64,000 bases of DNA, from positions 249,216-313,215 of the forward strand of contig JBAZKU010000001.1 in the NCBI GenBank assembly GCA_041650615.1. The letters are read 5' to 3'. The notes beneath the pieces were generated by a model. It made no database searches. It saw nothing but the letters and a program-made list of their open reading frames with translations, and was not told the DNA's origin. How positions within the stretch are numbered: the first letter of the stretch is position 1; every line of letters starts with the position of its first letter. A program made the position numbers and the translations under genes. This DNA is from Minisyncoccota bacterium. GTDB taxonomy: Bacteria; Patescibacteriota; Minisyncoccia; Phycocordibacterales; UBA9973. Below are positions 1 to 64,000 of the stretch, in pieces.

Positions 1-1842
1 TATCCTTACAATATAGGCGATAGAATTTCTAAAATGATTCCAATGGGTTCGCAAGGAATGCCTATGACCATAGACCATGCCATGGAAATCGTTCCCGAAT
101 TAAAAGATGCATACAAAACCGAGAAAGATACAAAAATAATAATAGATTTGGCAAAAAAATTGGAGGGATGCGTTAGGCATATTTCGGTGCATGCTGCCGG
201 AGTGGTGATTGCCCCGAAACCTCTTTATGAATATGTGCCTACCCAATTTGACCCCAAGGGCGGAAAAATAATTACTCAATATGATATGTACAGCGTTGAG
301 GACGCGGGACTATTAAAATTTGATTTTCTGGGCATTAGAAATTTAGCCATATTGGGAGATGCCATAAGTTTGGTAAAAAGATTCTATGATATAAATATAG
401 ATATAGAGCGTATCCCGCTTGATGATAAAAAGACTTTTGCCCTGTTGGCCTCCGGTCAAACGGAAGGGCTTTTTCAATTAAACGGAGCCGGAATGACAAG
501 ATATTTAAAGGAACTCAGGCCCACTTCTATTCATGATATCAACGCCATGGTGGCGCTTTATCGTCCCGGACCGATGGAATCAATTCCGGAATATATTAAG
601 CGCAAGCATGACAGAAAACTTGTAAAATATTTGGACCCGCGAATGAAAAAATTCTTGGGTGAATCATATGGATTAATTGTCTATCAAGATGACCTGCTTT
701 TTTGCGCCATAGAACTGGCCGGTTACAACTGGGAAGAAGCAGATAAATTCCGCAAGGCCGTCGGAAAGAAAATTCCAAAAGAAATGGCAGCGCAGAGAGA
801 AAAATTTACCAAAGGTATCATTTCAAACGGGCAAACTCCGGAATTTGCCGAAAAGCTCTGGAAAATTTTTGAACCGTTTCAAGCTTACGGTTTCAACAAA
901 GCGCATGCGGCCAGTTATGGCAGAGTTGCCTATCAAACAGCTTATATGAAAGCGAATTATCCCGTTGAATATATGACCGCCATTCTTACTGCTGAGTCCG
1001 GGGATGTGGAAAAAATATCCGAGATAATTAATGAATGTAAAAATATGAATATTCCGGTTCTGCCCCCAAATATCAATGAAAGCTATGGCGGTTTTACGGT
1101 GATAAGAAATAATACAAAATCGGAAAAAATACGATTCGGCCTTTACACCATTAAAAATCTGGGTACCGATATTGCCGATTCTATCATAGCCGAGAGAAAG
1201 ACAAACGGAAAATTCAAATCAATCACTGATTTTCTGAACAGAATCAAACATAAAAATTTAAATAAAAAATCCATGGAAGCGCTGATTAAATCAGGCAGTA
1301 TGGATGAATGGGGTGACCGAGGAGTTTTTCTCTTTAATCTTGAAGATATGCTTTTGTATCATAAAGAATCTTCCAATAGAAATGAAAATCAGACTTCTCT
1401 TTTTGGTGAATTGCCTCAATCTCAAATTTCATCTTTCAAATTAAAAGACGCCCCTTCGGCAACTCAAGCTGAAAAATTGCTTTGGGAAAAAGAGTTATTA
1501 GGGCTTTATATTTCAGGACATCCGTTGGATCGCATCCGCGAAAAATTGGAAAGCCGTGACATAAATATCAAAAAAATAAAAGAAAAAATCGGTAATGGTA
1601 TGCAAATAACCATCGCCGGAATAATAGAAACTTCAAGACCAGTTATTACCAAAAACAATGACCGAATGGCATTTTTAAAAATCTCGGATTTGACTGGTTC
1701 TATAGAAGCTGTGGCTTTTCCAAATATTTTTAAAGAATCCATTGACATTCTAGTTCCCGAAAAATGCATTGCTTTTTCCGGCAAAGTCTCTCTCCGCAAC
1801 GGTGAAAAAAGCATTATTATAGAAGCAGTGAAAGAGATATAG
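1..1842 (+). CDS. dnaE: DNA polymerase III alpha subunit, C-terminal portion (5' end lies outside the window)
   Basis: ORF 34..1842 translation contains the DnaE signature GLFQLNGAGMTRYL...ALYRPGP and an OB-fold tail; the reading frame is open back to position 1. Confidence 0.85.
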   Translation, partial: YPYNIGDRISKMIPMGSQGMPMTIDHAMEIVPELKDAYKTEKDTKIIIDLAKKLEGCVRHISVHAAGVVIAPKPLYEYVPTQFDPKGGKIITQYDMYSVEDAGLLKFDFLGIRNLAILGDAISLVKRFYDINIDIERIPLDDKKTFALLASGQTEGLFQLNGAGMTRYLKELRPTSIHDINAMVALYRPGPMESIPEYIKRKHDRKLVKYLDPRMKKFLGESYGLIVYQDDLLFCAIELAGYNWEEADKFRKAVGKKIPKEMAAQREKFTKGIISNGQTPEFAEKLWKIFEPFQAYGFNKAHAASYGRVAYQTAYMKANYPVEYMTAILTAESGDVEKISEIINECKNMNIPVLPPNINESYGGFTVIRNNTKSEKIRFGLYTIKNLGTDIADSIIAERKTNGKFKSITDFLNRIKHKNLNKKSMEALIKSGSMDEWGDRGVFLFNLEDMLLYHKESSNRNENQTSLFGELPQSQISSFKLKDAPSATQAEKLLWEKELLGLYISGHPLDRIREKLESRDINIKKIKEKIGNGMQITIAGIIETSRPVITKNNDRMAFLKISDLTGSIEAVAFPNIFKESIDILVPEKCIAFSGKVSLRNGEKSIIIEAVKEI

Positions 1843-1891
1843 AAACGAAAAAATCCACTTGCGCAGATTTTTTCGTTTGCAATAAGTGGAT

Positions 1892-2299
1892 TTAATATCC
1901 TCTAATATATTTTTTAAACATGAGTTTCATCTCAATCATGCTTAAATTGTTAAACTCAGCCGGTACTAATTTTATTAGATACTGTTGCATTTTAATCCTT
2001 TGTTTCAGATTTAAACGAAGAATTAAAGAAGCTAAAAAAGACCCACCGAGAAAAAACAACATCATACTTACAAACATAATTACAAATTTTGTTGTTGTCT
2101 CGCTTTCTAAAGTTAATTTAAAACAAAAAGCAACAATCAAAAAAAGAAAAAGTGAAAAGAAAATTTGTAAATCCATAAAAAACGGATTCCAAAATTTTTT
2201 TTCAAATAATTTATCTTTGCCCCAAAAAAGGCAGACAAGAGACCCCAAAGAAAATAAAAAGGATGCTCCATATAAAAGACCGAAGAAAAAATTAAGCAT
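1892..2299 (-). CDS. hypothetical multi-pass membrane protein
   Basis: Hydrophobic segments (FLFSLGSLVCLFW, FFSLFLFLIVAFCF, FVSMMLFFLGGSFLASLIL). The overlapping + strand ORF is lysine-rich low complexity and probably spurious. Confidence 0.35.
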   Translation of the reverse strand: MLNFFFGLLYGASFLFSLGSLVCLFWGKDKLFEKKFWNPFFMDLQIFFSLFLFLIVAFCFKLTLESETTTKFVIMFVSMMLFFLGGSFLASLILRLNLKQRIKMQQYLIKLVPAEFNNLSMIEMKLMFKKYIRGY

Positions 2300-2427
2300 G
2301 ACGACTCTCCTCTAGTTAGTGAAAATATGTTTATTTCAATATACTAAATCATGTTTAGTATAACATATATAAAATAAAATATCAAGCAGAATTAGTGGTC
2401 TTCTTATTTCCTGTAACGTATAACCCT

Positions 2428-3159
2428 ACCCCATAGGTCTTGCCTATGGGGTACACCTCTGCTATATTTATATTATGTCTATAAGAAAAGTAGATTTTTC
2501 AGTAAATGAGTATTATCATCTCTACAACCGTGGGAATAGTAAACAAATAATTTTCAAAGACGAACAAGATTATAATCACTTTATGAAGTTACTTTTTTTG
2601 TGCAATTCTCAGAAAAGTATTGTGTATAGAGATATTTCAAAAAATACTTTTGATTTTGATCGAGAAGAAACTTTAGTTCATATAGGCGCGTATTGTCTTA
2701 TGCCAAATCATTTTCACCTACTAGTTAAAGAAGAGGTGGAAAATGGGATAAGCAGATTTATGCAAAAACTCACAACCGCTTACGTAATGTATTACAATAA
2801 AAAATATAAAAGAACTGGTGCACTATTTGAAGGAAAATTTAAATCTCAACATATTAGTATTGACAGATATATGAAATATTTATTTTCATATATACATTTA
2901 AATCCTATAAAACTAATTGAATCTGGTTGGAAAGAAAAAGGAATAAAAAACACAGAAAATGCTCTCAGGTATTTAAAAGCCTATCAATACTCAAGTTATC
3001 TAGATTACTTAAAAGAAGATCGTATTAAAAGAAAAATTCTTAATAAAAAAGAATTTCCTAAATATTTTTCATCTAAAAATTCTTTTGAAAGAGAGATCTT
3101 AGATTGGCTAAAATATAAAAAACAATAAGCCTTACCCCATAGGCAAGACCTATGGGGCT
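2428..3159 (+). mobile_element. RAYT/IS200-like unit: transposase gene flanked by inverted REP-like hairpins (ccccatagg-tcttg-cctatgggg / ccccatagg-caaga-cctatgggg)
   Basis: Perfect 9-bp stems at 2430..2452 and 3135..3157. The right hairpin is the reverse complement of the left one. Confidence 0.5.
2475..3128 (+). CDS. IS200/IS605-family Y1 HUH transposase (RAYT-like)
   Basis: HuH motif in 'CLMPNHFHLLV', a Tyr-rich segment 'AYVMYYNKKYKRTGALFEGKF', and the N-terminal 'YHLYNRGN' typical of the Y1_Tnp / REP-associated tyrosine transposase fold. Flanked by inverted hairpins. Confidence 0.6.
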   Translation: MSIRKVDFSVNEYYHLYNRGNSKQIIFKDEQDYNHFMKLLFLCNSQKSIVYRDISKNTFDFDREETLVHIGAYCLMPNHFHLLVKEEVENGISRFMQKLTTAYVMYYNKKYKRTGALFEGKFKSQHISIDRYMKYLFSYIHLNPIKLIESGWKEKGIKNTENALRYLKAYQYSSYLDYLKEDRIKRKILNKKEFPKYFSSKNSFEREILDWLKYKKQ

Positions 3160-3194
3160 ACATAGAGGCAGTGAAAGAGATATAAAGAAACTAA

Positions 3195-3467
3195 CTAACT
3201 TTCTAATTTTATTCGCGTAGCCAATTCATTATCTATTCCATTGATTTGTTTTTTTAAGACTAAAATTTTATTTTCAATTTCTTTTTTAGTTTCTTGATAA
3301 TTCATTTGCTGTCCCCTAATTACTGTATCTGATTGTTTACTCATAAGACTTTCAAGTTGCATTTGCAGAGCATTAAGTTCTTCTGAGAGTTTATCTTTTT
3401 TTTTACTTAATTCCTCAAACTCATCAATATTTCTATCTTCAATTCCTAATACTAGTCCTTCACTCAT
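3195..3467 (-). CDS. hypothetical small coiled-coil protein
   Basis: 90-aa ORF, charged heptad-like sequence; no recognisable domain. Confidence 0.3.
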   Translation of the reverse strand: MSEGLVLGIEDRNIDEFEELSKKKDKLSEELNALQMQLESLMSKQSDTVIRGQQMNYQETKKEIENKILVLKKQINGIDNELATRIKLES

Positions 3468-3480
3468 ATATTTTTAAAAA

Positions 3481-4011
3481 TTAATTATAAAGACTCATCG
3501 CTTTTTCTTTACCTTCGGTAAAAATAACTTCCAAAGCCTCGACGACTTTTTTGGAAAGTTTTTTCAATGTTTCCAGTTCATTTTTTTTATATTCGCCAAG
3601 TAAGAATTTCAACACTGCTTTTTCCCCTTTCGGTTTTCGTATTTTCCCGGACGGAGTAGCCGGTGAGGTGCCAATCCTGATGCGCAAGAATTCTTCTGAT
3701 TTCAGAGCTTTGATAATAGAACCCAAACCATTGTGTCCCCCGGAAGATCTATTAAAAGAAATTTTCATTTTTCCTATTGGTAGATCAATATCATCGTAAA
3801 TCACAACAAGATCTTTTAAATCTTTCTTGGATTTTATCAAGGGGGCAATTACCTTGCCTGAATTATTCATAAATTTATCCGGAAACACAAACTTAACCTT
3901 ATCTTTAAGTTTTAATTTTTTCTCAACCATCCCAAGCATAATAAAACCGGTATTATGCCTGGTATTTTCATATTCTTTGCCTGGATTTCCCAAACCAACG
4001 ACTAATTTCAT
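3481..4011 (-). CDS. pth: peptidyl-tRNA hydrolase
   Basis: MKLVVGLGNPGKEYENTRHNTGF... is the canonical Pth N-terminus; size about 176 aa. Confidence 0.85.
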   Translation of the reverse strand: MKLVVGLGNPGKEYENTRHNTGFIMLGMVEKKLKLKDKVKFVFPDKFMNNSGKVIAPLIKSKKDLKDLVVIYDDIDLPIGKMKISFNRSSGGHNGLGSIIKALKSEEFLRIRIGTSPATPSGKIRKPKGEKAVLKFLLGEYKKNELETLKKLSKKVVEALEVIFTEGKEKAMSLYN

Positions 4012-4132
4012 ATATTGTAAATAATAGCACTAATAGTCCTCTCCTGCCAAGAGGAGAATTTGGGAAAGGTTTAATTTACTAAAAAACAATTATCTCCTTC
4101 GTGTCAAGACTTTTCTGTGTTAAAATACATAC

Positions 4133-4729
4133 ATGAATGAAGAAAAAACAAAGCCTGCCTCGCCAAGTCAAGGCGGAGATAAATTCACTAAACAGTCGTT
4201 TTGGGAGCTTGTGCGTTTTGTGTTAATAGCCATAGCTATAGTCATTCCTATCCGTATGTTCATAGCTCAGCCTTTTATAGTCTCAGGTTCTTCTATGGAC
4301 CCCACGTTTGAGGACGGACAATATTTAATAATAGATGAAATATCTTACAGATTAAACAATCCGCAAAGAAATGACGTTGTAGTTTTTAGATATCCGAACG
4401 ACCCGACAAAATTCTTTATCAAAAGAATAATTGGACTGCCGAATGAAACAGTAGATATAAAAGGCACAGTAATTACCATAACCAATAAGGAAAATCCGGA
4501 GGGATTTATTCTTGACCAATCTTATATAAAAAATGCCGTGGAAAGTAATACGCATCTTGAACTGAAAAATGACGAGTATTTCGTGATGGGAGATAATAGG
4601 TCTGCCAGTTCCGATTCAAGATATTGGGGCGCAGTACCCAAAAATCTCCTGATAGGAAAAGTATTTTTACGCTTATTGCCAATAAGTGAGATAGGTATAT
4701 TGCCGGGCGATTATAAAAAAACTGAGTAA
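4133..4729 (+). CDS. lepB: signal peptidase I (bacterial LepB type)
   Basis: SGSSMDPTF (Ser box), RIIGLPNETV, GDNRSASSDSRYWG boxes; N-terminal TM. Confidence 0.85.
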   Translation: MNEEKTKPASPSQGGDKFTKQSFWELVRFVLIAIAIVIPIRMFIAQPFIVSGSSMDPTFEDGQYLIIDEISYRLNNPQRNDVVVFRYPNDPTKFFIKRIIGLPNETVDIKGTVITITNKENPEGFILDQSYIKNAVESNTHLELKNDEYFVMGDNRSASSDSRYWGAVPKNLLIGKVFLRLLPISEIGILPGDYKKTE

Positions 4730-4733
4730 AGAT

Positions 4734-6035
4734 ATGAAAACAAAAAATACTAAAACTAAGACAAAAAATCTGTCATCGCCGAAAGGAATGCGGGATATTA
4801 TTAATGAAGAATATTACAACTTTCAAGGTTTTTTTGAAAAGGCGCAAGAGGTAGCCGTGTATTATGGTTTTAAGCCTATTGAGACTCCAATGTTAGAGCA
4901 TACAGAAGTCTTTACTTCAGGTATCGGCGAAGGGACAGATATAGTGGATAAAGAAATGTATACGCTTAAAACTAAAGGCGGAGACCATTTGGCGCTAAGG
5001 CCGGAACATACAGCGTCATTAATACGTTCTTATATTGAACATGGGATGCAAAATATGCCTCAACCTGTAATGTTTTATCAATATGGCCCTGCTTTTCGGC
5101 ACGACAATCCCCAGCGCGGACGCTACAGACAATTTTGGCAATTTGACTTGGATTCTTTGGGAAGCGATAAAAGTATCGTGGATGCGCTTGTAATAAAGGT
5201 GGGTATGAGTATTTTAGAAGAAGCCGGAGCTACTAATCTATCTGTGGATATTAATTCCATTGGCGACAAAGAATGCAGACATGCGTATATTAAAGAACTT
5301 ACCAGTTATTATAGAAAACATATAAATAATTTGGCCCATATTGACCGTGAACGCTTAAAAACGAATCCCCTTCGCATCTTGGATTCAAAAGAAGAAAAAA
5401 CAATGGAAGTAAATGTAAATGCGCCGGATTCCATAAGTTTTCTCTGTCCTTCTTGCAAAAAGCATTTTAAGGAAGTATTGGAATACTTGGAAGAAATGAA
5501 TATTCCCTACAATTTGAATAAAAATTTGGTGAGAGGACTTTCCTATTATACTCGCACTGTTTTTGAGGTAATTGAAGAAAAGGGCGGAGAAGATGGAACG
5601 ACATTAACCTTAGCTGGTGGCGGACGTTATGATTATCTCGCTCATCAACTCGGCAGTAAAAAAGATGTGCCGGCAGTGGGTTTTTCAATCGGAGTAGATA
5701 GAATTATTTCAGCTCCTTGGTATAAAAAACTCTGCCCTCGCATAATAAAAAAGCCAAAAATCTATTTTATTCAGTTGGGTTCTGAAGCAAAACTTAAAAG
5801 TTTGAATATAATAGAAATATTGCGCAAGGCGCATGTTCCTATTGCTCAGTCTATTTCAAAGGATAGTCTTGGCTCTCAATTAGCAATCGCTGAAAAATTA
5901 AATATCCCTTACGCGCTTATCTTTGGAGCAAAAGAAGCTATTGATAATTCGGTAATCGTGCGTGATATGTCTAATAGGTCTCAAGAAACCGTAAAATTAA
6001 ATAAACTTTTGGAATATTTAAAAGAGATCAAATAA
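4734..6035 (+). CDS. hisS: histidyl-tRNA synthetase
   Basis: LRPEHTASL, YQYGPAFRHDNPQRGRYRQFWQFD, GGGRYD class II HisRS motifs. Confidence 0.9.
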   Translation: MKTKNTKTKTKNLSSPKGMRDIINEEYYNFQGFFEKAQEVAVYYGFKPIETPMLEHTEVFTSGIGEGTDIVDKEMYTLKTKGGDHLALRPEHTASLIRSYIEHGMQNMPQPVMFYQYGPAFRHDNPQRGRYRQFWQFDLDSLGSDKSIVDALVIKVGMSILEEAGATNLSVDINSIGDKECRHAYIKELTSYYRKHINNLAHIDRERLKTNPLRILDSKEEKTMEVNVNAPDSISFLCPSCKKHFKEVLEYLEEMNIPYNLNKNLVRGLSYYTRTVFEVIEEKGGEDGTTLTLAGGGRYDYLAHQLGSKKDVPAVGFSIGVDRIISAPWYKKLCPRIIKKPKIYFIQLGSEAKLKSLNIIEILRKAHVPIAQSISKDSLGSQLAIAEKLNIPYALIFGAKEAIDNSVIVRDMSNRSQETVKLNKLLEYLKEIK

Positions 6036-6043
6036 AAATGAAT

Positions 6044-6152
6044 CCCGTTAGAGGCCGCGGTCGCATACGGGAACAAAGAGATAAAAATATATTATAAGAT
6101 TAATTTATAGACAGGAAAGGTTTTAAGGCGAACGCGACCTGCCTCTAACGGG
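6044..6152 (+). mobile_element. MITE-like inverted-repeat element (TIR CCCGTTAGAG ... CTCTAACGGG) inserted exactly at the def start codon; flanking 6-bp direct repeats ATGAAT / ATGAAA
   Basis: 13-bp near-perfect terminal inverted repeats plus inner stem; the same TIR family occurs at 11839..11956 and 63665..63741. Confidence 0.45.
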
Positions 6153-6686
6153 ATGAAAGAAATAGTTCAAAAAAATGATAAAGTTTTGCGCAGGAATGTA
6201 AAAGAAGTGCCGATAGATGAAATCAAAACTCCTAAAATAAAAAAAATATTAAAAGAGATGTCGGATGCGTTAAAAGACCAAAGCGATGGTGTAGCCATTG
6301 CAGCGCCGCAAATAGGATATTCCTTGGCGATTTTTGTTGTCTCGGGGAAAATTTTTTATAAAGATTTTATTAGAGGAGGAATAGAGTTTGAAAAAATACC
6401 CAAAAGAGAAATTCCCAAGGATTTGATTTTTATTAATCCGAAAATTTCAAAATTGTCCCGTGAAAAAGATTGGCTATTGGAAGGCTGTCTTTCCGTGAGA
6501 TGGTTATACGGAAAAACCCATAGATCAAAAAAGGCAATGATTACGGCTTATGACGAAAATGGCAAAAAATTTCAAAGAGGCGCCTCCGGTCTTTTAGCTC
6601 AAATTTTCCAACATGAAACAGACCATCTAAAAGGTGTGCTTTTTATAGACCACGCCAAGGAAATAAGGGAAGAATTACCTAAATAA
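6153..6686 (+). CDS. def: peptide deformylase
   Basis: GVAIAAPQIGY, EGCLSV, QHETDHLKG metal-binding motifs. Confidence 0.9.
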   Translation: MKEIVQKNDKVLRRNVKEVPIDEIKTPKIKKILKEMSDALKDQSDGVAIAAPQIGYSLAIFVVSGKIFYKDFIRGGIEFEKIPKREIPKDLIFINPKISKLSREKDWLLEGCLSVRWLYGKTHRSKKAMITAYDENGKKFQRGASGLLAQIFQHETDHLKGVLFIDHAKEIREELPK

Positions 6687-6687
6687 A

Positions 6688-7620
6688 ATGAATAATAAAA
6701 TAAATTTTGTATTTTGGGGAACACCGGATGTAGCATCAGAAACTCTGGAAATTCTTAAAGAAAATGGCTTTATGCCATCGCTTATTATTACTTCGCCTGA
6801 TAAACCACAAGGGCGTAAAATGGTTATAACTCCCCCGCCGGTAAAAGTTTGGGCAATTGAAAATAAGATTTCATATTTACAACCGGAGATCCTATCCGGC
6901 AAGGATTCTACTTTTATCGGGTCGCTGTCTGTGCCTACTGGCACAGCGCTGCCTCTCGGCTCGTCAGCCTGCGAGACACCCGCTAAAAGTAAATCCTTGC
7001 CGGATTTGTTTTTGGTTGTCGCCTATGGGAAAATAATTCCGGAAGATATTTTGAATATACCCAAACTAGGTTCTATAAATATTCATTATTCATTACTGCC
7101 AAAGTATCGCGGAGCTTCACCTGTGGAATCGGCTATTTTAAACGGAGATACAGAAACAGGCATTTCTATTCAAAAAATGGAATATAAAATGGACACCGGT
7201 CCGATTATTGCCCAAGAAAAAGTAGAAATAGGGCCGGACGAAAAAGCGCCTGAACTGCGCAAACGCCTAATAAAAATCGGGGGAGAACTTTTAGTAAAAA
7301 CTTTGCCGGATTTTATAGATGGAAAAACTAAATTGATTCCGCAAAGCGAGAACGAAGCCACTTATTGCAAGAAAATAAAAAAGGAAGATGGGCTTGTTGA
7401 CTTGGAGGCCTTGCCTCCAAGTGAGCTATATAACAAATTTCGCGCTTATGCCACTTGGCCCAGAACTTTTTTCTTTAAACCTGCCCGCAATGCTTCGCAT
7501 AGCGATGCAGGCGGGAATGGAAAAAGAATAATAATTACCGATGCTAAATTAGAAAATGGAGAATTTAAAATTCTAAAAATCATTCCTGAAGGAGGAAAAG
7601 AGACAAAATACGAAGGATAA
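6688..7620 (+). CDS. fmt: methionyl-tRNA formyltransferase (carries a 36-aa in-frame insertion)
   Basis: FWGTPDVA..., VVAYGKIIP, NIHYSLLPKYRGASPV, C-terminal Fmt domain. Confidence 0.9.
   Translation: MNNKINFVFWGTPDVASETLEILKENGFMPSLIITSPDKPQGRKMVITPPPVKVWAIENKISYLQPEILSGKDSTFIGSLSVPTGTALPLGSSACETPAKSKSLPDLFLVVAYGKIIPEDILNIPKLGSINIHYSLLPKYRGASPVESAILNGDTETGISIQKMEYKMDTGPIIAQEKVEIGPDEKAPELRKRLIKIGGELLVKTLPDFIDGKTKLIPQSENEATYCKKIKKEDGLVDLEALPPSELYNKFRAYATWPRTFFFKPARNASHSDAGGNGKRIIITDAKLENGEFKILKIIPEGGKETKYEG
6896..7003 (+). repeat. 108-bp GC-rich palindromic element inserted in-frame in fmt (outer stem CCGGCAAGGATT/AATCCTTGCCGG); paralogous copy in tgt
   Basis: Core gggtcgctgtct...agcgctgcctctcg...gcgagacaccc is shared with 56921..57028; both copies are exactly 108 bp and encode FIGSLS...ALPL...CETP. 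Confidence 0.6.
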
Positions 7621-7628
7621 TCCTTCGT
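7610..7628. terminator. hairpin acgaaggat-a-atccttcgt between convergent fmt and hpf, overlapping the fmt stop; a second copy lies at 20489..20507
   Basis: Perfect 9-bp stem; U-rich on the minus strand side. Confidence 0.4.
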
Positions 7629-7633
7629 AAAAA

Positions 7634-8032
7634 CTAGTATTTAGAGGTAAAAGGATTCCTGTTTGAAAGACCTTTTAACATTTTTTTAACGCTAGAAGCT
7701 CCCCTTCTGAATAAAGTTTGCCTGCGGTCTTTGTTTTTCCTAATTTCATTAAAAAGACTTTCTTTTATTTCATCAATCGCTTGATATAAATCTTCTTTAT
7801 CGGAACTGGCATAAAATTCTTTTCCGCCTATTTTTATCAAGCAGTCTGAATGAAAAACAACGCCTGACTTGTGATGTTTGGTGCTTTTCCCAACTTCAAA
7901 ATTAACCATTGCTTCTCCTCCGCTTGCCTCCATTGAAGAAAGCAGTTTTTCCAGATTAGTGACCCTTTTTGAAACATAATCCTTGATAGCCTCTGTAAGC
8001 TCAAAATTTTTCCCTTGTAGATTTATTTTCAT
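7634..8032 (-). CDS. hpf: ribosome hibernation promoting factor / RaiA family
   Basis: MKINLQGKNFELTEAIKDYV...EVGKSTKHHKSGVVFHSD is a typical sigma-54 modulation / YfiA fold sequence. Confidence 0.8.
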   Translation of the reverse strand: MKINLQGKNFELTEAIKDYVSKRVTNLEKLLSSMEASGGEAMVNFEVGKSTKHHKSGVVFHSDCLIKIGGKEFYASSDKEDLYQAIDEIKESLFNEIRKNKDRRQTLFRRGASSVKKMLKGLSNRNPFTSKY

Positions 8033-8149
8033 CCCAGTACTAAAATTTTAATTAATAATCTTTATCTTTATGCCCCGTAATCAAAAATTTAGTACGGGAC
8101 AGGTATATTTATACTATCATAAAACATATTACATGAAGTATTGATTAAT

Positions 8150-10081
8150 TTAATATTTCATTCCATGAAAAAGGGCTTTTAAAATAACATCCAATTTCAT
8201 TGTCGCTACGCCTATAACTCTATCTCCTCCGCCGTAGTAAATATAAAGCAATTTATCTTTTACAACCATCCCGCAAGGGAATACCACATTATTAACAATT
8301 CCGCTTTTTTCATATTCTTCCACTGGTTCAAAAATCGGCTCGGTACTGCGCGCCAGCACTATGGCAGGATCTTTTGCGTCAAGCAAAACGCATCCCATAC
8401 GATAAGTATTATGACTTTTAGATACACCATGATAAAGCAATAGCCAGCCATATTTGGTTTTAATCGGCGGGGCGCAAATACCAACCTTAGAACTATCCCA
8501 AGTATTTGTTCTGGGTCCGATAATTCTTATGCATTTTTTTACCATTTCGTGCTTAAAATCCAGGGTTGATAAATAGTCGCCACAAACTTCATTACCTACG
8601 CGATGCAAAATAAAATAGCCCAAAGGAAATTTCTTGGGGAAGAGACAGGTGTCTTTATCATCAATCCCTTGCGGAGTAATGAGAAAAGGTTTTTCCCACT
8701 TCCAATTATGAGCAAGAAAATCTTTTTCCCCAATGGAAGAAATAGCTGCCCTCGGGGGACCAATACTGTCAAAAGCCGTATAACACATATAAATATTTTT
8801 ACCGATTCTAGTTAAACGGGGATCTTCACAACCTGAATTTTGATTATTGATTTTTTTATTTTCAAATTCCTCGCGCGGAACGTAAATAGGCGCAGATAAT
8901 CGTTCAATAATATCAATACCATTTTCCGTCATCGCATATCCCAAAACGGATGTATTATCCTGGGACATAGCGCGATATACTATGTGAATTTTCCCGTTTA
9001 GGGCAATAGAGGCTGGATTAAAAGTTGCTTTTTCTTCCCATTTATTTTCTGTTTTCGGAAGAATAATCGGATTTTGGGGAAAACGTTTGAAACTAAAATC
9101 GCTTTTGTATTTGAAATGTATACTGAAAATAAGGTCGTTTAAATTAACCCGAGCCAAACATACTGTCGTATCGGCTGCGCCGTAATATATGGTAAGCGTA
9201 TCTTTTTCAACCAAAGTTCCGGTTGGAAAAACTATATTTCCGACGTAGCCGGATAATTCGTAAAATTCTTCCGGCACAATAATAGGTCCGCCGGTCCGAC
9301 CTAATATTTTTTGAGAATCTGCTAAGTCAAATAAAACCGCTTCAATACCAAAGATCCTGTCAAGATTATTGGCTGAGGGAAAATAATTTTGAATATGGGA
9401 ATAAAGAAATAGCCAGCCATATTTGGTTTTAATTGGCGGGGCTCCGACTTCTATATGGTCATATGGCGAACGTTTTAAATCAATCATGCAACTATCCACA
9501 TTCTTTTCCCATTTTTCCCAAAATGACGGAGACCATAATTCTTCTATTCTATCCAGTTTGGCAATAACCACTTTAGCCGGAGGAGAATCGGTATGATATG
9601 AAAACATCACCACAATTTTTCCATTTATTCGTTCGGGAAACAGCGTCATGGCTTTGGCATTAAAGGGGGTGACCAAATGGCGCTCATCTATTTTTTTTAA
9701 ATCCTTGGAAAGAGCTACCGCTACTCTGATACCATCGGAGCTGAAAGGGTATTTGGAAAGCGCTGTATAAAAAGTGTAAAAAACACCCTCAAAATACGTT
9801 ATTCTAGGGTCTTCACAACCGAATTTTTCCCATTCTTCTTTGGGAATAATAAACGGCGCACGATCTTTGAAATGCACTCCATCTTTGCTTTTTCCTATGC
9901 CAATAGTTGAAATTTGGCTGGGATTTTGTAATTTATCCACCGCCGAAATAGCGCGATAAACTCCGTAAATATTTTTGCCGTATTTGATTGGGCAAAGATT
10001 AAAACTAGCAAATTTCTCCCAATAATGGTCTCCATCGGGAATTAATATCGGGTTGTACTCGGATTTTTTGACAACAAACAT
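8150..10081 (-). CDS. tandem two-domain GH130-family glycoside hydrolase/phosphorylase (beta-mannoside phosphorylase-like)
   Basis: Two repeats, each with 'GCEDPR' and 'APPIKTKYGWL(F/L)LY' motifs. Confidence 0.65.
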   Translation of the reverse strand: MFVVKKSEYNPILIPDGDHYWEKFASFNLCPIKYGKNIYGVYRAISAVDKLQNPSQISTIGIGKSKDGVHFKDRAPFIIPKEEWEKFGCEDPRITYFEGVFYTFYTALSKYPFSSDGIRVAVALSKDLKKIDERHLVTPFNAKAMTLFPERINGKIVVMFSYHTDSPPAKVVIAKLDRIEELWSPSFWEKWEKNVDSCMIDLKRSPYDHIEVGAPPIKTKYGWLFLYSHIQNYFPSANNLDRIFGIEAVLFDLADSQKILGRTGGPIIVPEEFYELSGYVGNIVFPTGTLVEKDTLTIYYGAADTTVCLARVNLNDLIFSIHFKYKSDFSFKRFPQNPIILPKTENKWEEKATFNPASIALNGKIHIVYRAMSQDNTSVLGYAMTENGIDIIERLSAPIYVPREEFENKKINNQNSGCEDPRLTRIGKNIYMCYTAFDSIGPPRAAISSIGEKDFLAHNWKWEKPFLITPQGIDDKDTCLFPKKFPLGYFILHRVGNEVCGDYLSTLDFKHEMVKKCIRIIGPRTNTWDSSKVGICAPPIKTKYGWLLLYHGVSKSHNTYRMGCVLLDAKDPAIVLARSTEPIFEPVEEYEKSGIVNNVVFPCGMVVKDKLLYIYYGGGDRVIGVATMKLDVILKALFHGMKY

Positions 10082-10087
10082 AAATTT

Positions 10088-11251
10088 TTATTTGAATTCC
10101 AATGATTTATTTTTCTCTAATTTTACTGCGCCATTTTTCTTCATACTGTTTATTAAATCTGAAAGCATTATAGAGGCAATACCTATATGCTTGTCTCCCC
10201 CGCCATAATAAACAAACAGTTTGCCATTTTTTACAACAGCCCCACTGGCGTATATAATCCCTTTTTTCCAGTCATTTTCATACCATTCATCCGGCTCAAG
10301 AATTGGATTCTGCGCCCGATAAAGAACTTTCTCCGGATTTTTTAGGTCAAGCAGAAGTGCTCCTAATTTATAGCGGCCGGAATCATCTTTATCCATAGCA
10401 TGATAAAGCAATAGCCAGCCATCTTTGGTTTTAATCGGTGGCGCAGCGGCGCTGCGGGTGCGTTTATGCCAAGCCACTACATGGTCCGGCAAAGATTGAG
10501 GATCAGGCGCATCTTTTCCTCTGGGTGTTTCTGATGTATCCAGTTTGTTTACAAAAGCAATAGCCACTCGTGCCGGGTCTCCTTTATCCAGATTATGAAA
10601 AATTGCAAACTTGCCATTTATTTTTTCCGGAAACAAAACCCAATTTTTTTGCCTGTCTCCCTCGTGGGAAAGATAAGAAAAATTTTCCCAAACCCATTTC
10701 TTGTTTAATAAATTTTCTTCCTTAATTGAAGTTACCGCCACTCGCATAGAATCCCATCCATTGAACATATTAAAAGTCATATATACATAACCATCTATCA
10801 AAACTGTACGCGGGTCTTCGCAACCGCCCCAGCCACCCCCGGAAGCATAAAGTACCGTATCATAGCGCGCGGGAGAAGTGTAAGGCCAATGTTTTTTCAT
10901 TTCTTCGGCATTTTCCACGAAATAAACCGGATAAGAAAGTCGTTCATCAAAGTTTATGCCATCTTTGCTGGAAGCATACCCAATGCGAGATATCCCATCC
11001 GCTCCCAATGCTCGGTAAAAAAGATGTATTCGTCCGCTGGAAGAAATAACAGCCGGATTAAAGACAGCATGAGATTCCCAATAATATGGTCGAGGTTCAA
11101 TAATTGGATTGCGAGGAGATCTTACAAGTTTCGGAGTTTTAGTTAGTTTTTTGCCTTTTGGCCGCCCTGTTTTAGAGACAATTTTAGTTTTTCTCTTTTT
11201 AACTATGATTTTTTTCTTTATTTCCTTTGATTTTTTCAATACTTTTTTCAT
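10088..11251 (-). CDS. GH130-family glycoside hydrolase/phosphorylase with a basic Lys-rich N-terminal extension
   Basis: GGCEDPR, APPIKTKDGWLLLYHA; N-terminal KKxKK low-complexity region. Confidence 0.65.
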   Translation of the reverse strand: MKKVLKKSKEIKKKIIVKKRKTKIVSKTGRPKGKKLTKTPKLVRSPRNPIIEPRPYYWESHAVFNPAVISSSGRIHLFYRALGADGISRIGYASSKDGINFDERLSYPVYFVENAEEMKKHWPYTSPARYDTVLYASGGGWGGCEDPRTVLIDGYVYMTFNMFNGWDSMRVAVTSIKEENLLNKKWVWENFSYLSHEGDRQKNWVLFPEKINGKFAIFHNLDKGDPARVAIAFVNKLDTSETPRGKDAPDPQSLPDHVVAWHKRTRSAAAPPIKTKDGWLLLYHAMDKDDSGRYKLGALLLDLKNPEKVLYRAQNPILEPDEWYENDWKKGIIYASGAVVKNGKLFVYYGGGDKHIGIASIMLSDLINSMKKNGAVKLEKNKSLEFK

Positions 11252-11309
11252 AGTTTTCGAACCAATATAGTATAAATATGATTATATCACTAAAAAAATC
11301 AATAGCCAG

Positions 11310-11789
11310 TTATTTTTCCTTAATTTTCTTGGAATATTCCTTTAAAAGCTCGGAGGAACTGCGAATTTTGCCTCCGTGGCCTACATTAAAAACCATTTCA
11401 ATGCCAAGCTTTTTACAAACTTTGTGCTCTGAAAAAGGGATATCCACATCTTCCGGCTTTCTATCCCCGCCATTGGCAAAAATATGAGGCTTGATTTTTA
11501 ATAATTCCCTACTGACACTTATATCCTTTGTATTTTTTTTATGACTTGAAATAACGACTTTGTCCACGCATTCCAATGCTTCTATAATCTCTTTTCTCTC
11601 GTCATGAGACATAAAAACCGGCTTTCCTTTCACTTTAAACCAATTATCATTATTTAAAATTACAATTAACTTATCACCTAACTTTTTTGCCTCTTGGAAC
11701 ATCCGAATATGCCCAATATGCAGCGGATCAAATCCCCCGCTAACCGCTACTATTTTTCTTCCTTTCTTGTTTTTCGTCTTGGAATTCAT
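11310..11789 (-). CDS. cytidylyltransferase-like nucleotidyltransferase (TagD/RfaE domain II-like)
   Basis: VSGGFDPLHIGHI (HxGH motif), about 159 aa. Confidence 0.55.
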   Translation of the reverse strand: MNSKTKNKKGRKIVAVSGGFDPLHIGHIRMFQEAKKLGDKLIVILNNDNWFKVKGKPVFMSHDERKEIIEALECVDKVVISSHKKNTKDISVSRELLKIKPHIFANGGDRKPEDVDIPFSEHKVCKKLGIEMVFNVGHGGKIRSSSELLKEYSKKIKEK

Positions 11790-11838
11790 TGATTCATTAT
11801 ACCAAAAATAATAAATCTGGTATAATTTATTTATGTAT

Positions 11839-11956
11839 CCCGTTAGAGATTAAATAGTTAAAATAAATTTCTCGGGGAAATGGGTATAAAAAATGTGTCG
11901 AAATTATAATGATTAAATTAAGAACGAAAATCTAAAAATTTTCTATCTCTAACGGG
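11839..11956 (+). mobile_element. MITE-like element (TIR CCCGTTAGAGAT ... ATCTCTAACGGG) inserted at the start codon of the EamA gene; perfect 6-bp target duplication ATGTAT
   Basis: 12-bp perfect TIRs; ATGTAT at 11833..11838 and 11957..11962; an extended -10 (TGGTATAAT) sits immediately upstream of the left duplicate. Confidence 0.45.
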
Positions 11957-12379
11957 ATGTATATAATATATGCATTGTTGGGAGCAATTATGGCAAGCGC
12001 GGGAACGATTTTTGCCAAATTGGGGCTGAAGGGAGTTGATGCGAATTTACTCACCGCCATTCGTGGTATTGTTATGGCTTTGATTGTTTCTATTGCCGCT
12101 TTATCTTTTGGAAAACTTACCATGACATCAATGTCGGCACTTTCCGCCAAGCAATGGATTTTCGTAATTCTTTCCGGACTGGGTGGGGCTTTATCTTGGA
12201 TTTTCTTTTATCAAGCTCTGTCTGTCGGACCGACAGTAGCTGTAACGGTTATTGATAAATTATCTTTGGTATTTACCGCTATTCTTGCTTTCGCAGTTTT
12301 GTCGGAAGGAATTACCCTCCAATCAGGACTAGGACTTGCCCTTGTGGTAGCTGGGACATTGCTTGTCGCTATACGCTAG
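11957..12379 (+). CDS. EamA/DMT-superfamily small membrane transporter
   Basis: 4-TM 140-aa protein, EamA-like sequence (GLGGALSWIFFYQAL). Confidence 0.5.
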   Translation: MYIIYALLGAIMASAGTIFAKLGLKGVDANLLTAIRGIVMALIVSIAALSFGKLTMTSMSALSAKQWIFVILSGLGGALSWIFFYQALSVGPTVAVTVIDKLSLVFTAILAFAVLSEGITLQSGLGLALVVAGTLLVAIR

Positions 12380-12400
12380 AAAAAAAAGGGCTCTTTTTTT

Positions 12401-12850
12401 TTATTTTTCCTTTTTTCCTAAATCTTTCTCTATCTCATCCAAATGGCGTGAGATTTCTTTTACTTCTTCTTTTATTTCTTTTATTGCCCCCGCTTCGGCT
12501 TTGACTTCTTCCTGGGTTTTTTCGGCTAGTCTTTTTTCACCTTTCAATCCGGAGATTATCGCTTCACTACCGATAAAACCAAAAACAAACAAACCGGTTG
12601 ATAAAAGCAAAATACCTCCCACTATAATAGATAAAGGTCCATCCCACCAAGGAAGCGCGCCTAAATTGACAGACCCATTCGTTTGAAAAGAAAAAATAAT
12701 TTCCGAAATCAAATCCGCCGTATGCCAAACACCTCGCCAAAAAGCTACTATCCCTACCCCCCCTATAAAAGCATAAAGGATGGGGTAATGGCTTAGTCTG
12801 CCTCTGATTTTATCTTCAAGTTTATCAAAAAAGTTAATAATGGATTTCAT
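12401..12850 (-). CDS. hypothetical membrane protein with charged coiled-coil tail
   Basis: Two TM helices then a KE-rich C-terminus; the overlapping + ORF is judged spurious. Confidence 0.35.
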   Translation of the reverse strand: MKSIINFFDKLEDKIRGRLSHYPILYAFIGGVGIVAFWRGVWHTADLISEIIFSFQTNGSVNLGALPWWDGPLSIIVGGILLLSTGLFVFGFIGSEAIISGLKGEKRLAEKTQEEVKAEAGAIKEIKEEVKEISRHLDEIEKDLGKKEK

Positions 12851-12884
12851 ACTATGATTGTATCAGAAAAATAATTTTTTAGTA

Positions 12885-13832
12885 CTATTTTATTTCGTTT
12901 GAATAATCAATGCTTTCTAAAATGGTCATATTGTGTTTACTAAGATAATTATTGACCACAAAAATAGCTCCGATAATAGCAAGAGCAATCAATCCATTTG
13001 TTATTAAATCGGGATGTTGGTGTTTGATTTTAATAAAAATATTTAACAATAGGGCAAAAATAATTATTCCAAAAATAACGTAAAGAATCGTGTTTGTAGA
13101 ATTGCGAGGCGAAGCAAAAATTTTCTGCCAAAATGCGACTTTTTGATCTTGGTCGGCAGGAGTATTTATTTCAGCCCCAAGAACATCAGATGACTTTTCC
13201 GCATTTGCAACACCGGGAGTTGTTTCCGCTTCCGTTTCCTTAGACTGAATTCGCTTTGTTGTGTTTTTAATAGGATTTGCGTAGACTTGCGCCACAAATA
13301 CTGTTTCTCTTCCTTTGTAAATGCCGGTAGCCACGCCAGTGCCGATTTCTGTATAATTTCCTTTTACAATATTCGCTTTATGAGTAGGACTTGCCATCCA
13401 GGCCTCTGTAACATCTTTTGAATCGCTGAAATTAATGGCAAGGTTTTCTCCCGCATACTGATATTCATATCCCACTTTTTCCAGCCAATACCAAGGAGTT
13501 TTCCCTTCCGGACTGGTATGGGCAAAATAACTTTTTGCCGCCATATCTTCCGCTTTCATTTCTGCCGCTTCATTTAAAATCGGATTAACTACAAGGGTTT
13601 GAAGGTTTTGCTCCTTACGCTCTTGGTTGGTAAGTTGAGCCAAGACTGCCGGCAACACAGTTGCCATACCTCCTGTTATATTTATGCGAGTAAGAGTCGG
13701 TATTAAAAAAGCTAGTGTCTCCAAAAAGATTACGACAATGACAATGTTGCGAATATTACTGCCGCGCAAGATGTGCGGTCGATGCTCGTTGCCTTCATGA
13801 GGAATAAAATGTTTTTTAAACCAAGAAATCAT
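12885..13832 (-). CDS. CAP/SCP (cysteine-rich secretory protein-like, YkwD-type) domain membrane-anchored protein
   Basis: YFAHTSPEG...AGENLA...AWMASPTHKANI motifs of the CAP domain; N- and C-terminal TM segments. Confidence 0.6.
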   Translation of the reverse strand: MISWFKKHFIPHEGNEHRPHILRGSNIRNIVIVVIFLETLAFLIPTLTRINITGGMATVLPAVLAQLTNQERKEQNLQTLVVNPILNEAAEMKAEDMAAKSYFAHTSPEGKTPWYWLEKVGYEYQYAGENLAINFSDSKDVTEAWMASPTHKANIVKGNYTEIGTGVATGIYKGRETVFVAQVYANPIKNTTKRIQSKETEAETTPGVANAEKSSDVLGAEINTPADQDQKVAFWQKIFASPRNSTNTILYVIFGIIIFALLLNIFIKIKHQHPDLITNGLIALAIIGAIFVVNNYLSKHNMTILESIDYSNEIK

Positions 13833-13895
13833 TATTTTATATTATATATAATAAAACCCCATTTGTAAAGATGAGGTTTTATTTGTCAGTTTATA

Positions 13896-14687
13896 TTATT
13901 TATTTAAAATTGCGCGAGTGAGCGTTCCCACGATTCCGTCAGCTTCTAATTCATTTGCAATCTGGAATTTGATAGTAGCTGTTTTAGTCAGAGAACCGAA
14001 TTTTCCATCAGCAATTCCGCAATCATAACCGGCCGTCTTTAAGAATTTCTGAAGTTCCATAACTTCATTTCCTTGGGAACCTTCTTTAAGCAACGATGTA
14101 AAGTTAAATTTCTCAGTACCAAGCACTTGTCCGGAAACTACTTTTAAAATATAAGTGACAACGGTTGGATTAAGCGCAGTGTCATGAATCGTGCCTGTTA
14201 GAGTGTATGTTCCAACAGGATAATTGCCAGGGATCCTCATATCGGTACTGATATTGGCTAAATATTTTTGCGCGCCATCCAAAACTTTTATGGCAGTCGT
14301 GCCATTGGTTTCAATATAAGCGAAAGGTTTATTGCCACTGGCAACATCTTTGAAAAAAGATTCATAAGCCGCCGGATAATTTACTGAATAATAATTCTGC
14401 AAAGAAACAGTTTGCCCTGAAGCAGGCAATAATTTCAATTCAACGATTTCAGCCTTAAGATTTTCTGAAGCTGTTGACCCTGAAGAAAACTGAATTGCAT
14501 AATGTGTACTCGCACTACCGCTAGTGTTTAGAATATAAGCGCCACCACTCTGGGTCATCGAAACGCCATTAGCTGTGAAGCCGGAAATATTGAGAGTCGG
14601 AGATGTAGTACTGGTTGCAAAAGCAGATCCCATAGAAACAAAAAAACTGCCAAAAATAAACACTGCGATAATGAAATATTTTTTCAT
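13896..14687 (-). CDS. secreted protein with C-terminal peptidoglycan-binding (PG_binding_1) domain
   Basis: Signal peptide; C-terminus GSQGNEVMELQKFLKTAGYDCGIADGKFGSLTKTATIKFQ. Confidence 0.55.
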   Translation of the reverse strand: MKKYFIIAVFIFGSFFVSMGSAFATSTTSPTLNISGFTANGVSMTQSGGAYILNTSGSASTHYAIQFSSGSTASENLKAEIVELKLLPASGQTVSLQNYYSVNYPAAYESFFKDVASGNKPFAYIETNGTTAIKVLDGAQKYLANISTDMRIPGNYPVGTYTLTGTIHDTALNPTVVTYILKVVSGQVLGTEKFNFTSLLKEGSQGNEVMELQKFLKTAGYDCGIADGKFGSLTKTATIKFQIANELEADGIVGTLTRAILNK

Positions 14688-14741
14688 AATAATAAATTTA
14701 AATTATTTAATACCTCTAGTGTATATTAAATTAAAATTTTG

Positions 14742-16028
14742 TCAAATTAATTTTCTATAAGCGTAAAGACAGATAGAAATTACAAGAGCTATTAGGAAAA
14801 CCGGAATAGGACAATATTCATTTAAGACCAAAAGCACAAGTATAGCCAGAAGAGAAGAACTTCCAAAGAAAAGATAAAATCTATTTTTTATTTCTTCCTC
14901 CCCCACTAAATCTCTCTCGTATTTTTTTCTAAGCCACAATCGCCAAATTAAATAAATTACCAAAAGTACAAGCAAGGCAATCAAAGTGCAAATGGACAAT
15001 ATATCGCCCCAACCTGAAACAATAGCGGTAGCTAAATTATTATCCAAATTCGGAGTTTCTTCCGCAACCGTAGTGCTTTCTCCTAATACAGCTCCCTCAG
15101 AAGAATTTCCCAATCCAGACCCGTTATTATTTTCAGTAGAAGCTCCAAGCACTAAGCCAGCTTGAGCAAGTAAAGGCATTGTGAATTGATGTTCAACACT
15201 TACTGTTGGTGGCGAAGCGCGTGAGACAACACGATATAAATAAGTTACTCCGGGAGTTAAACCAGTCAAAACCATTTCGTGATTCATAACTTTTCCTGGG
15301 TCTTCAATATTAGAAAATGGGTAACCAAAATTTGTAGCATTTAAATCAAGATTATAAGGTCCAGGCATTGGCCCATAAACCACCTGGCTAGTAGCTAATT
15401 TATTTGTATTCCAAGTTATTGTAGCTGACCCAGTTCCTTCTACATTTGTTAAGTTAAGTGCTTGTTCATTAAATACAATAAGTATTATAGTAGATCCCCC
15501 ACCCCGGGAACCATGAGAAGACCCGCTAATTGAAGTAGTTTCATCTGTGGTCGTTTCATCGCCCTCAAAACCAACTTGCAAATTAAAGCTCATTGATTTG
15601 TTTTGATATTCATTTCCAGATTCATTATCAAATGTTGCCACAAAATCAAAGGTGGTACTTTCTCCAGCTGGAACTTGCGATAAAATTACTTCTGATTTAT
15701 TAAAGAAATTAGAAAAAGTATCATTATATAGAATATTCTCACCTTGTTTTATTTTAATGTGTACTACGTCTCCTAAACCATCATCATTTACCACATTTAA
15801 AGCGCGAGTTATGACACTATGTGGAACAGAAGTCTTATTGTTTAATATTACAAAACGACTGACAGAAGCGCCCGGAGCAAAACTTGCTTCACCGAAAAGA
15901 GGCGCTGTTTCAAATTGAACAGTTGGTACTTCAGCATTTGCCTGCCCGCAAAAACTTGCAAATATTGCTGTTATTATTGTGAGATATATTAATTTTTTGA
16001 AAATTTTGTTCATAATATTTTTATTCAC
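14742..16028 (-). CDS. hypothetical secreted surface protein with C-terminal membrane anchor
   Basis: Signal peptide, Thr/Ser-rich linker, two C-terminal TM helices. Confidence 0.4.
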   Translation of the reverse strand: MNKNIMNKIFKKLIYLTIITAIFASFCGQANAEVPTVQFETAPLFGEASFAPGASVSRFVILNNKTSVPHSVITRALNVVNDDGLGDVVHIKIKQGENILYNDTFSNFFNKSEVILSQVPAGESTTFDFVATFDNESGNEYQNKSMSFNLQVGFEGDETTTDETTSISGSSHGSRGGGSTIILIVFNEQALNLTNVEGTGSATITWNTNKLATSQVVYGPMPGPYNLDLNATNFGYPFSNIEDPGKVMNHEMVLTGLTPGVTYLYRVVSRASPPTVSVEHQFTMPLLAQAGLVLGASTENNNGSGLGNSSEGAVLGESTTVAEETPNLDNNLATAIVSGWGDILSICTLIALLVLLVIYLIWRLWLRKKYERDLVGEEEIKNRFYLFFGSSSLLAILVLLVLNEYCPIPVFLIALVISICLYAYRKLI

Positions 16029-17493
16029 TTATTACAGGTTCACTTGCCGGAGCTTCTACTGGAGCTTCTACCGAAGGCTGACCAACCTCTGGCCGTGGTT
16101 CTTCTGAAACCACTGCTTCTTCTGCAACTGGTACTGATTCTATTTCTGGAACTATTGTTTCCTCTATAACTGGTTCTTCTTGGCTTGTTTCAGGCGTGGT
16201 AGACTCTTCTGTTACAACTTCTTCAACAACTTCCGTATCTGAAGCCGGAGGTGTTTCCTCAGGCGCTATTGTTTCTGTTGTTTCATTTGTAGCTTCTTCT
16301 TGTTCTGTTTCTGTGCCACTAGCCAAAACTTCTTCCGGTTGTTCCTCTTCTGTAATAGCTTCTTCAATCACAGTTTCCTCTTTTGTGTTTTCTTCTGTAA
16401 CAGTTTCATCTTCAACTACTTCACTTGCTACGGTTTCTTCTGCGATAATAGGTTCTGTCAGTGTAAGTTCTACAATCGGTTCTTCTTCAATAATTTCTTC
16501 CACTAATTCATTTGATACGCCCGGTGTTGGTATTGGGTCAACCCAAGATCCGACTCCATCCGGAATTCTGGCATATGAATATCCCTCCGGTTTTTCTTCC
16601 GTATAAGAATAAGAATCAACAACAATACTGGAAGCTATAGGATAACCGGTCGCCAATCTGACACTATCCGCATCATTATTCAAATTAAAATCAGGATCTC
16701 CGTTTCTATATACAACTAGAAATCCATGAGCTCCGATTACAGTCCCGCCTGTATTAGTATTGGAATTTTGAATATAAAGCTTGTGAGAATCATCATTATC
16801 ATAAATTGCCCAACCGGATAAATCAAAAGCTACACTGCTATTATTATAAAGTTCTACCCATTCACCGCCGGGCATTAAAGCATCATCCAAACCACTTGGA
16901 TTTGAAATAAATTCATTAAGAACTACAGCTTTGCCGATTCTTATTGATCCTAATTTTTCTTTTGTACTGCTAAATCCGCTAGAGGCATCAGGCAAATTAT
17001 CTTGCCAAGTTGTGAAAGTCCATTTAAAGAAACAGGTCTTGCCCCAGACACTGGGCGGGGCATCGGAAGCAATCGTAAAATTAAAATTCCAAGCAGTATC
17101 AACTGTAGCCGTCGCTACCGAAGTGAATCCTTGTATTGGTCCTGTATAAGTATCCGTAGGACTAGTAGCTGTCATTGTTATATAATCACAAGCCGAGGTA
17201 CTGCTTCCTGAAAGAGTGGTTTGGACTGTATACTGAGAATCCAAACTGCCGGTGTTAGAAATATGTATGGAAGTTGAAGTAGTATCAGTCGGATACATCA
17301 GACCGGAAGTAAAGTTACTCATGGAATCTAGACCAATATCTAAAATTCCAGCAGAAAGAGAATTATCGGTTAAGCTGTCGGTATCACTGAAATAAGCATT
17401 CGTTGCGCCAATATTGAGATTGAAAGTAATCAAGCTTAAAATAAGAGCAAGAGCAATAAAAATCTTATTTTTTTGTAATATCAGATTATACAT
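16021..17493 (-). CDS. lamin-tail-domain (LTD) surface protein with SipW-cognate signal peptide and long acidic E/T/V/P-rich tail
   Basis: N-terminus ...GATNAYFSDTDSLTDNSLSAGILDIG; LTD core NEFISNPSG...EWVELYN...DLSGWAIYD; about 170-aa polyacidic C-terminus. Confidence 0.55.
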   Translation of the reverse strand: MYNLILQKNKIFIALALILSLITFNLNIGATNAYFSDTDSLTDNSLSAGILDIGLDSMSNFTSGLMYPTDTTSTSIHISNTGSLDSQYTVQTTLSGSSTSACDYITMTATSPTDTYTGPIQGFTSVATATVDTAWNFNFTIASDAPPSVWGKTCFFKWTFTTWQDNLPDASSGFSSTKEKLGSIRIGKAVVLNEFISNPSGLDDALMPGGEWVELYNNSSVAFDLSGWAIYDNDDSHKLYIQNSNTNTGGTVIGAHGFLVVYRNGDPDFNLNNDADSVRLATGYPIASSIVVDSYSYTEEKPEGYSYARIPDGVGSWVDPIPTPGVSNELVEEIIEEEPIVELTLTEPIIAEETVASEVVEDETVTEENTKEETVIEEAITEEEQPEEVLASGTETEQEEATNETTETIAPEETPPASDTEVVEEVVTEESTTPETSQEEPVIEETIVPEIESVPVAEEAVVSEEPRPEVGQPSVEAPVEAPASEPVISE

Positions 17494-18073
17494 TTTCTTC
17501 TATTTTATTTTCTTCTTTAGGTTTCTCGCCCTGAGCCTGTCGAAGGGTCTTCATTCTTTTCGCTTCAACAATAATTTTTTTTACTTCATCAAATATAATT
17601 ATAGCTGACGGAATGACAATTAACACGACAAAGCCCGCGGGTTTTTTAGCAACATCTACGGCATAACCGACATAAGGTATTTTTAAATACATTTTACCGA
17701 TTATATCTTTTCCTAAAATCTCGCGCGTGTCGTTGGAATTATTAGCATCTCCTTTGGTAATGTAAACTATAGCTCCGTTTTGCACCCGCGTTTCCACAAT
17801 ACGGTGCGTGACTGGCGGTTTGATTTTACTATAAGGTCCGAAGGTTACGATGTCGTCAATTTTATATTGCTCCGATGGTTTAACTATAATCATGCTGCCT
17901 GTTTTGATAGTCGGTTCCATTGAACCGGATAAAACGACATATGATTTAAAACCTCCCGGAATCGGCAAAATGGAAATAAGAAAAAACACAATCACCAGGA
18001 GAATTAAAATTCCCAGAACGCGATAAGCTATATTTCCTATTTTGTTTAAATTTGTTTTCATTTTATTATTCAA
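17486..18073 (-). CDS. sipW: signal peptidase I, SipW (archaeal/eukaryal-like) type
   Basis: TM anchor then VLSGSMEPTIKTGSMIIV, typical of SipW/S26B peptidases. Confidence 0.7.
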   Translation of the reverse strand: MNNKMKTNLNKIGNIAYRVLGILILLVIVFFLISILPIPGGFKSYVVLSGSMEPTIKTGSMIIVKPSEQYKIDDIVTFGPYSKIKPPVTHRIVETRVQNGAIVYITKGDANNSNDTREILGKDIIGKMYLKIPYVGYAVDVAKKPAGFVVLIVIPSAIIIFDEVKKIIVEAKRMKTLRQAQGEKPKEENKIEENV

Positions 18074-18144
18074 CCCTTATTCGCCCAGCCCTTTTGAAAA
18101 AGAGCTGGACTGAAAGGATTGAAACTAAAGCTTGGATGTTTTAA

Positions 18145-19263
18145 CTATGGATTCTGTTCAAGAACAAAATCAATATTAAACGTTGTCCCATCGCTTTGAG
18201 CTTGGTTGATACCAGTTGCATCTGGGAATGACCAACTTAGATATACTTGCCCATTATCACCTCCATCTAATGGTCCTAAATCAACACCTGTTGCTAATTG
18301 AGCAAAAGTTTCTGGTGTTCCATTTACGAGCAATTTCAAATATTGGCTCATCTCTCCTTCTGTTGCTCCACCTGTTAGATCACCAGCTACAGATTCAGGT
18401 GAGTAAAGAGTATTTTCATTATCAACAACATTGCTGACTTTTAGCTTTAATGTTCCATTAATATTACCCTCATTTTGGTATTTAATTGTGGCAGTAGTCC
18501 CAGTATCAGTAGGTTTAATGTTTGTAATGTTAAACTGACCAGTTAAACCATCATCACACCAATAAGGTGCACTAGTAGTTGTATAACTTGCATTAACTTC
18601 TACTAAATCATGCTTTGTTTTAGAATTAACATCATTTTGATTCCAACTACCATCTTGTGTTGCTTGGAATTGAATCCTAAGAGCATCAATTTTAGCTTTA
18701 GTTGTAAAACCTAATGTATACAAATTAATATTTTCAATTACATCAGTATTAGCTGTTGGTAAAGCTAAATCAACAGTCTGCCAAGTAGAACCATCATAAA
18801 CTCTGATTCTTGCATCGTTTACACCAGTTCCTCGTTGCCATTCAAATTTAAGAGAAGCATCAGTTACGGTTGCTCCAGTTGGGATGTCTGCCATTGCAAA
18901 ATCTATAAATTCAAGCATATGCCAACCATCGTCTTGGGGGCCATCAGTAGGAGCTCCAAAAGATGTATACCAACCATAGTTACTTGTATAACTACTATCA
19001 TCACTAGCTGATAACATAGCTAATTCAGTAGGAGTTAGCTGATCTGTAACTGTACCCGTTGTATCTATAGTAACATCCTCTGGGTGTAGAGAATCCATAT
19101 CAGCTGTGGTTGCTTCAGGGCATTCTAATTGCAAGTTTAGGGAACCAGCGGTAATAGTGTTGCCTGTTGAAGTTTCAGTGTCACTGAAATATGCCAACGT
19201 TGCTCCTGTAGCAATTGCTCCAACAACTACCAATACCGCTAGACTTTTAATAATTTTTTTCAT
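18145..19263 (-). CDS. TasA/camelysin-like secreted protein with SipW-cognate class signal peptide
   Basis: N-terminus MKKI...ATGATLAYFSDTETSTGNTITAGSLNL. Confidence 0.5.
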   Translation of the reverse strand: MKKIIKSLAVLVVVGAIATGATLAYFSDTETSTGNTITAGSLNLQLECPEATTADMDSLHPEDVTIDTTGTVTDQLTPTELAMLSASDDSSYTSNYGWYTSFGAPTDGPQDDGWHMLEFIDFAMADIPTGATVTDASLKFEWQRGTGVNDARIRVYDGSTWQTVDLALPTANTDVIENINLYTLGFTTKAKIDALRIQFQATQDGSWNQNDVNSKTKHDLVEVNASYTTTSAPYWCDDGLTGQFNITNIKPTDTGTTATIKYQNEGNINGTLKLKVSNVVDNENTLYSPESVAGDLTGGATEGEMSQYLKLLVNGTPETFAQLATGVDLGPLDGGDNGQVYLSWSFPDATGINQAQSDGTTFNIDFVLEQNP

Positions 19264-19288
19264 AATAATTTATTCGTTAAGCGGTTAA

Positions 19289-19855
19289 TTATATTTGTGT
19301 AAGAGTAGCTGTTATACCAAAACCACAGCTATCACCTTGAATTTCATTTCCGACTGTATCAGGAATTTTATAACTCAATGTATAGTCTGCATCAGCTCCT
19401 GCACTAAGAGATCCTAGAGACAAGGGTGTAGAAAGACCAGCCAAAGAATTCCAACCATAAACAGTCACTGAATTATAATCAACTTTTACTTGCATGGTAG
19501 CACATAAATCACCTTCACCAGGACCACCAGTTGAGTCTCCCCCGGTTTGCTCAGGCTCAGTTAAACCATTATCATCATTTGATGTTTGAGTAACAGCAAA
19601 AGTTAAACTACCATCAATAGAACCAGCATTAGTAATTGTACCACTTACATCTTCACTACCACCTGGGACTACATTTGCAACTGTTATCACAGCAGTACCT
19701 GCTAAATCATTGTCATCAATTTTCAAATCCAAAGTTCCAGCAGAAATTGTATTTCCTGTGGAAGTCTCTGTATCACTAAACAAAGCTGTTGTTGCACTTA
19801 CTGCTACTACGGCTACAAGTGCGATAGCGCTCAAACTTAATATAATTTTTTTCAT
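19289..19855 (-). CDS. small TasA/camelysin-like secreted protein with SipW-cognate class signal peptide
   Basis: N-terminus ...SATTALFSDTETSTGNTISAGTLDL. Confidence 0.5.
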   Translation of the reverse strand: MKKIILSLSAIALVAVVAVSATTALFSDTETSTGNTISAGTLDLKIDDNDLAGTAVITVANVVPGGSEDVSGTITNAGSIDGSLTFAVTQTSNDDNGLTEPEQTGGDSTGGPGEGDLCATMQVKVDYNSVTVYGWNSLAGLSTPLSLGSLSAGADADYTLSYKIPDTVGNEIQGDSCGFGITATLTQI

Positions 19856-19871
19856 GATTTATTTATTCTTT

Positions 19872-19892
19872 GCGTTAGGCAAGACCTAACGC
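19872..19892. repeat. REP-like hairpin gcgttagg-caaga-cctaacgc sharing the 13-nt core TAGGCAAGACCTA with the hairpins flanking the RAYT-like gene
   Basis: Direct sequence comparison with 3135..3157. Confidence 0.45.
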
Positions 19893-20025
19893 ATAATTAA
19901 TTTAATAATAATTTTTTGTTTTTTAACCCTCGACCTTTTTTTTTGCTTTTAAAGTGCAAATGGAAACTTTTTATTGTTAAAAAGCTTGCATAAGTATTCT
20001 AAAAGCATTAATTTTTAAAAAACAA

Positions 20026-20066
20026 AAACCGCAAACCGAAAAAACTTTCGGACTGCGGTTTTTGTT
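20026..20066. terminator. bidirectional Rho-independent terminator (aaaccgca-aa-ccgaaa / tttcgg-ac-tgcggttt + T-run)
   Basis: 14-bp interrupted stem followed by TTTTGTTCTT; A-run on the other side. Confidence 0.5.
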
Positions 20067-20488
20067 CTTGTTGAGCAAACATTGATTTGTAAAATTTGCT
20101 TTTAACATAAATCAAATTCTTTATTTTTTTGTTCTTATCCTGGTATCTTCGCGTATTCTTGGCTCCCGGCAAGAATTTTGATTTATTCCCATACTTAATT
20201 ATATGGGTCTAACATTACCTGCTACCCTTAAATATGTCAAACGTGCATCTGTGAATAAAAAGTGGATAAAAAGAGGCTATAATTACAAGGGTAGAAAGCT
20301 CAGTAATGGACACTAAATAAGGGAACTACTTTATAAAAAAGTAATTATTTAGTGTCCATTGCCAAGCTTTCAAAAATCTTTTAGCAGTCTAGCACAAACT
20401 AGACACACTGTCAACAGTGTGTGCTAATAAAAAAACTAGAAAAACAACTTCCCTCTTTTGAAGTTGAAATGATACTTCATGAAAATTT

Positions 20489-20511
20489 ACGAAGGATTAT
20501 CCTTCGTTTTT
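20489..20511. terminator. hairpin acgaaggat-t-atccttcgt + TTTTT just downstream of the dinD-like stop; second copy of the 7610 hairpin
   Basis: Perfect 9-bp stem, T-run on the + strand. Confidence 0.45.
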
Positions 20512-20517
20512 ATTTGA

Positions 20518-21555
20518 TTATGTTAAAAGTTTTTTATTTTTTTCTTTCTTTAATTCTTTAATATGCTTTTCAGGTAATAAGTTTTCTGGAGTGGTTCCAC
20601 CAATATCTTTGATAGTTTGCCTAACTTTACCACCAACCATAAAATGAGCCCTTGATGCTTGGTCATCCCCTTTTATATTATCTTTTTTAATTTTTTCGCC
20701 AGTTTGTGTAATGCGAAATAAATTAGCAGCCAATTCGGTTGTCCCAGCTCTATCTAAAAGTTCTCCCTTTCTAATACCTTTCTTTGTTTCAATTTCATTT
20801 AATGGCATTCCATACAATCCCTTATACCCAGCATCATTAAATGATCCAAATTTAGTGACTCCTGCTCTTTTGGCAGTGCTAAAAAGTTTTTTATTTTCTA
20901 CTGTTACTTCGTCACGAATAAAAAGTCGCTTATTGGAAGCAGAAAGTTTTTCAAATACTTCTTGTTTCCTTGTTTGAACAGCAAAATACGTTTGAGCTAG
21001 TGCAATTTCTTGTTTATTTGGATCACCATTTTGTGCGATCAAATAACAAGCAAAACGGTCTAGTTTCCAATCTCTTACCTTTCTTATTGTTTTTGAGCCA
21101 ATTTCTACCATTTTCCCCAAAAGGTGAAAATGGTTATCCACATTCTGACCACTATTGACACATGCCCTTGCAGCTCTACCAATAACTTCCTCGGCTTTTT
21201 CCCATTTTAGATAACCCAAAAGAGGCATTAATTCGCGAGCTTGCCAATACTCAATGCCATTTTTATCAACTTTTTTTATATTTTCAAAACCCTTATTCAA
21301 AGAAACTTCTATAATTTTATCATTCATATTATTTAAATTTTCTCTTTGTAGCTTTTTTGGCCAGCATAAGATGCTTGATTGCCAATCTCTTTTTGGTTTT
21401 ATGAGAATGTCTTGATTTATTTTTTGGACTAAGGGTTGTTCCTCTTTTTGCCATATAATTATATTTTTGTTATTGAAATAATAATATTCATTATAACTTA
21501 AATTAACAAAAATTGCATTATTTGTTATATTTAGATAAATTGTTCTTTTTAACAA
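20518..21555 (-). CDS. DinD-like (DNA-damage-inducible protein D / BRO-N family) protein
   Basis: YWQARELMPLLGYLKWEKAEEVIGRAARACVNSGQ...KLDRFACYLIAQNGDPNKQEIALAQTYFAVQTRKQE closely parallels E. coli DinD. Confidence 0.6.
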   Translation of the reverse strand: MLKRTIYLNITNNAIFVNLSYNEYYYFNNKNIIIWQKEEQPLVQKINQDILIKPKRDWQSSILCWPKKLQRENLNNMNDKIIEVSLNKGFENIKKVDKNGIEYWQARELMPLLGYLKWEKAEEVIGRAARACVNSGQNVDNHFHLLGKMVEIGSKTIRKVRDWKLDRFACYLIAQNGDPNKQEIALAQTYFAVQTRKQEVFEKLSASNKRLFIRDEVTVENKKLFSTAKRAGVTKFGSFNDAGYKGLYGMPLNEIETKKGIRKGELLDRAGTTELAANLFRITQTGEKIKKDNIKGDDQASRAHFMVGGKVRQTIKDIGGTTPENLLPEKHIKELKKEKNKKLLT

Positions 21556-21738
21556 TTTTCCCTCCCAGAAGATAAGTGAATACTACCTCGTTGCACGGCT
21601 TCCCCTACTCTCCTAAAGGGAAGCCTTTTTATTTTTTCTTTCATCCCTTGCTATTAATAATTATATATGTTATTATTAATACAATATAGTTCATTGTTAT
21701 AATCAAAAAAATCCATAACCAATAAGGAGAAAACACCC

Positions 21739-23556
21739 ATGGAAAAAAATTTTCCTGGATTAATTTATCTGTCTGCATTTATAGTTATATGGCTTATTGA
21801 TGGCCTTAAATTACTTATTGAATCATTTTGTCATGGTTCTCAACATAACGAATATGCTGGCGAACATAACAAAGTGACGGTAATTGTTGCCGCGCATAAC
21901 GAGGAGAATACAATTCTTAATACGATTAATTCTCTCTCTCACATTATTCCCCTACAAAATATCATTATTGTAGATGACGGTTCAAAAGACAAAACTGCAG
22001 AATTAGTGCGTACGCGTGCCCCGGAGATACTTCTAATCTTGACCACAAATAATGGCAAAGTAAAAGCTATTAATTATGCATTGAACCATGTCAAAACTCC
22101 GTATGTTTTATTAATGGATGCGGATACGGAATTTGAACCGGGATTTATTATCCCGACAAAGGCGCTTGAAGATAAACACGCTACAGCGGTTTCGTTTAAT
22201 GTTGTACCAACAGTAACTGGAAAAAGTTTTATGAACCGTTTTTGGCTGAATTTTCAATCTCACGAATATGCAAAATCCATGCAAATTGGAAAACGATTCA
22301 GTCATCCTACAAAATCTATTCACTGTATAAGCGGGGCAGCCGGACTTTTCCGGACAGAAAGATTAAAAGAGCTGGCTAAAAAACACACAACAATATTTCC
22401 AGGGGAAGATCTTGAGCGTACTTTACTTGAACTTTCTGCAAATGGCGATGTGATTTTTTCAGAAAATACTGTTTTTACAGACGTGCCTCAGACATTCTTT
22501 CAATTATGCCGGCAAAGGATTATCGGTTGGTGGCCGGGGCTATGGCGCAATATGTGGCTGTTTCTTAAGCTTATTATTAAACGCAAGGAGCCTTTTCGCC
22601 TCCGTTATGAATTAATTTATGAAATTTTTGCATTATTTACTAATCCCCTAAAAATTATTTCACTTGTTGTGATGATTTTAAAAGAGGAATGGTATTTAAT
22701 GTTTTTCATTTTCTGCAATTATCTTTTTTTAGAAATTTTTGTCTTTTTTAGGATAAAAAAACTAAATGGAAAGTATATGAAAATGGAAAGTCTTATAATA
22801 GGATCTTTTGCTCTTTATTCCTTGTTGCAAATGTTTTGTGTTGTGTGCGCATTTTTTGTATTTCTACACAAAAAACTTTTTTCCAAAGACTGGAAGAAAG
22901 TTGTGATGATAATGGTATTATTAATACCTTTTTTTTCACAAGCACAGGAGAAGGAAAAAGATTGGACTATTGATTATGGATACTCCCATATAAATGATCC
23001 CGGAAAAGACCGATCGTTTGAAAATCAACAATTATATGTTGGCTACAAAAATTTCTATATTGTTCATTCAACAATGCCATATAATATCGTAAATATTGGC
23101 GGATATTTTGGTTCTTTTATTGTTGATACTAGATATCAATGGCAAAGCAATGGAATTGCTGTAAAAGTTCAGTATGAACATTGGTTTGGAAATATTGTTC
23201 CGCATATTATTGCAGGATATGGAGTATCTGAACAAACGCCTTCGGTTTCTAACCCTTCGTTTCCCACCATAGGACTGGGCATAAACTATTACCTTGAAAG
23301 CGAATCAAGTATAGGTATTGATGCTATTAAAGAATTTGGTCGGGTATATGGATTAACATATATTGCTAAGGCTAAATTTGTAAAAAAACCTGTATGGGGA
23401 ATATTCGGCGTTTCTATTACAAACTCCGGACATACTGGGGTCTTTGGTCAAGTTGGGTATGAATGGTTTTATGTACATACAAACTACTATCAGCATTTTG
23501 ATTTCAATATATTTGATCGAAAAAGTGTTGGAATAGGATTAAAATTTGGTTTTTAG
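21739..23556 (+). CDS. processive family-2 glycosyltransferase fused to TM segments and a C-terminal aromatic-rich β-strand domain ending in Phe
   Basis: GT2 motifs VTVIVAAHNEE, IIVDDGSKD, LLMDADTEF, QLCRQRIIGWW (QxxRW-like). The C-terminal 200 aa begin with a signal-peptide-like stretch (VMIMVLLIPFFSQA) and end in GLKFGF. Confidence 0.55.
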   Translation: MEKNFPGLIYLSAFIVIWLIDGLKLLIESFCHGSQHNEYAGEHNKVTVIVAAHNEENTILNTINSLSHIIPLQNIIIVDDGSKDKTAELVRTRAPEILLILTTNNGKVKAINYALNHVKTPYVLLMDADTEFEPGFIIPTKALEDKHATAVSFNVVPTVTGKSFMNRFWLNFQSHEYAKSMQIGKRFSHPTKSIHCISGAAGLFRTERLKELAKKHTTIFPGEDLERTLLELSANGDVIFSENTVFTDVPQTFFQLCRQRIIGWWPGLWRNMWLFLKLIIKRKEPFRLRYELIYEIFALFTNPLKIISLVVMILKEEWYLMFFIFCNYLFLEIFVFFRIKKLNGKYMKMESLIIGSFALYSLLQMFCVVCAFFVFLHKKLFSKDWKKVVMIMVLLIPFFSQAQEKEKDWTIDYGYSHINDPGKDRSFENQQLYVGYKNFYIVHSTMPYNIVNIGGYFGSFIVDTRYQWQSNGIAVKVQYEHWFGNIVPHIIAGYGVSEQTPSVSNPSFPTIGLGINYYLESESSIGIDAIKEFGRVYGLTYIAKAKFVKKPVWGIFGVSITNSGHTGVFGQVGYEWFYVHTNYYQHFDFNIFDRKSVGIGLKFGF

Positions 23557-23618
23557 AAACCAAAAGGAAAACGAGGCTGTCACTTCATTGTGACAGCCTT
23601 TTTATTTTAATCCCCTAT

Positions 23619-24041
23619 TTGCCCAAATTTGCCCTTTGGGGTATAATATGGGGTATGAAAAATAATATAGAAGGAGTGCAAGAACCTATTAAAAAACCCG
23701 AAGAAAAAGAGGCTGAAATAAATGAATACGCCAGAATAACAACAACTCTTTTCTTTGAGAATTTCTTAAAGGAAAATACCTCAAATATGGAAACTGAAAA
23801 TTTCGGAGCGGTTCATGTTAATTTAAAAAACGGAGTTAAGAAAATTGTTTTTGACTCGGAAAAAGAACTGGGAAGAGAATACTCGGAAAAATTGGCTGGC
23901 AGTATTTTATCTGTATTGAATTTCTATTTATGGCTTGTTAAAGAAGATGAAAAAAAGGATTCGGGAATTAAAGAAGGAGTAAAAGAATTTCTTTCGGAAT
24001 ACATAGCGGGAAAATCAACTGGTCTTGATTATAAATTATAA
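23619..24041 (+). CDS. hypothetical protein
   Basis: ORF only. Confidence 0.3.
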   Translation: MPKFALWGIIWGMKNNIEGVQEPIKKPEEKEAEINEYARITTTLFFENFLKENTSNMETENFGAVHVNLKNGVKKIVFDSEKELGREYSEKLAGSILSVLNFYLWLVKEDEKKDSGIKEGVKEFLSEYIAGKSTGLDYKL

Positions 24042-24060
24042 TCAGGCACTAAAAAATAAC

Positions 24061-24152
24061 AAATAAAAAAGTCCTCCGATTTAAGTCGAAGGACTTTTGC
24101 TTTTTTGACATTCCCCCTTTTAAACTGCGGGAACTTTTTCTTTTTCCGATAA
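24061..24152. repeat. 92-bp segment (3' end of response regulator gene plus terminator hairpin) identical to 25616..25707
   Basis: Direct base-by-base comparison; includes hairpin agtcctccga/tcgaaggact. Confidence 0.8.
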
Positions 24153-24521
24153 GACCCGATCAATTGTGGCTAAAAGATCAACAAGATCATACGGTTTGGT
24201 GATCATATCTCTAGCTCCTAATTTTTTTGACTCACAACAGTTTTTCAGGTCGCCAAAACCTGTTAACATAATGACTTTAATTTTAGGATTTATCAATTCT
24301 TCCTTGGAATTCTGAATAAATCTCAAAACTCCAAATCCATCAACCTTAGGCATCTTGATATCTAGTATTACCAAATCGAATGCCTCTCGTTTGAGGAAAT
24401 CAATCGCCTCTTCTCCATCGGCTGCCATTTGAACATAAAACCCCTCCGGAGAAAGTTCCGCTTCCAATATCACTCTTACATCTTCTTCATCATCCACAAC
24501 AAGAATCCTTGCGTTTTTCAT
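24120..24521 (-). CDS. single-domain response regulator (CheY-like receiver)
   Basis: VVDDEED, LVILDIKMP (phospho-acceptor Asp), IMLTG, ITKPYD. Confidence 0.8.
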   Translation of the reverse strand: MKNARILVVDDEEDVRVILEAELSPEGFYVQMAADGEEAIDFLKREAFDLVILDIKMPKVDGFGVLRFIQNSKEELINPKIKVIMLTGFGDLKNCCESKKLGARDMITKPYDLVDLLATIDRVLSEKEKVPAV

Positions 24522-24663
24522 GATTTTCTCTTCCTTTTGTTTAATTTATGAAAATAACTTTATTTTTATTCATTTTAACAACAAACAACCGCCAAGTCAA
24601 TTAACTTGTTTGGAATTGAAGAATAAAAATAACTTACTTCCACTCTTTCAAACTTAAATCCGT

Positions 24664-25521
24664 CTAATTTTTTGATTGATGAATAACTCTTTGAGGAAAG
24701 GGAATTTCTATATTTTCATTGTCAAAAGCCATCTTCAGGCGTTTTCTGAGTTCTCCGGCAACATCCCACTGTTTAATCGGTTTTGTCTCCCCGAGAATTT
24801 TTATAATAATTGCCGAATCGGCAAAATCATCAACTCGCAAAAATTGCGGCGGCTTGGTTATAAAATCTTTCCATTCCGGATCTTCACTAAGCTCTTTGCC
24901 CACTTTATTTACAACTGCGATAACCTTTTCCAAATTTGAATTATAAGCGATTCCAATATTTAAATTTACCCTTGAATAGTATTTGGTCAAATTTGAAACC
25001 TTTTTTATTTCTCCATGAGGCACGTGATGGACTGTTCCGTCCAAATCCCGAAGAGAAGTCATTCGCAGGCTGATATCTTCCACCAATCCGCAAGTCTGAT
25101 CAAAACAAACCACATCTCCTATTCTATATTGGTTTTCCAAAATAATAAAAAGGCCGGAAATAATATCACGAATCAAATACTGGCCTCCGAATCCAAAAGC
25201 AAGACCGGCAATTCCGGCAGCCGCCAAAATCGGACCTATTTCAATACCCAGTTCTTGGAGAATCATCAGCCCGGCTATCAAAAAGACCAATACGCTCACC
25301 GTACTGTTAATTATTTTTATAAGAGTATCCCCTCTTTGTTTCTCGGAATTCTTTGATAAAAACCGATTTGAAACAACCATTTTCCTTATGAATTTTTCTA
25401 TAAAAATATGACTGAATTTCCGTATTAAAAAAGACACGATAATAATACCCGCTATTTTTAAACCACTGGTTAAGACCCAAGCATTTATCGTATTTAATGA
25501 AATATTGTCAAATTCCGGCAT
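24664..25521 (-). CDS. small-conductance mechanosensitive channel (MscS family)
   Basis: Three TM segments then the MscS β-domain RIGDVVCFDQTCGLVEDISLRMTSLRDLDGTVHHVPHG. Confidence 0.75.
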   Translation of the reverse strand: MPEFDNISLNTINAWVLTSGLKIAGIIIVSFLIRKFSHIFIEKFIRKMVVSNRFLSKNSEKQRGDTLIKIINSTVSVLVFLIAGLMILQELGIEIGPILAAAGIAGLAFGFGGQYLIRDIISGLFIILENQYRIGDVVCFDQTCGLVEDISLRMTSLRDLDGTVHHVPHGEIKKVSNLTKYYSRVNLNIGIAYNSNLEKVIAVVNKVGKELSEDPEWKDFITKPPQFLRVDDFADSAIIIKILGETKPIKQWDVAGELRKRLKMAFDNENIEIPFPQRVIHQSKN

Positions 25522-25674
25522 TTGTTCATTATAACTTTATATTTGTATTTAACAACAGCTGAGTTTTCCACTGACTCTGAATTCAGGAGAGATTCCGGTT
25601 TATATTCCGGCAGGAAAATAAAAAAGTCCTCCGATTTAAGTCGAAGGACTTTTGCTTTTTTGACATTCCCCCTT

Positions 25675-26079
25675 TTAAACTGCGGGAACTTTTTCTTTTT
25701 CCGATAAAACTCGTTCAATTGTGACCAAAAGGTCAAGGGAGTCATATGGTTTATAGAGAATCTCTGCAACCCCTAAATTTTTCAAGGTTGTTACATCTTT
25801 CTGATTAAGGCAATAATAGCTTGACAGTATGATGGCCTTAATTTTTGAGTTTTGAAATTCTGTTTTGTTATTTTGAATAAACTCCAAAACTTCAAACCCA
25901 TCAACCTTTGGTAAAAAAGCTTCCAATATAATCAGATCAAAGGTCTCTTGTTGAAGAACATTAATCGCTTCTTCCCCGTCAGCTGCCATTTGAACCTTAT
26001 ACCCCTCACGAGAGAGTAAGGCATTTAATACTACCCTTATCCCTCCTTCATCTACAATAAGAACCCTTGTATCTTTCAT
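25675..26079 (-). CDS. single-domain response-regulator paralogue with atypical active site (phospho-acceptor Asp replaced by Glu; DD pair replaced by DE)
   Basis: Aligns along its length with 24120..24521; LIILEAFLPKVDG versus LVILDIKMPKVDG; identical C-terminus EKEKVPAV. Confidence 0.7.
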   Translation of the reverse strand: MKDTRVLIVDEGGIRVVLNALLSREGYKVQMAADGEEAINVLQQETFDLIILEAFLPKVDGFEVLEFIQNNKTEFQNSKIKAIILSSYYCLNQKDVTTLKNLGVAEILYKPYDSLDLLVTIERVLSEKEKVPAV

Positions 26080-26204
26080 GATTTTTTCTTCCTTTTATTT
26101 TATTTATGAAAATAACTTAAATTTAACTTACCTTAGCAACAAAAAATAAATTAGTCAATCAGACTATTTTAGTACAGCGCGCATAGCGTTTGGTTTCAGG
26201 AATT

Positions 26205-28886
26205 TTACTTAAAAATCCTTTGAATTCTGCGGGCAAAGAATTTTCTAATTTCTTCAACAAATATAATAGATAATGCGATTGAAATAATGATAAGCCAATC
26301 AAACCGCCCTAATGAAACGGTGTGCAGTATTTTTTGCAGAACCGGCGTATATACTGCCAACAATTGCAAAACGATAACAATAAAGGTTGCCCCTAATAAA
26401 AATTTGTTTGAGAAGGGATTTGATTGAAAAATTGATTTTGAATCCGATCGGCAATTCCATGCATTAAACCATTGAAATACTGCGAGAGTTGTAAGGGAAA
26501 TGGTCCATGCTTTCTCTGTGTCTATATCAATATATTTCTGAAAGAGGAAAAGCGTGCCAATCATCATAGGGATAGCCATTAGAATCATTCTTTGCAACAT
26601 CAGTTTATCAATAAGGTATTTTTTAGGTCGCTCAAATTTGCCGGATAAAAGCCTGTCCTCTTTTGGTTCCATAGCAAGCGACACATCCAAAAAGCCATCT
26701 GTCACAAGATTGAGCCAAATAATCTGAGCAGCCAGTATCGGCAAGGGCATTCCAAAAAGCAAAGCTCCGATTATGGTGAATACTTCTCCGATGCTGGTTG
26801 AAAAAAGATATAGGATTACTTTCTTTATGGTTTTATATATGCTTCTTCCTTCTTCAACAGCAGAAACGATACTGCCAAAATTATCATCAAGAAGCACGAT
26901 ATCAGCCGCTTCTTTCGCCACTTCGGTGCCAATATTCCCCATCGCTACGCCGAGATCGGCAGCGACAAGAGATGGAGCATCGTTGACTCCATCTCCGGTC
27001 ATTGCGATAATCTCCCCGCGTTTTTTGAATGCATTAATAATTTTTAATTTGTGCTCGGGTGTTACTCTGGCAAAAACTGTGGTTTGGGATAATTTATCTG
27101 AAAGCTCATAATCGTTCATTGCATCAATTTCGCTTCCAGTGAGTATTTCATCTCCATTATGATAGATGTCGGCTTCGCGGGCAATAGCCATAGCAGTAAT
27201 CTTGTGGTCGCCGGTAATCATGATAACTTTTATACCTGCTTCTTGGGCTCGATCCATTGCCTCTTTAACTTCAAGACGCAAGACATCCTTCATAGCCAAA
27301 AAACCGATAAAAGTAAGATTAGAAATTGATTGCGGATTGGATAGGTCTTTAGTATTTTCATCAGTACCAACTGCAACAACCCGCTGTCCCAGCAAGGACA
27401 TTTTTATTAATATTTCTTCCAGTTTTTTTCTATCTTCTTCCAATATTAAACGCGTCCCTTCTGCGCTTATTATATTTTTTGAAAGTTTAATAATATTTTC
27501 TGGCGCGCCAATTACCGTCAATAGATTTTTATTTTCAATGGAGTTAATAACTGCATGATATTTGAGTTTATAGTCAAAAGGCATTTCTTGCAAAAGTGGC
27601 GATTCGGTAAGTAAATCTTCTTTATTAAATCCAATTTTTCTCGCAAAGACTATCATCGCCGCTTCGGTCGGATCGCCTGCAATATTCCATTTTTTTTCAT
27701 TATCAGAAGATATGATGAGACGAGCGTTGGCGCACAAAGCGGTAGCTTTAGCAATCATAAGCAATTCAGGGTGATTTACGGCATCAATAACATTATTTCC
27801 AAATGTTATATTCCCCGTAGGTTCATAACCCACACCGCCGACATCAAACAATTTATCCGCAACCCACACTTGCCGTACAACCAATTCATTTTTTGTAATA
27901 GTGCCGGTTTTATCCACAGCGATAACTCGCGCCTGGCCAAGCGCTTCTACTGCTTGAAGTTTTTTTACTAATGCATTGCGTTTGGACATCCGCCAAACTC
28001 CGGTTGCCAACACTAAAGTCATGACGATAGGCAATCCTTCAGGGATAATAGACACCGAAAGCGATACAACGATGGTAAACATCGTTCGTATTGATTCTCC
28101 GGTTGCAATACCGATCCCAAATAACACTGTGCAAATTATTCCCACTGCAATAATAATTGCCCGAGTTAAATATCTGATGTTTGCCTTCAGTGGAATTTCT
28201 GTATCAATAGAAGAGATTTCTTTAGCTATTTTGCCAATAGCCGTGAAAGACCCTGTTCCTACGACAACAGCCCTTCCGTTTCCGGAAACAATATGCGTGC
28301 CCTTGAACAGCATATTTTTTTGATCAGCGGTAGAAACTTCTTGTTTAAGCGCTTCTGCTGTTTTGTAAACGGGCTCTGATTCTCCGGTCAGCGATGCTTC
28401 ATCCGCCTTAAGATTTTGCGATAAAATGACTCGCGCATCCGCCGGGATTTTTTCTCCCTCCTCCAGATTTATAATATCCCCCGGCACTACTTCACGATCC
28501 GAAATAATGGATTCTGTACCGTTACGTAATACTGTTGCTTTTGTTTCAACAAACTTTTTCAGAGCATTAAGGGTATTCTGAGCTTTGCCTTCTTGGATTG
28601 TTCCAACAATTGCATTGAAAACAAGCACAGCGAAAATAATGCATGCATCTGTCGTTTCACCTATGAGATATGTAATAATACTGGCTCCAAGCAATACGAA
28701 AATAAGGGGACTATTGAATTGCCCAAGGAAAATTTGAAATAGAGAAATTTTTTTCTTTTCCGGTAAAGTATTTAATCCATATTGTTTAATTCGATTTTGG
28801 ACCTCATTAAAAGAAAGCCCATGCAATGATGTATTGAGTTTTTTAAATATTTGTTCCTGCGATAATAAATGCCATTCTGTCTCCAT
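26205..28886 (-). CDS. P-type cation-transporting ATPase (type IIA/IIB Ca2+/Mg2+-like)
   Basis: DKTGTIT, TGDHKITAMAIA, GDGVNDAPSL, ten TM segments. Confidence 0.85.
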   Translation of the reverse strand: METEWHLLSQEQIFKKLNTSLHGLSFNEVQNRIKQYGLNTLPEKKKISLFQIFLGQFNSPLIFVLLGASIITYLIGETTDACIIFAVLVFNAIVGTIQEGKAQNTLNALKKFVETKATVLRNGTESIISDREVVPGDIINLEEGEKIPADARVILSQNLKADEASLTGESEPVYKTAEALKQEVSTADQKNMLFKGTHIVSGNGRAVVVGTGSFTAIGKIAKEISSIDTEIPLKANIRYLTRAIIIAVGIICTVLFGIGIATGESIRTMFTIVVSLSVSIIPEGLPIVMTLVLATGVWRMSKRNALVKKLQAVEALGQARVIAVDKTGTITKNELVVRQVWVADKLFDVGGVGYEPTGNITFGNNVIDAVNHPELLMIAKATALCANARLIISSDNEKKWNIAGDPTEAAMIVFARKIGFNKEDLLTESPLLQEMPFDYKLKYHAVINSIENKNLLTVIGAPENIIKLSKNIISAEGTRLILEEDRKKLEEILIKMSLLGQRVVAVGTDENTKDLSNPQSISNLTFIGFLAMKDVLRLEVKEAMDRAQEAGIKVIMITGDHKITAMAIAREADIYHNGDEILTGSEIDAMNDYELSDKLSQTTVFARVTPEHKLKIINAFKKRGEIIAMTGDGVNDAPSLVAADLGVAMGNIGTEVAKEAADIVLLDDNFGSIVSAVEEGRSIYKTIKKVILYLFSTSIGEVFTIIGALLFGMPLPILAAQIIWLNLVTDGFLDVSLAMEPKEDRLLSGKFERPKKYLIDKLMLQRMILMAIPMMIGTLFLFQKYIDIDTEKAWTISLTTLAVFQWFNAWNCRSDSKSIFQSNPFSNKFLLGATFIVIVLQLLAVYTPVLQKILHTVSLGRFDWLIIISIALSIIFVEEIRKFFARRIQRIFK

Positions 28887-28928
28887 AGTAATTATTATAA
28901 CCGATAGATTAAAAAATGGCTTGTTTTT

Positions 28929-29762
28929 CTAATTCACAAAAGATAATAACCAATCAAGGAAAGAATTCATTTCTGATTGGTTGCGAAGATGCCATTTCGC
29001 CGAACTTTTATTATTTTTACCCACGCGAATAGTTATTCCGCTTTTTCGAAGAATAGAAAAGGCATCTTCGTCTGTTTGTCCATCGCCTACATAAATAGGC
29101 ATTACTTTTCTATCCAATTTATTTTGTATAATTTTTAGCGCCAAAAGACAGGCAGTTCCTTTATTTACTTTTATTTTGGGAAGCAATTCAAATGTCTTTT
29201 TATCCAAACGTGTTTCAAGCAATCCATCTCTTTTTATATCTTTTTGAATTTTTCTAAAAATAGATTCCAAGCGCTTAATTTTATTTTTTTTGACAAAACG
29301 ATATCCCAAAGCGAATACGTATTTTTTGTCTTCAAAAATTATTTCCGGATATGCTTCGCATTTTTTTATTAATTCTTTTTTTGCTTTTAGTAATGCTTTT
29401 TTTGTATCAACGGACAAAGACATAAATTCATACTTTTTATTTAAATTATGTTCCAATCCGTGATTCCCCACATAAAGTATATTTTTTATATTCACTCTTT
29501 TTTTTATATCGCTTAATTTTCTTCCAGAAATAATAACAACAGGGATATGGGAGACAATTTCTTTTAATTTTTCTTTAGTATCTTTTGGTAAAAATGCACT
29601 ATTGGGATTTTTAGCCAAAGGTGAAAGGGTTAAGTCAAAGTCAAAAAATAGCGCCAATATGTTAGAGCGCAATTTGCGCGCAATTTGTGTTTTGTAATCA
29701 AAAATATATTTCATTATAGTTTTGATTATACATGCAGGCGCAAAAATGTAAACTATCTTCAT
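28929..29762 (-). CDS. HAD-family phosphatase, trehalose-6-phosphate phosphatase-like
   Basis: LFFDFDLTLSP (DxDx(T/V) motif I), GDGQTDEDAF motif IV; same locus as otsA. Confidence 0.5.
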   Translation of the reverse strand: MKIVYIFAPACIIKTIMKYIFDYKTQIARKLRSNILALFFDFDLTLSPLAKNPNSAFLPKDTKEKLKEIVSHIPVVIISGRKLSDIKKRVNIKNILYVGNHGLEHNLNKKYEFMSLSVDTKKALLKAKKELIKKCEAYPEIIFEDKKYVFALGYRFVKKNKIKRLESIFRKIQKDIKRDGLLETRLDKKTFELLPKIKVNKGTACLLALKIIQNKLDRKVMPIYVGDGQTDEDAFSILRKSGITIRVGKNNKSSAKWHLRNQSEMNSFLDWLLSFVN

Positions 29763-29795
29763 TGAATTTTTTGAAAAAATGTTATAGCATTAGGT

Positions 29796-30452
29796 ATGAA
29801 ATATTTATTTCTTGATTTAGATGGCACGATTTCTAAAAGTAGACAAAAGGCGGAAATTAATATGCTTAGAGAATTACAGCGTATAAGTAAAAAATATAAG
29901 ATATTCATTGTGTCTGGCGCAGAATATTCAAGAATGCTTTTACAGGCTCCAGTAAAAAATGTTGTTTATATGGCGCAAAACGCAAATGATGTCCGTAAAA
30001 ACGGAAAGGTTTTATGGACCAATCAACTTTCAAACAAAAAAGATATTTTGGAACACATTAAGTTAATAGCAAAGAAATTCGGGTTCAAATTAGGTGAAGA
30101 CAATATAGAAGACAGGGGTTCTCAAATAGTTGTTTCATTTACAGGTTTTCGTGCCCCGCAAGAATTAAAAAATAAATTTGATCCTGATAGAAAAATAAGA
30201 ATGGAAATGTTGCGAAAATTCCCTCACCCTAATGCTTATGTGGCAGGTCTTACAGGTATTGATTTTATACCAAAAACCAAAGGGGAAAACATACAAAAAT
30301 ATCTTAAATTAATGAAAATAAAAAGTTCTGATTGCCTATATATCGGAGACGCATTAGAAAAAGGCGCAAATGATGAGTCGGTTTGCGGAATAATTCCAAC
30401 TTTTGCGGTTAAAAACCCAAAAGACACATTGCAATTTATTAAACAAATATGA
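29796..30452 (+). CDS. HAD-IIB family hydrolase (phosphomannomutase/sugar-phosphatase-like)
   Basis: FLDLDGTIS motif I; IGDALEKGANDESV motif IV. Confidence 0.5.
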   Translation: MKYLFLDLDGTISKSRQKAEINMLRELQRISKKYKIFIVSGAEYSRMLLQAPVKNVVYMAQNANDVRKNGKVLWTNQLSNKKDILEHIKLIAKKFGFKLGEDNIEDRGSQIVVSFTGFRAPQELKNKFDPDRKIRMEMLRKFPHPNAYVAGLTGIDFIPKTKGENIQKYLKLMKIKSSDCLYIGDALEKGANDESVCGIIPTFAVKNPKDTLQFIKQI

Positions 30453-30880
30453 TAAAAGGATTTACTTGCGGGGCTATGGATTTACTGCACGCGGGCCACG
30501 TGCTGATGCTGAAAGAATGCAGAGAACAATGCGATTATTTGATAGTTGGTCTTCAGGATGACCCATCAATAACTGATGTATCATATCGTGGCAAAAAGAA
30601 AAATAAACCAATAGAAACCCTAGAAGAAAGAAAAATACGACTTGAGGGTTGTAAGTATGTGGATCAAATTATAGTTTACAAAACAGAAGAAGATCTGTAT
30701 GAATTGCTTAAAAATCTTAAACCGGATGTTCGTTTTGTGGGAATGGATTGGAAAGGTAAACATGTAACCGGGGATAATTTAATAGATATTAAAATTATTT
30801 ACAATAGTCGTGGACACAATTATTCCAGCAGTGATTTGCGACGAAGAATTGCGGACGCGGAGAAAAATAAAGAAGAATAA
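30449..30880 (+). CDS. cytidylyltransferase (glycerol-3-phosphate cytidylyltransferase-like)
   Basis: GAMDLLHAGH (HxGH), RxxxR C-terminus; overlaps the upstream ORF by ATGA. Confidence 0.6.
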   Translation: MIKGFTCGAMDLLHAGHVLMLKECREQCDYLIVGLQDDPSITDVSYRGKKKNKPIETLEERKIRLEGCKYVDQIIVYKTEEDLYELLKNLKPDVRFVGMDWKGKHVTGDNLIDIKIIYNSRGHNYSSSDLRRRIADAEKNKEE

Positions 30881-30894
30881 AATATAGATTTAAA

Positions 30895-33135
30895 TTACCT
30901 AAGATTGATAACCGCTCGGATAAATTCAGCAGACCAGCGGAAAACATTATAACTTTTTACAGATTCGCGCATCTTTTTCATCCTTTTGTGCTGTTCAGGC
31001 AATGGCATGCTTAAAGCGACATTCAGGGCTTCAGATGTTTCCTCGGCGCTATATGGGTTTATAACAATAGCCCCCCTAAGATCCCTAACAGCGCCGGTAA
31101 ATTTGCTTAACACTAAAACACCTTTTTCATCATCTCGCGCCGCGACATATTCTTTGGCCACTAAATTCATACCGTCATGAAGCGACGTTACCATACAGAC
31201 ATCCGCAACTTTGAAAAGGGCGCCTAGTTCTTCATGTGTATGATATTCTTTCAATAAAACAATTGGTTGCCATGTTTTTGTCTGGAACTTTTCATTAATA
31301 CGCAGAGCTTCTTTTGTCACTTCTTCACTAAATTGTTTGTATTTCGGCACACTCTCGCGAGAAGGCGATGCTATTTGCAAGAATGTAAAATTATTTTTAT
31401 ATGAAGGATAAGTGTCCAGAAAAAATTCTATCGCTTTAAATCTTTCAAGTAATCCTTTTGTATAATCCATCCTGTCAACTCCCAAACCGATATACTTGCT
31501 ATGGATATCAAGCTTTTCTAAAAACTTTTTCCCAACTTTTTTATCATACAATACATCATTGCCGCTATCAGTGAAAGCAATACTGATTGGAAACGATTTA
31601 ATGTAACTCGTGTGATTTTGATAAGTCACGGTAAACTGCTCAAGGTCGCACAAAGATTCTAATTCTTTACTAACAGTATCTATAAAATTATTACAGAATT
31701 GCTGAATATGGAAACCGACAATATCCGCGCCAAGCATTCCTCGCAGTATTTCCTTGCGCCAAGGACAAACACTAAAAGCTTCAGAACTCGGCCATGGTAT
31801 ATGCCAAAAGATACCTGTCTGCGCGTCCGGTCTGCTTGCTTTTATCATCTGTGGAATTAACGCAAGGTGAAAATCTTGGACCAAAATAATAGGATTTGGC
31901 ACAGATTTTATTTCAGCTAGAATGCTTTCAGTAAACTTCTCATTTACATGGCAGTACCTCAACCAATCATCCTTACGAAAAATAGGACGATTGTGCACCA
32001 TATGACAAAGCGGCCATATGGCTTCATTAGAAAATCCTTCATAATATCCCTTAACTTCTTGATCGGAAAGCCAGATTCTTTTTAAGATATATTTTGGTTC
32101 TTGAGGGGGTACTTTAATCTTATTGTCTTTATCAACAGTTTGTTTATCTGCGTCTCCGCTACCCCAAGCAATCCAGGTACCTCCGCAAGCTTTTATGACT
32201 GATTCAATAGCAGTAATCATTCCACTTGCAGGTACTTTGTAATTTATCTTTCCTTTTGAATTGAAATGCTCATAAGGTTCACGATTAGACACAACAAAAA
32301 CGGGTCTGTCTTTTAGATGTGCTTTGGTAAATTCAGACAAGCGTTCAGCTGTCCACGGAGTGTCAAGTTTTTCCAAACGCATTCGGGCCTCCTCTCGAGC
32401 TGATAAACGTGCTTGAAGTAAACTTTTAGTAATATGAGTAATTTCTTTTGCCAGCGGAGTAAAAAAGGAATATTTCCCTTCGTCTTTAAAACTTTCTTTG
32501 CTTTCCCCCATTCTGATTTTTTTCACAGATTCTACTAGACGAATAACTTGGCGAAAAACAAAAAATCTCAAAATTATGAAAATAGTGATTGAAAATATTA
32601 TTATCTGAATAAATAATCGTAATAAATTACCCTTCCAAATTTCTCTGATACTGGTATTTATATACCCCGCGTTTTGCACTATCATAAGGGCGCCTACTAT
32701 ACTTTCATTATTATGTAATGGGTCAACATGCACATAGCGTGTTTCTCCCTCGGCATCAAAAAAATCATTATTTGAAGTATTACTATCCATTGCTTCAGCA
32801 ACAATTTTAGTATTCTCAATTATAGTTTTTGGCAAGCCAGAAGAAGTGGCCAGGAGTGTCCCTTTATTATCATAGAGAGCGATCCCTGCCAATCGTTCGC
32901 GGTTAGCAAATTTATTTACAACTTTCTGGAGAGAATTTTGGAAAGAGGGCTGTGAAGAATTAGCATAATAAGGTTCAACAGATTCTTTCAAGCTATCAGC
33001 AAGCAGAGAAGCTCGTTGCTCTAAATTAGTCGTTAGGGTTGCTCTTTCTTCATCCACTTGACTGAGGTTGAACCCAAGAGCGACTGAACTTACAGCTATA
33101 ACAACACTACCAATAATGACAAAAATATATTTCAT
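30895..33135 (-). CDS. otsA: alpha,alpha-trehalose-phosphate synthase (GT20) fused to an N-terminal TM-bounded extracytoplasmic sensor-like domain
   Basis: C-terminal 460 aa: VVSNREPY, GGTWIAWGSG, LVQDFHL, GADIVGFH; N-terminal about 280 aa with TM1 (aa 5-25), a about 150-aa extracytoplasmic segment, TM2 (aa 170-195) and a juxtamembrane helix. Confidence 0.75.
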   Translation of the reverse strand: MKYIFVIIGSVVIAVSSVALGFNLSQVDEERATLTTNLEQRASLLADSLKESVEPYYANSSQPSFQNSLQKVVNKFANRERLAGIALYDNKGTLLATSSGLPKTIIENTKIVAEAMDSNTSNNDFFDAEGETRYVHVDPLHNNESIVGALMIVQNAGYINTSIREIWKGNLLRLFIQIIIFSITIFIILRFFVFRQVIRLVESVKKIRMGESKESFKDEGKYSFFTPLAKEITHITKSLLQARLSAREEARMRLEKLDTPWTAERLSEFTKAHLKDRPVFVVSNREPYEHFNSKGKINYKVPASGMITAIESVIKACGGTWIAWGSGDADKQTVDKDNKIKVPPQEPKYILKRIWLSDQEVKGYYEGFSNEAIWPLCHMVHNRPIFRKDDWLRYCHVNEKFTESILAEIKSVPNPIILVQDFHLALIPQMIKASRPDAQTGIFWHIPWPSSEAFSVCPWRKEILRGMLGADIVGFHIQQFCNNFIDTVSKELESLCDLEQFTVTYQNHTSYIKSFPISIAFTDSGNDVLYDKKVGKKFLEKLDIHSKYIGLGVDRMDYTKGLLERFKAIEFFLDTYPSYKNNFTFLQIASPSRESVPKYKQFSEEVTKEALRINEKFQTKTWQPIVLLKEYHTHEELGALFKVADVCMVTSLHDGMNLVAKEYVAARDDEKGVLVLSKFTGAVRDLRGAIVINPYSAEETSEALNVALSMPLPEQHKRMKKMRESVKSYNVFRWSAEFIRAVINLR

Positions 33136-33346
33136 AACTTTTTATTGATGTTTAAATGAAACAAATATAAGACAAAAGCCCAAAATATGCATATAATCCT
33201 TAAAAATTTTCATAAATTCATTATATCATAAGATTAACTTATTGCCTGAATTAATAAAAAAAGAAGAAAGGTGGCAATTTATTGATAGAATAATGTGAAA
33301 TACAATAACTGGCAAAAAGTAAACAATAAGTTTAAAATAAATATAT

Positions 33347-33685
33347 ATGGAAAAAGTCCCAAAATTAAATAAAGGAGAAAAGGTTCCAATTAATTGGAGT
33401 CAATTTTTGATTGATAAAATGGATAAAGTCACCGAAGAAGAAATAAAAAAATTCAATGCTTTGCGCATTAAACCCGAGTATAAAGGAATCTTTGAAGAGG
33501 AGCCAACAGATATGCAAATAGGGTTGGTGGCTTTAGACAAGCTTACAGACAACGAGTTGAAAGCGTTAAGCGCTTATCAGAATGAAATATCAAAGAAAAA
33601 AGAATCAAGGGCTTTTCTTGTGGGATTTCATGATGTAGCCAGTAAATTAGCCGCCTTACGTGAAATTACCGGCCGTAAATTTTAA
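33347..33685 (+). CDS. hypothetical protein
   Basis: ORF only. Confidence 0.3.
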   Translation: MEKVPKLNKGEKVPINWSQFLIDKMDKVTEEEIKKFNALRIKPEYKGIFEEEPTDMQIGLVALDKLTDNELKALSAYQNEISKKKESRAFLVGFHDVASKLAALREITGRKF

Positions 33686-33792
33686 AGTGAGAAGTCGTTC
33701 AGACTCTAAAAGTCTTTTGGCTCGAATGAGATGTGTGAATAAGTTTGACAGGAAAAAAGTAAAAATATTTTTAAAAAGACCCGAATCGTAAA

Positions 33793-34773
33793 CTACGACT
33801 CGGGTTTCTTTTTTGATTTTTCTTGAATAATTCCTGCTATTGCTCTACGAAGGAGATTAAGATCCTCTTCTGCATCTTGAAGAATCATTACAATGGACTG
33901 CATTTCCTTGGTAGAACGTTCTTTAAAAATTCGTTCAACTTCTTGCTGTTTCATATCCAATATGGTTTCTGTATCAGTGCGAAGCCTATTAATTACTCTC
34001 ATAAGGATTTCATAATCTTTTGACGGCGACCTTCTATTTTTGGAGGTTCCCGCAAGTGATTCAGCTGTTCTGTTTGAACGGATATAATGGAGTGCTTTCC
34101 GTAACGGTAGTTTGTGTTCTATGATATAAGATGCTTTTTCTATCTGGGCTTCAGGAGTAAAATTAGAAAGTGCCACTCCTATTTGGAAAGATATTTTCCT
34201 CTCGTTCATAAAATCTTGCACCGTTTGGCAGAGACGCGTAAATCCGAGATATTGATATACCCAACTTTTTGAATGGGCGACTATTATTGCTACCTTTTCT
34301 ATGGCCGCACTATTCTCTATTTTCTCTTGTCGCATCAAGAAATCTCGAATATAGGCAAGAGCGAAAGTTATTTCAAGCGGTGTGTGAAGTTCACTTCCAA
34401 AGTTTGCTACAACTGAACAGATAAATTGTTCTTCTTTGGACTTTACATCCATCACATAAGCTAGAATAGTTGGTATATTACCAAGAAGACAAGAACGATA
34501 ACGGCGTTCTCCGTCTATCAATTCAAAACAATATTGTCCATCAATTATAGGACGCACCCATATAGGTCTCTTCTGTCCGACAGCTTTCATACTTTCCATG
34601 AGCGCTATTAAACCATCCTTGTTAAAATATTTTCTGGGTTGATCAGCAAAAGGACGGATAAGCCCTATGGGTATTTCGCATATTTTCGCTTCTGAAACAA
34701 CTACCTTAGATTTTAGATCTGAAATCGAATTTGTATGCAAAAGATCAAGCGCCACTTCCTGTTCAGGCTTCAT
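33793..34773 (-). CDS. ParB/Srx-like nuclease-domain protein
   Basis: ELIDGERRYRSC (GERRxR ParB box II). Confidence 0.5.
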   Translation of the reverse strand: MKPEQEVALDLLHTNSISDLKSKVVVSEAKICEIPIGLIRPFADQPRKYFNKDGLIALMESMKAVGQKRPIWVRPIIDGQYCFELIDGERRYRSCLLGNIPTILAYVMDVKSKEEQFICSVVANFGSELHTPLEITFALAYIRDFLMRQEKIENSAAIEKVAIIVAHSKSWVYQYLGFTRLCQTVQDFMNERKISFQIGVALSNFTPEAQIEKASYIIEHKLPLRKALHYIRSNRTAESLAGTSKNRRSPSKDYEILMRVINRLRTDTETILDMKQQEVERIFKERSTKEMQSIVMILQDAEEDLNLLRRAIAGIIQEKSKKKPES

Positions 34774-34945
34774 AGATATTCCCTTTCTTTATATTAATTT
34801 TATTGATTTATCATTGCCTTTGAGTGGAAACAAAATAATCCAACAAGTTTATTTTCAAAGACCAAAAATACTTGTATACACACTACAGTTTTAAAGTAAA
34901 AAGTCAAGAGCTCCGAATACGGAAAATACTATCTGGTCTTTTTAT

Positions 34946-35278
34946 TCACAAATTCCTTTTATACCCGTCTATTAAATATAAAATTCCCGGAATAATAGGA
35001 ACAGCCAAATTGACGCTAAGATTTGCTTCCGTCAAAAGTCCGACAACAAAACCGATTACGATTGAAATAACTATAAGCCACCCTCCGACTTTAGGATATT
35101 TCCAACCCAAAGCCAGGCCGATAAAAACCAATGGCATCATAGCCAGTGCGACATTTTCCCATAGAGAATAATTCGGATTAGCAAACGGCAAGGGATTGCC
35201 GTAACCGAAATAAAACGGCAAAGCAAAAATTAAAATGCATAATGCGAGTACTCGAGCAAACCATTTAATTGTTTTCAT
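34946..35278 (-). CDS. small 3-4 TM membrane protein
   Basis: Hydrophobicity only. Confidence 0.35.
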   Translation of the reverse strand: MKTIKWFARVLALCILIFALPFYFGYGNPLPFANPNYSLWENVALAMMPLVFIGLALGWKYPKVGGWLIVISIVIGFVVGLLTEANLSVNLAVPIIPGILYLIDGYKRNL

Positions 35279-35643
35279 ATACTATTATTATAGAATAATA
35301 CCAGATATAACTCAAACTAACTGGCTCCGGGGGTAGGGATATCTCCCTCGACTAAAATTTTTTCGTCAAAAAATTTTGTCTGGGCACCGACTCATGGATT
35401 TTTACTGCTGTAAAAATCACATTCCGTCGTTCGATCACCTACACGCACGACAAGCAGTTGTCGTGCTCGCCCGGAAGCATGAAACAAAAAGCCCATACGA
35501 AAGTATGAGTTTTTGTTTTTGCTCCCCTTACTGGACAAGTTCAGAACTGCAAACTGGACTAGAATTAAAAGCGATTTAGAGTTTAGTGGGATATTAGGGC
35601 TATTCCCTAAACTTTTACTTCAGAACTAATAAATAAATTATAC

Positions 35644-36090
35644 TCAAGTTCCTCTTCTAATTTTATTAGTTTCGTAGTGATTTTCAGTTATAGCAACTAC
35701 ATATAAAATCCTTTTTGGCTCAATATCAAAATAAAAAATACGACCAGTGCTTTGTAAAAAGAGTTCTCTTATTTCAATACCTTCATCAATCTTACTATAA
35801 AGCTTTTTATAATCACCCGAGTTTTCTACACTTTCATTTCTTATATTATTTCTTTGAAAATCAGCTCGTGTGTAAACCTTGGTTCCAATTTCTCTTAAAA
35901 TAGAAAGAGCTTTATTCCCTTTATTTTTACCAAGTATGTCTATTTCACAACAATTTTTGTTGTATTTTGAGAAAGATATTAAATAAGGTTTAGTTTCAGG
36001 TTCTTCTGTCTCTTGGGATACTTCGGTCACTTTCTGAGGTATCTCATTATAACTCTCAACCTGTGTAACCTCATCAGGAATTTCTGGCAT
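35644..36090 (-). CDS. hypothetical protein; C-terminus resembles a RelE/ParE-fold toxin (putative toxin partner of the Panacea protein)
   Basis: C-terminal GRIFYFDIEPKRILYVVAITENHYE pattern; 5-bp gap from the upstream Panacea gene. Confidence 0.3.
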   Translation of the reverse strand: MPEIPDEVTQVESYNEIPQKVTEVSQETEEPETKPYLISFSKYNKNCCEIDILGKNKGNKALSILREIGTKVYTRADFQRNNIRNESVENSGDYKKLYSKIDEGIEIRELFLQSTGRIFYFDIEPKRILYVVAITENHYETNKIRRGT

Positions 36091-36095
36091 AAGAG

Positions 36096-36596
36096 TTATT
36101 TTTTAGCTATTTCTAGTTTTTGAGAATAAAAGCTTTTCATTGTTTTGGGAGAAATTTCATTTTCTGAATTTTTAGAACTCTCTAGTCCTTCTCTAGCTTC
36201 TTTCCACGGTGTCTCATTATGTGTAAGCATTTCTAAATAATCAGCATCTAATCCACCATACACAGACCAAATCTCATCTAAAAGCTTTTTAGCTTCAGTA
36301 GGGATTGTTTTTATTAAAGTTGCGTCCGCTTCTTTTTGTATATAATTAAATCCAAAATCTTTGTATTTAACATACAAACTTTTGATTGCTGGTCCGTGAA
36401 CCCACGCTTCAATTTTTTCATTGAAAAGTTTTTGATTATTAAACACCAAAAACCAAGCTTGTGCATAGTAGACAAGTTTCTGAAGCTTTTTATTAGTTAT
36501 TCCTTTCTTATCTTTATTAGCTTTATCTATAAAGTATTCTGCGACAGTCAAAGCACTTACTTTTTTAGTGACTAAACTCATAATTGTATTATACAC
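36096..36596 (-). CDS. Panacea-domain (DUF4065, SocA-like) putative antitoxin
   Basis: KLQKLVYYAQAWFLVFNNQKLFNEKIEAWVHGP is characteristic of DUF4065. Confidence 0.5.
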   Translation of the reverse strand: MYNTIMSLVTKKVSALTVAEYFIDKANKDKKGITNKKLQKLVYYAQAWFLVFNNQKLFNEKIEAWVHGPAIKSLYVKYKDFGFNYIQKEADATLIKTIPTEAKKLLDEIWSVYGGLDADYLEMLTHNETPWKEAREGLESSKNSENEISPKTMKSFYSQKLEIAKK

Positions 36597-36661
36597 TTTT
36601 CTACTTAAATTTACAAAGAGGTGTTGATAAGTATTGTAAACTAAAGTAAACTATATAATAT

Positions 36662-38311
36662 ATGGCTTTTGAATTAGATACAGAAAATAAGAGCAAAAAT
36701 TATTTAGATGAAAAAGAGCTTTTTATTCTATATTATTTATCAAAAAATAAACACATTTCAACACAAGGAAGTAATGTCTTTAGACCTAATGAAAAAACTA
36801 TTTACCATAAACCTGACGGTCTTAATGACGTAGCTGAACTAGAAAAAAATCTTAATAAACATATATTGGAAGCTGAAGAAAAAAGAGAAAAAAAATTACA
36901 ATCTTCAATTGTAGCTAATTATTTAATTGGATTAGGTAGAACTTTTGATGAAAAAAGTTTTGCTGTCTTCGGAGATGCTGATTATAGTTTGGTTGAAGGC
37001 GGATTTTTGACAGATGATTTTCATAAGGAAATGTATGATTATTTAGCTTTATCAAAAGAAAAAAGAGAAAAAGATAAAAAATTAAACAAAGAACAAAAGA
37101 TATTTCTTGAGAATATAATTTCTAAAAAATTAGACCTCAATGACATAGAAACAAGGGTTAGATTTACTAAATTAGCTAACCCACCTATTAAATCTTATCA
37201 GGAAGCTATATTAAATAAAAAAGCAGAAAAAGAATTTATTGAGTTAGTAAATAAGTTAATCAAAGAACACGATGGCGGTAAATGGAATACCGAAGATGTT
37301 GAAAAATTTTTAGAGATATATTACAAGCACAACAAAGAACAATTTAAGAAAAATGTTACTACTCCAAGAACGTGGCTTTTTGAAGACAACCAAACCAAAC
37401 TTGCCAATCTTATTTTTGCACATACTGATTTTCATTTATTTATAAAAGATAATACAAAATTAAATAATTACTTAAAAGAATATATAAAACTTTTCAAAAA
37501 AGATGAGCTTGATAAATTAAGTAATAAAGGTCTAACTGGAAGCTTTTTTACAACAAGTAGATTGATACCTCTAAATAATCAACTTTGGGGCTTTGAAAAA
37601 CAAAAGGAAATTTTAGTACAACATATTGAAAAAAACTTTAATGAGTATAAAAAAAGTAGCTTACAAATAAGCCATCCATATTTTGAACCTGTTTATGAAG
37701 GCGATACAGAAGAAGGAATAACAGAGATTACTATATCTCCTAAAAATGAAGATGAGGCAGACCGATTTTTATTTGTGCATACAATAATAGCTCTTGAATA
37801 TAAGAAATTTCTTGAGATTAAAAGTTTATTTTATGGATATATGGATTTGTTTGATTTATATGACAGAGGTTTTGTATTTCAAATTAAATTACCTAAAGAA
37901 GTAAATAATAAAGATGAAGAAATAACAGAAATTTCAAAACCAGTTAAAAAATCAAACATTAAACCTTTCTTGGTAACAAAAAACAAAAAGGGTTATCTAA
38001 AGTTTGCAAAAAATAGCCCCAATATATTTATTGGGAGTATAACAACTCGGAAATTTAGACTACTACAAGCACTTATGGAGCCAATAGAAACCATTGGTAC
38101 AGCCAGAAAAATAGACAAAGTTTTTGAAGCAATTAAATTACCAAGAGATAACAATGACCCAAAACTAAAGGATAATTACCTTAGTCGTGACAGGAAGCTG
38201 TCAATTATTCAATACACAATAAAAGAAATACAAAAGATAAAAAAACTACAAAGAAAAATACACTTTTCGTTTGGTGAAAATAACCAAATAATCTGGGCAG
38301 ATTTTACTTAA
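36662..38311 (+). CDS. large hypothetical protein (549 aa), island cargo
   Basis: No recognisable motif; Lys/Glu-rich. Confidence 0.35.
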   Translation: MAFELDTENKSKNYLDEKELFILYYLSKNKHISTQGSNVFRPNEKTIYHKPDGLNDVAELEKNLNKHILEAEEKREKKLQSSIVANYLIGLGRTFDEKSFAVFGDADYSLVEGGFLTDDFHKEMYDYLALSKEKREKDKKLNKEQKIFLENIISKKLDLNDIETRVRFTKLANPPIKSYQEAILNKKAEKEFIELVNKLIKEHDGGKWNTEDVEKFLEIYYKHNKEQFKKNVTTPRTWLFEDNQTKLANLIFAHTDFHLFIKDNTKLNNYLKEYIKLFKKDELDKLSNKGLTGSFFTTSRLIPLNNQLWGFEKQKEILVQHIEKNFNEYKKSSLQISHPYFEPVYEGDTEEGITEITISPKNEDEADRFLFVHTIIALEYKKFLEIKSLFYGYMDLFDLYDRGFVFQIKLPKEVNNKDEEITEISKPVKKSNIKPFLVTKNKKGYLKFAKNSPNIFIGSITTRKFRLLQALMEPIETIGTARKIDKVFEAIKLPRDNNDPKLKDNYLSRDRKLSIIQYTIKEIQKIKKLQRKIHFSFGENNQIIWADFT

Positions 38312-38628
38312 TTTCCTTGATGCCTAGAGGGAAAAATTAAAATGGCTTTTGATATGCACAGAGGGATATTATAAACCCTCTTATTTTTTTTATTTATAAA
38401 TAATAAATAAAAACAAAAAACCCTCTCGTCCCCTCTAGCTGATTTTTGCTTAGAGGGTTCTTCATAATGCTTTTATGCAGGATAAGAAAGAAACAAAAAA
38501 AGAATTAAATCCAAAACTATTGGATTTATCGCCTGAAGATAGTCGTGATTTAGGTAGTTTCTTTACCTTGCTTATAAAAATAGATAAGCGAGTAAATCCT
38601 GCAAATTATCAACTTAATAAAAAAGAAT

Positions 38629-39747
38629 ATGATTGATACAGTCCGTCTCTTAATACCAAAAGAGAAAATGAGTTTCTTGTCTAGTGTGTCAAATTGGGAA
38701 CTTTATTCAAAAACAGAACAATACTCTAAATTTGTTCGCAATCCAAGTAAGGCAGAAAAAGAAACTGGAAATTACTTTCCTAGATTAACAGGATATAAGA
38801 GAAAGTATTCAATGGATGCAAATGTAATACTTGAGTTCTCTGTGCCTAAGCTACTATATCTAAATAATCTTGATGAACTAACAGACAAAAATTTTAATAT
38901 GGTCATAGAAGCTCTACAAGATAGATTAAAAGATATGGGAGTATTACTGACAAAATATGTCATAGAAAACGCCTCAGTTAGCTCGGTTCATTTCTCCAAA
39001 AATATACTTCTCAAAGATGGATATACAGCAACACATATTATATCCGAATTAGGAAAAATAGATTTAAGAAAAAGTTTTGATTTTGCAAAAACTAGATTTC
39101 TAAATGACGGACAGAGTATCTATGCTCACACAAACGCACACGAACTTGTTATTTACGACAAGGTTGCTGACTTAAAGAAAGATAAAAAACGAGCAATAGA
39201 TAAAGACCAAACCCTATATCAAAGAAGTTTGTTTGCTGAATTAAATAAAGATAAAGAATTAAAGGAAATTCTTCGCATTGAAATTCGTCTAAATCAAAAA
39301 CAGAAAATGAATAAAATCTTGGAAAATTTAGGATATGAAAAAAATCCGAAATTTAAGGATGTGTTTAATTCAGAGATGAGTAAGAAAGTAGTAAATGAGT
39401 ATTGGAAGAAATTGATATTAGACAGAAACTCTGGACTGTTTTCAATCAATCTTAGTATTAAAGATACACTGCAAGTTATGTTTTTAACGGATAAAAAATT
39501 AAAACCAAACAAAGCAGTTTATTTATTAGGACTGTATATACTTGCTAAAGATGAAAACGGTATTAGACAATTAAGAAGTATTGTTGAAAAACGAGTACAC
39601 GAACGAACTTGGTATCGTATGGCAAAAGAATTAAGATACGCAAACGAGATTATAACCAAAAATAACCTTAGAGATTGGGTTAAACAAATCAATAAAACCC
39701 TTGACGACTTCAAGCCATATAGGCATAAAGAGTTGTTCACTGATTAA
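38629..39747 (+). CDS. hypothetical protein (372 aa), island cargo; possibly a replication-initiator-like protein
   Basis: No firm motif; the replication-initiator guess is weak. Confidence 0.3.
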   Translation: MIDTVRLLIPKEKMSFLSSVSNWELYSKTEQYSKFVRNPSKAEKETGNYFPRLTGYKRKYSMDANVILEFSVPKLLYLNNLDELTDKNFNMVIEALQDRLKDMGVLLTKYVIENASVSSVHFSKNILLKDGYTATHIISELGKIDLRKSFDFAKTRFLNDGQSIYAHTNAHELVIYDKVADLKKDKKRAIDKDQTLYQRSLFAELNKDKELKEILRIEIRLNQKQKMNKILENLGYEKNPKFKDVFNSEMSKKVVNEYWKKLILDRNSGLFSINLSIKDTLQVMFLTDKKLKPNKAVYLLGLYILAKDENGIRQLRSIVEKRVHERTWYRMAKELRYANEIITKNNLRDWVKQINKTLDDFKPYRHKELFTD

Positions 39748-39785
39748 AAGTTGCTATGTAAAGTATTGTCAAGTATAATATAAAT

Positions 39786-39998
39786 ATGAAATATAAAATA
39801 TGTTCACAAAAATTAAGAGACGGAAGATGGAAACCTGCATATTTACCTCCTATCAAACAGGTTGGAACAGAAAGTTTGGAATTTTCTGAACCTACAGAAA
39901 TTGATAAACATTTTCAAACTAAAGAAGATGCCGATAGTTGTGCATTATTACACTTAACCAAAAAAGGAATTAAAAATGAAGAAATTGAATACAATTAA
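39786..39998 (+). CDS. small hypothetical protein
   Basis: 70-aa ORF. Confidence 0.25.
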   Translation: MKYKICSQKLRDGRWKPAYLPPIKQVGTESLEFSEPTEIDKHFQTKEDADSCALLHLTKKGIKNEEIEYN

Positions 39999-40164
39999 AG
40001 AATTTTATAAAGCTGAAGATTTAGCAGAAAAATTAGATGTAAACATTATGACTATTTATCGCTATATCAAAGCTGGCAAATTAAAAGCGTACAAAATTGG
40101 TCGGGAGTATAGAATTGATAAGGTTGAATTTAATGCTTTTCTTAAAAAAGTAAGCACAAGATAG
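39976..40164 (+). CDS. excisionase-family HTH DNA-binding protein (candidate recombination directionality factor)
   Basis: IMTIYRYIKAGKLKAYKIGREYRI matches MerR/Xis-type HTH_17. Confidence 0.55.
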   Translation: MKKLNTIKEFYKAEDLAEKLDVNIMTIYRYIKAGKLKAYKIGREYRIDKVEFNAFLKKVSTR

Positions 40165-40167
40165 GTT

Positions 40168-42162
40168 ATGAATACACTTACAAACTCAATTGAATACTTA
40201 GATATAAATGAAACAGTTTCAATACTAGGAGTGTCTTCAGCAACAATAAGAAATTGGATTAAATATAATTACATAACACCAAAAGAAACACCAAACAAGA
40301 AACTGGTATTTCATTCCAACCAAATCAGAGAGCTTAAAGAAAGAATTGCTTCAGGAGAAGTAAATCGTTTGAACAAAAGAGCTAACAAAAAGAACTCGTG
40401 CAACACTTTTATACCTGATGAATATGCAGATAATCAAGAAGTAATAAAACTAGTTCAGGAAATCCTAGAAAATCATAAAATAAACAAACTACAGATAGAT
40501 AAAGTATTACTAGTCCTAGCAATAAACCTACTAAAAAATAATAACCTCGTTAATTATAAAAAGTTATCTAATCTAGCAGAATTAGATTACAAGAACGAAA
40601 TAATTAAGAACGAAATAAATTGGTGGTTAGAAAAAATAGAAGATAAAACAATAGATAAAAATTATGCAGAATTATTGAGTATTACTATCCCTAAAATAAC
40701 AGATATTCTAGGGTTAGTTTATCAATCCCTATCAACAGAAGGAAGTAAGGCAGAAGGCGGTTCATATTACACACCAAAAAAAGTGGTTGATGAAATTATT
40801 GATAATTATGTAGAAAAAAATCACACAGTATTAGACCCTTGTTGCGGTACAGGACAATTTATACTTTCAATTGCAAGAAAAGTAAAAGACCCAACTAAAA
40901 TATGGGGTTTTGATATTGATGAAAAAGCTGTAAGATTAGCCAGATTAAATTTAATACTTCATTTTTCTAATGTTGATTTTGAGCCACATATTTATCATAA
41001 AAACACCTTAACTGAAATAAACTCTTCTGGTCTATTTTCAGAAAACAATATACCAATGTTTGATGTAATTGCTACTAATCCGCCTTGGGGTGTACATTTT
41101 TCAAAAAGTGAAACTTATGAATTACAAAATCTATTTCCTGTAATTAAATCAGGAGAAGCATTCTCTTACTTCATATATAAAGGTCTTGAACTGCTAAAAG
41201 AAAATGGTATCCTATCCTTCATACTTCCAGAGTCAATACTTAATATAAAAACACACAGAGATATTCGTGAAGTACTTGTAAATAAGACAACAGTAAAAAA
41301 AGTAAAATACCTAAATCGTGTATTTAAGAATGTATTTACTCCAGTAATCAGACTTGATGTTATAAATAAAAAACCTCATTTCACAAATAAAATTAAAGCA
41401 GAAAAAGATGGTTCTACATACGAAATTGAACAAACGAGAATACAGAACAACCCTGACCGTATTCTTAATGTTTTTACAGATACAGCAGATATATCCCTGT
41501 TTGATAAAACTTATGAAATACCACATACAACACTAAAAGATAAGGCAGAATGGGCTCTAGGGGTTGTTACGGGTGATAACAAAAAACATTTATCAGACAA
41601 AAAAACAAAAACGAATGAACCAATTTTGACAGGAAAAGACATTAAGAAGTTTACCGCAATTTCAGCTTCAAACTTTATTGAGTTTAATCCTGATAATTTT
41701 CAACAAGTTGCTCCTGAATACAAATATCGTGCTAAAGAAAAATTGATTTATAAGTTTATATCAAAGGAACTTGTTTTCTCCTATGATGACAAACAAACGC
41801 TAACATTAAACAGTGCAAATATACTTATACCCAAAGTTGATAACTATCCTATAAAAACCATTTTAGCATTATTCAATTCTTCTTTATATCAATTACTTTA
41901 TCAAAAAAAGTTTGGGGCAATTAAAATACTGAAAGGAGATATTGAACAACTACCACTTCCAATAATAGACAAAGGAAAGCACAAAGACATTGAAAGAATT
42001 GTAAACAAACTGCTAGATAATACAAAACCTACCGAAAATAGAAAAAGAGTTTATCTGGAATTAGATGATTATATAATGAATTTGTTTAGTTTGAAGAAAG
42101 AAGAAAAAGATTATATAAGAAAATCAATTAAAGTGTCGGACAAATTATTAAATAATATATAA
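40168..42162 (+). CDS. N6-adenine DNA methyltransferase (gamma class, Eco57I/TaqI-like) with N-terminal HTH
   Basis: Motif I VLDPCCGTGQF, motif IV NPPWG; N-terminal ATIRNWIKYN HTH; C-terminal target-recognition region. Confidence 0.7.
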   Translation: MNTLTNSIEYLDINETVSILGVSSATIRNWIKYNYITPKETPNKKLVFHSNQIRELKERIASGEVNRLNKRANKKNSCNTFIPDEYADNQEVIKLVQEILENHKINKLQIDKVLLVLAINLLKNNNLVNYKKLSNLAELDYKNEIIKNEINWWLEKIEDKTIDKNYAELLSITIPKITDILGLVYQSLSTEGSKAEGGSYYTPKKVVDEIIDNYVEKNHTVLDPCCGTGQFILSIARKVKDPTKIWGFDIDEKAVRLARLNLILHFSNVDFEPHIYHKNTLTEINSSGLFSENNIPMFDVIATNPPWGVHFSKSETYELQNLFPVIKSGEAFSYFIYKGLELLKENGILSFILPESILNIKTHRDIREVLVNKTTVKKVKYLNRVFKNVFTPVIRLDVINKKPHFTNKIKAEKDGSTYEIEQTRIQNNPDRILNVFTDTADISLFDKTYEIPHTTLKDKAEWALGVVTGDNKKHLSDKKTKTNEPILTGKDIKKFTAISASNFIEFNPDNFQQVAPEYKYRAKEKLIYKFISKELVFSYDDKQTLTLNSANILIPKVDNYPIKTILALFNSSLYQLLYQKKFGAIKILKGDIEQLPLPIIDKGKHKDIERIVNKLLDNTKPTENRKRVYLELDDYIMNLFSLKKEEKDYIRKSIKVSDKLLNNI

Positions 42163-42167
42163 AACTT

Positions 42168-42905
42168 ATGGAATACTTAAAAGAAAAATTAAATAAACTT
42201 ATTGATGAACTTTCATCAGACAAAAGAGATATAATAAGGTCTCGTTTATCTGATTTGGTTTCTGTTTATCCTTTTAATGAATATGAATATATAATTTCAT
42301 CCTTAATGGGTTTTGGAAAAATAACACTAGATGATTACTATGAGATTAGAGACGACTATGTATCTCGCAATATGTATCTATATATCTTTGAGATAGCTTC
42401 CCCAAGAGGATTTGGAGAATTATGGGCACAAGGTCATATTAAAGAATTAGAACCTGATTTTATAAAACCTACTAAAAAGGTGGATGAAAATTATAGCGGA
42501 CAATATGATTTAGCTTTACCAATAGAAAATAAATTTATCACAATAGAAGTTAAAGCATCTAGGGCTGTTGATGGTGGTAGTTCTGAACCATTGTTTGTTA
42601 AAGCCCTTTCTTATGAATGCAAGAGCCCTTTTTGGATGAACTTTCAACAAATTAAACCAGCTTGTGCTGATGTGTTTTTATGGGTTGCTGTTTGGAGAGA
42701 TGTTATAAAATACTGGGTTCTATCTTCAGATGAAGTTAAAAACAATAAATACTATTCAAAAGGTCAACATCGTGGAAATAATGGTGAAGGTCAGTTGCAT
42801 ATAAAAGAAGATAATATAAATGAGTTCAAAAAATATGAGGTTAAATCTAATAAACTTAAAGAAGCAGTAATAGATGCTTACAAAAGACAAAAAGGGATAA
42901 AATAA
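42168..42905 (+). CDS. hypothetical protein, candidate PD-(D/E)xK restriction endonuclease partner of the methyltransferase
   Basis: ...YDLALPIENKFITIEVKAS... fits D-x(n)-ExK; 5-bp gap after the methyltransferase gene. Confidence 0.3.
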   Translation: MEYLKEKLNKLIDELSSDKRDIIRSRLSDLVSVYPFNEYEYIISSLMGFGKITLDDYYEIRDDYVSRNMYLYIFEIASPRGFGELWAQGHIKELEPDFIKPTKKVDENYSGQYDLALPIENKFITIEVKASRAVDGGSSEPLFVKALSYECKSPFWMNFQQIKPACADVFLWVAVWRDVIKYWVLSSDEVKNNKYYSKGQHRGNNGEGQLHIKEDNINEFKKYEVKSNKLKEAVIDAYKRQKGIK

Positions 42906-42908
42906 ATT

Positions 42909-44426
42909 ATGAAAGCAATAATCGTAGCAAGAGTATCAACAGACGAACAAAAAGAGAACTCCCCAAGTGCTCAACTATTCAGAATGCAACATTATTGTGA
43001 AAATCGTGATTTTATAATTTCTAAAGAATTTAGTTTTATAGAAAGTGCTTACAAAATAAAAAGAGATGAATTTGATAACATCATTGAGTTTATTGAGGAT
43101 TGTATAAAGAGAAAAGAAAAAATAGCTGTATGTTTTGATAAAGTAGATAGATTATCAAGAAACATTTTTGATAAAAGAGTGGCTTGGTTATATGAAAAAG
43201 CAATCAATAATGAAATTGAACTTCATTTCGTATCAGATAGCCAAGTCATTAACGATAAGATGAATGCAGGCGATAAATTTGCTTTTGGAATGAAACTAGG
43301 GCTTTCTAAATACTATTCTGATGCTATTAGTGATAATGTAAAACGTGCCTTTGAGCAAAAACGAAGAAATGGCGAATGGACAGGTGCAGTTCGCTTGGGC
43401 TATCTTAATGTACCTGCTGATATAGAAAAACGATTGAGAAAAGACATAATCATAGACCCTGAACGGGGATATTTAATAACTAAAATGTTTGAAATGTATG
43501 CAACTGGTAATTATTCACTAGAAACTATAAGAAAAGAAATTACTGATTTAGGATTACGAAGTTTGAAAGAATTTAAGTTGTCAAAAAGTTGCGTAGAAAA
43601 TATACTAAAAGACCCATTTTATTGTGGAATAGCAACTTCAAAGAAATATGAGCAAACTTGGGTACATAAATATCCTCGTTTAATAACTCAAGAACTATTT
43701 GAGAGATGTAAAGAAATCAGAGAAGGTAAAAATAAAAAACGCTCTAAATTTGTTTCAAAAGAATTTATATTCAAAGGACTTCTTACCTGTAAAAATTGTG
43801 GTTGTATGTTAAGCCCTGAAATACATAAAAAGAAAAGTGGTTTGACCTATGTTTACTATTCCTGCACTAATTCTAAAGGTATATGTAAACGCCAGTATGT
43901 ACCTGAAACAGCCCTTCTTAAGCCAATTTACAAGGTTTTAGACCAGTTTGAAGGTATTACAGAAGAAGCCCAGAATACTATCGTTAAAGAGCTTAGGGAA
44001 ACTACAGAAGCAGAGGTCACCTTTCATAAAGCCCAAGTAAATCGTATTAGAGCAGAATACGACCAGTTAAAAAAGAAAGATGATAGGTTGCTTGAAATGT
44101 ACCTTGAAGAAGATAAGAGTATTACTAAGGACATCTATGACAAAAAACATCAAGAGTATCACGACAAGATACAACTTTTGGAAATTGAATTATCAGAACA
44201 TACAAATGCCGATTATGACTATCAAACCACTGTGGCTACAGTACTTTCTGTCGCTCGCAGAGTAAAGGAAATCTTTGAAAGTTCTGAACCATACGAAAAA
44301 AGAGCAATTTTGAATTATTTACTTCAGAACCCTGTTGTAAATGAGAAAAAGCTAGAGTTTACAATACGTTCTCCATTTAATTTAGTGCTTGAACTAGCTA
44401 CTAGTCCTAACTGGCTCCGGGGGTAG
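42909..44426 (+). CDS. large serine recombinase (integrase)
   Basis: N-terminal resolvase domain IIVARVSTDEQ (catalytic Ser), recombinase domain, Zn-ribbon CKNCGC...CTNSKGIC, coiled-coil; the 3' end overlaps the tRNA-Asn 3' end. Confidence 0.8.
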   Translation: MKAIIVARVSTDEQKENSPSAQLFRMQHYCENRDFIISKEFSFIESAYKIKRDEFDNIIEFIEDCIKRKEKIAVCFDKVDRLSRNIFDKRVAWLYEKAINNEIELHFVSDSQVINDKMNAGDKFAFGMKLGLSKYYSDAISDNVKRAFEQKRRNGEWTGAVRLGYLNVPADIEKRLRKDIIIDPERGYLITKMFEMYATGNYSLETIRKEITDLGLRSLKEFKLSKSCVENILKDPFYCGIATSKKYEQTWVHKYPRLITQELFERCKEIREGKNKKRSKFVSKEFIFKGLLTCKNCGCMLSPEIHKKKSGLTYVYYSCTNSKGICKRQYVPETALLKPIYKVLDQFEGITEEAQNTIVKELRETTEAEVTFHKAQVNRIRAEYDQLKKKDDRLLEMYLEEDKSITKDIYDKKHQEYHDKIQLLEIELSEHTNADYDYQTTVATVLSVARRVKEIFESSEPYEKRAILNYLLQNPVVNEKKLEFTIRSPFNLVLELATSPNWLRG

Positions 44427-44486
44427 GGATCGAACCTACGACCAATCGCTTAACAGGCGACCGCTCTACCGCTGAGCTACCCCGGA
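44412..44486 (-). tRNA. tRNA-Asn (GTT), CCA encoded
   Basis: Manual fold: acceptor TCCGGGG/CCCCGGA, D arm GCTC-AGCGGTA-GAGC, anticodon loop CTGTTAA, T arm GTAGG-TTCGATC-CCTAC. Confidence 0.8.
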
Positions 44487-44728
44487 ATATTTACTATTTT
44501 GTTTTTTATAAACTTTCTTCCCGCACAACTTTTAAAATACTTTTCTCTTTTTCTTGCATCGCTTATATTTGCTAATTCTTCTGTATAAATTATACTCCAC
44601 GGCATATATTGTTTTGTATAATAACTTAACCCTGAATTGTGTTCCAATAAACGACGTTTCAAATTTGTTGTACTACCAACGTATAATTTTGGATATTTTA
44701 AGCTTTTTAATATATAAACATAAGCCAT
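44477..44728 (-). CDS. small GIY-YIG nuclease-superfamily protein
   Basis: YVYILKSLKYPKLYVGSTTNLKRRLLEHN; its stop codon lies within the tRNA-Asn 5' end. Confidence 0.7.
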   Translation of the reverse strand: MAYVYILKSLKYPKLYVGSTTNLKRRLLEHNSGLSYYTKQYMPWSIIYTEELANISDARKREKYFKSCAGRKFIKNKIVNIPG

Positions 44729-44894
44729 ATTGACAATGAGTTAAACTACCCCCGCCTCGACTCGCAAAACTCGTCGACGCGAGGCGGGCCGGAATTTATT
44801 TAATTTAATTAAAGAACTTTTATAATCTTAACAGAAAACGAGTAAAAAACAACTACGAGTTATTTTTTTATCTTGGTAAAAGTTCAAACCTATT

Positions 44895-45701
44895 TTAAGA
44901 AAGTTTTTTGTAGAAAAAAGCTAAAGCAAAAAATAAAGCATTTATCATTACAATGATTGCTCCTGTTGGCAAATCCAAGAAAAAAGAAAGGGTAATTCCC
45001 AGCAGTACAGAAATAAGCGAAACAATACTTCCGATAGCCATTGCCATTTTAAAACCCTTTGCAAATTGCAATGCCGTAGCAGCTGGAAGGATTAAGAGCG
45101 CAGACACTAACATTATACCAACCATCTTTACTGACAAAACAACAGTGATAGCTGTAAGCAAGGTAAGGATCATATTTATAAAATTTGTTCTTATGCCTGT
45201 TGTTTTTGCATATTCTTCATCAAAAGTGGCAGAAAATAAATCCCAATAAAACAAGTAGATCACAGCCAAAACAACTAACGATAATACTATGGATAAAATA
45301 ACTTCAGTATTACTAATAGCTAAAATACTACCAAAGAGATAACTAAATAAATCAACATTGAACCCGCTAGATACACTGGCAAGAATTACCCCTCCCGCAA
45401 TACCCACGGCAGATATTATCCCTATGGCTGAATCACCATAGACTTTGGCTTTCTCGCTAATTTTTAAGATTAAAATAGAGGCAATCATGACAACGGGAAC
45501 AGCTATATAGAAAGGATAGATTCCAAAGAATAATCCTAATGCTATTGCTCCAAAACTTACATGGGAAAGACCATCACCAATTAAAGACATTTTTCTTAAT
45601 ACTAAAAATAAACCGAGGACTGAACACACAATGGCAACAAAAGAACCAGCAAAAAAGGCTTTCTGAATAAATGAATATTGTAAAAAATTTAATATATCCA
45701 T
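44895..45701 (-). CDS. znuB: metal (Zn/Mn) ABC transporter permease
   Basis: 8-TM ZnuB/TroCD-like permease. Confidence 0.7.
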   Translation of the reverse strand: MDILNFLQYSFIQKAFFAGSFVAIVCSVLGLFLVLRKMSLIGDGLSHVSFGAIALGLFFGIYPFYIAVPVVMIASILILKISEKAKVYGDSAIGIISAVGIAGGVILASVSSGFNVDLFSYLFGSILAISNTEVILSIVLSLVVLAVIYLFYWDLFSATFDEEYAKTTGIRTNFINMILTLLTAITVVLSVKMVGIMLVSALLILPAATALQFAKGFKMAMAIGSIVSLISVLLGITLSFFLDLPTGAIIVMINALFFALAFFYKKLS

Positions 45702-45703
45702 AA

Positions 45704-46471
45704 TTAATTATGTTGATGCCAAATAATATGCTGGCCACTTCTTTCAAAAGAATGATTGTCTTTGTCAGATAAACAAAATCCCGAAATCTCTCCAAAATAT
45801 TTTAATTCATGATCTAAATACATAAGTTTATTTGCATAGCTTCCAATATAGCCGGTATCGTGAGTAATTAGAATAATAGATATGCCATTTTCTTTATTTA
45901 GTTTTTGAACCAATTTGAAAAAAGATTCTCTTGAGTTAGGATCAAGAGCTGTTGACGGCTCATCAAAAATTAAAATTTCTGGATTTGATATTAATGCGCG
46001 AGCCAGTAATACTTTTTGTTGTTGCCCTCCGGAAAGCTCTGAAAGCATTTTATTCTTCAGATTACTAATTCCCAAATCATTTAAAATATTAGCTACTTTT
46101 ATTTGGTCATTTTTTGTGATTCTCTTTGGTAATTTTTTTTGAGATAAAAGTCCAAGTACTACAATCTCATCAACCGTTGCAGGGAAAAGAGCGTTTATTG
46201 TAGAAGATTTTTGAGGCAAATAGCCGATTTTACTCCAATTATTGAATCTTCCTATTTTATTTCCCAAAATATCAATACTTCCAATTGATACCGGGATTAG
46301 ACCTAATATTGCTTTTATTAATGTGGTTTTCCCCGCCCCATTTGGTCCAGCAATGCCGATGAAATCGCCTTTCACTATTTTAAAAGATATATCTTTAAGC
46401 ACTTCATTCTGCCCATACGAGATAGATACATTTTTTGATTCAATTATTGGTTGCATAACTATTCGTTGCAT
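45704..46471 (-). CDS. znuC: metal ABC transporter ATP-binding protein
   Basis: Walker A GPNGAGKTT, signature LSGGQQQ, Walker B ILIFDEP. Confidence 0.75.
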   Translation of the reverse strand: MQRIVMQPIIESKNVSISYGQNEVLKDISFKIVKGDFIGIAGPNGAGKTTLIKAILGLIPVSIGSIDILGNKIGRFNNWSKIGYLPQKSSTINALFPATVDEIVVLGLLSQKKLPKRITKNDQIKVANILNDLGISNLKNKMLSELSGGQQQKVLLARALISNPEILIFDEPSTALDPNSRESFFKLVQKLNKENGISIILITHDTGYIGSYANKLMYLDHELKYFGEISGFCLSDKDNHSFERSGQHIIWHQHN

Positions 46472-47442
46472 TCAAGCCCTGTTTTTAGATTAGCTAAATT
46501 TTCTTTCATAATTGAAAGGAAAGAAATATTCTTTTCGTAATCTTCTTTTGTCAAATTATGGGCTGCGTTTAGTAGAAGCATTTTGGCCTCTGTTTCATTT
46601 GCTAATGTTTCAGCGATCTTTGGAGTTGTTAATTCCTCATAGAACACATATTTAATGTTACTCTTTTTTATTTGATCCACCAAATCAATGAGGTCTTTGG
46701 CCGTTGGTTCGGCATCGGGCGAAAATCCTTGGGCAGATACATATTCCAAACCATATCTTTTTGCCAAATAGCCAAAAGCGTAATGACCGCCGTAAATAAT
46801 TGTTTTCGATTTACAGACAGATAGAGTATTTTTATACGTATCGTCTAATTCAGTGAGCTTAATCTGGTATGATTCCAAATTATTTTGATAATACTCGGCA
46901 TTTTGGGGGTCAATTTCGACAAGCGCTTTAGTGATGTTTTCAGCCATTATTTTGGCATTATTAAAATCAAGCCAAATATGCGGATCAACTCCGCCGTGGT
47001 GGTGTGCTTCTTCTGATTCATGATGGTCAGCCTCTTCGTGCTCATGTTCTTCCTCATGTTTATAATCTCCTTCCTCCATCATTTCAATACCGGTACTGGC
47101 GTCAACAACTTTTACTTTTTTGTCAACACTTTCAATAATATCATGCGCCCACGGCTCCATAAATTCGCCAGTATATATAAAAATTTGGGTGCTGTTGATT
47201 TTGACTATATCACTTGGTTTGGGCTCATAGGCGTGCGCCTCGACTCCGGGCGGAAGAAGAAGAGTGACATTAACATTGTCTCCTCCAATTTCTTTAGCAA
47301 AGTCATACAAAGGATAAAGTGTTGAAACAATAGATATTTTATTTTCTTTTATCTGACCATCTTTTTTAAAACTTAAACCAAAAAAAACAGCACCTATAAC
47401 TACAACTAAAATAATAACTGGAATAATAATATTTTTTTTCAT
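46459..47442 (-). CDS. znuA: metal ABC transporter substrate-binding protein with His/acidic-rich loop (ZnuA/TroA family)
   Basis: Signal anchor; HEEEHEHEEADHHESEEAHHHGG loop is typical of ZnuA. Confidence 0.75.
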   Translation of the reverse strand: MKKNIIIPVIILVVVIGAVFFGLSFKKDGQIKENKISIVSTLYPLYDFAKEIGGDNVNVTLLLPPGVEAHAYEPKPSDIVKINSTQIFIYTGEFMEPWAHDIIESVDKKVKVVDASTGIEMMEEGDYKHEEEHEHEEADHHESEEAHHHGGVDPHIWLDFNNAKIMAENITKALVEIDPQNAEYYQNNLESYQIKLTELDDTYKNTLSVCKSKTIIYGGHYAFGYLAKRYGLEYVSAQGFSPDAEPTAKDLIDLVDQIKKSNIKYVFYEELTTPKIAETLANETEAKMLLLNAAHNLTKEDYEKNISFLSIMKENLANLKTGLECNE

Positions 47443-47566
47443 ATTTCTTATTTATTAATTTACTTGATAATTGACCTTTATAGTTGTTAATGATTTGCAT
47501 TTACGATTATATATCATGCAAGTTATAATTGCAAATAGTTAACATTTAGTATAATATATAGATATT

Positions 47567-47998
47567 GTGATAAAGGATTTTAATAATATTCTCAAAGAAA
47601 AAGGTTTTAAGGTAACTCGAACTCGCCTGGATATTCTTGGTATTTTTTCAAATGATTGCAAGCCGATAAACGCTGAATATATTTATAAGATACTTAAGAA
47701 TAAAAAGATAAATTTAGTCACTGTTTACAGGACCCTTCTCTCTTTTGAAAAAGCAGGCATTCTTAAAAGGGTTGATTTGCATCAGGAATCAGTTTTTTAT
47801 GAACTTATAGGAGATCATCACCACCATCATATTATTTGCCTGCAATGTAAAAAAGTTTCTAATTTTAATGGGTATAAAGCAGATTCGGATTCTCTTATAT
47901 CAAAAGCCTTAAAACAAAATAAAGATTTTGATTTTATCTCTCACCACTCTTTTGATTTATTTGGTTTGTGTAAAAAATGTTCATCTATGATGAAATAA
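47567..47998 (+). CDS. zur: Fur-family metalloregulator (likely Zur)
   Basis: DNA-binding helix VTRTRLDIL...VYRTL, metal sites HHHHHIICLQCKK...C; divergent from the znu operon. Confidence 0.7.
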   Translation: MIKDFNNILKEKGFKVTRTRLDILGIFSNDCKPINAEYIYKILKNKKINLVTVYRTLLSFEKAGILKRVDLHQESVFYELIGDHHHHHIICLQCKKVSNFNGYKADSDSLISKALKQNKDFDFISHHSFDLFGLCKKCSSMMK

Positions 47999-48026
47999 AA
48001 AAGTAATTCAGGAAAATATATAAATT

Positions 48027-48992
48027 ATGAGCATATTTTATCCAATACAATTACTGTCAGATTGGCTTACATATTCTATTTTTGCCGTTGCACCTAAAAC
48101 TCTCTTGGCAGAAACGGTTGGTTTTTTTATTTATGACACCATAAAAATATTTATTCTTTTAGCTATTATTATCTTCGCGGTATCAATAGTCCGTTCATAT
48201 TTGCCACCGGAGAAAATAAGAGCAATACTCTCACATAAAAATAAATATGTTGGCAATGTTTTAGCTTCACTTCTTGGAATAATTACTCCCTTCTGTTCGT
48301 GTTCTGCTATCCCATTATTTTTAGGTTTTATTCAAACTGGCGTTCCATTAGGAACTACTTTTTCTTTTCTTATAGCTTCGCCGATGATAAATGAAGTGGC
48401 GCTTGTTTTACTCTTAGGAATGTTCGGTTGGAAAATTGCCCTAATCTACATAATAAGCGGACTGATTATTTCTATATTATCGGGAATAATCATCAGTAAA
48501 ATGAAAGTGGAAAAATTAGTTGAGTCATTTGTTTATCAAAATATTATAAATGGAAATATTGATTTGCCGACAATGACTAAAAAAGAAAGAATTGTTTATG
48601 CAAAAGATTACACTCTAGATATTTTCAGGAAAGTTTGGATTTATGTCTTGATTGGTGTTGGAATCGGAGCCTGGATACACGGATATATCCCTACTGATTT
48701 TCTAGCGCAATATGCGGGGAGCGATAAATGGTATGCTGTGCCTTTAGCTGTGCTTATTGGCATTCCTCTTTACTCTAATGCTGCTGGGATTATTCCTCTT
48801 GTTTCCGCCTTAACTGAAAAAGGAGTAGCAATGGGTACTACATTAGCATTTATGATGGCAGTCACTGCCTTATCTCTGCCAGAGTTTATGATTTTAAAAA
48901 GGGTAATGAAAATCAGATTAATTTTGATTTTCGCTGGAATTGTAACTTTAGGTATTGTTTTTACGGGATATTTATTTAATGCAGTAATATAA
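48027..48992 (+). CDS. DUF318/ArsP-like permease
   Basis: TPFCSCSAIPLF motif, 8 TM. Confidence 0.55.
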   Translation: MSIFYPIQLLSDWLTYSIFAVAPKTLLAETVGFFIYDTIKIFILLAIIIFAVSIVRSYLPPEKIRAILSHKNKYVGNVLASLLGIITPFCSCSAIPLFLGFIQTGVPLGTTFSFLIASPMINEVALVLLLGMFGWKIALIYIISGLIISILSGIIISKMKVEKLVESFVYQNIINGNIDLPTMTKKERIVYAKDYTLDIFRKVWIYVLIGVGIGAWIHGYIPTDFLAQYAGSDKWYAVPLAVLIGIPLYSNAAGIIPLVSALTEKGVAMGTTLAFMMAVTALSLPEFMILKRVMKIRLILIFAGIVTLGIVFTGYLFNAVI

Positions 48993-49084
48993 AAATTTTT
49001 TGAGTTAAAAATAAAAAATCACCTGAACGGGCGATTTTTTATTGATGCATTTTATTTAAAGCCGAATTGTTGATTAGCTGTTAA

Positions 49085-49483
49085 TTATTTCATCAACTTT
49101 TGCAACTCTTCTGCATACTTTTGAGCGATTGCTTGAGCGCGTGTAGGATCTTTACTTAATGCTTCACCATAAGCGGTTATGTTCTCTTCAGTTATGCCAT
49201 ATTTCTCGTACAAATTCTGCATAGTTGATGCGTAAGAAGCCGGATCCTTTTGTGCTTGATAAGCGGCCTGAGCGATCAATTCTACATAAATGTCGTCAGT
49301 CATTTTACCAATATCTCCACTCCCTGTTTGTTCACTAGTTTGTCCCTCAGCTCCAGGCTGTGACGTTTCTCCGGTCAATGGAGTAGAGACAGGAGCTGTT
49401 CCAACCCCTTTCCATAAATACCAGCCAGCAATCAAAACAATAATGATTACTATAACTGTGATTAAAGATTTTTTTGAGCTCAT
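49085..49483 (-). CDS. hypothetical secreted / TM-anchored small protein
   Basis: N-terminal TM; Q/A/E-rich. Confidence 0.3.
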   Translation of the reverse strand: MSSKKSLITVIVIIIVLIAGWYLWKGVGTAPVSTPLTGETSQPGAEGQTSEQTGSGDIGKMTDDIYVELIAQAAYQAQKDPASYASTMQNLYEKYGITEENITAYGEALSKDPTRAQAIAQKYAEELQKLMK

Positions 49484-49684
49484 AATTTAAATTATTGATT
49501 ATTTTAGTTAATAAATTATTTCGACCTTTTTATATTATAACACAAAATTTCATCAGTATGAGCTATCCCCTACTTCAAAAAGTGCAAAAGATGCACTATC
49601 CCCTAAAGAAGAGGAGGTATTTTACTTTTTTTCCTGAAACATGGTAAAATTAGAGAATTATAAGCTCAATTTAAACTAATAAAT

Positions 49685-50824
49685 ATGAATAAAAAAATAT
49701 TTTTGGGTGTTTTGGCGACAATTTTAATAATCGCACCGTTTTCTTCTTTCGGTGCCACATTTAAAGCGGAAGAGAGTCTTTTTCTAGACCCAACAACAAA
49801 GATAAATGGCAACCTTTATGCTGCTAGTTCTAATGTAAATATTTCCGGTCCAGTTGGTGGCGACTTATTTGCTGCTGGGGGGACGGTAATGATCTCTGGC
49901 CCAGTTAGCGGAGACTTGCTCTCTGCAGGAGGAACACTTATTCTAAATGGAAAAATCTTAGGTGATATGAGAGTTCTGGGTGGCAATGTTACTATTTCAA
50001 ATTCCGTAGATGGAGAATTGATTGCCTTAGGTGGACAATTGAGCGTATTTAATGGCGTTTTGATAGCTAAGGATGCAGAACTTCTCGGGGGTAATATAAA
50101 TTATAGCGGTGAAACTGGAGGAAACTTGGATGTAAAGGGGGAAACAGTTTATATAAACGGTGTAATAAAAGACAACCTTACAATCAAAGCGCGTGAAATA
50201 AAACTTGGTCCAAATGCATCAATCGGCAAAAATTTTGAATATTATTCTCCTAAAGAGGCAGTAGTGGAAACCGGCGCGACAGTAAAAGGAGAAACAAGCT
50301 TCCATCAAGTTGACATGCCAAGCAAAAACAAAAATGCTGAGAGGGTATTTCTCGGATTTATAACTACGGTTCTTCTCTTAAAATTATTGACGATTATCGC
50401 TATAACCTTGCTCGCATTTTATCTATGCAAAAAGCAAGCGAGTTCAATTGTTGGAGAAGTAATGACTAATTTCTGGAGAGAAACAGGCAGGGGCTTTATT
50501 TTGCTCGTAGTTGTACCAATAGCATCTATTTTGAGCTTTATAACAATACTTGGTGCACCACTTGGATTTATAGCGATGCTTTTGTATGTGGCACTTATTA
50601 TTGCTTCAATATTTATTACGGTGCTTGTCTTCGCTAAACTTGTTGTAAAATATATCTTTAGACGAGCAAGTTATGAGCTTAATTGGTGGGTAATTGTCCT
50701 GTCTGCTTTAGTACTCGCAGTTATTTCCATTATTCCAGTAATTGGCTTTATTTTTACTTTTATTCTCTTCTTATCAGCCTTCGGCAGTTTGACAAATTAT
50801 GTCTATAAAAAATTGAAGGAATAA
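49685..50824 (+). CDS. membrane protein with bactofilin/DUF583-like β-helical G-D-L repeats
   Basis: Repeats GPVGGDLFAAGGTVMISGPVSGDLLSAGGTLILNG...; signal peptide; three C-terminal TM helices. Confidence 0.35.
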   Translation: MNKKIFLGVLATILIIAPFSSFGATFKAEESLFLDPTTKINGNLYAASSNVNISGPVGGDLFAAGGTVMISGPVSGDLLSAGGTLILNGKILGDMRVLGGNVTISNSVDGELIALGGQLSVFNGVLIAKDAELLGGNINYSGETGGNLDVKGETVYINGVIKDNLTIKAREIKLGPNASIGKNFEYYSPKEAVVETGATVKGETSFHQVDMPSKNKNAERVFLGFITTVLLLKLLTIIAITLLAFYLCKKQASSIVGEVMTNFWRETGRGFILLVVVPIASILSFITILGAPLGFIAMLLYVALIIASIFITVLVFAKLVVKYIFRRASYELNWWVIVLSALVLAVISIIPVIGFIFTFILFLSAFGSLTNYVYKKLKE

Positions 50825-50868
50825 GAAAATTTCTGTAAGAAATAAAAAACTATATTGGAAAAATAAAA

Positions 50869-50945
50869 TGGTGGACCCTACAGGACTCGAACCTGCCACC
50901 TCCTCATTGCAAATGAGGCGCTCTAGCCAGATGAGCTAAGGGCCC
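50869..50945 (-). tRNA. tRNA-Ala (TGC), CCA encoded
   Basis: Manual fold: GGGCCCT acceptor with G3:U70, anticodon loop TTTGCAA, T loop TTCGAGT. Confidence 0.8.
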
Positions 50946-51043
50946 AATATTTATACAGACCTTATTCTATCTTATTTTTCTAATAATGCAAATTTAGCCA
51001 ATAATATTTGTATTTTTTTATGTTTCAGTTATTATTTTTATAA

Positions 51044-51114
51044 GGGCCTGTAGTATAGTAGTAACACGCGTCCATGGCATGGACGAATCGGGGGTGCGAT
51101 TCCCCCCAGGTCCA
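51044..51114 (+). tRNA. tRNA-Ala (GGC), atypical D and T loops
   Basis: GGGCCTG acceptor with G3:U70, anticodon loop ATGGCAT; D loop AGTAGTA lacks the G18G19 pair, T loop TGCGATT has G at position 55, and the D stem has one mismatch. Confidence 0.55.
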
Positions 51115-51198
51115 CATTAAAGGGCCTATATCAAAATCCGATATAGACCCTGCGTTCGGACGAAATGAAATTTTCATATTTCATTTCGCTCCTCACTT

Positions 51199-51269
51199 GG
51201 GCCTATAGTAAAGTGGTATTACGCGGCATTCGCATTGCCGAGGCGCGAGTTCGATTCTCGCTAGGTCCA
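51199..51269 (+). tRNA. tRNA-Ala (CGC)
   Basis: GGGCCTA acceptor with G3:U70, D arm GTAA-AGTGGTA-TTAC, anticodon loop TTCGCAT, T loop TTCGATT. Confidence 0.75.
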
Positions 51270-51312
51270 CATTAGACGATTTCTAACTTTATCTAAAATT
51301 GACCACCAAAAC

Positions 51313-51338
51313 AAAAACCCGCCTTACGGCGGGTTTTT
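51313..51338. terminator. Rho-independent terminator aaaaacccgcc-ttac-ggcgggttttt after the tRNA-Ala pair
   Basis: Perfect 7-bp GC stem flanked by an A-run and a T-run. Confidence 0.65.
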
Positions 51339-51538
51339 GGGCACTTATGTTGTTTACGATAAATGTGAATCTTACCTCACACTCACAAAACGAGTATAGC
51401 ATACCTCAAATAAAAAAGCAAGCCCCCACGCCCTTTTTTATGACGTGCCTTTGGCACATTGTATTCAATATCATAAAAATAGGTGTGGGGGCTTGCTTGT
51501 TATATTTACTTTTCTGGCCATTTGTTCTATACTCCAGG

Positions 51539-51844
51539 TTGGTCCTGTATTGGATAGTTGCGTCTCGCCTTGGCGGGATGAGGAAAGTCCGAACACATAG
51601 TTTCGACTCAGGTCGAGACAAACGTAGCGGGTAACACCCGTCAGGAGCAATCCTAGGGTTGAGAACAGTGACGAACCGATTAAGTTCGGGTGAAACGGCA
51701 AAATACCTACGCGTGTGCAAGATCGTGCTCCGACCTCGGTTGGAGAGAATCGCTTGAGCCTGAAAGTGATTGAAGGCCTAGATAAATAACTATCAATCTG
51801 ACTTCGGTCAGATTACAGAATTCGGCTTATAGATACAAGACCAA
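51539..51844 (+). ncRNA. rnpB: RNase P RNA (bacterial type, reduced)
   Basis: P1 pairing TTGGTCCTGTAT / ATACAAGACCAA; conserved regions GAGGAAAGTCCGAACAC, GGGTGAAACGG, ACAGAATTCGGCTTATAG. Confidence 0.7.
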
Positions 51845-51852
51845 GAATATGA

Positions 51853-51886
51853 AAAATCCTCTCGCAAGAGAGGATTTTTCTTTTTT
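51853..51886. terminator. bidirectional terminator aaaaatcctctc-gcaa-gagaggattttt + T-run between rnpB and the convergent reductase gene
   Basis: 10-bp perfect stem; T6 downstream and A5 upstream. Confidence 0.7.
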
Positions 51887-51890
51887 AAAT

Positions 51891-54263
51891 CTATTGTATA
51901 TCAGAAGGTTCTTCGGTTTTTTCTTTTTTAGCTTCTTCTGCCAAAATATCATCAATGGAACAAACTCCGGAAACACAAGCATATTCTTTTGCTCCAACAG
52001 TGTTATCCTCCTGTTCGTAATAAACGAGTTTGGAAAAATCAATATGTTTTATTTCATTAATTCTTTTTTCATACTCTTCTTTTGAAATTTCTTCATAAGG
52101 GGCAAGTTGATAAACATGTTCGGAGCGAGGCAAGAAAGAAAGTCCGCCGATAATATCCCAATTTTCATAAATAAAGTTTGCAACTTCAATCCATTCATCA
52201 TTGCCCACATAAATAGTTACAGAAGGATTGTGTTCAATATAATTAATTTTTAATTTCTTCCACTCATTCAGTAAATCAATAGCAGAAACTTGATCGCGAG
52301 TCACAGCTCCTTCAGGCGCTTTTATCGGAAACTCAACTACCGCGACAGTAGAATTGGCGGTAGAATATCCGACTTCCGCTTTAAAAGGAACTCCTTGATC
52401 TTTAATCAATTGATAGAGCGGATCATTTGTGGAAATACGAACCCGGCGAATATAATATTTGGCATACCAAGGATGCATACCTGAACCAACATAAAGAAGC
52501 TGACCGGAGTTGCCATGAGGTTTAATCGTAGTGATGCAAGAGGAATGATTAATACCAAACTTTTTGGCATATTCCTTATTTACTTTAATAGATTCTTCGC
52601 GGAGCTCGGACAAAACTTCATCTTTCCTGATTACTTTATTGTCATAATATCCGGTAATAGAAACGCCGAGCAATGCTTCATCCTCGCAATTTTCTTGCCA
52701 CTCTTTTGATAAATAACCGAAATGAGTCAGAGTTGCTTGATAAGTTCCCAATATTGTGGAAAGTCTGACTTTTCTTTTTAAATCTTCTACTGTGTCTTTC
52801 GGGCGAACCACTATGGAAGTAAGATTGCAAAATTGTTTGGAACGAAGAGTAATTTCTCCGCAAGGGTTTGAGCCCGGCAATCCGACAATGACATTTTGGT
52901 CATCTATAATTCCGGCTTTTTTCCAATTATCAATTCGGCGTTTTGGCAACTGAGTCATCAATCCACCCCTATTAAATATGCCTCTTTCCCCTGTCCCTGA
53001 TTTTATTAATTCTATCCATTCGTTTAAAAATTCCGACGCGGATGGCTTCTGGCTGTATACAGCAGAGTTATTGGCCATTGAACGCTGTCCGTTATCAATC
53101 CAAAACTGTCCTTGTTTTGATTTGCGCATAGATTCATCATCAATATCAGATAGAGAGATAAGGGCGCTGCGACGAACACCTCCGGCCACAACAATAAGGC
53201 CAATTTGGCAAATTATATCGTGAAGGTCTAAATTGGTAAGACGCTTCGCTTGCCTTGCCAATATTTTTTTCTTAGCAAAATTAATCAAATCAATAAGAGG
53301 TTGGGGTCCGGAAGCGCGACCACCGGCAGTTTTTAAGCGAGCTCCTGATGGACGTATTTTGCTGTAATCAAAATCTATATCATAACCATCAGTCCAAGTT
53401 TTACAGGCCAGGACAAATGCATCTGCCCATCCTTCTTTGCTATCTTCTACAACATGAGTGGCAAGTTTTTTCCCTGTTTGTCTTCTGATTTGCGGAAATT
53501 TTTGTACAGTTTCCGATTCAACAGAAAAACCTAAACCTGCTCCAGACATTAATATGAACATTATCTCGCCCAAATCTTGCCAACATGAAGGCGCGACATA
53601 AGAACAATTGTAAGCCCACACATTTGATTTTTTACACGCTTCTCCGGCAGACCAAAGCAATCTCATCGATGGACAAACTTCTTGTTTCAAAATTGCTTCT
53701 CTTACTTCAGAATAATCTTTTGAAGACAATTTACTGCCAAGATTTTCTTTCATATAAGCCATGAAGCGATCAATCGTTTCTACCCATGTCTCGCGTCGGC
53801 CTAAATTATCCTGCCATTTTGAATATGTTCGATAAAAAATAAATTCTTCATAAGAACTTATAAAATAGGAACTGGATTCGTCAAAAATTTTCGAGACTTC
53901 AGCAGGTATCGTGCCTACTTCGCGCCTAAGCTCCGCTCTTTTTGACCTATATAAAATATAGGATTTCGCCGTTTGGTGATATCCCTCATCCATCAGCTCG
54001 GCTTCTACTAGGTCTTGGATCATTTCTACAGTCGGAATAAATTTTTTTTCATTGCTTTTTGCCTTAATTTGAAGCAATCGATTAAAAACTTTCTTGGCTA
54101 TATCCTTGGCTTCTTTTTCTCCTCCTTCATTTGTCGCTCCGAAGGCTTTAATAACAGCGTAAACAATTTTATTTAAATTAAATTTAATAATTTCCCCTTC
54201 GCGGTTTCTGATACTCTTTATTTTGCTAACTTCTTTCTTGTTTAAAATATCATCCTCTTTCAT
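51891..54263 (-). CDS. nrdJ: ribonucleoside reductase, probably class II (adenosylcobalamin-dependent) with N-terminal ATP-cone
   Basis: ATP-cone-like N-terminus; active-site SNPCGEI; C-terminal Cys pair; no nrdB-like gene nearby. Confidence 0.65.
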   Translation of the reverse strand: MKEDDILNKKEVSKIKSIRNREGEIIKFNLNKIVYAVIKAFGATNEGGEKEAKDIAKKVFNRLLQIKAKSNEKKFIPTVEMIQDLVEAELMDEGYHQTAKSYILYRSKRAELRREVGTIPAEVSKIFDESSSYFISSYEEFIFYRTYSKWQDNLGRRETWVETIDRFMAYMKENLGSKLSSKDYSEVREAILKQEVCPSMRLLWSAGEACKKSNVWAYNCSYVAPSCWQDLGEIMFILMSGAGLGFSVESETVQKFPQIRRQTGKKLATHVVEDSKEGWADAFVLACKTWTDGYDIDFDYSKIRPSGARLKTAGGRASGPQPLIDLINFAKKKILARQAKRLTNLDLHDIICQIGLIVVAGGVRRSALISLSDIDDESMRKSKQGQFWIDNGQRSMANNSAVYSQKPSASEFLNEWIELIKSGTGERGIFNRGGLMTQLPKRRIDNWKKAGIIDDQNVIVGLPGSNPCGEITLRSKQFCNLTSIVVRPKDTVEDLKRKVRLSTILGTYQATLTHFGYLSKEWQENCEDEALLGVSITGYYDNKVIRKDEVLSELREESIKVNKEYAKKFGINHSSCITTIKPHGNSGQLLYVGSGMHPWYAKYYIRRVRISTNDPLYQLIKDQGVPFKAEVGYSTANSTVAVVEFPIKAPEGAVTRDQVSAIDLLNEWKKLKINYIEHNPSVTIYVGNDEWIEVANFIYENWDIIGGLSFLPRSEHVYQLAPYEEISKEEYEKRINEIKHIDFSKLVYYEQEDNTVGAKEYACVSGVCSIDDILAEEAKKEKTEEPSDIQ

Positions 54264-54383
54264 AAGAAAGATTATACTTCTAAAAAATAATTTTCGCGAG
54301 TGAAAATCAAGAAAAAAACAATAAAGGAAACAATTTAAAATAGCTGTAAATAGCTACCTCTTTAAAAGCTGAAATAGCAAGCC

Positions 54384-54869
54384 CTAGGAAGACAAAAATT
54401 CCACCTTGTCCCCCTCTTTCAAATTATTCTTTTCCGAAAATTGAGATAAAACCTCTAAAACATATTTCGCATCCCGGTCAGGGGCAAAAGCTTCCGGATA
54501 TGACTCCGGTCTTGCATCTTTTTTTATATAAACCACCCGTAAGTCCTCTCCAATCCAAATAATATCTATGGAAAAATTCATATCTTTCATCCAAAAAGAA
54601 TATTTGCCTGTATAGTTAAAAACGAAAAGCATTCCTTCGTCTTCTTTCAAAGTGTTCCTGCCAGAAAGTCCTTTTGCTTGTATTTCGGAAGTCAAAGCTA
54701 AATCAATTTTCAAGGTTTTGCCGGCAATTTTTATGTAATTGATTTCACTAATTTGCCTCGCTTGTTGAACTGGTTGTACGGAATTTTTTTTATTGCTTCT
54801 GCTAATTCCCAAAATAATTAAAAATATAATTATCAAGAGTAGAAAATATTTTTTTTTGGAATTTTGCAT
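54384..54869 (-). CDS. DUF192 (COG1430) secreted protein
   Basis: LALTSEIQAKGLSGRNTLKEDEGMLFVF...MKDMNFSIDIIW. Start placed at the internal Met (cat at 54867..54869) that precedes a signal anchor, which avoids overlap with the upstream gene. Confidence 0.55.
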   Translation of the reverse strand: MQNSKKKYFLLLIIIFLIILGISRSNKKNSVQPVQQARQISEINYIKIAGKTLKIDLALTSEIQAKGLSGRNTLKEDEGMLFVFNYTGKYSFWMKDMNFSIDIIWIGEDLRVVYIKKDARPESYPEAFAPDRDAKYVLEVLSQFSEKNNLKEGDKVEFLSS

Positions 54870-54897
54870 AAAATAAAATATTATTTCCAGAAAAAAA

Positions 54898-56292
54898 TTA
54901 TTTATGATCTCCGTTGGTCCAACCAAAAAGTTTTCCGATATTTTCTGCAGTCTCACGTTTGCGAGCAATTTTTATTTCTCCGTCTTGCGCAATAATTTTT
55001 GCCGGAAGAGAAAGTAAGCAATGATGGGAAGCCAAACCATCTTGACACCATCCAGTATCAAAAATTGTGATGTATTGATCTTCCCCATTTATTTTTGGTA
55101 GAAGAATATAATCTCCTCCTGCGGTATATTTATCATCGGAATCACAAGTACTTCCCGCCAACCAAACTCTTTTCAACGGACTCACCATATTATTTACCGG
55201 AACAACATGCCATTTTTGATGTACTGCCCAAGTATCTTTGAGATCATTCATAAAACTGCCGTCAATAACATACCAAGCTCTGGCATTCGCTTTTTCAATA
55301 TATTTTTTAGAAATAATTTTATAGATTGTTATTTGCGCCGGAGCGACTATATACTGACCCCACTCAATGGCAAGATTGGGGTGCTTGATTCCCGCTTTAT
55401 CCGATAAATTTTTCAGAATCTTAATTATTTTACTGGAAACGGCTTTGGCTGTATAAAATTTCTTTTTTTCATAAGGAATACCAAATCCACCGCCAATATC
55501 CAAGGTATCCAAATTTGGGTGTATTTTTTGTAATGCAACATAAATACTGAAGGCGTATTTTATTCCTTCCAAGATGCTTTTTCGCGTTTTTATCTGCGAA
55601 CCTAGATGATAATGCATTATTTTTAAATTTTTCATTTTAGTTAAAGAAAATAACTCTTTTTCCGAAAGACCAAAACGGTCAAATTTTTTGTCCCAATGAG
55701 TATCGGCTTTAATAGCTAAATCTACTCGTACCCCTATATCACCCTTGTATTTTAAGAGTCTTTCTATTTCCTCCGGCCCTTCTATTATCGGAACTATATT
55801 CATTCCCTTGGTTCGTAATTCTTCTATTAAATCCAAGTACTGTTCGGTTTTTGGACCGTTACAAAGAATACATATTTTATTATTAAATTTTTCCCCTTCC
55901 CAGAGTTTTTTTACAATCCAAAGTTCATTGGAAGACGTTACTTCCAAATTAGCTCCCTCGGAAAGAAGCGGTAAAATAAAATCTTTATTTTGGTTTACCT
56001 TCATTGGATAGTGATAAAAGAATTTACCTTTATAGCCGTAAATCTTCATATACGCCTGAAAGTAGCCAATGAGGTCTTTCAATCTATCTTCAAGCATGAA
56101 AGGAAAAACTACTTGAAGAGGCGTTCCATATTTTTGAGCAAGATTATGAATATTATAAATATGGTTACCTTCTGTAACCGTCAGATTGCCATCTTTACTC
56201 ATGCCAAAAAATTGAGTATTCCATTCTTCCACTCCGAGCTTCCAAAATTTTTTCCAATTTTTCTCCTGCTTTTTATTTTTTTTCTTGGCCAT
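54898..56292 (-). CDS. PLP-dependent Orn/DAP/Arg decarboxylase-family enzyme (arginine decarboxylase-like)
   Basis: YHYPMKVNQNK (PLP Lys), HYHLGSQ, DIGGGFG, WLAGSTCDSDD. Confidence 0.6.
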   Translation of the reverse strand: MAKKKNKKQEKNWKKFWKLGVEEWNTQFFGMSKDGNLTVTEGNHIYNIHNLAQKYGTPLQVVFPFMLEDRLKDLIGYFQAYMKIYGYKGKFFYHYPMKVNQNKDFILPLLSEGANLEVTSSNELWIVKKLWEGEKFNNKICILCNGPKTEQYLDLIEELRTKGMNIVPIIEGPEEIERLLKYKGDIGVRVDLAIKADTHWDKKFDRFGLSEKELFSLTKMKNLKIMHYHLGSQIKTRKSILEGIKYAFSIYVALQKIHPNLDTLDIGGGFGIPYEKKKFYTAKAVSSKIIKILKNLSDKAGIKHPNLAIEWGQYIVAPAQITIYKIISKKYIEKANARAWYVIDGSFMNDLKDTWAVHQKWHVVPVNNMVSPLKRVWLAGSTCDSDDKYTAGGDYILLPKINGEDQYITIFDTGWCQDGLASHHCLLSLPAKIIAQDGEIKIARKRETAENIGKLFGWTNGDHK

Positions 56293-56330
56293 TAAATTAA
56301 AAGTTAGTCAAAAAATAGTATATCAAGTAC

Positions 56331-57665
56331 TCAAAATTTGTAAAGGGTATCATGCGAAGCAAACTTAGTTAAAAATTCTTTCTTAAACTCAAAAAATTTA
56401 TCATCTAAAATTGACTGGCGAATATCATCCACCAGATGAGTGATAAAGTATAGATTATGAATTGAAGCAAGTGTTCCGGCTAACATTTCCTTGCCGTGAA
56501 AAAGATGCGCGATATAAGCTTTTGTGTAGTTCTTGCAAGAATAACATTCGCAATCCTTTTCAATTGGCGAAAAATCATTTCTGAATTTTGTATTCATAAT
56601 GCTTATTTTCCCGTTTTTGGTATAAATTGTTCCATTTCTGCCAAGTCGGGTCGGTAAAACACAATCAAAAAGATCCACTCCGTTTTCTATTCCCATAAAT
56701 AAATCTTCCGGTTCCCCTATGCCAAGCAGATGGCGAGGTTTTTCTTCCGGCAAAATTTCATTCACCCATTTCACGGCCGAAGACATATCTTCTTTGGCAA
56801 ACGAACCACCGATACCAAAGCCGTCAAAACTTCTTCCATTCACATTTATTTCCGAAATAATTTTAGCGGATTTTTTTCGTAAAGATTCCTCGCGTCCTCC
56901 TTGCACGATACCGAATAATGCCGGAGAAAAATCTCTTTTAGAGGGTGTCTCGCAGCGCGACGGCGCGAGAGGCAGCGCTCCGTCAGCAGACGGAGACAGC
57001 GACCCTATAAAAGAGGAATTTTCTCCGGCGCTAGAAAGCAGCAATTTCTGATGCTCCTTTAAACTCCTCTCCGCCCAGCGATGTGTGCGCTCCAGGGCTT
57101 CTTTCTGATATTTTAGGTCTTCGGTGGGACTGGTGCATTCATCAAAGGCAAAAATAATATCCGCGCCCAAATTGTGTTGGATTTGAATAGATTTCTCCGG
57201 AGTGATGTAATGAATGCTGCCATCTAAATGAGATTTGAAGGAAACTCCATCTTGTCCTATTTTTGCCAGTCTGGGAGCATCAGAATCATCAAATCGTTCC
57301 GGAATTAAAAGTGAAGGGTCAATTATTTTTGTAATTTTAGAAATGTCTTTTCCATAAGCAGCGCCCAAAGAAAAAACTTGAAAACCTCCGGAGTCTGTCA
57401 TCGTAGGTCCTGCCCAATTCATAAACTTACCGATACCTCCCGCGTCACGCACTATTTCATCTCCTGGTTGTAAATATAAATGATAAGTATTACCAAGTAC
57501 CACTTGCACGCCAATATCTTTTACTTGCTCTGGGTTTAAAGATTTTACCGTTGCTTTCGTCCCCACCGCCACAAAAGCCGGGGTTTTTATTTTTCCATGC
57601 GAAGTTGTTATTATTCCCACTCTTCCTAAACTATTTTTTAATTTTTTTTCAATTTTAAAATTCAT
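56331..57665 (-). CDS. tgt: queuine tRNA-ribosyltransferase (tRNA-guanine transglycosylase), with a 36-aa in-frame insertion
   Basis: GRVGIITTSHGKIKTPAF, VVLGNTYHL, DGFGIGGS, LLGIGEPEDL, Zn site CECYSC. Confidence 0.85.
   Translation of the reverse strand: MNFKIEKKLKNSLGRVGIITTSHGKIKTPAFVAVGTKATVKSLNPEQVKDIGVQVVLGNTYHLYLQPGDEIVRDAGGIGKFMNWAGPTMTDSGGFQVFSLGAAYGKDISKITKIIDPSLLIPERFDDSDAPRLAKIGQDGVSFKSHLDGSIHYITPEKSIQIQHNLGADIIFAFDECTSPTEDLKYQKEALERTHRWAERSLKEHQKLLLSSAGENSSFIGSLSPSADGALPLAPSRCETPSKRDFSPALFGIVQGGREESLRKKSAKIISEINVNGRSFDGFGIGGSFAKEDMSSAVKWVNEILPEEKPRHLLGIGEPEDLFMGIENGVDLFDCVLPTRLGRNGTIYTKNGKISIMNTKFRNDFSPIEKDCECYSCKNYTKAYIAHLFHGKEMLAGTLASIHNLYFITHLVDDIRQSILDDKFFEFKKEFLTKFASHDTLYKF
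56921..57028 (-). repeat. 108-bp GC-rich palindromic in-frame element in tgt (outer stem CCGGAGAAAAAT/ATTTTTCTCCGG), paralogue of 6896..7003
   Basis: Shared core on the coding strand: gggtcgctgtct...gagcgctgcctctcg...ctgcgagacaccc; encodes FIGSLSPSADGALPLAPSRCETPSK. Confidence 0.6.
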
Positions 57666-58474
57666 TATCTCTCCACTTCCACAAATTTCAATTCTTGAAT
57701 ATTCACCGGACTGGCAAACAATGCTTTTTGGAAAGCATCGCGCGGGTCAGAAATTATTGTTTGCACTGTCGCGACTAAATACGGCGTGATTCCGGGCAAA
57801 ACTGCTTCAACCCCTTTTTCTAAAATAAAATCTCTCGGTAAAATCATTTCAAAATTTCCTCCGCCCCGCCCGATTAATTGCATAAAAATATCCTCTCCAG
57901 TTATGACTACTTCGGTTTTTTCTCCCGGATTTGAATACAAAATAACTTTAGAAGAACTTGTATTGATTTCTGCAACACGTCCGATCGGTATATTTCCCAA
58001 AGCAAAAACTTTTTGTCCTGACAATATTCCATCTTCTGTACCCACATCAATAACCAGCGTGTCATAGGGAGATTTATTCGGTTTAGATAAAATATTGGCT
58101 AAAACCATATTTGTTTTTTCATTTTTCCCTGCCTGCGCAGGCAGGCGTCCCAAAATTTCTTTTATTTTAAAATTCTCATCCAAAACGGAATTATAATTTG
58201 TCATTCTCGCTTCTTGCTCATTTAATTTTGATTTTAAACTTTCATTTTCTAAGAGAAGAGATTTTTTAGAATAAAAATAGGAACCGATATTTGATAATTT
58301 TTCACTAATATTATTTCCTAAAATTAAAACGGGGTGGAAAATAACAGATGAGAGATAAGAAAATCCTTGAAAAATGGGGCTTCTAAAATAGATTAAGGTA
58401 AACAAAACTATAATAAAAATTATATATTTAAAATATTTATTTCTTTTTATCTTTTTATCTAGGAGGTAATTCAT
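57665..58474 (-). CDS. mreC: rod shape-determining protein MreC
   Basis: N-terminal TM, coiled coil, β-barrel region DTLVIDVGTEDGI; lies downstream of mreB. Confidence 0.7.
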   Translation of the reverse strand: MNYLLDKKIKRNKYFKYIIFIIVLFTLIYFRSPIFQGFSYLSSVIFHPVLILGNNISEKLSNIGSYFYSKKSLLLENESLKSKLNEQEARMTNYNSVLDENFKIKEILGRLPAQAGKNEKTNMVLANILSKPNKSPYDTLVIDVGTEDGILSGQKVFALGNIPIGRVAEINTSSSKVILYSNPGEKTEVVITGEDIFMQLIGRGGGNFEMILPRDFILEKGVEAVLPGITPYLVATVQTIISDPRDAFQKALFASPVNIQELKFVEVER

Positions 58475-59501
58475 CTTGATTCCTAATTAAAATTTCACTA
58501 TAGGATGGAATATCATCTAAAATAACACCTGTTCCGCGAGCAACAGCGGTAAGTGGATCATCTACCACAAAAACTGGAATTTTGAGAGTATTTTGTAAAA
58601 GCTCTCCGAGCCCTCCCAATAAGGCTCCACCACCAGAGAGAGTAATACCTTTGTGCATTATGTCGGATAAAATTTCAGGAGGTGTTGTTTCCAATAAATC
58701 TTTTACCCCTTCTACAAGCCCTTTGATTGATAATGAAAACGCCTCACGAATGTCGGAATCTGTCACTACCACTTCACGAGGAAGACCTGTCAACAAATCA
58801 CGTCCGCGGACTTCTGTTTCCATATATTCCCCGGGAAGAACAGAGCCAATAACTATTTTTACCATTTCAGCCGTGGTTTCGCCGATTAAAATTTTAAATT
58901 CATCTCTCATATAGGTGATGATGTCATTATTAAATCTATCGCCAGCCACCTTCAAATTTTTTGATTTAACAATTCCACCCAAAGAAATAACTGCAATATC
59001 TGTCGTTCCCCCTCCAATGTCTATAATCATAGAACCGACAGGATCTTTGATAGGAAGTCTTACACCAATAGCTGCTGCCATAGGCTCTTCCACTAAAAGC
59101 ACTTCCCGCGCACCGGCTGAACGAGCAGCATCATAAACAGCGCGAGTCTCCACATTGGTCGTGCCAGACGGAACACCAATCAAAACTCTTGGTCTGGCAA
59201 GTTTTTTAGACATTTTATCCGCCTTGTTTATTAAATATGAAAGCATTTCCTCCGTAACTTCAAAATCCGAAATAACCCCGTCTACAAGCGGAAGAACAGC
59301 TTTGATGTGCCCCGGAGTTCGTCCAAGCATCTCTTTCGCTTTTTCACCCACTGCTAAAATTTGATTGGTTTTAATATTTACCGCTACTACTGAAGGTTCA
59401 TTTATGACAATGCCATGACCTTTCAAATATACCAAGGTAGTTGATGTACCTAAGTCTATACCGATGTCATTGGAAATTAATTTGTAAATTTTATCAAACA
59501 T
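58455..59501 (-). CDS. mreB: rod shape-determining protein MreB
   Basis: DLGTSTT, IGVPSGTTNVE, IDIGGGTTD actin-fold motifs. Confidence 0.9.
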   Translation of the reverse strand: MFDKIYKLISNDIGIDLGTSTTLVYLKGHGIVINEPSVVAVNIKTNQILAVGEKAKEMLGRTPGHIKAVLPLVDGVISDFEVTEEMLSYLINKADKMSKKLARPRVLIGVPSGTTNVETRAVYDAARSAGAREVLLVEEPMAAAIGVRLPIKDPVGSMIIDIGGGTTDIAVISLGGIVKSKNLKVAGDRFNNDIITYMRDEFKILIGETTAEMVKIVIGSVLPGEYMETEVRGRDLLTGLPREVVVTDSDIREAFSLSIKGLVEGVKDLLETTPPEILSDIMHKGITLSGGGALLGGLGELLQNTLKIPVFVVDDPLTAVARGTGVILDDIPSYSEILIRNQDELPPR

Positions 59502-59516
59502 AAAATAATTCGCGTT

Positions 59517-60809
59517 TTAATTTTTTGATTTTCGAATATTCATTATCTCGTCCAAGGTGACAATCTTTCCTTTTTCCTCTGTCCTTTTCTTTAGTTCTAT
59601 GCCCCCTTCTTTAATGCTTCTTTCTGAAACAACAGCGCGATAAAAAATACCCAGTAAATCGGCTTCGGCAAATTTTTCTCCGGCAGAAATTTCTTTTCTG
59701 TCGTCAAAAAGCACCTCATGAACTTTGGAAAGGCTTTCATAGATTTTCTCTGCTTCGGCTAAAACTTCTTTATTGTCCCCTAAAACAAGCAAGTGAAAAT
59801 GGAAAGGAGTAATAGATTCAGGCCAAATTATCCCTTTATTATCAGATAACACTTCTACAACTGTACCCATCAATCGGCCGAGTCCAATACCATAACTGCC
59901 CATTATTACTGGCTTTTCTTCGCCATTTTCGTCTTTATATTTCAAATCAAAAGGAGCTGAAAATTTTGTCCCGAGCGAAAAAATATTTCCTACCTCTATC
60001 GCTCTTTTTTCAACCAAATTTTTTTTCTCCAAATTCAGTTTTTTCAAAGTTTCATCATTCAGAACTTCCTTATTGACAGCTATATTTTTATTTTCATCAA
60101 CATAGATTGTATCTTCACCAGTACTGGTAATTGTTTGAAATTCATGAGAAAACTTTGAAAAATTTCCACCAGAAGCAAAAGTTAAATAAGTTAGGTGACC
60201 AATTCCAGTTCTTCTGAAAATGTTTTGATAAGCAATTTTTGATTTTTCATAAAATTCGTTATGTTCTTTTTCATCTCTTGAAAAAGAATAAAGTGCTTTC
60301 CAGTAAAATTCTCTCCCCCTTAAAATTCCGGATTTGCTCCTCGCTTCATTCCTAAAAATATTTTTAAAATCATAAGGATACAACGGCAGATCTTTGTAAG
60401 AACTTATGTACTGCTTTAAAATATTTGAATAAGCTTCTTCGTTAGTAAAAGACAAACCAACCTCTCCTCCATTTTTTAATTTAGTTTTAAACCAGTTATC
60501 TACTATCTTATCATCCCATCTATTTGATTTTTCCCAAACTTCTTTATTTTGGAGAACGGATGTTCTCATTTCTATTCCGCCAATTTCGTTCATTTCCTCA
60601 CGAATGATATTTTCAATCTTATTTAAAACACGCAAACCAAGGGGTAAATACGAATATACTCCAGCCATTTCTTTATGAATAAAACCTCCACGGATAAGAA
60701 GTTCCGCGTTTTTTGACACTTCGTCCGAAGGAACTTCTTTCTTGGTTTTAGTAAAAAGTTTAGATTGTCTCATAACCTTCATCTTAACCGAAAAAGGTCT
60801 TTTGGTCAA
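59517..60809 (-). CDS. proS: prolyl-tRNA synthetase (short form)
   Basis: ELLIRGGFIHKEMAGVYSYLPLG, class II motifs; 430 aa. Confidence 0.65.
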   Translation of the reverse strand: MTKRPFSVKMKVMRQSKLFTKTKKEVPSDEVSKNAELLIRGGFIHKEMAGVYSYLPLGLRVLNKIENIIREEMNEIGGIEMRTSVLQNKEVWEKSNRWDDKIVDNWFKTKLKNGGEVGLSFTNEEAYSNILKQYISSYKDLPLYPYDFKNIFRNEARSKSGILRGREFYWKALYSFSRDEKEHNEFYEKSKIAYQNIFRRTGIGHLTYLTFASGGNFSKFSHEFQTITSTGEDTIYVDENKNIAVNKEVLNDETLKKLNLEKKNLVEKRAIEVGNIFSLGTKFSAPFDLKYKDENGEEKPVIMGSYGIGLGRLMGTVVEVLSDNKGIIWPESITPFHFHLLVLGDNKEVLAEAEKIYESLSKVHEVLFDDRKEISAGEKFAEADLLGIFYRAVVSERSIKEGGIELKKRTEEKGKIVTLDEIMNIRKSKN

Positions 60810-60847
60810 AGTTGCAAAAGAACGAATCTTCTGCTAGAATAACCCTT

Positions 60848-61576
60848 ATGCAAAAAGTAGAAAATAGAAATACGGGCGATTCCGTAAGTGTGGAAAAGAT
60901 GTTTGAGGCAGGGACGCACTATGGTTATGGAAAATCAAGAAGGCATCCTTCCGTTTCTTCACATATATATGCCACCAAAAATAATGGAGATATAATAGAC
61001 TTGGAAAAAACGAGTATTCAGCTTGCGCGCGCGGCAGAATTCGTTAAAAGTTTGGGCGCGCAAAATAAAACTATTCTTTTTGTCGGCACAAAGCCGGAAG
61101 CTAGAGAAGTGATAAAAAATACAGCCTTAAGTTTGAATATGCCTTATGTTAATGTGCGATGGATCGGAGGCACTTTAAGTAATTTTACGGAAATAAAAAA
61201 AAGAATTACTGAACTTGAAAATTACAATAAAGAAAATGCGGAAGGCGAACTTGAGAAATATACTAAAAAAGAAAGGGTGGTTTTGGCTAAAAAAATGGAG
61301 AAACTTTCAAAGTATTATGGGGGATTGCTTGGTTTAAAAAAGGTCCCTGATGTATTATTTATTATTGACTCTAAGGCGGAACATATAGCAGCTACCGAAG
61401 CTCAGAAATCAAGTATTCCCGTCATCGCATTGGCAAATTCTGATTCAAATATTAAAGATATTGATTATCCTATAGTCGGGAACGATTCCGGAATACCATC
61501 TATTAAACTTTTTACCGCTTCTATCGCCAGCGCCTATAAAGAGGGCACAATGTCTGTGCCTGTTAAAGAAAAATAA
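60848..61576 (+). CDS. rpsB: 30S ribosomal protein S2
   Basis: MFEAGTHYGY..., ILFVGTK, C-terminal S2 fold. Start chosen at the second in-frame ATG (60848); the ORF is open from 60812. Confidence 0.85.
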   Translation: MQKVENRNTGDSVSVEKMFEAGTHYGYGKSRRHPSVSSHIYATKNNGDIIDLEKTSIQLARAAEFVKSLGAQNKTILFVGTKPEAREVIKNTALSLNMPYVNVRWIGGTLSNFTEIKKRITELENYNKENAEGELEKYTKKERVVLAKKMEKLSKYYGGLLGLKKVPDVLFIIDSKAEHIAATEAQKSSIPVIALANSDSNIKDIDYPIVGNDSGIPSIKLFTASIASAYKEGTMSVPVKEK

Positions 61577-61580
61577 AAAT

Positions 61581-62360
61581 ATGTCTAAAGAGATAACTAC
61601 TAAGTTAATAAAGGAACTTAGAGATGCCACAGGCATTTCGGTAATGCAATGTAAAAATGCTCTAGAAGAGGCTTCTGGAGACATAAATAAGGCTCTTGCT
61701 ATTCTAAAAAAGACCAGTTCTGATATAGCCCTTAAAAAGGCAGACCGTAATGCTAAAGATGGAAGAGTTTGCATTAAAACAACAGGTAAAAAATCCATAC
61801 TGATTGCTTTACATTGCGAGACTGATTTTGTGTCTAGGAACGAAGACTTTGTAAATTTGCTTTCCAAATTAGTAGATATGGCACTTGAAGAAGGTATAGA
61901 GAAGATGAAAAAAAATGCCAAAGATATGATTGATCCTTTAATTCAGAAAACCGGAGAAAAAATAGAACTTGGCGATATATATGAGGTAAAAGGAGATATT
62001 TTAGGAAACTACGTCCATAACAATAAAATTGCCGTTATTGTTTCTTTAGATGGCGGGAATGAAGAACTTGCTCGTGATGTCGCTATGCATATTACCGCCA
62101 TGAAACCGGAATATATTTCTCAAGGTGAAATAACCGAAGATGCAAAAAGGATAATTACTGAAATTTTTCAGAAAGAAATCGCCGGTATAAATAAACCGGA
62201 AGAAATAAAGAAGAAAATGTTGGAAGGCAAAATAGCTACTTATTTCAGAGAGAAGACCTTAGTTGATCAAGCCTTTATAAAAGACCCAAACGAAACAGTA
62301 GGCAAACTTTTAGATAAAAATAAAGCAAAAATAAAAGAAGTAAAGCGTTACTCAATATAA
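61581..62360 (+). CDS. tsf: elongation factor Ts
   Basis: ITTKLIKELRDATGISVMQCKNALEEASGDINKA (UBA-like N-terminus), dimerisation domain. Confidence 0.85.
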   Translation: MSKEITTKLIKELRDATGISVMQCKNALEEASGDINKALAILKKTSSDIALKKADRNAKDGRVCIKTTGKKSILIALHCETDFVSRNEDFVNLLSKLVDMALEEGIEKMKKNAKDMIDPLIQKTGEKIELGDIYEVKGDILGNYVHNNKIAVIVSLDGGNEELARDVAMHITAMKPEYISQGEITEDAKRIITEIFQKEIAGINKPEEIKKKMLEGKIATYFREKTLVDQAFIKDPNETVGKLLDKNKAKIKEVKRYSI

Positions 62361-62366
62361 AATATT

Positions 62367-62780
62367 ATGTATTTTCCTTTAATTTTATTCTTCCTGTCTC
62401 TCATTGGTATCATTATAATGATATGGCGCGAATTGGTACTCGTCAGAAACGGTCAAGTCGCAACAGCGCAACATTCGCACCCTTTTGTTCCGGAATTACA
62501 AAAAATAAAACACCTAACTTTTAAGAATATAAGAAGATTAGGTTATTTAACAATCTTTGTAACCCTCAGATTTTTTATTAAATCCTCAAATTTCTTAAAA
62601 ATTACCAGTAAAATGCTTTTGGAAGAATTAAAAAATAAGCTCAAAAAAAATAAGAATAGCTCTTTAGATGGAACAATAGAAAAAAAAGAGGTTTCAAAAT
62701 ATTTGAGAATAATCTCGGAATATCAACAAAAAATAAGAAAAATGAAACACAAAATAAAAGAAGAAGAGGGTATAAAATAA
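62367..62780 (+). CDS. hypothetical membrane protein
   Basis: One or two TM segments; K-rich tail. Confidence 0.3.
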   Translation: MYFPLILFFLSLIGIIIMIWRELVLVRNGQVATAQHSHPFVPELQKIKHLTFKNIRRLGYLTIFVTLRFFIKSSNFLKITSKMLLEELKNKLKKNKNSSLDGTIEKKEVSKYLRIISEYQQKIRKMKHKIKEEEGIK

Positions 62781-62800
62781 GTGTGTTAATATAACGTTAT

Positions 62801-62873
62801 GCCACCTTAGCTCAGTTGGTAGAGCAACGCTTTTGTAAAGCGAAGGTCCTCAGTTCGAATCTGAGAGGTGGCT
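62801..62873 (+). tRNA. tRNA-Thr (TGT)
   Basis: GCCACCT acceptor, D arm GCTC-AGTTGGTA-GAGC, anticodon loop TTTGTAA, T loop TTCGAAT. Confidence 0.8.
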
Positions 62874-63259
62874 CATAAATTAAATTTTCTTTCAACTTCC
62901 TTTATCTTATCCACCATTTGCATAGGATTATATTGGCTTTTCACAAGATAAAGTACTGCACCTAAACTTAGGGCCTTTTCAGCATCCGCTTCCCCAGCTA
63001 GATTGGTAAGCATAACCACCGGCACATTTTTTAGTTTTTCATTTTGTTTTATCTGCCTTAAAACTTCAAAACCGTTTACTTTAGGCATCATTACATCCAG
63101 AAGTATTACACCTGGAGCTGTTTCCATTTTCCCCAACTTTGAAAGCGCTTCCTCGCCATCAAGAACCATTTCCGGAACATAGCCATTTGCCTTTAAAACC
63201 CGTTCATACATACGAGTCATCAAGGGGTCATCTTCAGCCATAAAGATTGTTGTTGCCAT
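62873..63259 (-). CDS. single-domain response regulator (CheY-like)
   Basis: MAEDDP, ILLDVMMP, VMLTN, YLVKS. Confidence 0.8.
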   Translation of the reverse strand: MATTIFMAEDDPLMTRMYERVLKANGYVPEMVLDGEEALSKLGKMETAPGVILLDVMMPKVNGFEVLRQIKQNEKLKNVPVVMLTNLAGEADAEKALSLGAVLYLVKSQYNPMQMVDKIKEVERKFNL

Positions 63260-63283
63260 AGTTTTGTGAGATTATAATCTCTT

Positions 63284-63664
63284 TTACTTTTTTATTTTTA
63301 TAACTTCTTCCAATTTTTGCACTATTTCTTTCGGAGTATTTTCCATTTTTACCAGATAAAGGCTTACCCCGAGTTCGGAAAACTCTTTTTCATGTTCTTT
63401 CTCAAAAGAATTGGTAAGCACCACCACCGGCACCTCTTTTAATTCTTTGTAAGTGCGAATTTTCCTAAGTAAATCCAAACCGTTCATTTTAGGCATCATT
63501 ATATCTAGGGCTATTAGATCAGGCGGTGGATTCATTACCTCTAAAAGTTTTATTGCCTCTTCCCCATCATGAGCTACTAGAACTTCGTGATTTTCAAGAC
63601 GAAAGATACGCTCATACATTCGAGTAATAAAAACATCATCATCAATAATAAAAATTTTACTCAT
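63284..63664 (-). CDS. single-domain response regulator (CheY-like)
   Basis: IIDDDVF, IALDIMMP, VVLTN, YLVKM. Confidence 0.8.
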   Translation of the reverse strand: MSKIFIIDDDVFITRMYERIFRLENHEVLVAHDGEEAIKLLEVMNPPPDLIALDIMMPKMNGLDLLRKIRTYKELKEVPVVVLTNSFEKEHEKEFSELGVSLYLVKMENTPKEIVQKLEEVIKIKK

Positions 63665-63741
63665 CCCGTTAGAAATTTATACTAATTAATAATACTGGAC
63701 CTTTATATCCCGTTTTCAATATTTTCATTATTTCTAACGGG
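63665..63741 (-). mobile_element. MITE-like element (TIR CCCGTTAGAAAT ... ATTTCTAACGGG) abutting the response-regulator start codon; 6-bp direct repeats ATGAGT (minus strand)
   Basis: actcat at 63659..63664 and 63742..63747; same TIR family as 6044 and 11839. Confidence 0.4.
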
Positions 63742-63775
63742 ACTCATAATTTTATTTGGTTATCTTATAATTTTA

Positions 63776-64000
63776 TCACGCATTGAAGGGTAGTGTAAAG
63801 GCAAAAGTGCTACCTTTCCCCACCTCGCTTTTTTCAAGACCAATAGTCCCGCCCATTTTAGAAATAAGCAAACTGGAAATATAAAGACCGAGTCCTGTGC
63901 TTTTGCTGACGTCTCTGGCCAAGGTTTGCTCCCCGGCAGGTTGGAATTTCCTGAATAACAAACTCTCATTTTGTTTGGATATGCCAAGTCCGGTATCAAT
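63776..64000 (-). CDS. sensor histidine kinase, C-terminal HATPase_c portion (gene continues beyond the window end)
   Basis: Frame of ORF 63776..63961: TGLGLYISSLLISKMGGTIGLEKSEVGKGSTFAFTLP (G2 box and C-terminus of HATPase_c). Confidence 0.5.
   Translation of the reverse strand: MDTGLGISKQNESLLFRKFQPAGEQTLARDVSKSTGLGLYISSLLISKMGGTIGLEKSEVGKGSTFAFTLPFNA

What the first reader, a model, noticed from the sequence alone, without database searches (positions are those of the whole stretch)
35317..44430. Integrated element, about 9.1 kb, at tRNA-Asn with a large serine recombinase and an excisionase-type HTH
An identical 24-mer, CTAACTGGCTCCGGGGGTAGGGAT, occurs at 35317..35340 and 44407..44430. 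The right copy is the 3' 19 nt of tRNA-Asn(GTT) plus 5 nt.

Abutting the tRNA, the right end carries a 505-aa large serine recombinase (catalytic Ser in VARVSTDEQ, Zn ribbon, coiled-coil) whose last codons are read out of the tRNA 3' end. The element also carries an Xis-like HTH gene (39976..40164).

Cargo is a methyltransferase with a candidate nuclease partner, a Panacea-domain protein with a RelE-like partner, and two large ORFs of unknown function. This is classic att-duplication geometry for a tRNA-targeting integrative element. Elements of this kind carrying defence-type cargo are scarcely documented in small-genome CPR-like bacteria.
Basis: seen in the sequence. Interest (0 to 1): 0.65.

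Follow-up and report, generated by a model that had tools for sequence, protein, structure and literature searches.

The report
Integrative rolling-circle episome at tRNA-Asn
This is a real 8.9-kb mobile element inserted at the end of a tRNA-Asn gene in a Patescibacteria genome; it belongs to a large, apparently undescribed family whose recombinase gene gains or loses its last 33 codons each time the element integrates or excises.

Summary
The 24-mer occurs exactly twice. The right copy is the 3' end of tRNA-Asn(GTT). A 505-aa large serine recombinase (LSR) reads into that tRNA. An HTH_17 gene, a type II restriction-modification pair and a Panacea gene lie between the repeats.

The interpretation needs correcting. 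The element belongs to a widespread Patescibacteria family with the backbone Rep – HTH – cargo – LSR. Rep is a rolling-circle initiator of the G2P/Rep_trans type. About 50 of 59 genome loci carry this backbone, and 31 abut tRNA-Asn. Free circular relatives exist, including a 9,406-bp circle recovered from two samples.

In circles and tandem junctions the LSR ORF continues for about 33 codons into a conserved tail. In integrated copies that tail is an orphan ORF at the element's left end (window 35519-35629). So attP lies inside the int gene and the shared core is only GCTCC (35521-35525 and 44414-44418). The element is 8,893 bp.

The left 24-mer belongs to a separate structured module of about 200 nt. 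This module sits downstream of at least 20 different tRNA species in 63 metagenome contigs. A related contig has module plus tRNA-Asn with no element between them. No circular form or empty site was found for this exact element.

The parts
35317..35340 (+). Distal copy of the tRNA-Asn 3' end (left 24-mer). It is the outer end of the tRNA-linked module, not an LSR junction.
   Evidence: Exact repeat. The same kind of 14-21-nt duplicate flanks the module at more than 20 other tRNAs.
35314..35499 (.). tRNA-linked structured module, lying outside the element. It has a conserved 41-nt motif at 35348-35388, three hairpins, and a closing helix that mimics the acceptor and T stems of tRNA-Asn. GC is 0.42-0.46.
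   Evidence: Covariance model R1 scores 162 bits. Fold z-scores are -6.4 and -6.9. 19 of 36 consensus pairs show compensatory changes. There are 63 metagenome contigs with the motif. No Rfam family matches.
35482..35509 (-). Terminator hairpin plus T-run. Before insertion it lay directly downstream of tRNA-Asn. It now forms the host-side arm of attL.
   Evidence: Terminator scan. A hairpin plus T-run precedes the GCTCC core in nearly all related loci. In L121 it abuts the tRNA.
35521..35525 (+). attL core, GCTCC.
35519..35629 (+). Orphan 3' tail of the int gene (..LLPLLDKFRTANWTRIKSDLEFSGILGLFPKLLLQN*). It is in the same codon register as int's ..TGG CTC.. at 44412-44417.
   Evidence: Conserved at 72-85% nt identity in about 35 loci. 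Fused to Int in circles and in a tandem junction. pN/pS is 0.37. The predicted fusion is a 537-aa Int.
35644..36090 (-). 148-aa partner of the Panacea gene, a candidate toxin of unknown family.
   Evidence: No family hit. The gene pair recurs in L009, L029, L063 and L068.
36096..36596 (-). Panacea/SocA-domain protein, an antitoxin-type gene in the left cargo bay.
   Evidence: PF13274 at 1.9e-19; phrog_1281 at 8.7e-48.
36624..36656 (+). Conserved promoter-like sequence TTGATAAGTATTGTAAACTAAAGTAAACTATAT with a GTAAACT repeat. It starts the rightward operon.
   Evidence: Promoter scan. Conserved in 13 related loci.
36662..38311 (+). 549-aa protein of unknown function, an accessory gene specific to this element family.
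   Evidence: 70 homologues, all Patescibacteria, mostly on small contigs, with no Pfam domain. Homologues sit at the same position in L030, L043 and L069.
38475..38636 (+). 53-aa ORF overlapping the rep start, conserved in part of the family.
   Evidence: tblastn hits in L013, L036, L041, L046, L059, L068, L069 and L072.
38629..39747 (+). Rep, a rolling-circle replication initiator of the G2P/Rep_trans type (372 aa).
   Evidence: 918 homologues at about 70% identity. One source names a homologue 'Replication initiation protein'. 1 of 27 members hits Rep_trans at 0.002. Invariant ..VIYDK.. and ..IRFEIRL.. motifs. Foldseek probability 1.0 to viral proteins, including inovirus G2P.
39786..39998 (+). 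70-aa ORF of unknown function.
   Evidence: ORF only. No family hit.
39976..40164 (+). HTH_17 excisionase-family DNA-binding protein. It is a backbone gene and a candidate directionality factor or regulator.
   Evidence: PF12728 at 1.2e-13; TIGR01764 at 1.7e-11; PADLOC mad1 at 2e-12. 58-87% identical in about 50 loci, always just downstream of rep.
40168..42162 (+). Type II N6-adenine DNA methyltransferase with an N-terminal HTH, in the right cargo bay.
   Evidence: N6_Mtase, Eco57I and TaqI_C domains. PADLOC MTase_II at 2.2e-122.
42168..42905 (+). Type II restriction endonuclease, in the right cargo bay.
   Evidence: PADLOC REase_II at 1.4e-72. An 84% identical copy sits in the permuted relative L069.
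42909..44426 (+). Large serine recombinase in its integrated (short, 505-aa) form. Its last codons and stop are read from the tRNA.
   Evidence: AF2 of a long-form relative shows the catalytic, recombinase and zinc-ribbon domains and long coiled-coil helices.
44414..44418 (+). attR core, GCTCC. On the tRNA strand this is the acceptor 3' end, the discriminator and the first C of CCA.
44412..44486 (-). tRNA-Asn(GTT), the integration target. The last two bases of its encoded CCA are supplied by int's Trp codon.
   Evidence: ARAGORN. Rfam 70 bits. The empty-site homologue L121 lacks an encoded CCA.

Best explanation
An 8,893-bp integrative, plasmid-like element is inserted at the 3' end of tRNA-Asn(GTT) in a Candidatus Paceibacterota genome.

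Shown by comparison with relatives:
- It belongs to a conserved family found across Patescibacteria. The backbone runs: orphan int tail, left cargo bay, conserved promoter, variable ORF, Rep, HTH_17, right cargo bay, large serine recombinase.
- Family members also occur as free circles.
- In circles the recombinase ORF runs through the attachment core into a tail of about 33 codons. In integrated copies the same ORF ends in tRNA-derived codons, and the tail is left as an orphan ORF at the other end of the element.

Inferred:
- The recombinase joins attP (..CCT AAC TGG CTC CCC TTA..) to the tRNA's GCTCC, probably at the central TC. The whole tRNA stays intact, and its CCA end becomes encoded by int's TGG codon.
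- Excision, perhaps helped by the HTH_17 protein, restores the 537-aa Int and yields a circle that replicates by the rolling-circle route using Rep.
- The cargo (a type II R-M pair and a Panacea pair) acts in defence or addiction.
- How the circle moves between cells is unknown. No capsid or conjugation genes are present.

The 24-mer repeat comes from a separate tRNA-linked structured module that was at this tRNA before the element arrived.
For: Family and backbone:
- Rep has 918 homologues at about 70% identity.
- 59 genome loci were found across Paceibacteria, Magasanik-, Nomura-, Wolfe-, Kaiser-, Gracili-, Uhr-, Komeili- and Ryanbacteria.
- rep, hth, variable cargo and int are colinear in about 50 of these loci.
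- Int abuts or overlaps tRNA-Asn in 31 loci and tRNA-Gln in 3.

Free form:
- L070 and L071 are identical 9,406-bp circular permutations from two sequencing runs, each with a 30-nt terminal overlap.
- 11 of the 120 best Int homologues carry the tail. All of them lie on contigs under 10 kb.
- L069 shows a permuted gene order.

attP inside int:
- Int tails are listed.
- The tail peptide is an orphan at the left end of about 50 integrated loci. It is fused to Int in the circles and in the L048 tandem junction.
- The window's tail is in frame with int.
- The tail is under purifying selection, pN/pS 0.37.

Insertion point:
- L072 junctions share only TGGCTCC.
- L121 is a colinear empty-site homologue.
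- L130, a related host, has only a 0.7-kb remnant at this position.
- Other tail types follow the same core in L085, L100, L106, L108 and others.

Rep fold and motifs. Cargo. GC.
Against: - No circular junction and no empty site were found for this exact element or species. It sits at the same site in all three or four samples that hold it.
- The repeat identity extends 5-7 nt (CTAACTG) beyond what the module explanation predicts. I can only explain this by half-site similarity between the native attB and attP (L072's host arm ATCCAATTTG resembles GTCCTAACTG).
- The Rep assignment rests on a medium-confidence model (pLDDT 63), TM-scores of about 0.4 and one weak Pfam hit. PDB searches found nothing.
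- The crossover dinucleotide, the directionality and the role of the HTH are all untested.
Confidence: 0.75

Rival explanations
1. The recombinase crosses over inside the 24-mer (tRNA T-loop to 3' end), the element spans 35317/35341-44430 (9.1 kb), and the structured 200-nt stretch is the element's own left end.
For: The repeat is a perfect 24/24 match that includes 5 nt of trailer. The same module lies next to the element's tail in L025, L058, L066 and L015. The first 53 nt of the module are 89% identical between the window and L025, although their Ints are only 71% identical.
Against: - The module with its flanking tRNA duplicate occurs at more than 20 tRNA species with no recombinase element.
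- L121 has module plus tRNA-Asn and no element.
- The circular relatives contain no module.
- The closest relative, L072, has no 24-mer or module at its left junction.
- The in-frame, selected tail next to GCTCC is unexplained under this geometry.
Confidence: 0.1
2. The element is real but no longer mobile in this lineage. It is a fixed island that keeps its genes only because the insertion is recent or because the cargo is selected.
For: It is identical and at the same site in ENA ERZ27247363, JGI 3300037067 and Logan SRR8542065. No long-tail form closer than 77% identity is on record. No empty site is known for the same species.
Against: All backbone ORFs (Rep, HTH, Int) are intact, and so is the orphan tail, which has no start codon of its own. 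GC is still 6 points below the host. Assemblies from three samples break inside the tRNA, as expected for mixed populations. However, tRNA sequence shared between organisms would cause the same breaks.
Confidence: 0.15
3. An integrated filamentous-phage-like or satellite virus, since the Rep resembles the inovirus gene II protein.
For: A Foldseek hit to 'Replication-associated protein G2P [Inoviridae sp.]' and to related unnamed viral proteins.
Against: There are no coat, Zot-type assembly or other virion genes among the 10 ORFs. Close relatives of Int or Rep were not found in 2.9 million viral contigs or in 50,697 phage records. Cargo varies freely between members.
Confidence: 0.05

Closest known systems
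Actinomycete integrative elements such as pSAM2 and SLP1 (AICEs; recalled from the literature, not tested here)
   Same: Small elements integrated at the 3' end of a tRNA gene. They excise to a circle and replicate by the rolling-circle route with their own Rep. They have an int, xis and rep module plus cargo.
   Different: Those use tyrosine integrases with a long tRNA identity segment and an FtsK-like transfer protein. This element uses a large serine recombinase with a 5-bp core, has no transfer gene, and lives in Patescibacteria.
Tycheposons of Prochlorococcus (bioRxiv 10.1101/2020.12.28.424599)
   Same: tRNA-targeting, cargo-carrying integrative elements with replication genes in a streamlined genome. 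Degenerate remnants accumulate next to the tRNA. A minority (27 of 937) carry a large serine recombinase.
   Different: Most use tyrosine recombinases and are flanked by partial tRNAs. Their replication modules are primase, helicase or polymerase genes. No attP inside the recombinase gene is reported.
Phage and ICE large serine integrases (phiC31, Bxb1, A118, SPbeta; PMC3783163, PMC12286644)
   Same: The same domain set: catalytic Ser domain, recombinase domain, zinc ribbon and coiled coil. Short att sites with a small common core. A separate small protein is expected for excision.
   Different: Described attP sites lie beside the gene, not inside it, and targets are mostly protein-coding genes. 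Here attP lies 33 codons before int's own stop, and the target is a tRNA acceptor end.
Archaeal 'suicidal' SSV1-type integrases (PMC8371274)
   Same: The att site lies within the integrase gene, so integration changes the integrase ORF. That review says this arrangement is known only in Archaea.
   Different: Those are tyrosine recombinases split into two inactive halves. Here it is a bacterial serine recombinase that keeps all recognised domains and exchanges only its last 33 residues or so.
Integration-dependent immunity of mycobacteriophages (recalled, not tested here)
   Same: attP lies inside an ORF, so integration replaces the protein's C-terminus and changes its behaviour.
   Different: There the ORF is the repressor and the integrase is a tyrosine enzyme. 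The effect, loss of a degradation tag, is demonstrated in that system. Here the effect of the tail is unknown.

Membership tests
Large serine recombinase (serine integrase) | N-terminal resolvase catalytic domain with a nucleophilic Ser | tested here: met
   PF00239 at 1.2e-17 over residues 3-157. The motif VARVSTDEQ is present, and R8, V9, S10 are invariant in 34 homologues.
Large serine recombinase (serine integrase) | Recombinase domain plus zinc-ribbon domain with an embedded coiled coil | tested here: met
   PF07508 at 3.1e-14 and PF13408 at 6.5e-07. AF2 of relative P0128 shows long helices at 346-393 and 401-452 after the Cys-rich beta ribbon.
Large serine recombinase (serine integrase) | Conservative attP x attB recombination at a 2-bp crossover within short sites | not testable with these tools
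   Only the common core GCTCC is inferred, from comparing circular, tandem, integrated and empty configurations.
Large serine recombinase (serine integrase) | Excision requires a separate directionality factor | not testable with these tools
   The HTH_17 gene is a conserved neighbour. No interaction or activity test was possible.
tRNA-gene island of the classical kind (the displaced tRNA fragment marks the far end of the island) | The partial tRNA copy is produced by the island's own integrase crossing over inside the tRNA | tested here: not met
   The partial copy belongs to the tRNA-linked module, which is found without any element. The family's junctions share only GCTCC or TGGCTCC.
Rep_trans / G2P rolling-circle initiators | Sequence membership (Pfam PF02486 or the G2P families) | tested here: inconclusive
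   No hit for the window protein. 1 of 27 homologues hits Rep_trans at E = 0.002, below the curated cut-off. The PDB profile search was empty.
Rep_trans / G2P rolling-circle initiators | Fold similarity | tested here: met
   Foldseek against BFVD gave five hits with probability 1.0 (E from 1e-9 to 1.5e-5, TM 0.37-0.44), one of them named inovirus G2P. The model pLDDT is only 63, and Foldseek against the PDB found nothing.
Rep_trans / G2P rolling-circle initiators | Catalytic Tyr and a nick site at a double-strand origin | not testable with these tools
   Y165 and Y176 (in VIYDK) are invariant. No origin was identified.
Type II restriction-modification system | Adjacent methyltransferase and endonuclease | tested here: met
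   PADLOC MTase_II at 2.2e-122 and REase_II at 1.4e-72 for neighbouring genes.
PanAT (Panacea antitoxin - toxin) pair | Panacea-domain protein | tested here: met
   PF13274 at 1.9e-19.
   There was no hit in Pfam, PHROGs, NCBIfam, PADLOC or PDB sequences. The gene pair does recur in four other loci.
Excisionase-family HTH (HTH_17 / TIGR01764) | Domain membership | tested here: met
   PF12728 at 51.6 bits (cut-off 27). TIGR01764 at 44.2 bits (cut-off 28.8).

The most novel reading that the evidence does not exclude
Because attP lies 33 codons before the stop of int, the recombinase exists in two forms that report the element's state. The free circle makes a 537-aa Int with the conserved tail ..LPLVDKFRTANW..FSGILGLFP..LQN. 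The integrated copy makes a 505-aa Int ending in tRNA-encoded residues.

The tail exchange could be a built-in directionality or stability switch. It would be a natural counterpart of engineered Int-RDF fusions and of the archaeal 'suicidal' integrases, so far unreported for serine recombinases or for bacteria.

Separately, the 200-nt tRNA-linked module next to the element could be a new class of tRNA-mimicking RNA or miniature mobile element.
Probability: 0.3. Interest if true: 0.8.

Novelty: new variant of a known kind. Interest (0 to 1): 0.68.

Why it matters
Mobile elements of Patescibacteria (CPR) are barely charted. A 2025 groundwater study says plasmids in these bacteria have rarely been studied (PMC12023590).

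- This family is small, very widespread and unusually conserved (about 70% protein identity across class-level lineages). That implies recent gene flow across a phylum with no known conjugation system.
- It shuttles restriction-modification and toxin-antitoxin cargo, and it exists both integrated and as circles.
- It would be a natural starting point for genetic tools in uncultivated CPR bacteria: a replicon plus a site-specific integrase with a universal tRNA target.
- The attP-inside-int arrangement gives a directly testable question about how serine integrases set direction.
- For annotation, the case shows that a perfect tRNA-fragment repeat can mislead about an element's ends.

Tried and rejected
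Searches that found nothing:
- Viral-contig scans with Int and with Rep found no relatives.
- tblastn of Rep against plasmid and phage collections found none.
- A PDB sequence profile search and Foldseek-PDB with the Rep model found nothing significant.
- A metagenome scan for the host's left flank, to find an empty site, gave 0 hits. The known JGI contig L004 contains the pattern, so that sample is not in the collection.
- Exact-protein look-ups of both flanking genes gave only occupied or broken contigs.
- PDB sequence searches for the 148-aa and 549-aa proteins gave only chance hits.
- The RelE-like label for the 148-aa protein is unsupported.
- Rfam has no family for the module or for the conserved left-end sequence.
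- Literature searches found no description of this family, and none of an attP inside a serine integrase gene.

Ideas I abandoned:
- That the conserved 115-nt left-end sequence is a non-coding RNA or an origin. It is coding.
- That the crossover lies in the tRNA T-loop, with the T-arm serving as the attB dyad.
- That the HTH is merely the R-M controller. It is conserved regardless of cargo.

Full report
**1. Checking the observation**

The 24-mer is present exactly twice, at 35317-35340 and 44407-44430. There are no near matches, and none are expected by chance. tRNA-Asn(GTT) lies at 44412-44486 on the minus strand. The right copy is therefore the tRNA's last 19 nt, including an encoded CCA, plus 5 nt of trailer.

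The genes between the repeats are as described:
- A 505-aa large serine recombinase (LSR) at 42909-44426 has Resolvase, Recombinase and Zn-ribbon domains. Its last codons (..SPNWLRG*) and stop lie in the repeat.
- An HTH_17/TIGR01764 gene lies at 39976-40164.
- A complete type II R-M pair lies at 40168-42905 (PADLOC 2.2e-122 and 1.4e-72).
- A Panacea-domain gene lies at 36096-36596.

GC is 0.296 against 0.355-0.358 in the flanks, the lowest 9-kb stretch in the window. The 'RelE-like' label for the 148-aa ORF found no support.

The source is a 339-kb ENA contig. The exact Int is also recorded in an NCBI Candidatus Paceibacterota MAG. The same element sits at the same site in JGI 3300037067 and Logan SRR8542065. 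Right-flank contigs from three samples break inside the tRNA.

**2. The element belongs to a large conserved family**

The 372-aa 'unknown' ORF has 918 homologues at about 70% identity, all in Patescibacteria. One of them carries the UniRef name 'Replication initiation protein'.

A scan of one genome per species returned 59 loci. They come from Paceibacteria, Magasanik-, Nomura-, Wolfe- (a complete genome), Kaiser-, Gracili-, Uhr-, Komeili- and Ryanbacteria. In about 50 of these loci the order is rep, then the HTH_17 gene, then 0-4.5 kb of variable cargo, then an LSR that is 45-85% identical to the window's. The LSR's 3' end abuts or overlaps tRNA-Asn(GTT) in 31 loci and tRNA-Gln in 3.

The HTH is therefore a backbone gene, not part of the R-M cargo. 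A promoter-like sequence with a GTAAACT repeat (36624-36656) is also conserved in 13 loci.

The Rep model (pLDDT 63) matches viral proteins with Foldseek probability 1.0, one of them named inovirus G2P. One homologue touches Pfam Rep_trans at E = 0.002. The motifs ..VIYDK.. and ..IRFEIRL.. are invariant. From memory, these resemble the active-site region of pT181-type initiators. I read Rep as a rolling-circle initiator with moderate confidence. PDB searches were empty.

**3. attP lies inside the int gene**

A sequence of about 115 nt near the window's left end (about 35510-35635) is 72-85% identical in about 35 loci. Its variation is codon-like. It encodes ..LLPLLDKFRTANWTRIKSDLEFSGILGLFPKLLLQN* (35519-35629) and has no start codon of its own.

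In relatives where Int is not followed by a tRNA, the Int ORF reads on into a homologous tail. The L048 tandem junction is an example.

I searched with the hypothetical fused protein. Eleven long-tail Ints (530-547 aa) were found, all on contigs under 10 kb. Two of these contigs, L070 and L071, come from different sequencing runs. They are identical 9,406-bp circular permutations with 30-nt terminal overlaps. L068 and L069 show the same Int-to-tail junction with permuted gene order. L069 carries an 84% identical copy of the window's restriction enzyme.

The window's tail is in the same codon register as int's ..AAC TGG CTC... Joining the two at GCTCC gives a 537-aa Int. Among 24 integrated copies the orphan tails show pN/pS = 0.37, with pS near saturation. 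The tail is therefore maintained as protein, which implies regular passage through the circular state. An AF2 model of a long form predicts short helices in the tail at modest confidence.

**4. Where the element really ends**

The closest relative with a resolved left junction is L072 (Int 84% identical). It reads host..CCAATT|TGGCTCC|CATTGCTGGACAAG.. on the left and ..CCTAAC|TGGCTCC|GGAGGTAGG.. on the right. In nearly all loci the tail is preceded by GCTCC and, before that, by an unrelated hairpin plus T-run. The common core is GCTCC, at 35521-35525 and 44414-44418 in the window, so the element is 8,893 bp.

The symmetric GTCC/GGAC motifs 10-13 nt either side suggest TC as the crossover. This is inference only.

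In the window, the bases left of GCTCC at attR come from int. Int's Trp codon TGG therefore supplies the tRNA gene with an encoded CCA, which the empty-site homologue lacks.

**5. What the left 24-mer is**

The 200 nt between the left 24-mer and the tail are GC-rich (0.42). They fold far better than shuffled sequence (z = -6.4 and -6.9) and end in a terminator predicted on the minus strand, the tRNA's strand.

A 41-nt motif from this stretch occurs in 63 metagenome contigs, with 65 copies in all. Where the context is complete, the unit lies 145-173 nt from the 3' end of a tRNA. At least 20 isoacceptors are represented. The unit is bounded on its far side by a 14-21-nt duplicate of that tRNA's 3' end, running to the edge of the T-loop. 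This is the same geometry as the window's 24-mer.

Of 36 consensus pairs, 19 show compensatory changes. No Rfam family matches. Wobble asymmetry (10 against 2) weakly favours the tRNA's strand as the RNA strand.

L121 has distal copy, module, terminator and tRNA-Asn (71/72 identical to the window's) colinear with window 35323-35520 plus 44414-44486. Nothing lies between them. L130 is a related host: its GIY-YIG gene is 77% identical and shows the same overlap with the tRNA. It has only a 0.7-kb remnant at this position.

Other contigs show different tail types directly after the same core, so this is an insertion hot spot. A covariance model finds modules directly left of the tail in L025, L058, L066 and L015, and none in the circles.

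The 24-mer repeat therefore predates the element and does not mark its end.

One point remains unexplained. The repeat also covers CTAACTG, which at the right copy is int sequence. I suggest the distal copy preserves the native attB arm. Under that view, attB and attP half-sites resemble each other, as L072's host arm ATCCAATTTG resembles GTCCTAACTG.

**6. How it most likely works**

The circle expresses the long Int. Int recombines attP with the acceptor end of tRNA-Asn without damaging the tRNA. The integrated copy expresses a short Int whose tail is tRNA-encoded.

Excision, perhaps assisted by the HTH_17 protein, restores the long Int. The circle then replicates from Rep. The two cargo bays carry R-M, TA and other genes that differ between members.

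Transfer between cells is unexplained. There are no virion or conjugation genes.

No circle or empty site was found for this exact element, so current mobility in this strain is inferred, not shown.

**7. Comparison with known systems**

The logic matches actinomycete integrative plasmids (from memory) and tycheposons. The enzyme is a standard LSR (PMC3783163).

An att site inside the integrase gene is described for archaeal tyrosine 'suicidal' integrases, and is said to be exclusive to Archaea (PMC8371274). I found no report of it for serine recombinases or for this family.

I rate this a new variant of a known kind.

Noticed in passing
window 35314-35519; L078-L140 (for example L121:958-1160, L082:2683-2866): A structured module of about 200 nt lies downstream of at least 20 different tRNA isoacceptors in 63 metagenome contigs. 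It has a nearly invariant 41-nt motif and three covarying hairpins. Its ends copy the neighbouring tRNA's acceptor and T stems, and a 14-21-nt duplicate of the tRNA 3' end lies beyond it. Some contigs hold 2-3 copies. It is not in Rfam. Its function and mode of spread are unknown: it could be a tRNA-mimic RNA or a miniature T-loop-targeting insertion.
   Followed up: partly
L014:549-2396 and 13469-15052; L030:5716-7368; L037:413-2077; L043:2044-3765; L056:13917-15530: A second, distantly related LSR (about 25% identity) lies just left of the element. It reads in frame into this family's tail, while this family's Int reads into a different tail (..DDFRTIDWAKEYPYP..). This looks like successive integrations of two element families at one core, giving hybrid Int-tail junctions.
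   Followed up: partly
L048:6772-19685: Two identical copies of a 6,441-bp family member lie in tandem. The inner junction is an attP-type Int-tail fusion. The outer Int reads into tRNA-like codons.
   Followed up: partly
L019, L020, L027, L029, L036 (2-3 tail copies each): Several loci hold extra orphan tail fragments to the left of the intact element. They appear to be scars of older insertions pushed away from the tRNA.
   Followed up: no
L095:4198-12335: A different LSR (513 aa, 24% identical) reads 42 nt into tRNA-Glu(TTC). A tRNA-Glu-matched module lies 8 kb away on the far side. This is the same geometry at another tRNA.
   Followed up: partly
L009:1977-6947; L041:5898-7814: Between the module or tRNA duplicate and the element's tail lie 4.8 kb of redox genes (thioredoxin reductase, glutaredoxin, an ArsR-type regulator, a sigma factor) in L009, and a Fic-type gene in L041. 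These may be cargo left by earlier elements.
   Followed up: no
window 44477-44728 (minus strand): An 83-aa GIY-YIG gene ends 10 nt inside the 5' end of tRNA-Asn. The same overlap is kept in the related contig L130 (990-1238).
   Followed up: no
L074:5150-5300: About 300 nt to the right of tRNA-Asn there is a second, partial copy of the tRNA's 5' half, with its D-loop replaced by a short palindrome.
   Followed up: no
L120:1200-1292: The tRNA-Asn-like sequence after the module is interrupted near the anticodon. A weak group I intron match (E = 0.28, below threshold) follows at the contig end.
   Followed up: no
window 50869-51270: Three tRNA-Ala genes (TGC on the minus strand; GGC and CGC on the plus strand) lie within 400 nt. 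None has a module next to it.
   Followed up: no

Follow-up and report, generated by a model that had tools for sequence, protein, structure and literature searches.

Copies of a dispersed palindromic repeat family in the tgt and fmt reading frames of a Patescibacteria genome: an apparently undescribed family comparable to the Rickettsia palindromic elements

Introduction

The Rickettsia palindromic elements (RPEs), RPE-1 to RPE-10, were reportedly described by Ogata et al. in 2000 and 2002. RPEs and the related protein-coding palindromic repeats of Wolbachia are dispersed sequences of ~100–150 bp that form long stem-loops; RPEs lie both between genes and, as in-frame fusions, within conserved housekeeping genes of a bacterium with a reduced genome, many of their insertions are ancient and common to related species, no transposase is associated with them, and they are thought to be tolerated, not useful (PMC10969869, PMC2229807, PMC1779305). 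Until now, protein-coding palindromic repeats have been regarded as peculiar to Rickettsia and its relatives.

Recognition of imperfect hairpins by their conserved irregularities and not by the sequence of their covarying stems, with folded single-stranded DNA as the substrate, is known from REP/BIME sequences with RAYT, from IS200/IS605-derived elements (HUH/Y1) and from integron attC sites. Classical MITEs (Correia/NEMIS, ERIC/IRU, RUP and BOX) are small, non-autonomous elements that are sometimes intragenic with open frames and whose transcripts fold into long stem-loops (PMC2229807). PARCELs (palindromic amphipathic repeat coding elements), found in minimal-genome bacteria, are palindromic DNA coding for a peptide in either orientation and form tandem intragenic repeats that build surface proteins (PMC2996958).

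Here, a palindromic element located within tgt is characterised in a 64-kb stretch of DNA, the whole of which was analysed and is referred to as the window. No earlier description of MITE, in-frame or palindromic elements in the candidate phyla radiation (CPR), in Patescibacteria or in Parcubacteria was found in the literature outside subscription journals, and the family to which the element belongs is apparently undescribed and comparable to RPEs.

The element in tgt and its second copy in fmt

The element in tgt is a GC-rich imperfect palindrome (GC 57–58%, compared with 34.8% for the window), which a sequence-only reading had picked out as an in-frame insert of 108 nt and which the reading frame, the covariance model and the fold all bear out (Table 1). 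None of 200 shuffles was as stable as its fold of −64.9 kcal/mol (z = −5.65), and in folding energy per nucleotide it tops all GC-rich islands of the window. The Tgt reading frame runs across the insert as ...SSAGENSSFIGSLSPSADGALPLAPSRCETPSKRDFSP ALFGIVQGG..., with the first nucleotide of the element at codon position 2, and the encoded peptide is (A)GENSSFIGSLSPSADGALPLAPSRCETPSKRDFSP. The ancestral empty Tgt allele has 13 residues between the anchors as opposed to 47 here, so the net gain is ~34 residues and not the 36 originally proposed; the outermost few bases of the element may, to judge from the alleles, overlap former host codons. The insertion adjoins the ..GAAAAT AAA ATT GC.. codons located before ALFGIVQGG.

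Table 1. Coordinates of the element, its structural parts and its two host genes in the window
Feature	Coordinates	Strand	Basis
Element copy in fmt, 108 nt	6896..7003	+	Covariance model match; longest inverted repeat with tgt copy
Host gene fmt (methionyl-tRNA formyltransferase, 310 aa)	6688..7620	+	Orthologues L033, L093, L026, L086
Host gene tgt (queuine tRNA-ribosyltransferase, 444 aa)	56331..57665	-	PF01702, TIGR00430, Z. mobilis TGT structures (E ~1e-92)
Element copy in tgt, 108-nt palindrome	56921..57028	-	Covariance model match, fold, sequence, frame translation
5' arm of outer stem (element nt 1-27)	57002..57028	-	Variable between copies, pairs with 3' arm
Hairpin A (element nt 29-57)	56972..57000	-	
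Hairpin B (element nt 58-80)	56949..56971	-	
3' arm of outer stem (element nt 83-108)	56921..56946	-	

In the protein, the insert replaces a 10-residue stretch between residues 182 and 193 of Z. mobilis TGT. The predicted Tgt structure (mean pLDDT 65) renders it as coil with a pLDDT of ~30 between a helix (184–213) and a strand (249–255), and it is accordingly predicted to sit in the loop between this long helix and the β-strand ALFGIVQGG. The helix-to-strand loop of a TIM barrel is located on the face opposite the active site, and because of the Z. mobilis TGT alignment, the Tgt model and this general topology, the loop carrying the insert would be expected on that face; the position just before the catalytic motif that had been emphasised earlier therefore holds in the sequence but not in the modelled structure. 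In Tgt, which is the sole host site examined structurally, the model indicates that the loop tolerates a disordered stretch of ~35 residues.

The same reading had assigned the element to fmt as well, and this copy is confirmed. The gene is directly 3' of def, and the copy has the same codon phase and the same orientation relative to its host as the tgt copy, with the peptide (S)GKDSTFIGSLSVPTGTALPLGSSACETPAKSKSLP. A covariance model built from the two copies and run over the window scores 126.5 bits for the tgt copy (E ~2e-25) and 128 bits for the fmt copy, and the pair constitutes the longest inverted repeat of the window (115 nt). Both copies share one three-way-junction fold, and all 13 of the 13 base-pair differences between them are compensatory double changes; since, in addition, no match to the core pattern of the element is expected in shuffles, a chance origin of the similarity is excluded. 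No further diverged copies rose above noise in the 64 kb when two covariance models were run with filters off. Other GC-rich islands, such as 26901–27008 and 59069–59173, were considered as copies and rejected, being ordinary conserved coding sequence.

Distribution and codon phase of the family

The census of the family was seeded with an exact 21-base core pattern, which matched at least 118 loci, every one of them in Patescibacteria MAGs, and ~100 of these loci were confirmed by the covariance model. The family to which the element belongs is a dispersed palindromic repeat of Patescibacteria with genomes of the Nomurabacteria/Paceibacteria type. Among the host genes are tgt (16 copies), pcrA/uvrD (15), tsaD (13) and ileS (4), and further copies are located in uvrB, mnmA, cca, rsmA, fmt, def and the gene of a squalene-cyclase-like protein, with at least 15 distinct sites in genes other than tgt. 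This spread supports the proposal, made from the two copies, of copy-paste mobility over a gene-specific loop expansion. In the window, element density is low at two per 64 kb and the copies are solitary; elsewhere there are at most two well-separated copies per gene (L032, L115 and L153).

In a pattern-anchored census, 73 of 122 copies (~60%) were located within ORFs of at least 150 aa and in one phase, 40 of them in sense and 33 in antisense orientation. With the ORF cutoff set at 180 aa, the census of 87 copies counted 30 in sense and 21 in antisense orientation. No fewer than 15 distinct sites keep this one phase, though four to six frames of the element are usually stop-free, and stop-codon avoidance was rejected as the cause, a third frame being open in 71 of the 87 copies and almost never used. 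Read in one orientation, the phase used encodes ..GSLS-x5-ALPLGSSACETP.., and read in the opposite one ..GVSQADGPRGSA-x5-DSDP..; the predicted insert-spanning peptides include DFSPALFGIVQGGR and also a stretch across GSLS...ALPL.

Roughly 15 of the 87 copies (~17%) are clearly intergenic and are located in short spacers separating housekeeping genes. The 67 ORFs within 2.5 kb of these copies are housekeeping genes only, with no transposase, recombinase or cognate IS with matching ends, and no RAYT, TnpA or integrase gene was found among the ORFs near copies. The exact core pattern is absent from IMG/VR, BLAST gave no match to the element in phages and plasmids, and no Rfam 15 model matched the element, either at the gathering threshold or with the cutoff relaxed to E ≤ 10. 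The Rfam scans, of the entire window and with permissive settings of the region, gave only tRNAs and RNase P, by which known ribozymes, introns and sRNAs were rejected as candidates.

Structure and conservation of the core

Across 87 copies, 95.1% of cells are paired, compared with 36–51% in slid controls, 821 double changes are observed against 239 in shuffles, and 30 of the 42 pairs covary. In helices 1 and 2, which make up the outer stem, all pairs but one covary and 90–92% of cells are paired. The lower stem of hairpin A is invariant and irregular (a T.G pair, a bulged C and a T/T mismatch), and its tip consists of 5 bp that are variable and a conserved TGCT loop, with 47 different tips among the 87 copies, nearly all perfectly paired; hairpin B has an invariant lower stem, a variable 3-bp tip and a conserved CGTC loop. 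In the column conservation profile, the centre is invariant and the termini are least conserved. Sharing of hairpin tips between genes is at most suggestive of gene conversion, the GC-rich 5-bp stem space being small.

G-U pairs occupy ~1% of cells, so that wobble pairs are nearly absent, and no signature of selection on the mRNA strand was found when G-U pairs and A-C mismatches were split by host orientation, with A-C, counted in element-sense terms, equalling or outnumbering G-U in all groups. Nucleotides of the core are conserved alike whichever strand is translated, and also in intergenic copies. The contig sample was chosen by the exact core pattern, so its core conservation is partly circular, whereas the codon-position test on 18 tgt orthologues from metagenomes is unbiased. 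In this test, mean pairwise identity at codon positions 1, 2 and 3 is 0.87, 0.93 and 0.55 for host tgt and 0.90, 0.92 and 0.91 for the ~50-nt asymmetric core; the arms have identities of ~0.56–0.74, and they drift yet stay Watson-Crick paired. The flat profile of the core and the drifting but paired arms therefore place the constraint on nucleotides, not on the peptide. On these alignments, nucleotide-level purifying selection on the core of the element can be taken as demonstrated.

The tgt site in relatives

Alleles lacking the 108 bp had been proposed as worth seeking among relatives, and they exist: close Tgt orthologues (77–91% identity) include some without the insert, reading ..EHKKLNTENKIA/LFGIVQGG. 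Deletion scars, the element flipped in place and unrelated palindromic inserts are also present in the same set, at least 10 other palindromic inserts occupy the same tgt codon in relatives, and in many close relatives the tgt copy is lost or replaced with no evident substitute at the site. The tgt site is a hot spot of insertion and deletion. Relatives therefore do not share one Tgt loop of similar length, their loops being different or empty, and many other copies of the element exist. In fmt of L093, the whole 108 nt is inverted in place, asymmetric bulge included.

The tgt copy is old and vertically inherited at this site, divergence in its arms being about equal to that at synonymous sites of its host. 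It is therefore evidence of past, not current, mobility, to which extent the earlier claim of a mobile element has to be narrowed.

Origin and maintenance of the element

The element is probably a non-autonomous, translated member of an RPE-like palindromic repeat family that is tolerated in a disordered loop. A unit of ~108 nt, a multiple of 3, was copied into many genomic sites and, the genomes being gene-dense, the copies surviving inside essential genes are those read in one benign, stop-free phase. Insertion into tgt took place in an ancestor of the present clade and was followed by vertical inheritance, with later deletion, replacement or flipping in place in some lineages. ORF integrity by itself suggests that the insert is translated as part of its host protein. 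The arms may stay paired through hairpin-templated correction (intrastrand template switching in quasi-palindromes), through selection on the fold or through a combination of the two, and whole-element inversions could arise via recombination or template switching between the arms. The weakest step is the suggestion, which we put forward tentatively, that the asymmetric core might be the recognition site of a putative trans-acting factor on folded DNA, for which a transposase or recombinase that recognises hairpins or cruciforms, and whose gene lies in another part of the genome, is the likeliest candidate. Against this scheme, neither a gene acting in trans nor a target-site duplication nor conserved terminal repeats came to light for the element, and no recent transposition was caught; the flanks GCG/CCGG..CCGG/CAT (tgt) and TAT/CCGG..CCGG/ATT (fmt) are without direct repeat, and the age of the insertion blurs what can be read from empty versus filled sites.

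For a purely selfish, immobilised relic, a 50-nt core intact for this long is unexpected and points to an additional function or drive. The element or its core could be a host-maintained cis-acting nucleic-acid signal embedded in genes, with spread and retention driven by function, for instance a site bound by a nucleoid, repair or recombination protein, or a motif that resembles an uptake signal and is maintained by molecular drive. This would fit the conservation of the core at all codon positions while arms and host synonymous sites diverged, its conservation in both orientations and in intergenic copies, the invariant helix irregularities and loop sequences, and the near absence of wobble pairs, which is expected for a DNA-level or two-strand constraint. 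However, the low density is unlike that of uptake sequences or REPs, the loss or replacement of the tgt copy in many close relatives left no evident substitute, and no candidate binding protein was identified; the signal is, moreover, compatible with a mobile-repeat origin and not exclusive of it, and as an account of the spread it is unlikely. A further reading, which is possible but doubtful, is that the ~50-nt asymmetric three-way-junction core serves as a functional cis-site for a putative CPR factor, which would recognise it in the form of folded DNA or of RNA from either strand, and that purifying selection holds it in essential genes in both orientations, with the same machinery targeting and flipping palindromes. 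Such machinery would explain both the 10 or more palindrome families at one tgt codon and the in-place inversion and, if real, would be a new structure-directed insertion/inversion system shaping core-enzyme loops across much of CPR.

The three-way junction, the strong covariation and the conserved junction and loop nucleotides resemble a functional RNA, and CPR genomes are known for intervening sequences in rRNA genes, which would speak for an RNA-level element (a small intron, self-cleaving ribozyme or processing site) whose insert peptide is never made or is irrelevant. Such an element is nevertheless very improbable, as copies occur in both orientations within orthologous genes, in every genic copy the host frame stays open, and in one phase only, a requirement that would not apply to excised RNA, Rfam has no match even at the permissive cutoff, and the rare G-U pairs are outnumbered by A-C mismatches irrespective of which strand is the mRNA. 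Little probability likewise attaches to a lineage-specific adaptive expansion of the Tgt loop selected for its peptide, the fmt similarity then being a shared useful peptide module: an open-frame insert is retained in many orthologues and the peptide motifs GSLS and ALPLGSSACETP look conserved, but this conservation is without codon-position periodicity, an unrelated peptide results where the copy at this site is inverted, the same DNA is present in at least 10 unrelated enzymes and between genes, relatives with an empty site or entirely different inserts function, and the segment is predicted to be disordered. That the palindrome arose where it stands, without any mobility, through template-switch mutation of an AT-rich slippery site, the fmt copy being convergent, is hardly credible. 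Quasi-palindrome correction can generate and perfect hairpins, the tgt site of relatives holds many different palindromes and the arms merge into host codons, yet independent events cannot give rise to an identical ~50-nt asymmetric core at no fewer than 15 unrelated sites and at least 118 loci; this origin is effectively refuted for the present family and is a possible contributor to arm extension and to some other insert families.

Implications

With this family, a second, unrelated radiation of reduced-genome bacteria has protein-coding palindromic repeats in core translation, tRNA-modification and DNA-repair enzymes, which suggests that, where genomes are gene-dense, selfish hairpin DNA is driven into those loops of proteins that are permissive. 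The hosts are tiny-genome CPR bacteria, organisms so far not grown alone. Many 'CPR-specific insertions' in conserved proteins may be repeat DNA and not adaptations; such inserts affect annotation, homology modelling, marker-gene alignments and phylogenies, and can confuse MAG assembly. The nucleotide-conserved core, the single codon phase, the in-place flips and the multi-family hot spot are testable signs of a DNA-level mechanism.

Comparison with known systems

DNA uptake sequences consist of a short motif present about once per kb in both orientations, whereas the present element is a 108-nt structured unit at far lower density. Like PARCELs, it is palindromic and codes in either orientation; unlike PARCELs, it is a solitary insert in enzymes and forms no tandem arrays. 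In its irregular hairpins and covarying stems it resembles REP/BIME, IS200/IS605-derived elements and attC, an analogy that may serve as a lead only, these systems being extragenic, shorter (REP ~35 bp) or, in the case of attC, equipped with conserved stem-base boxes. With classical MITEs it shares small size, non-autonomy and hairpin formation; MITEs, though, have terminal inverted repeats that are conserved, cognate IS transposases and, in many cases, TA target duplications, whereas here the termini are least conserved and the centre is conserved.

The closest likeness is to RPEs, which are similarly dispersed and multi-copy, form a long stem-loop, and have in-frame copies in conserved genes with the host ORF kept as well as intergenic copies; this likeness is one of kind only, the host belonging to Patescibacteria and no sequence relationship to RPE-1 to RPE-10 having been shown. 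Unlike RPEs, the present element folds as a three-way junction whose asymmetric centre is conserved and whose arms covary freely. Further differences are that either orientation is common at one and the same orthologous site, that every genic site uses a single codon phase, that at least 10 palindrome families have struck one tgt codon, and that the core is under purifying selection at the level of its nucleotides.

The element in tgt and fmt

The insert that had been read from the sequence alone in the Tgt frame, KEHQKLLLSSAGENSSFIGSLSPSADGALPLAPSRCETPSKRDFSPALFGIVQGG, is present in the tgt open reading frame as described. Its DNA has a GC content of 57-58% (window mean 34.8%) and folds as a single strand at -64.9 kcal/mol, against -43.2 +/- 3.9 in shuffles (z = -5.65). 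The longest inverted repeat of the window pairs this stretch with 6896-7010 within fmt. Both copies are on the coding strand of their hosts, with element base 1 at codon position 2, and two covariance models run with filters off found no further credible copy in the 64 kb. Scores of about 120 bits on the sense strand and about 30 on the antisense show that this palindrome has a clear polarity.

Coordinates of element copies, host genes and other inserts or hairpins (window positions unless a relative's locus, L plus number, is named)
Feature	Position	Strand	Details
Element copy in tgt	56921-57028	-	108 nt
tgt ORF	57665 to 56331	-	444 aa
Element copy in fmt	6896-7003	+	108 nt
fmt ORF	6688-7620	+	host of second copy
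Other hairpin in fmt	7480-7515	+	36 nt, GC-rich, in frame; CCTGCCCGCAATGCTTCGCATAGCGATGCAGGCGGG, peptide PARNASHSDAGG
Tgt residues 103-132	about 57270-57359	-	AYGKDISKITKIIDPSLLIPERFDDSDAPR
Hairpin of about 89 nt	51413-51501		31-nt inverted repeat, 87% complementary
RNase P RNA gene	51542-51845		just 304 nt
Recurring hairpin sequence	2429-2453 / 3133-3157		25 nt, 100% complementarity
Recurring hairpin sequence	7606-7631 / 20486-20511		26 nt, 96% complementarity
Second element copy in one tgt	L153:1306-1409		zinc subdomain, same phase
Other tgt-site inserts that recur elsewhere (examples)	L189:4331-4438; L094:7858-7943
Intergenic element copies (examples)	L037:6667-6773; L043:1449-1555; L058:6781-6874; L070:5606-5698
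Two copies in one pcrA/uvrD gene	L032:3944-4051, 5006-5113
Two copies in one pcrA/uvrD gene	L115:about 850-960, about 1820-1930

Other hairpins are present in the window. The one directly upstream of the RNase P RNA gene gets a weak 16 bits from the element models, which probably reflects no more than its hairpin shape, and the two recurring short hairpin sequences look terminator-like.

Fold and conservation

One three-way junction is common to both window copies. Its outer stem measures about 23 bp; hairpin A has an irregular lower stem and a 5-bp tip closed by the loop TGCT, and hairpin B has a lower stem and a 3-bp tip closed by CGTC. Thirteen base pairs differ between the copies, and every change is compensatory, with none one-sided. 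Pairing is maintained across the family: Watson-Crick or wobble pairs occupy 95.1% of the pair cells in 87 aligned copies, compared with 70.8% in shuffles and 36-51% with a slid partner, a control that preserves sequence relatedness; double-change cells number 821 versus 239 in shuffles, and 30 of 42 pairs covary, margins that are very large even though an alignment fitted to the model favours structure.

Conservation peaks in the centre of the element and not at its termini, and the asymmetric core is conserved at the nucleotide level. Blocks 1 to 3 (GTCGCTGTCT, AGCGCTGCCTCTCG and CTGCGAGACAC), both loops and the helix irregularities (a T.G pair, a bulged C and a T/T mismatch) are invariant; the search pattern itself fixed part of blocks 2 and 3, but not block 1, the loops or the irregularities. 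Variation is free in the arms and at the hairpin tips: hairpin A has 47 different tips in the 87 copies, nearly all perfectly paired.

Distribution, host genes and phase

The element is a dispersed repeat family, in frame at many sites and in one phase. The pattern GCTGCCTCTCG-N8-12-CTGCGAGACA matched at least 118 stretches in GTDB (one genome per species); among the matches listed, 100% are Patescibacteria MAGs, labelled Nomurabacteria, Kaiserbacteria, Paceibacterota, Parcubacteria, Minisyncoccia and, in third-party annotation (TPA) records, 'Saccharibacteria', and several MAGs contribute 3-4 loci each. IMG/VR has no match to the pattern, and a BLAST search of the element against phages and plasmids gave no match.

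Among 122 pattern matches listed, 40 lie in long ORFs in the phase of the window copies, giving ..GSLS-x5-ALPLGSSACETP-x-K.., and another 33 have a long ORF running over them on the opposite strand; these are read in the mirror phase as ..GVSQADGPRGSA-x5-DSDP.., the exact product expected of in-place inversion of the 108-nt unit. Host proteins identified with NCBIfam include Tgt (16 copies), PcrA/UvrD (15, at about three sites), TsaD (13), IleS (4), UvrB (two sites), MnmA, the CCA-adding enzyme, RsmA and a squalene-cyclase-like protein; Fmt and Def are also hosts. Two pcrA/uvrD genes each carry two copies about 1 kb apart. At least 15 distinct genic sites are occupied, all in the single phase. 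The length, a multiple of three, keeps the host frame in any phase, and usually 4-6 frames are free of stops; a third frame lacks stops in 71 of the 87 copies and even so is hardly ever used, so stop codons do not explain the phase. The simplest reading would be selection for two small polar Gly/Pro/Ser-rich peptides over Arg/Cys-rich alternatives.

About 15 of the 87 copies are clearly intergenic, 7-30 nt from the ends of adjoining genes. The element has no linked gene: the 67 ORFs neighbouring these copies are housekeeping genes only, with no transposase or recombinase. Intergenic copies nearly fill short spacers, starting 7-30 nt past the upstream stop codon, and could also act as terminators or mRNA stabilisers.

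History of the tgt and fmt sites

The tgt site was followed in 120 Tgt orthologues (77-91% identity; P handles) and in 80 metagenome tgt loci collected with an insert-less query, which makes the latter unbiased with respect to the element. Between the anchors ..ERSLxEHxKL and LFGIVQGG, the element is variously absent, present, inverted or deleted. An empty, ancestral-looking state has NxENK(I/V)(A/S) or GGDQA, with 11-13 residues between anchors. By covariance model, 22 of the 80 loci carry the element in sense, each exactly 108 nt; it is inverted in L045, L060/L166, L089, P0028, P0047, P0067 and P0112. A core variant (..ALTLGSSACERP..) and a degenerate derivative (L183, 53 bits) also occur, as do at least 10 other inserts, nearly all long hairpins (-25 to -60 kcal/mol), tandem combinations (P0047, P0052, P0112), and short alleles that are visible deletion scars of other inserts (P0110 versus P0065, P0119 versus P0114, P0120 versus P0102, P0086 versus P0076). 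L166 and L167 display in-place inversion, and in the fmt gene of L093 the complete unit is likewise flipped in place, asymmetric arm bulge included. This range of states and the flipped copies mark the tgt site as a hot spot where palindromes are gained, lost, replaced and inverted. In the fmt gene of L033 the window's copy is about 95% identical and its flanks about 80%, with compensatory differences in the arms.

Other insert families at the same tgt codon are found in L121, L126, L140, L164, L125, L135, L186, L189, L152 and L174, and in L122, L128, L179, L150 and others; several recur elsewhere. The second copy within the tgt of L153 has the CxCxxC zinc motif on one side and ..YIAHL.. on the other. 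In fmt, the second, unrelated hairpin of the window gene is missing from the L033 and L093 genes, and the L033 gene carries, at another position, a different GC-rich insert.

Position in the Tgt protein

In alignment with Zymomonas mobilis TGT structures, query residues 203-245 face only 10 residues (183-192). An AlphaFold2 model of moderate quality (46 close homologues, mean pLDDT 65, pTM 0.74) has a long helix at 184-213, coil at 214-244 (pLDDT about 30) and the ALFGIVQGG strand at 249-255. In TIM barrels, the loops leading from helix to strand lie where the strands have their N-termini, the catalytic face being on the other side. The insert was described as landing just before the catalytic motif; this holds in sequence, but from the general fold the loop would be on the opposite face, so the adjacency is probably not spatial. 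Tgt residues 103-132 include a segment of ~20-30 residues with no Z. mobilis counterpart, near-invariant in relatives, not GC-rich and of pLDDT about 30.

Constraint and origin

Mean pairwise identity by codon position was compared in 18 distinct unbiased tgt orthologues with a sense copy. The host gene has the usual coding signature (0.85-0.89, 0.91-0.95 and 0.54-0.55 at positions 1, 2 and 3), with no coding periodicity in the element core (0.90, 0.92, 0.91) or arms (0.67-0.70, 0.58-0.74, 0.56). Since arm divergence equals that of synonymous sites, the insertion at tgt is old. The profile indicates that selection does not see the insert peptide, and a peptide-level adaptation is disfavoured; it also indicates either purifying selection on the core nucleotides or their continual homogenisation. 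An RNA-level intron or ribozyme is likewise disfavoured: wobble pairs make up about 1% of cells and A-C mismatches equal or exceed G-U whichever strand is mRNA, and hence nothing points to selection on an mRNA fold. Such strict Watson-Crick pairing would fit a constraint on DNA or on both strands, or templated copying between arms. The identical core is retained whichever strand is translated, and in intergenic copies. A host-maintained cis-signal, which is compatible with a mobile origin, is an unlikely account of the element, and de novo origin of the family in situ is effectively excluded.

The sequence-only interpretation, a mobile palindromic insert tolerated in frame, is supported. A trans-acting activity may have spread the unit by copy and paste, and in gene-dense genomes survival would have been limited to copies that sit in tolerant loops and are read in a benign phase, the insert being translated as a disordered loop. 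Arm complementarity could be kept by quasi-palindrome template switching or by selection; the unit may flip through crossover or template switching within the arms. In the least secure step, the irregular conserved core would be the recognition site of a structure-specific protein. The long persistence of this core is the main fact that a plain 'selfish relic' picture fails to explain.

Comparison with known elements

The element may resemble hairpin-recognising systems (REP/RAYT, IS200/IS605 and attC), a likeness that serves as a lead only. It shows neither the conserved terminal repeats nor a visible target duplication of a classical MITE, lacks the tandem arrays of PARCEL (PMC2996958) and the high density of an uptake sequence, and it fails the defining tests of an Rfam RNA. 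Searches of the full-text literature, of which coverage is incomplete, turned up no account of elements of this kind from CPR, Patescibacteria or Parcubacteria.

By behaviour, its closest known likeness is to the Rickettsia palindromic elements (RPEs), with no claim of membership in an RPE sequence family. RPEs are 100-150-bp stem-loop repeats that form in-frame fusions in conserved genes of a reduced genome, and many of their insertions are ancient, tolerated rather than useful (PMC10969869, PMC2229807, PMC1779305). In contrast to RPEs, the CPR element has a three-way-junction design, is conserved centrally and not terminally, is frequent in both orientations at one site, is strictly single-phase and occupies a multi-family hot spot.
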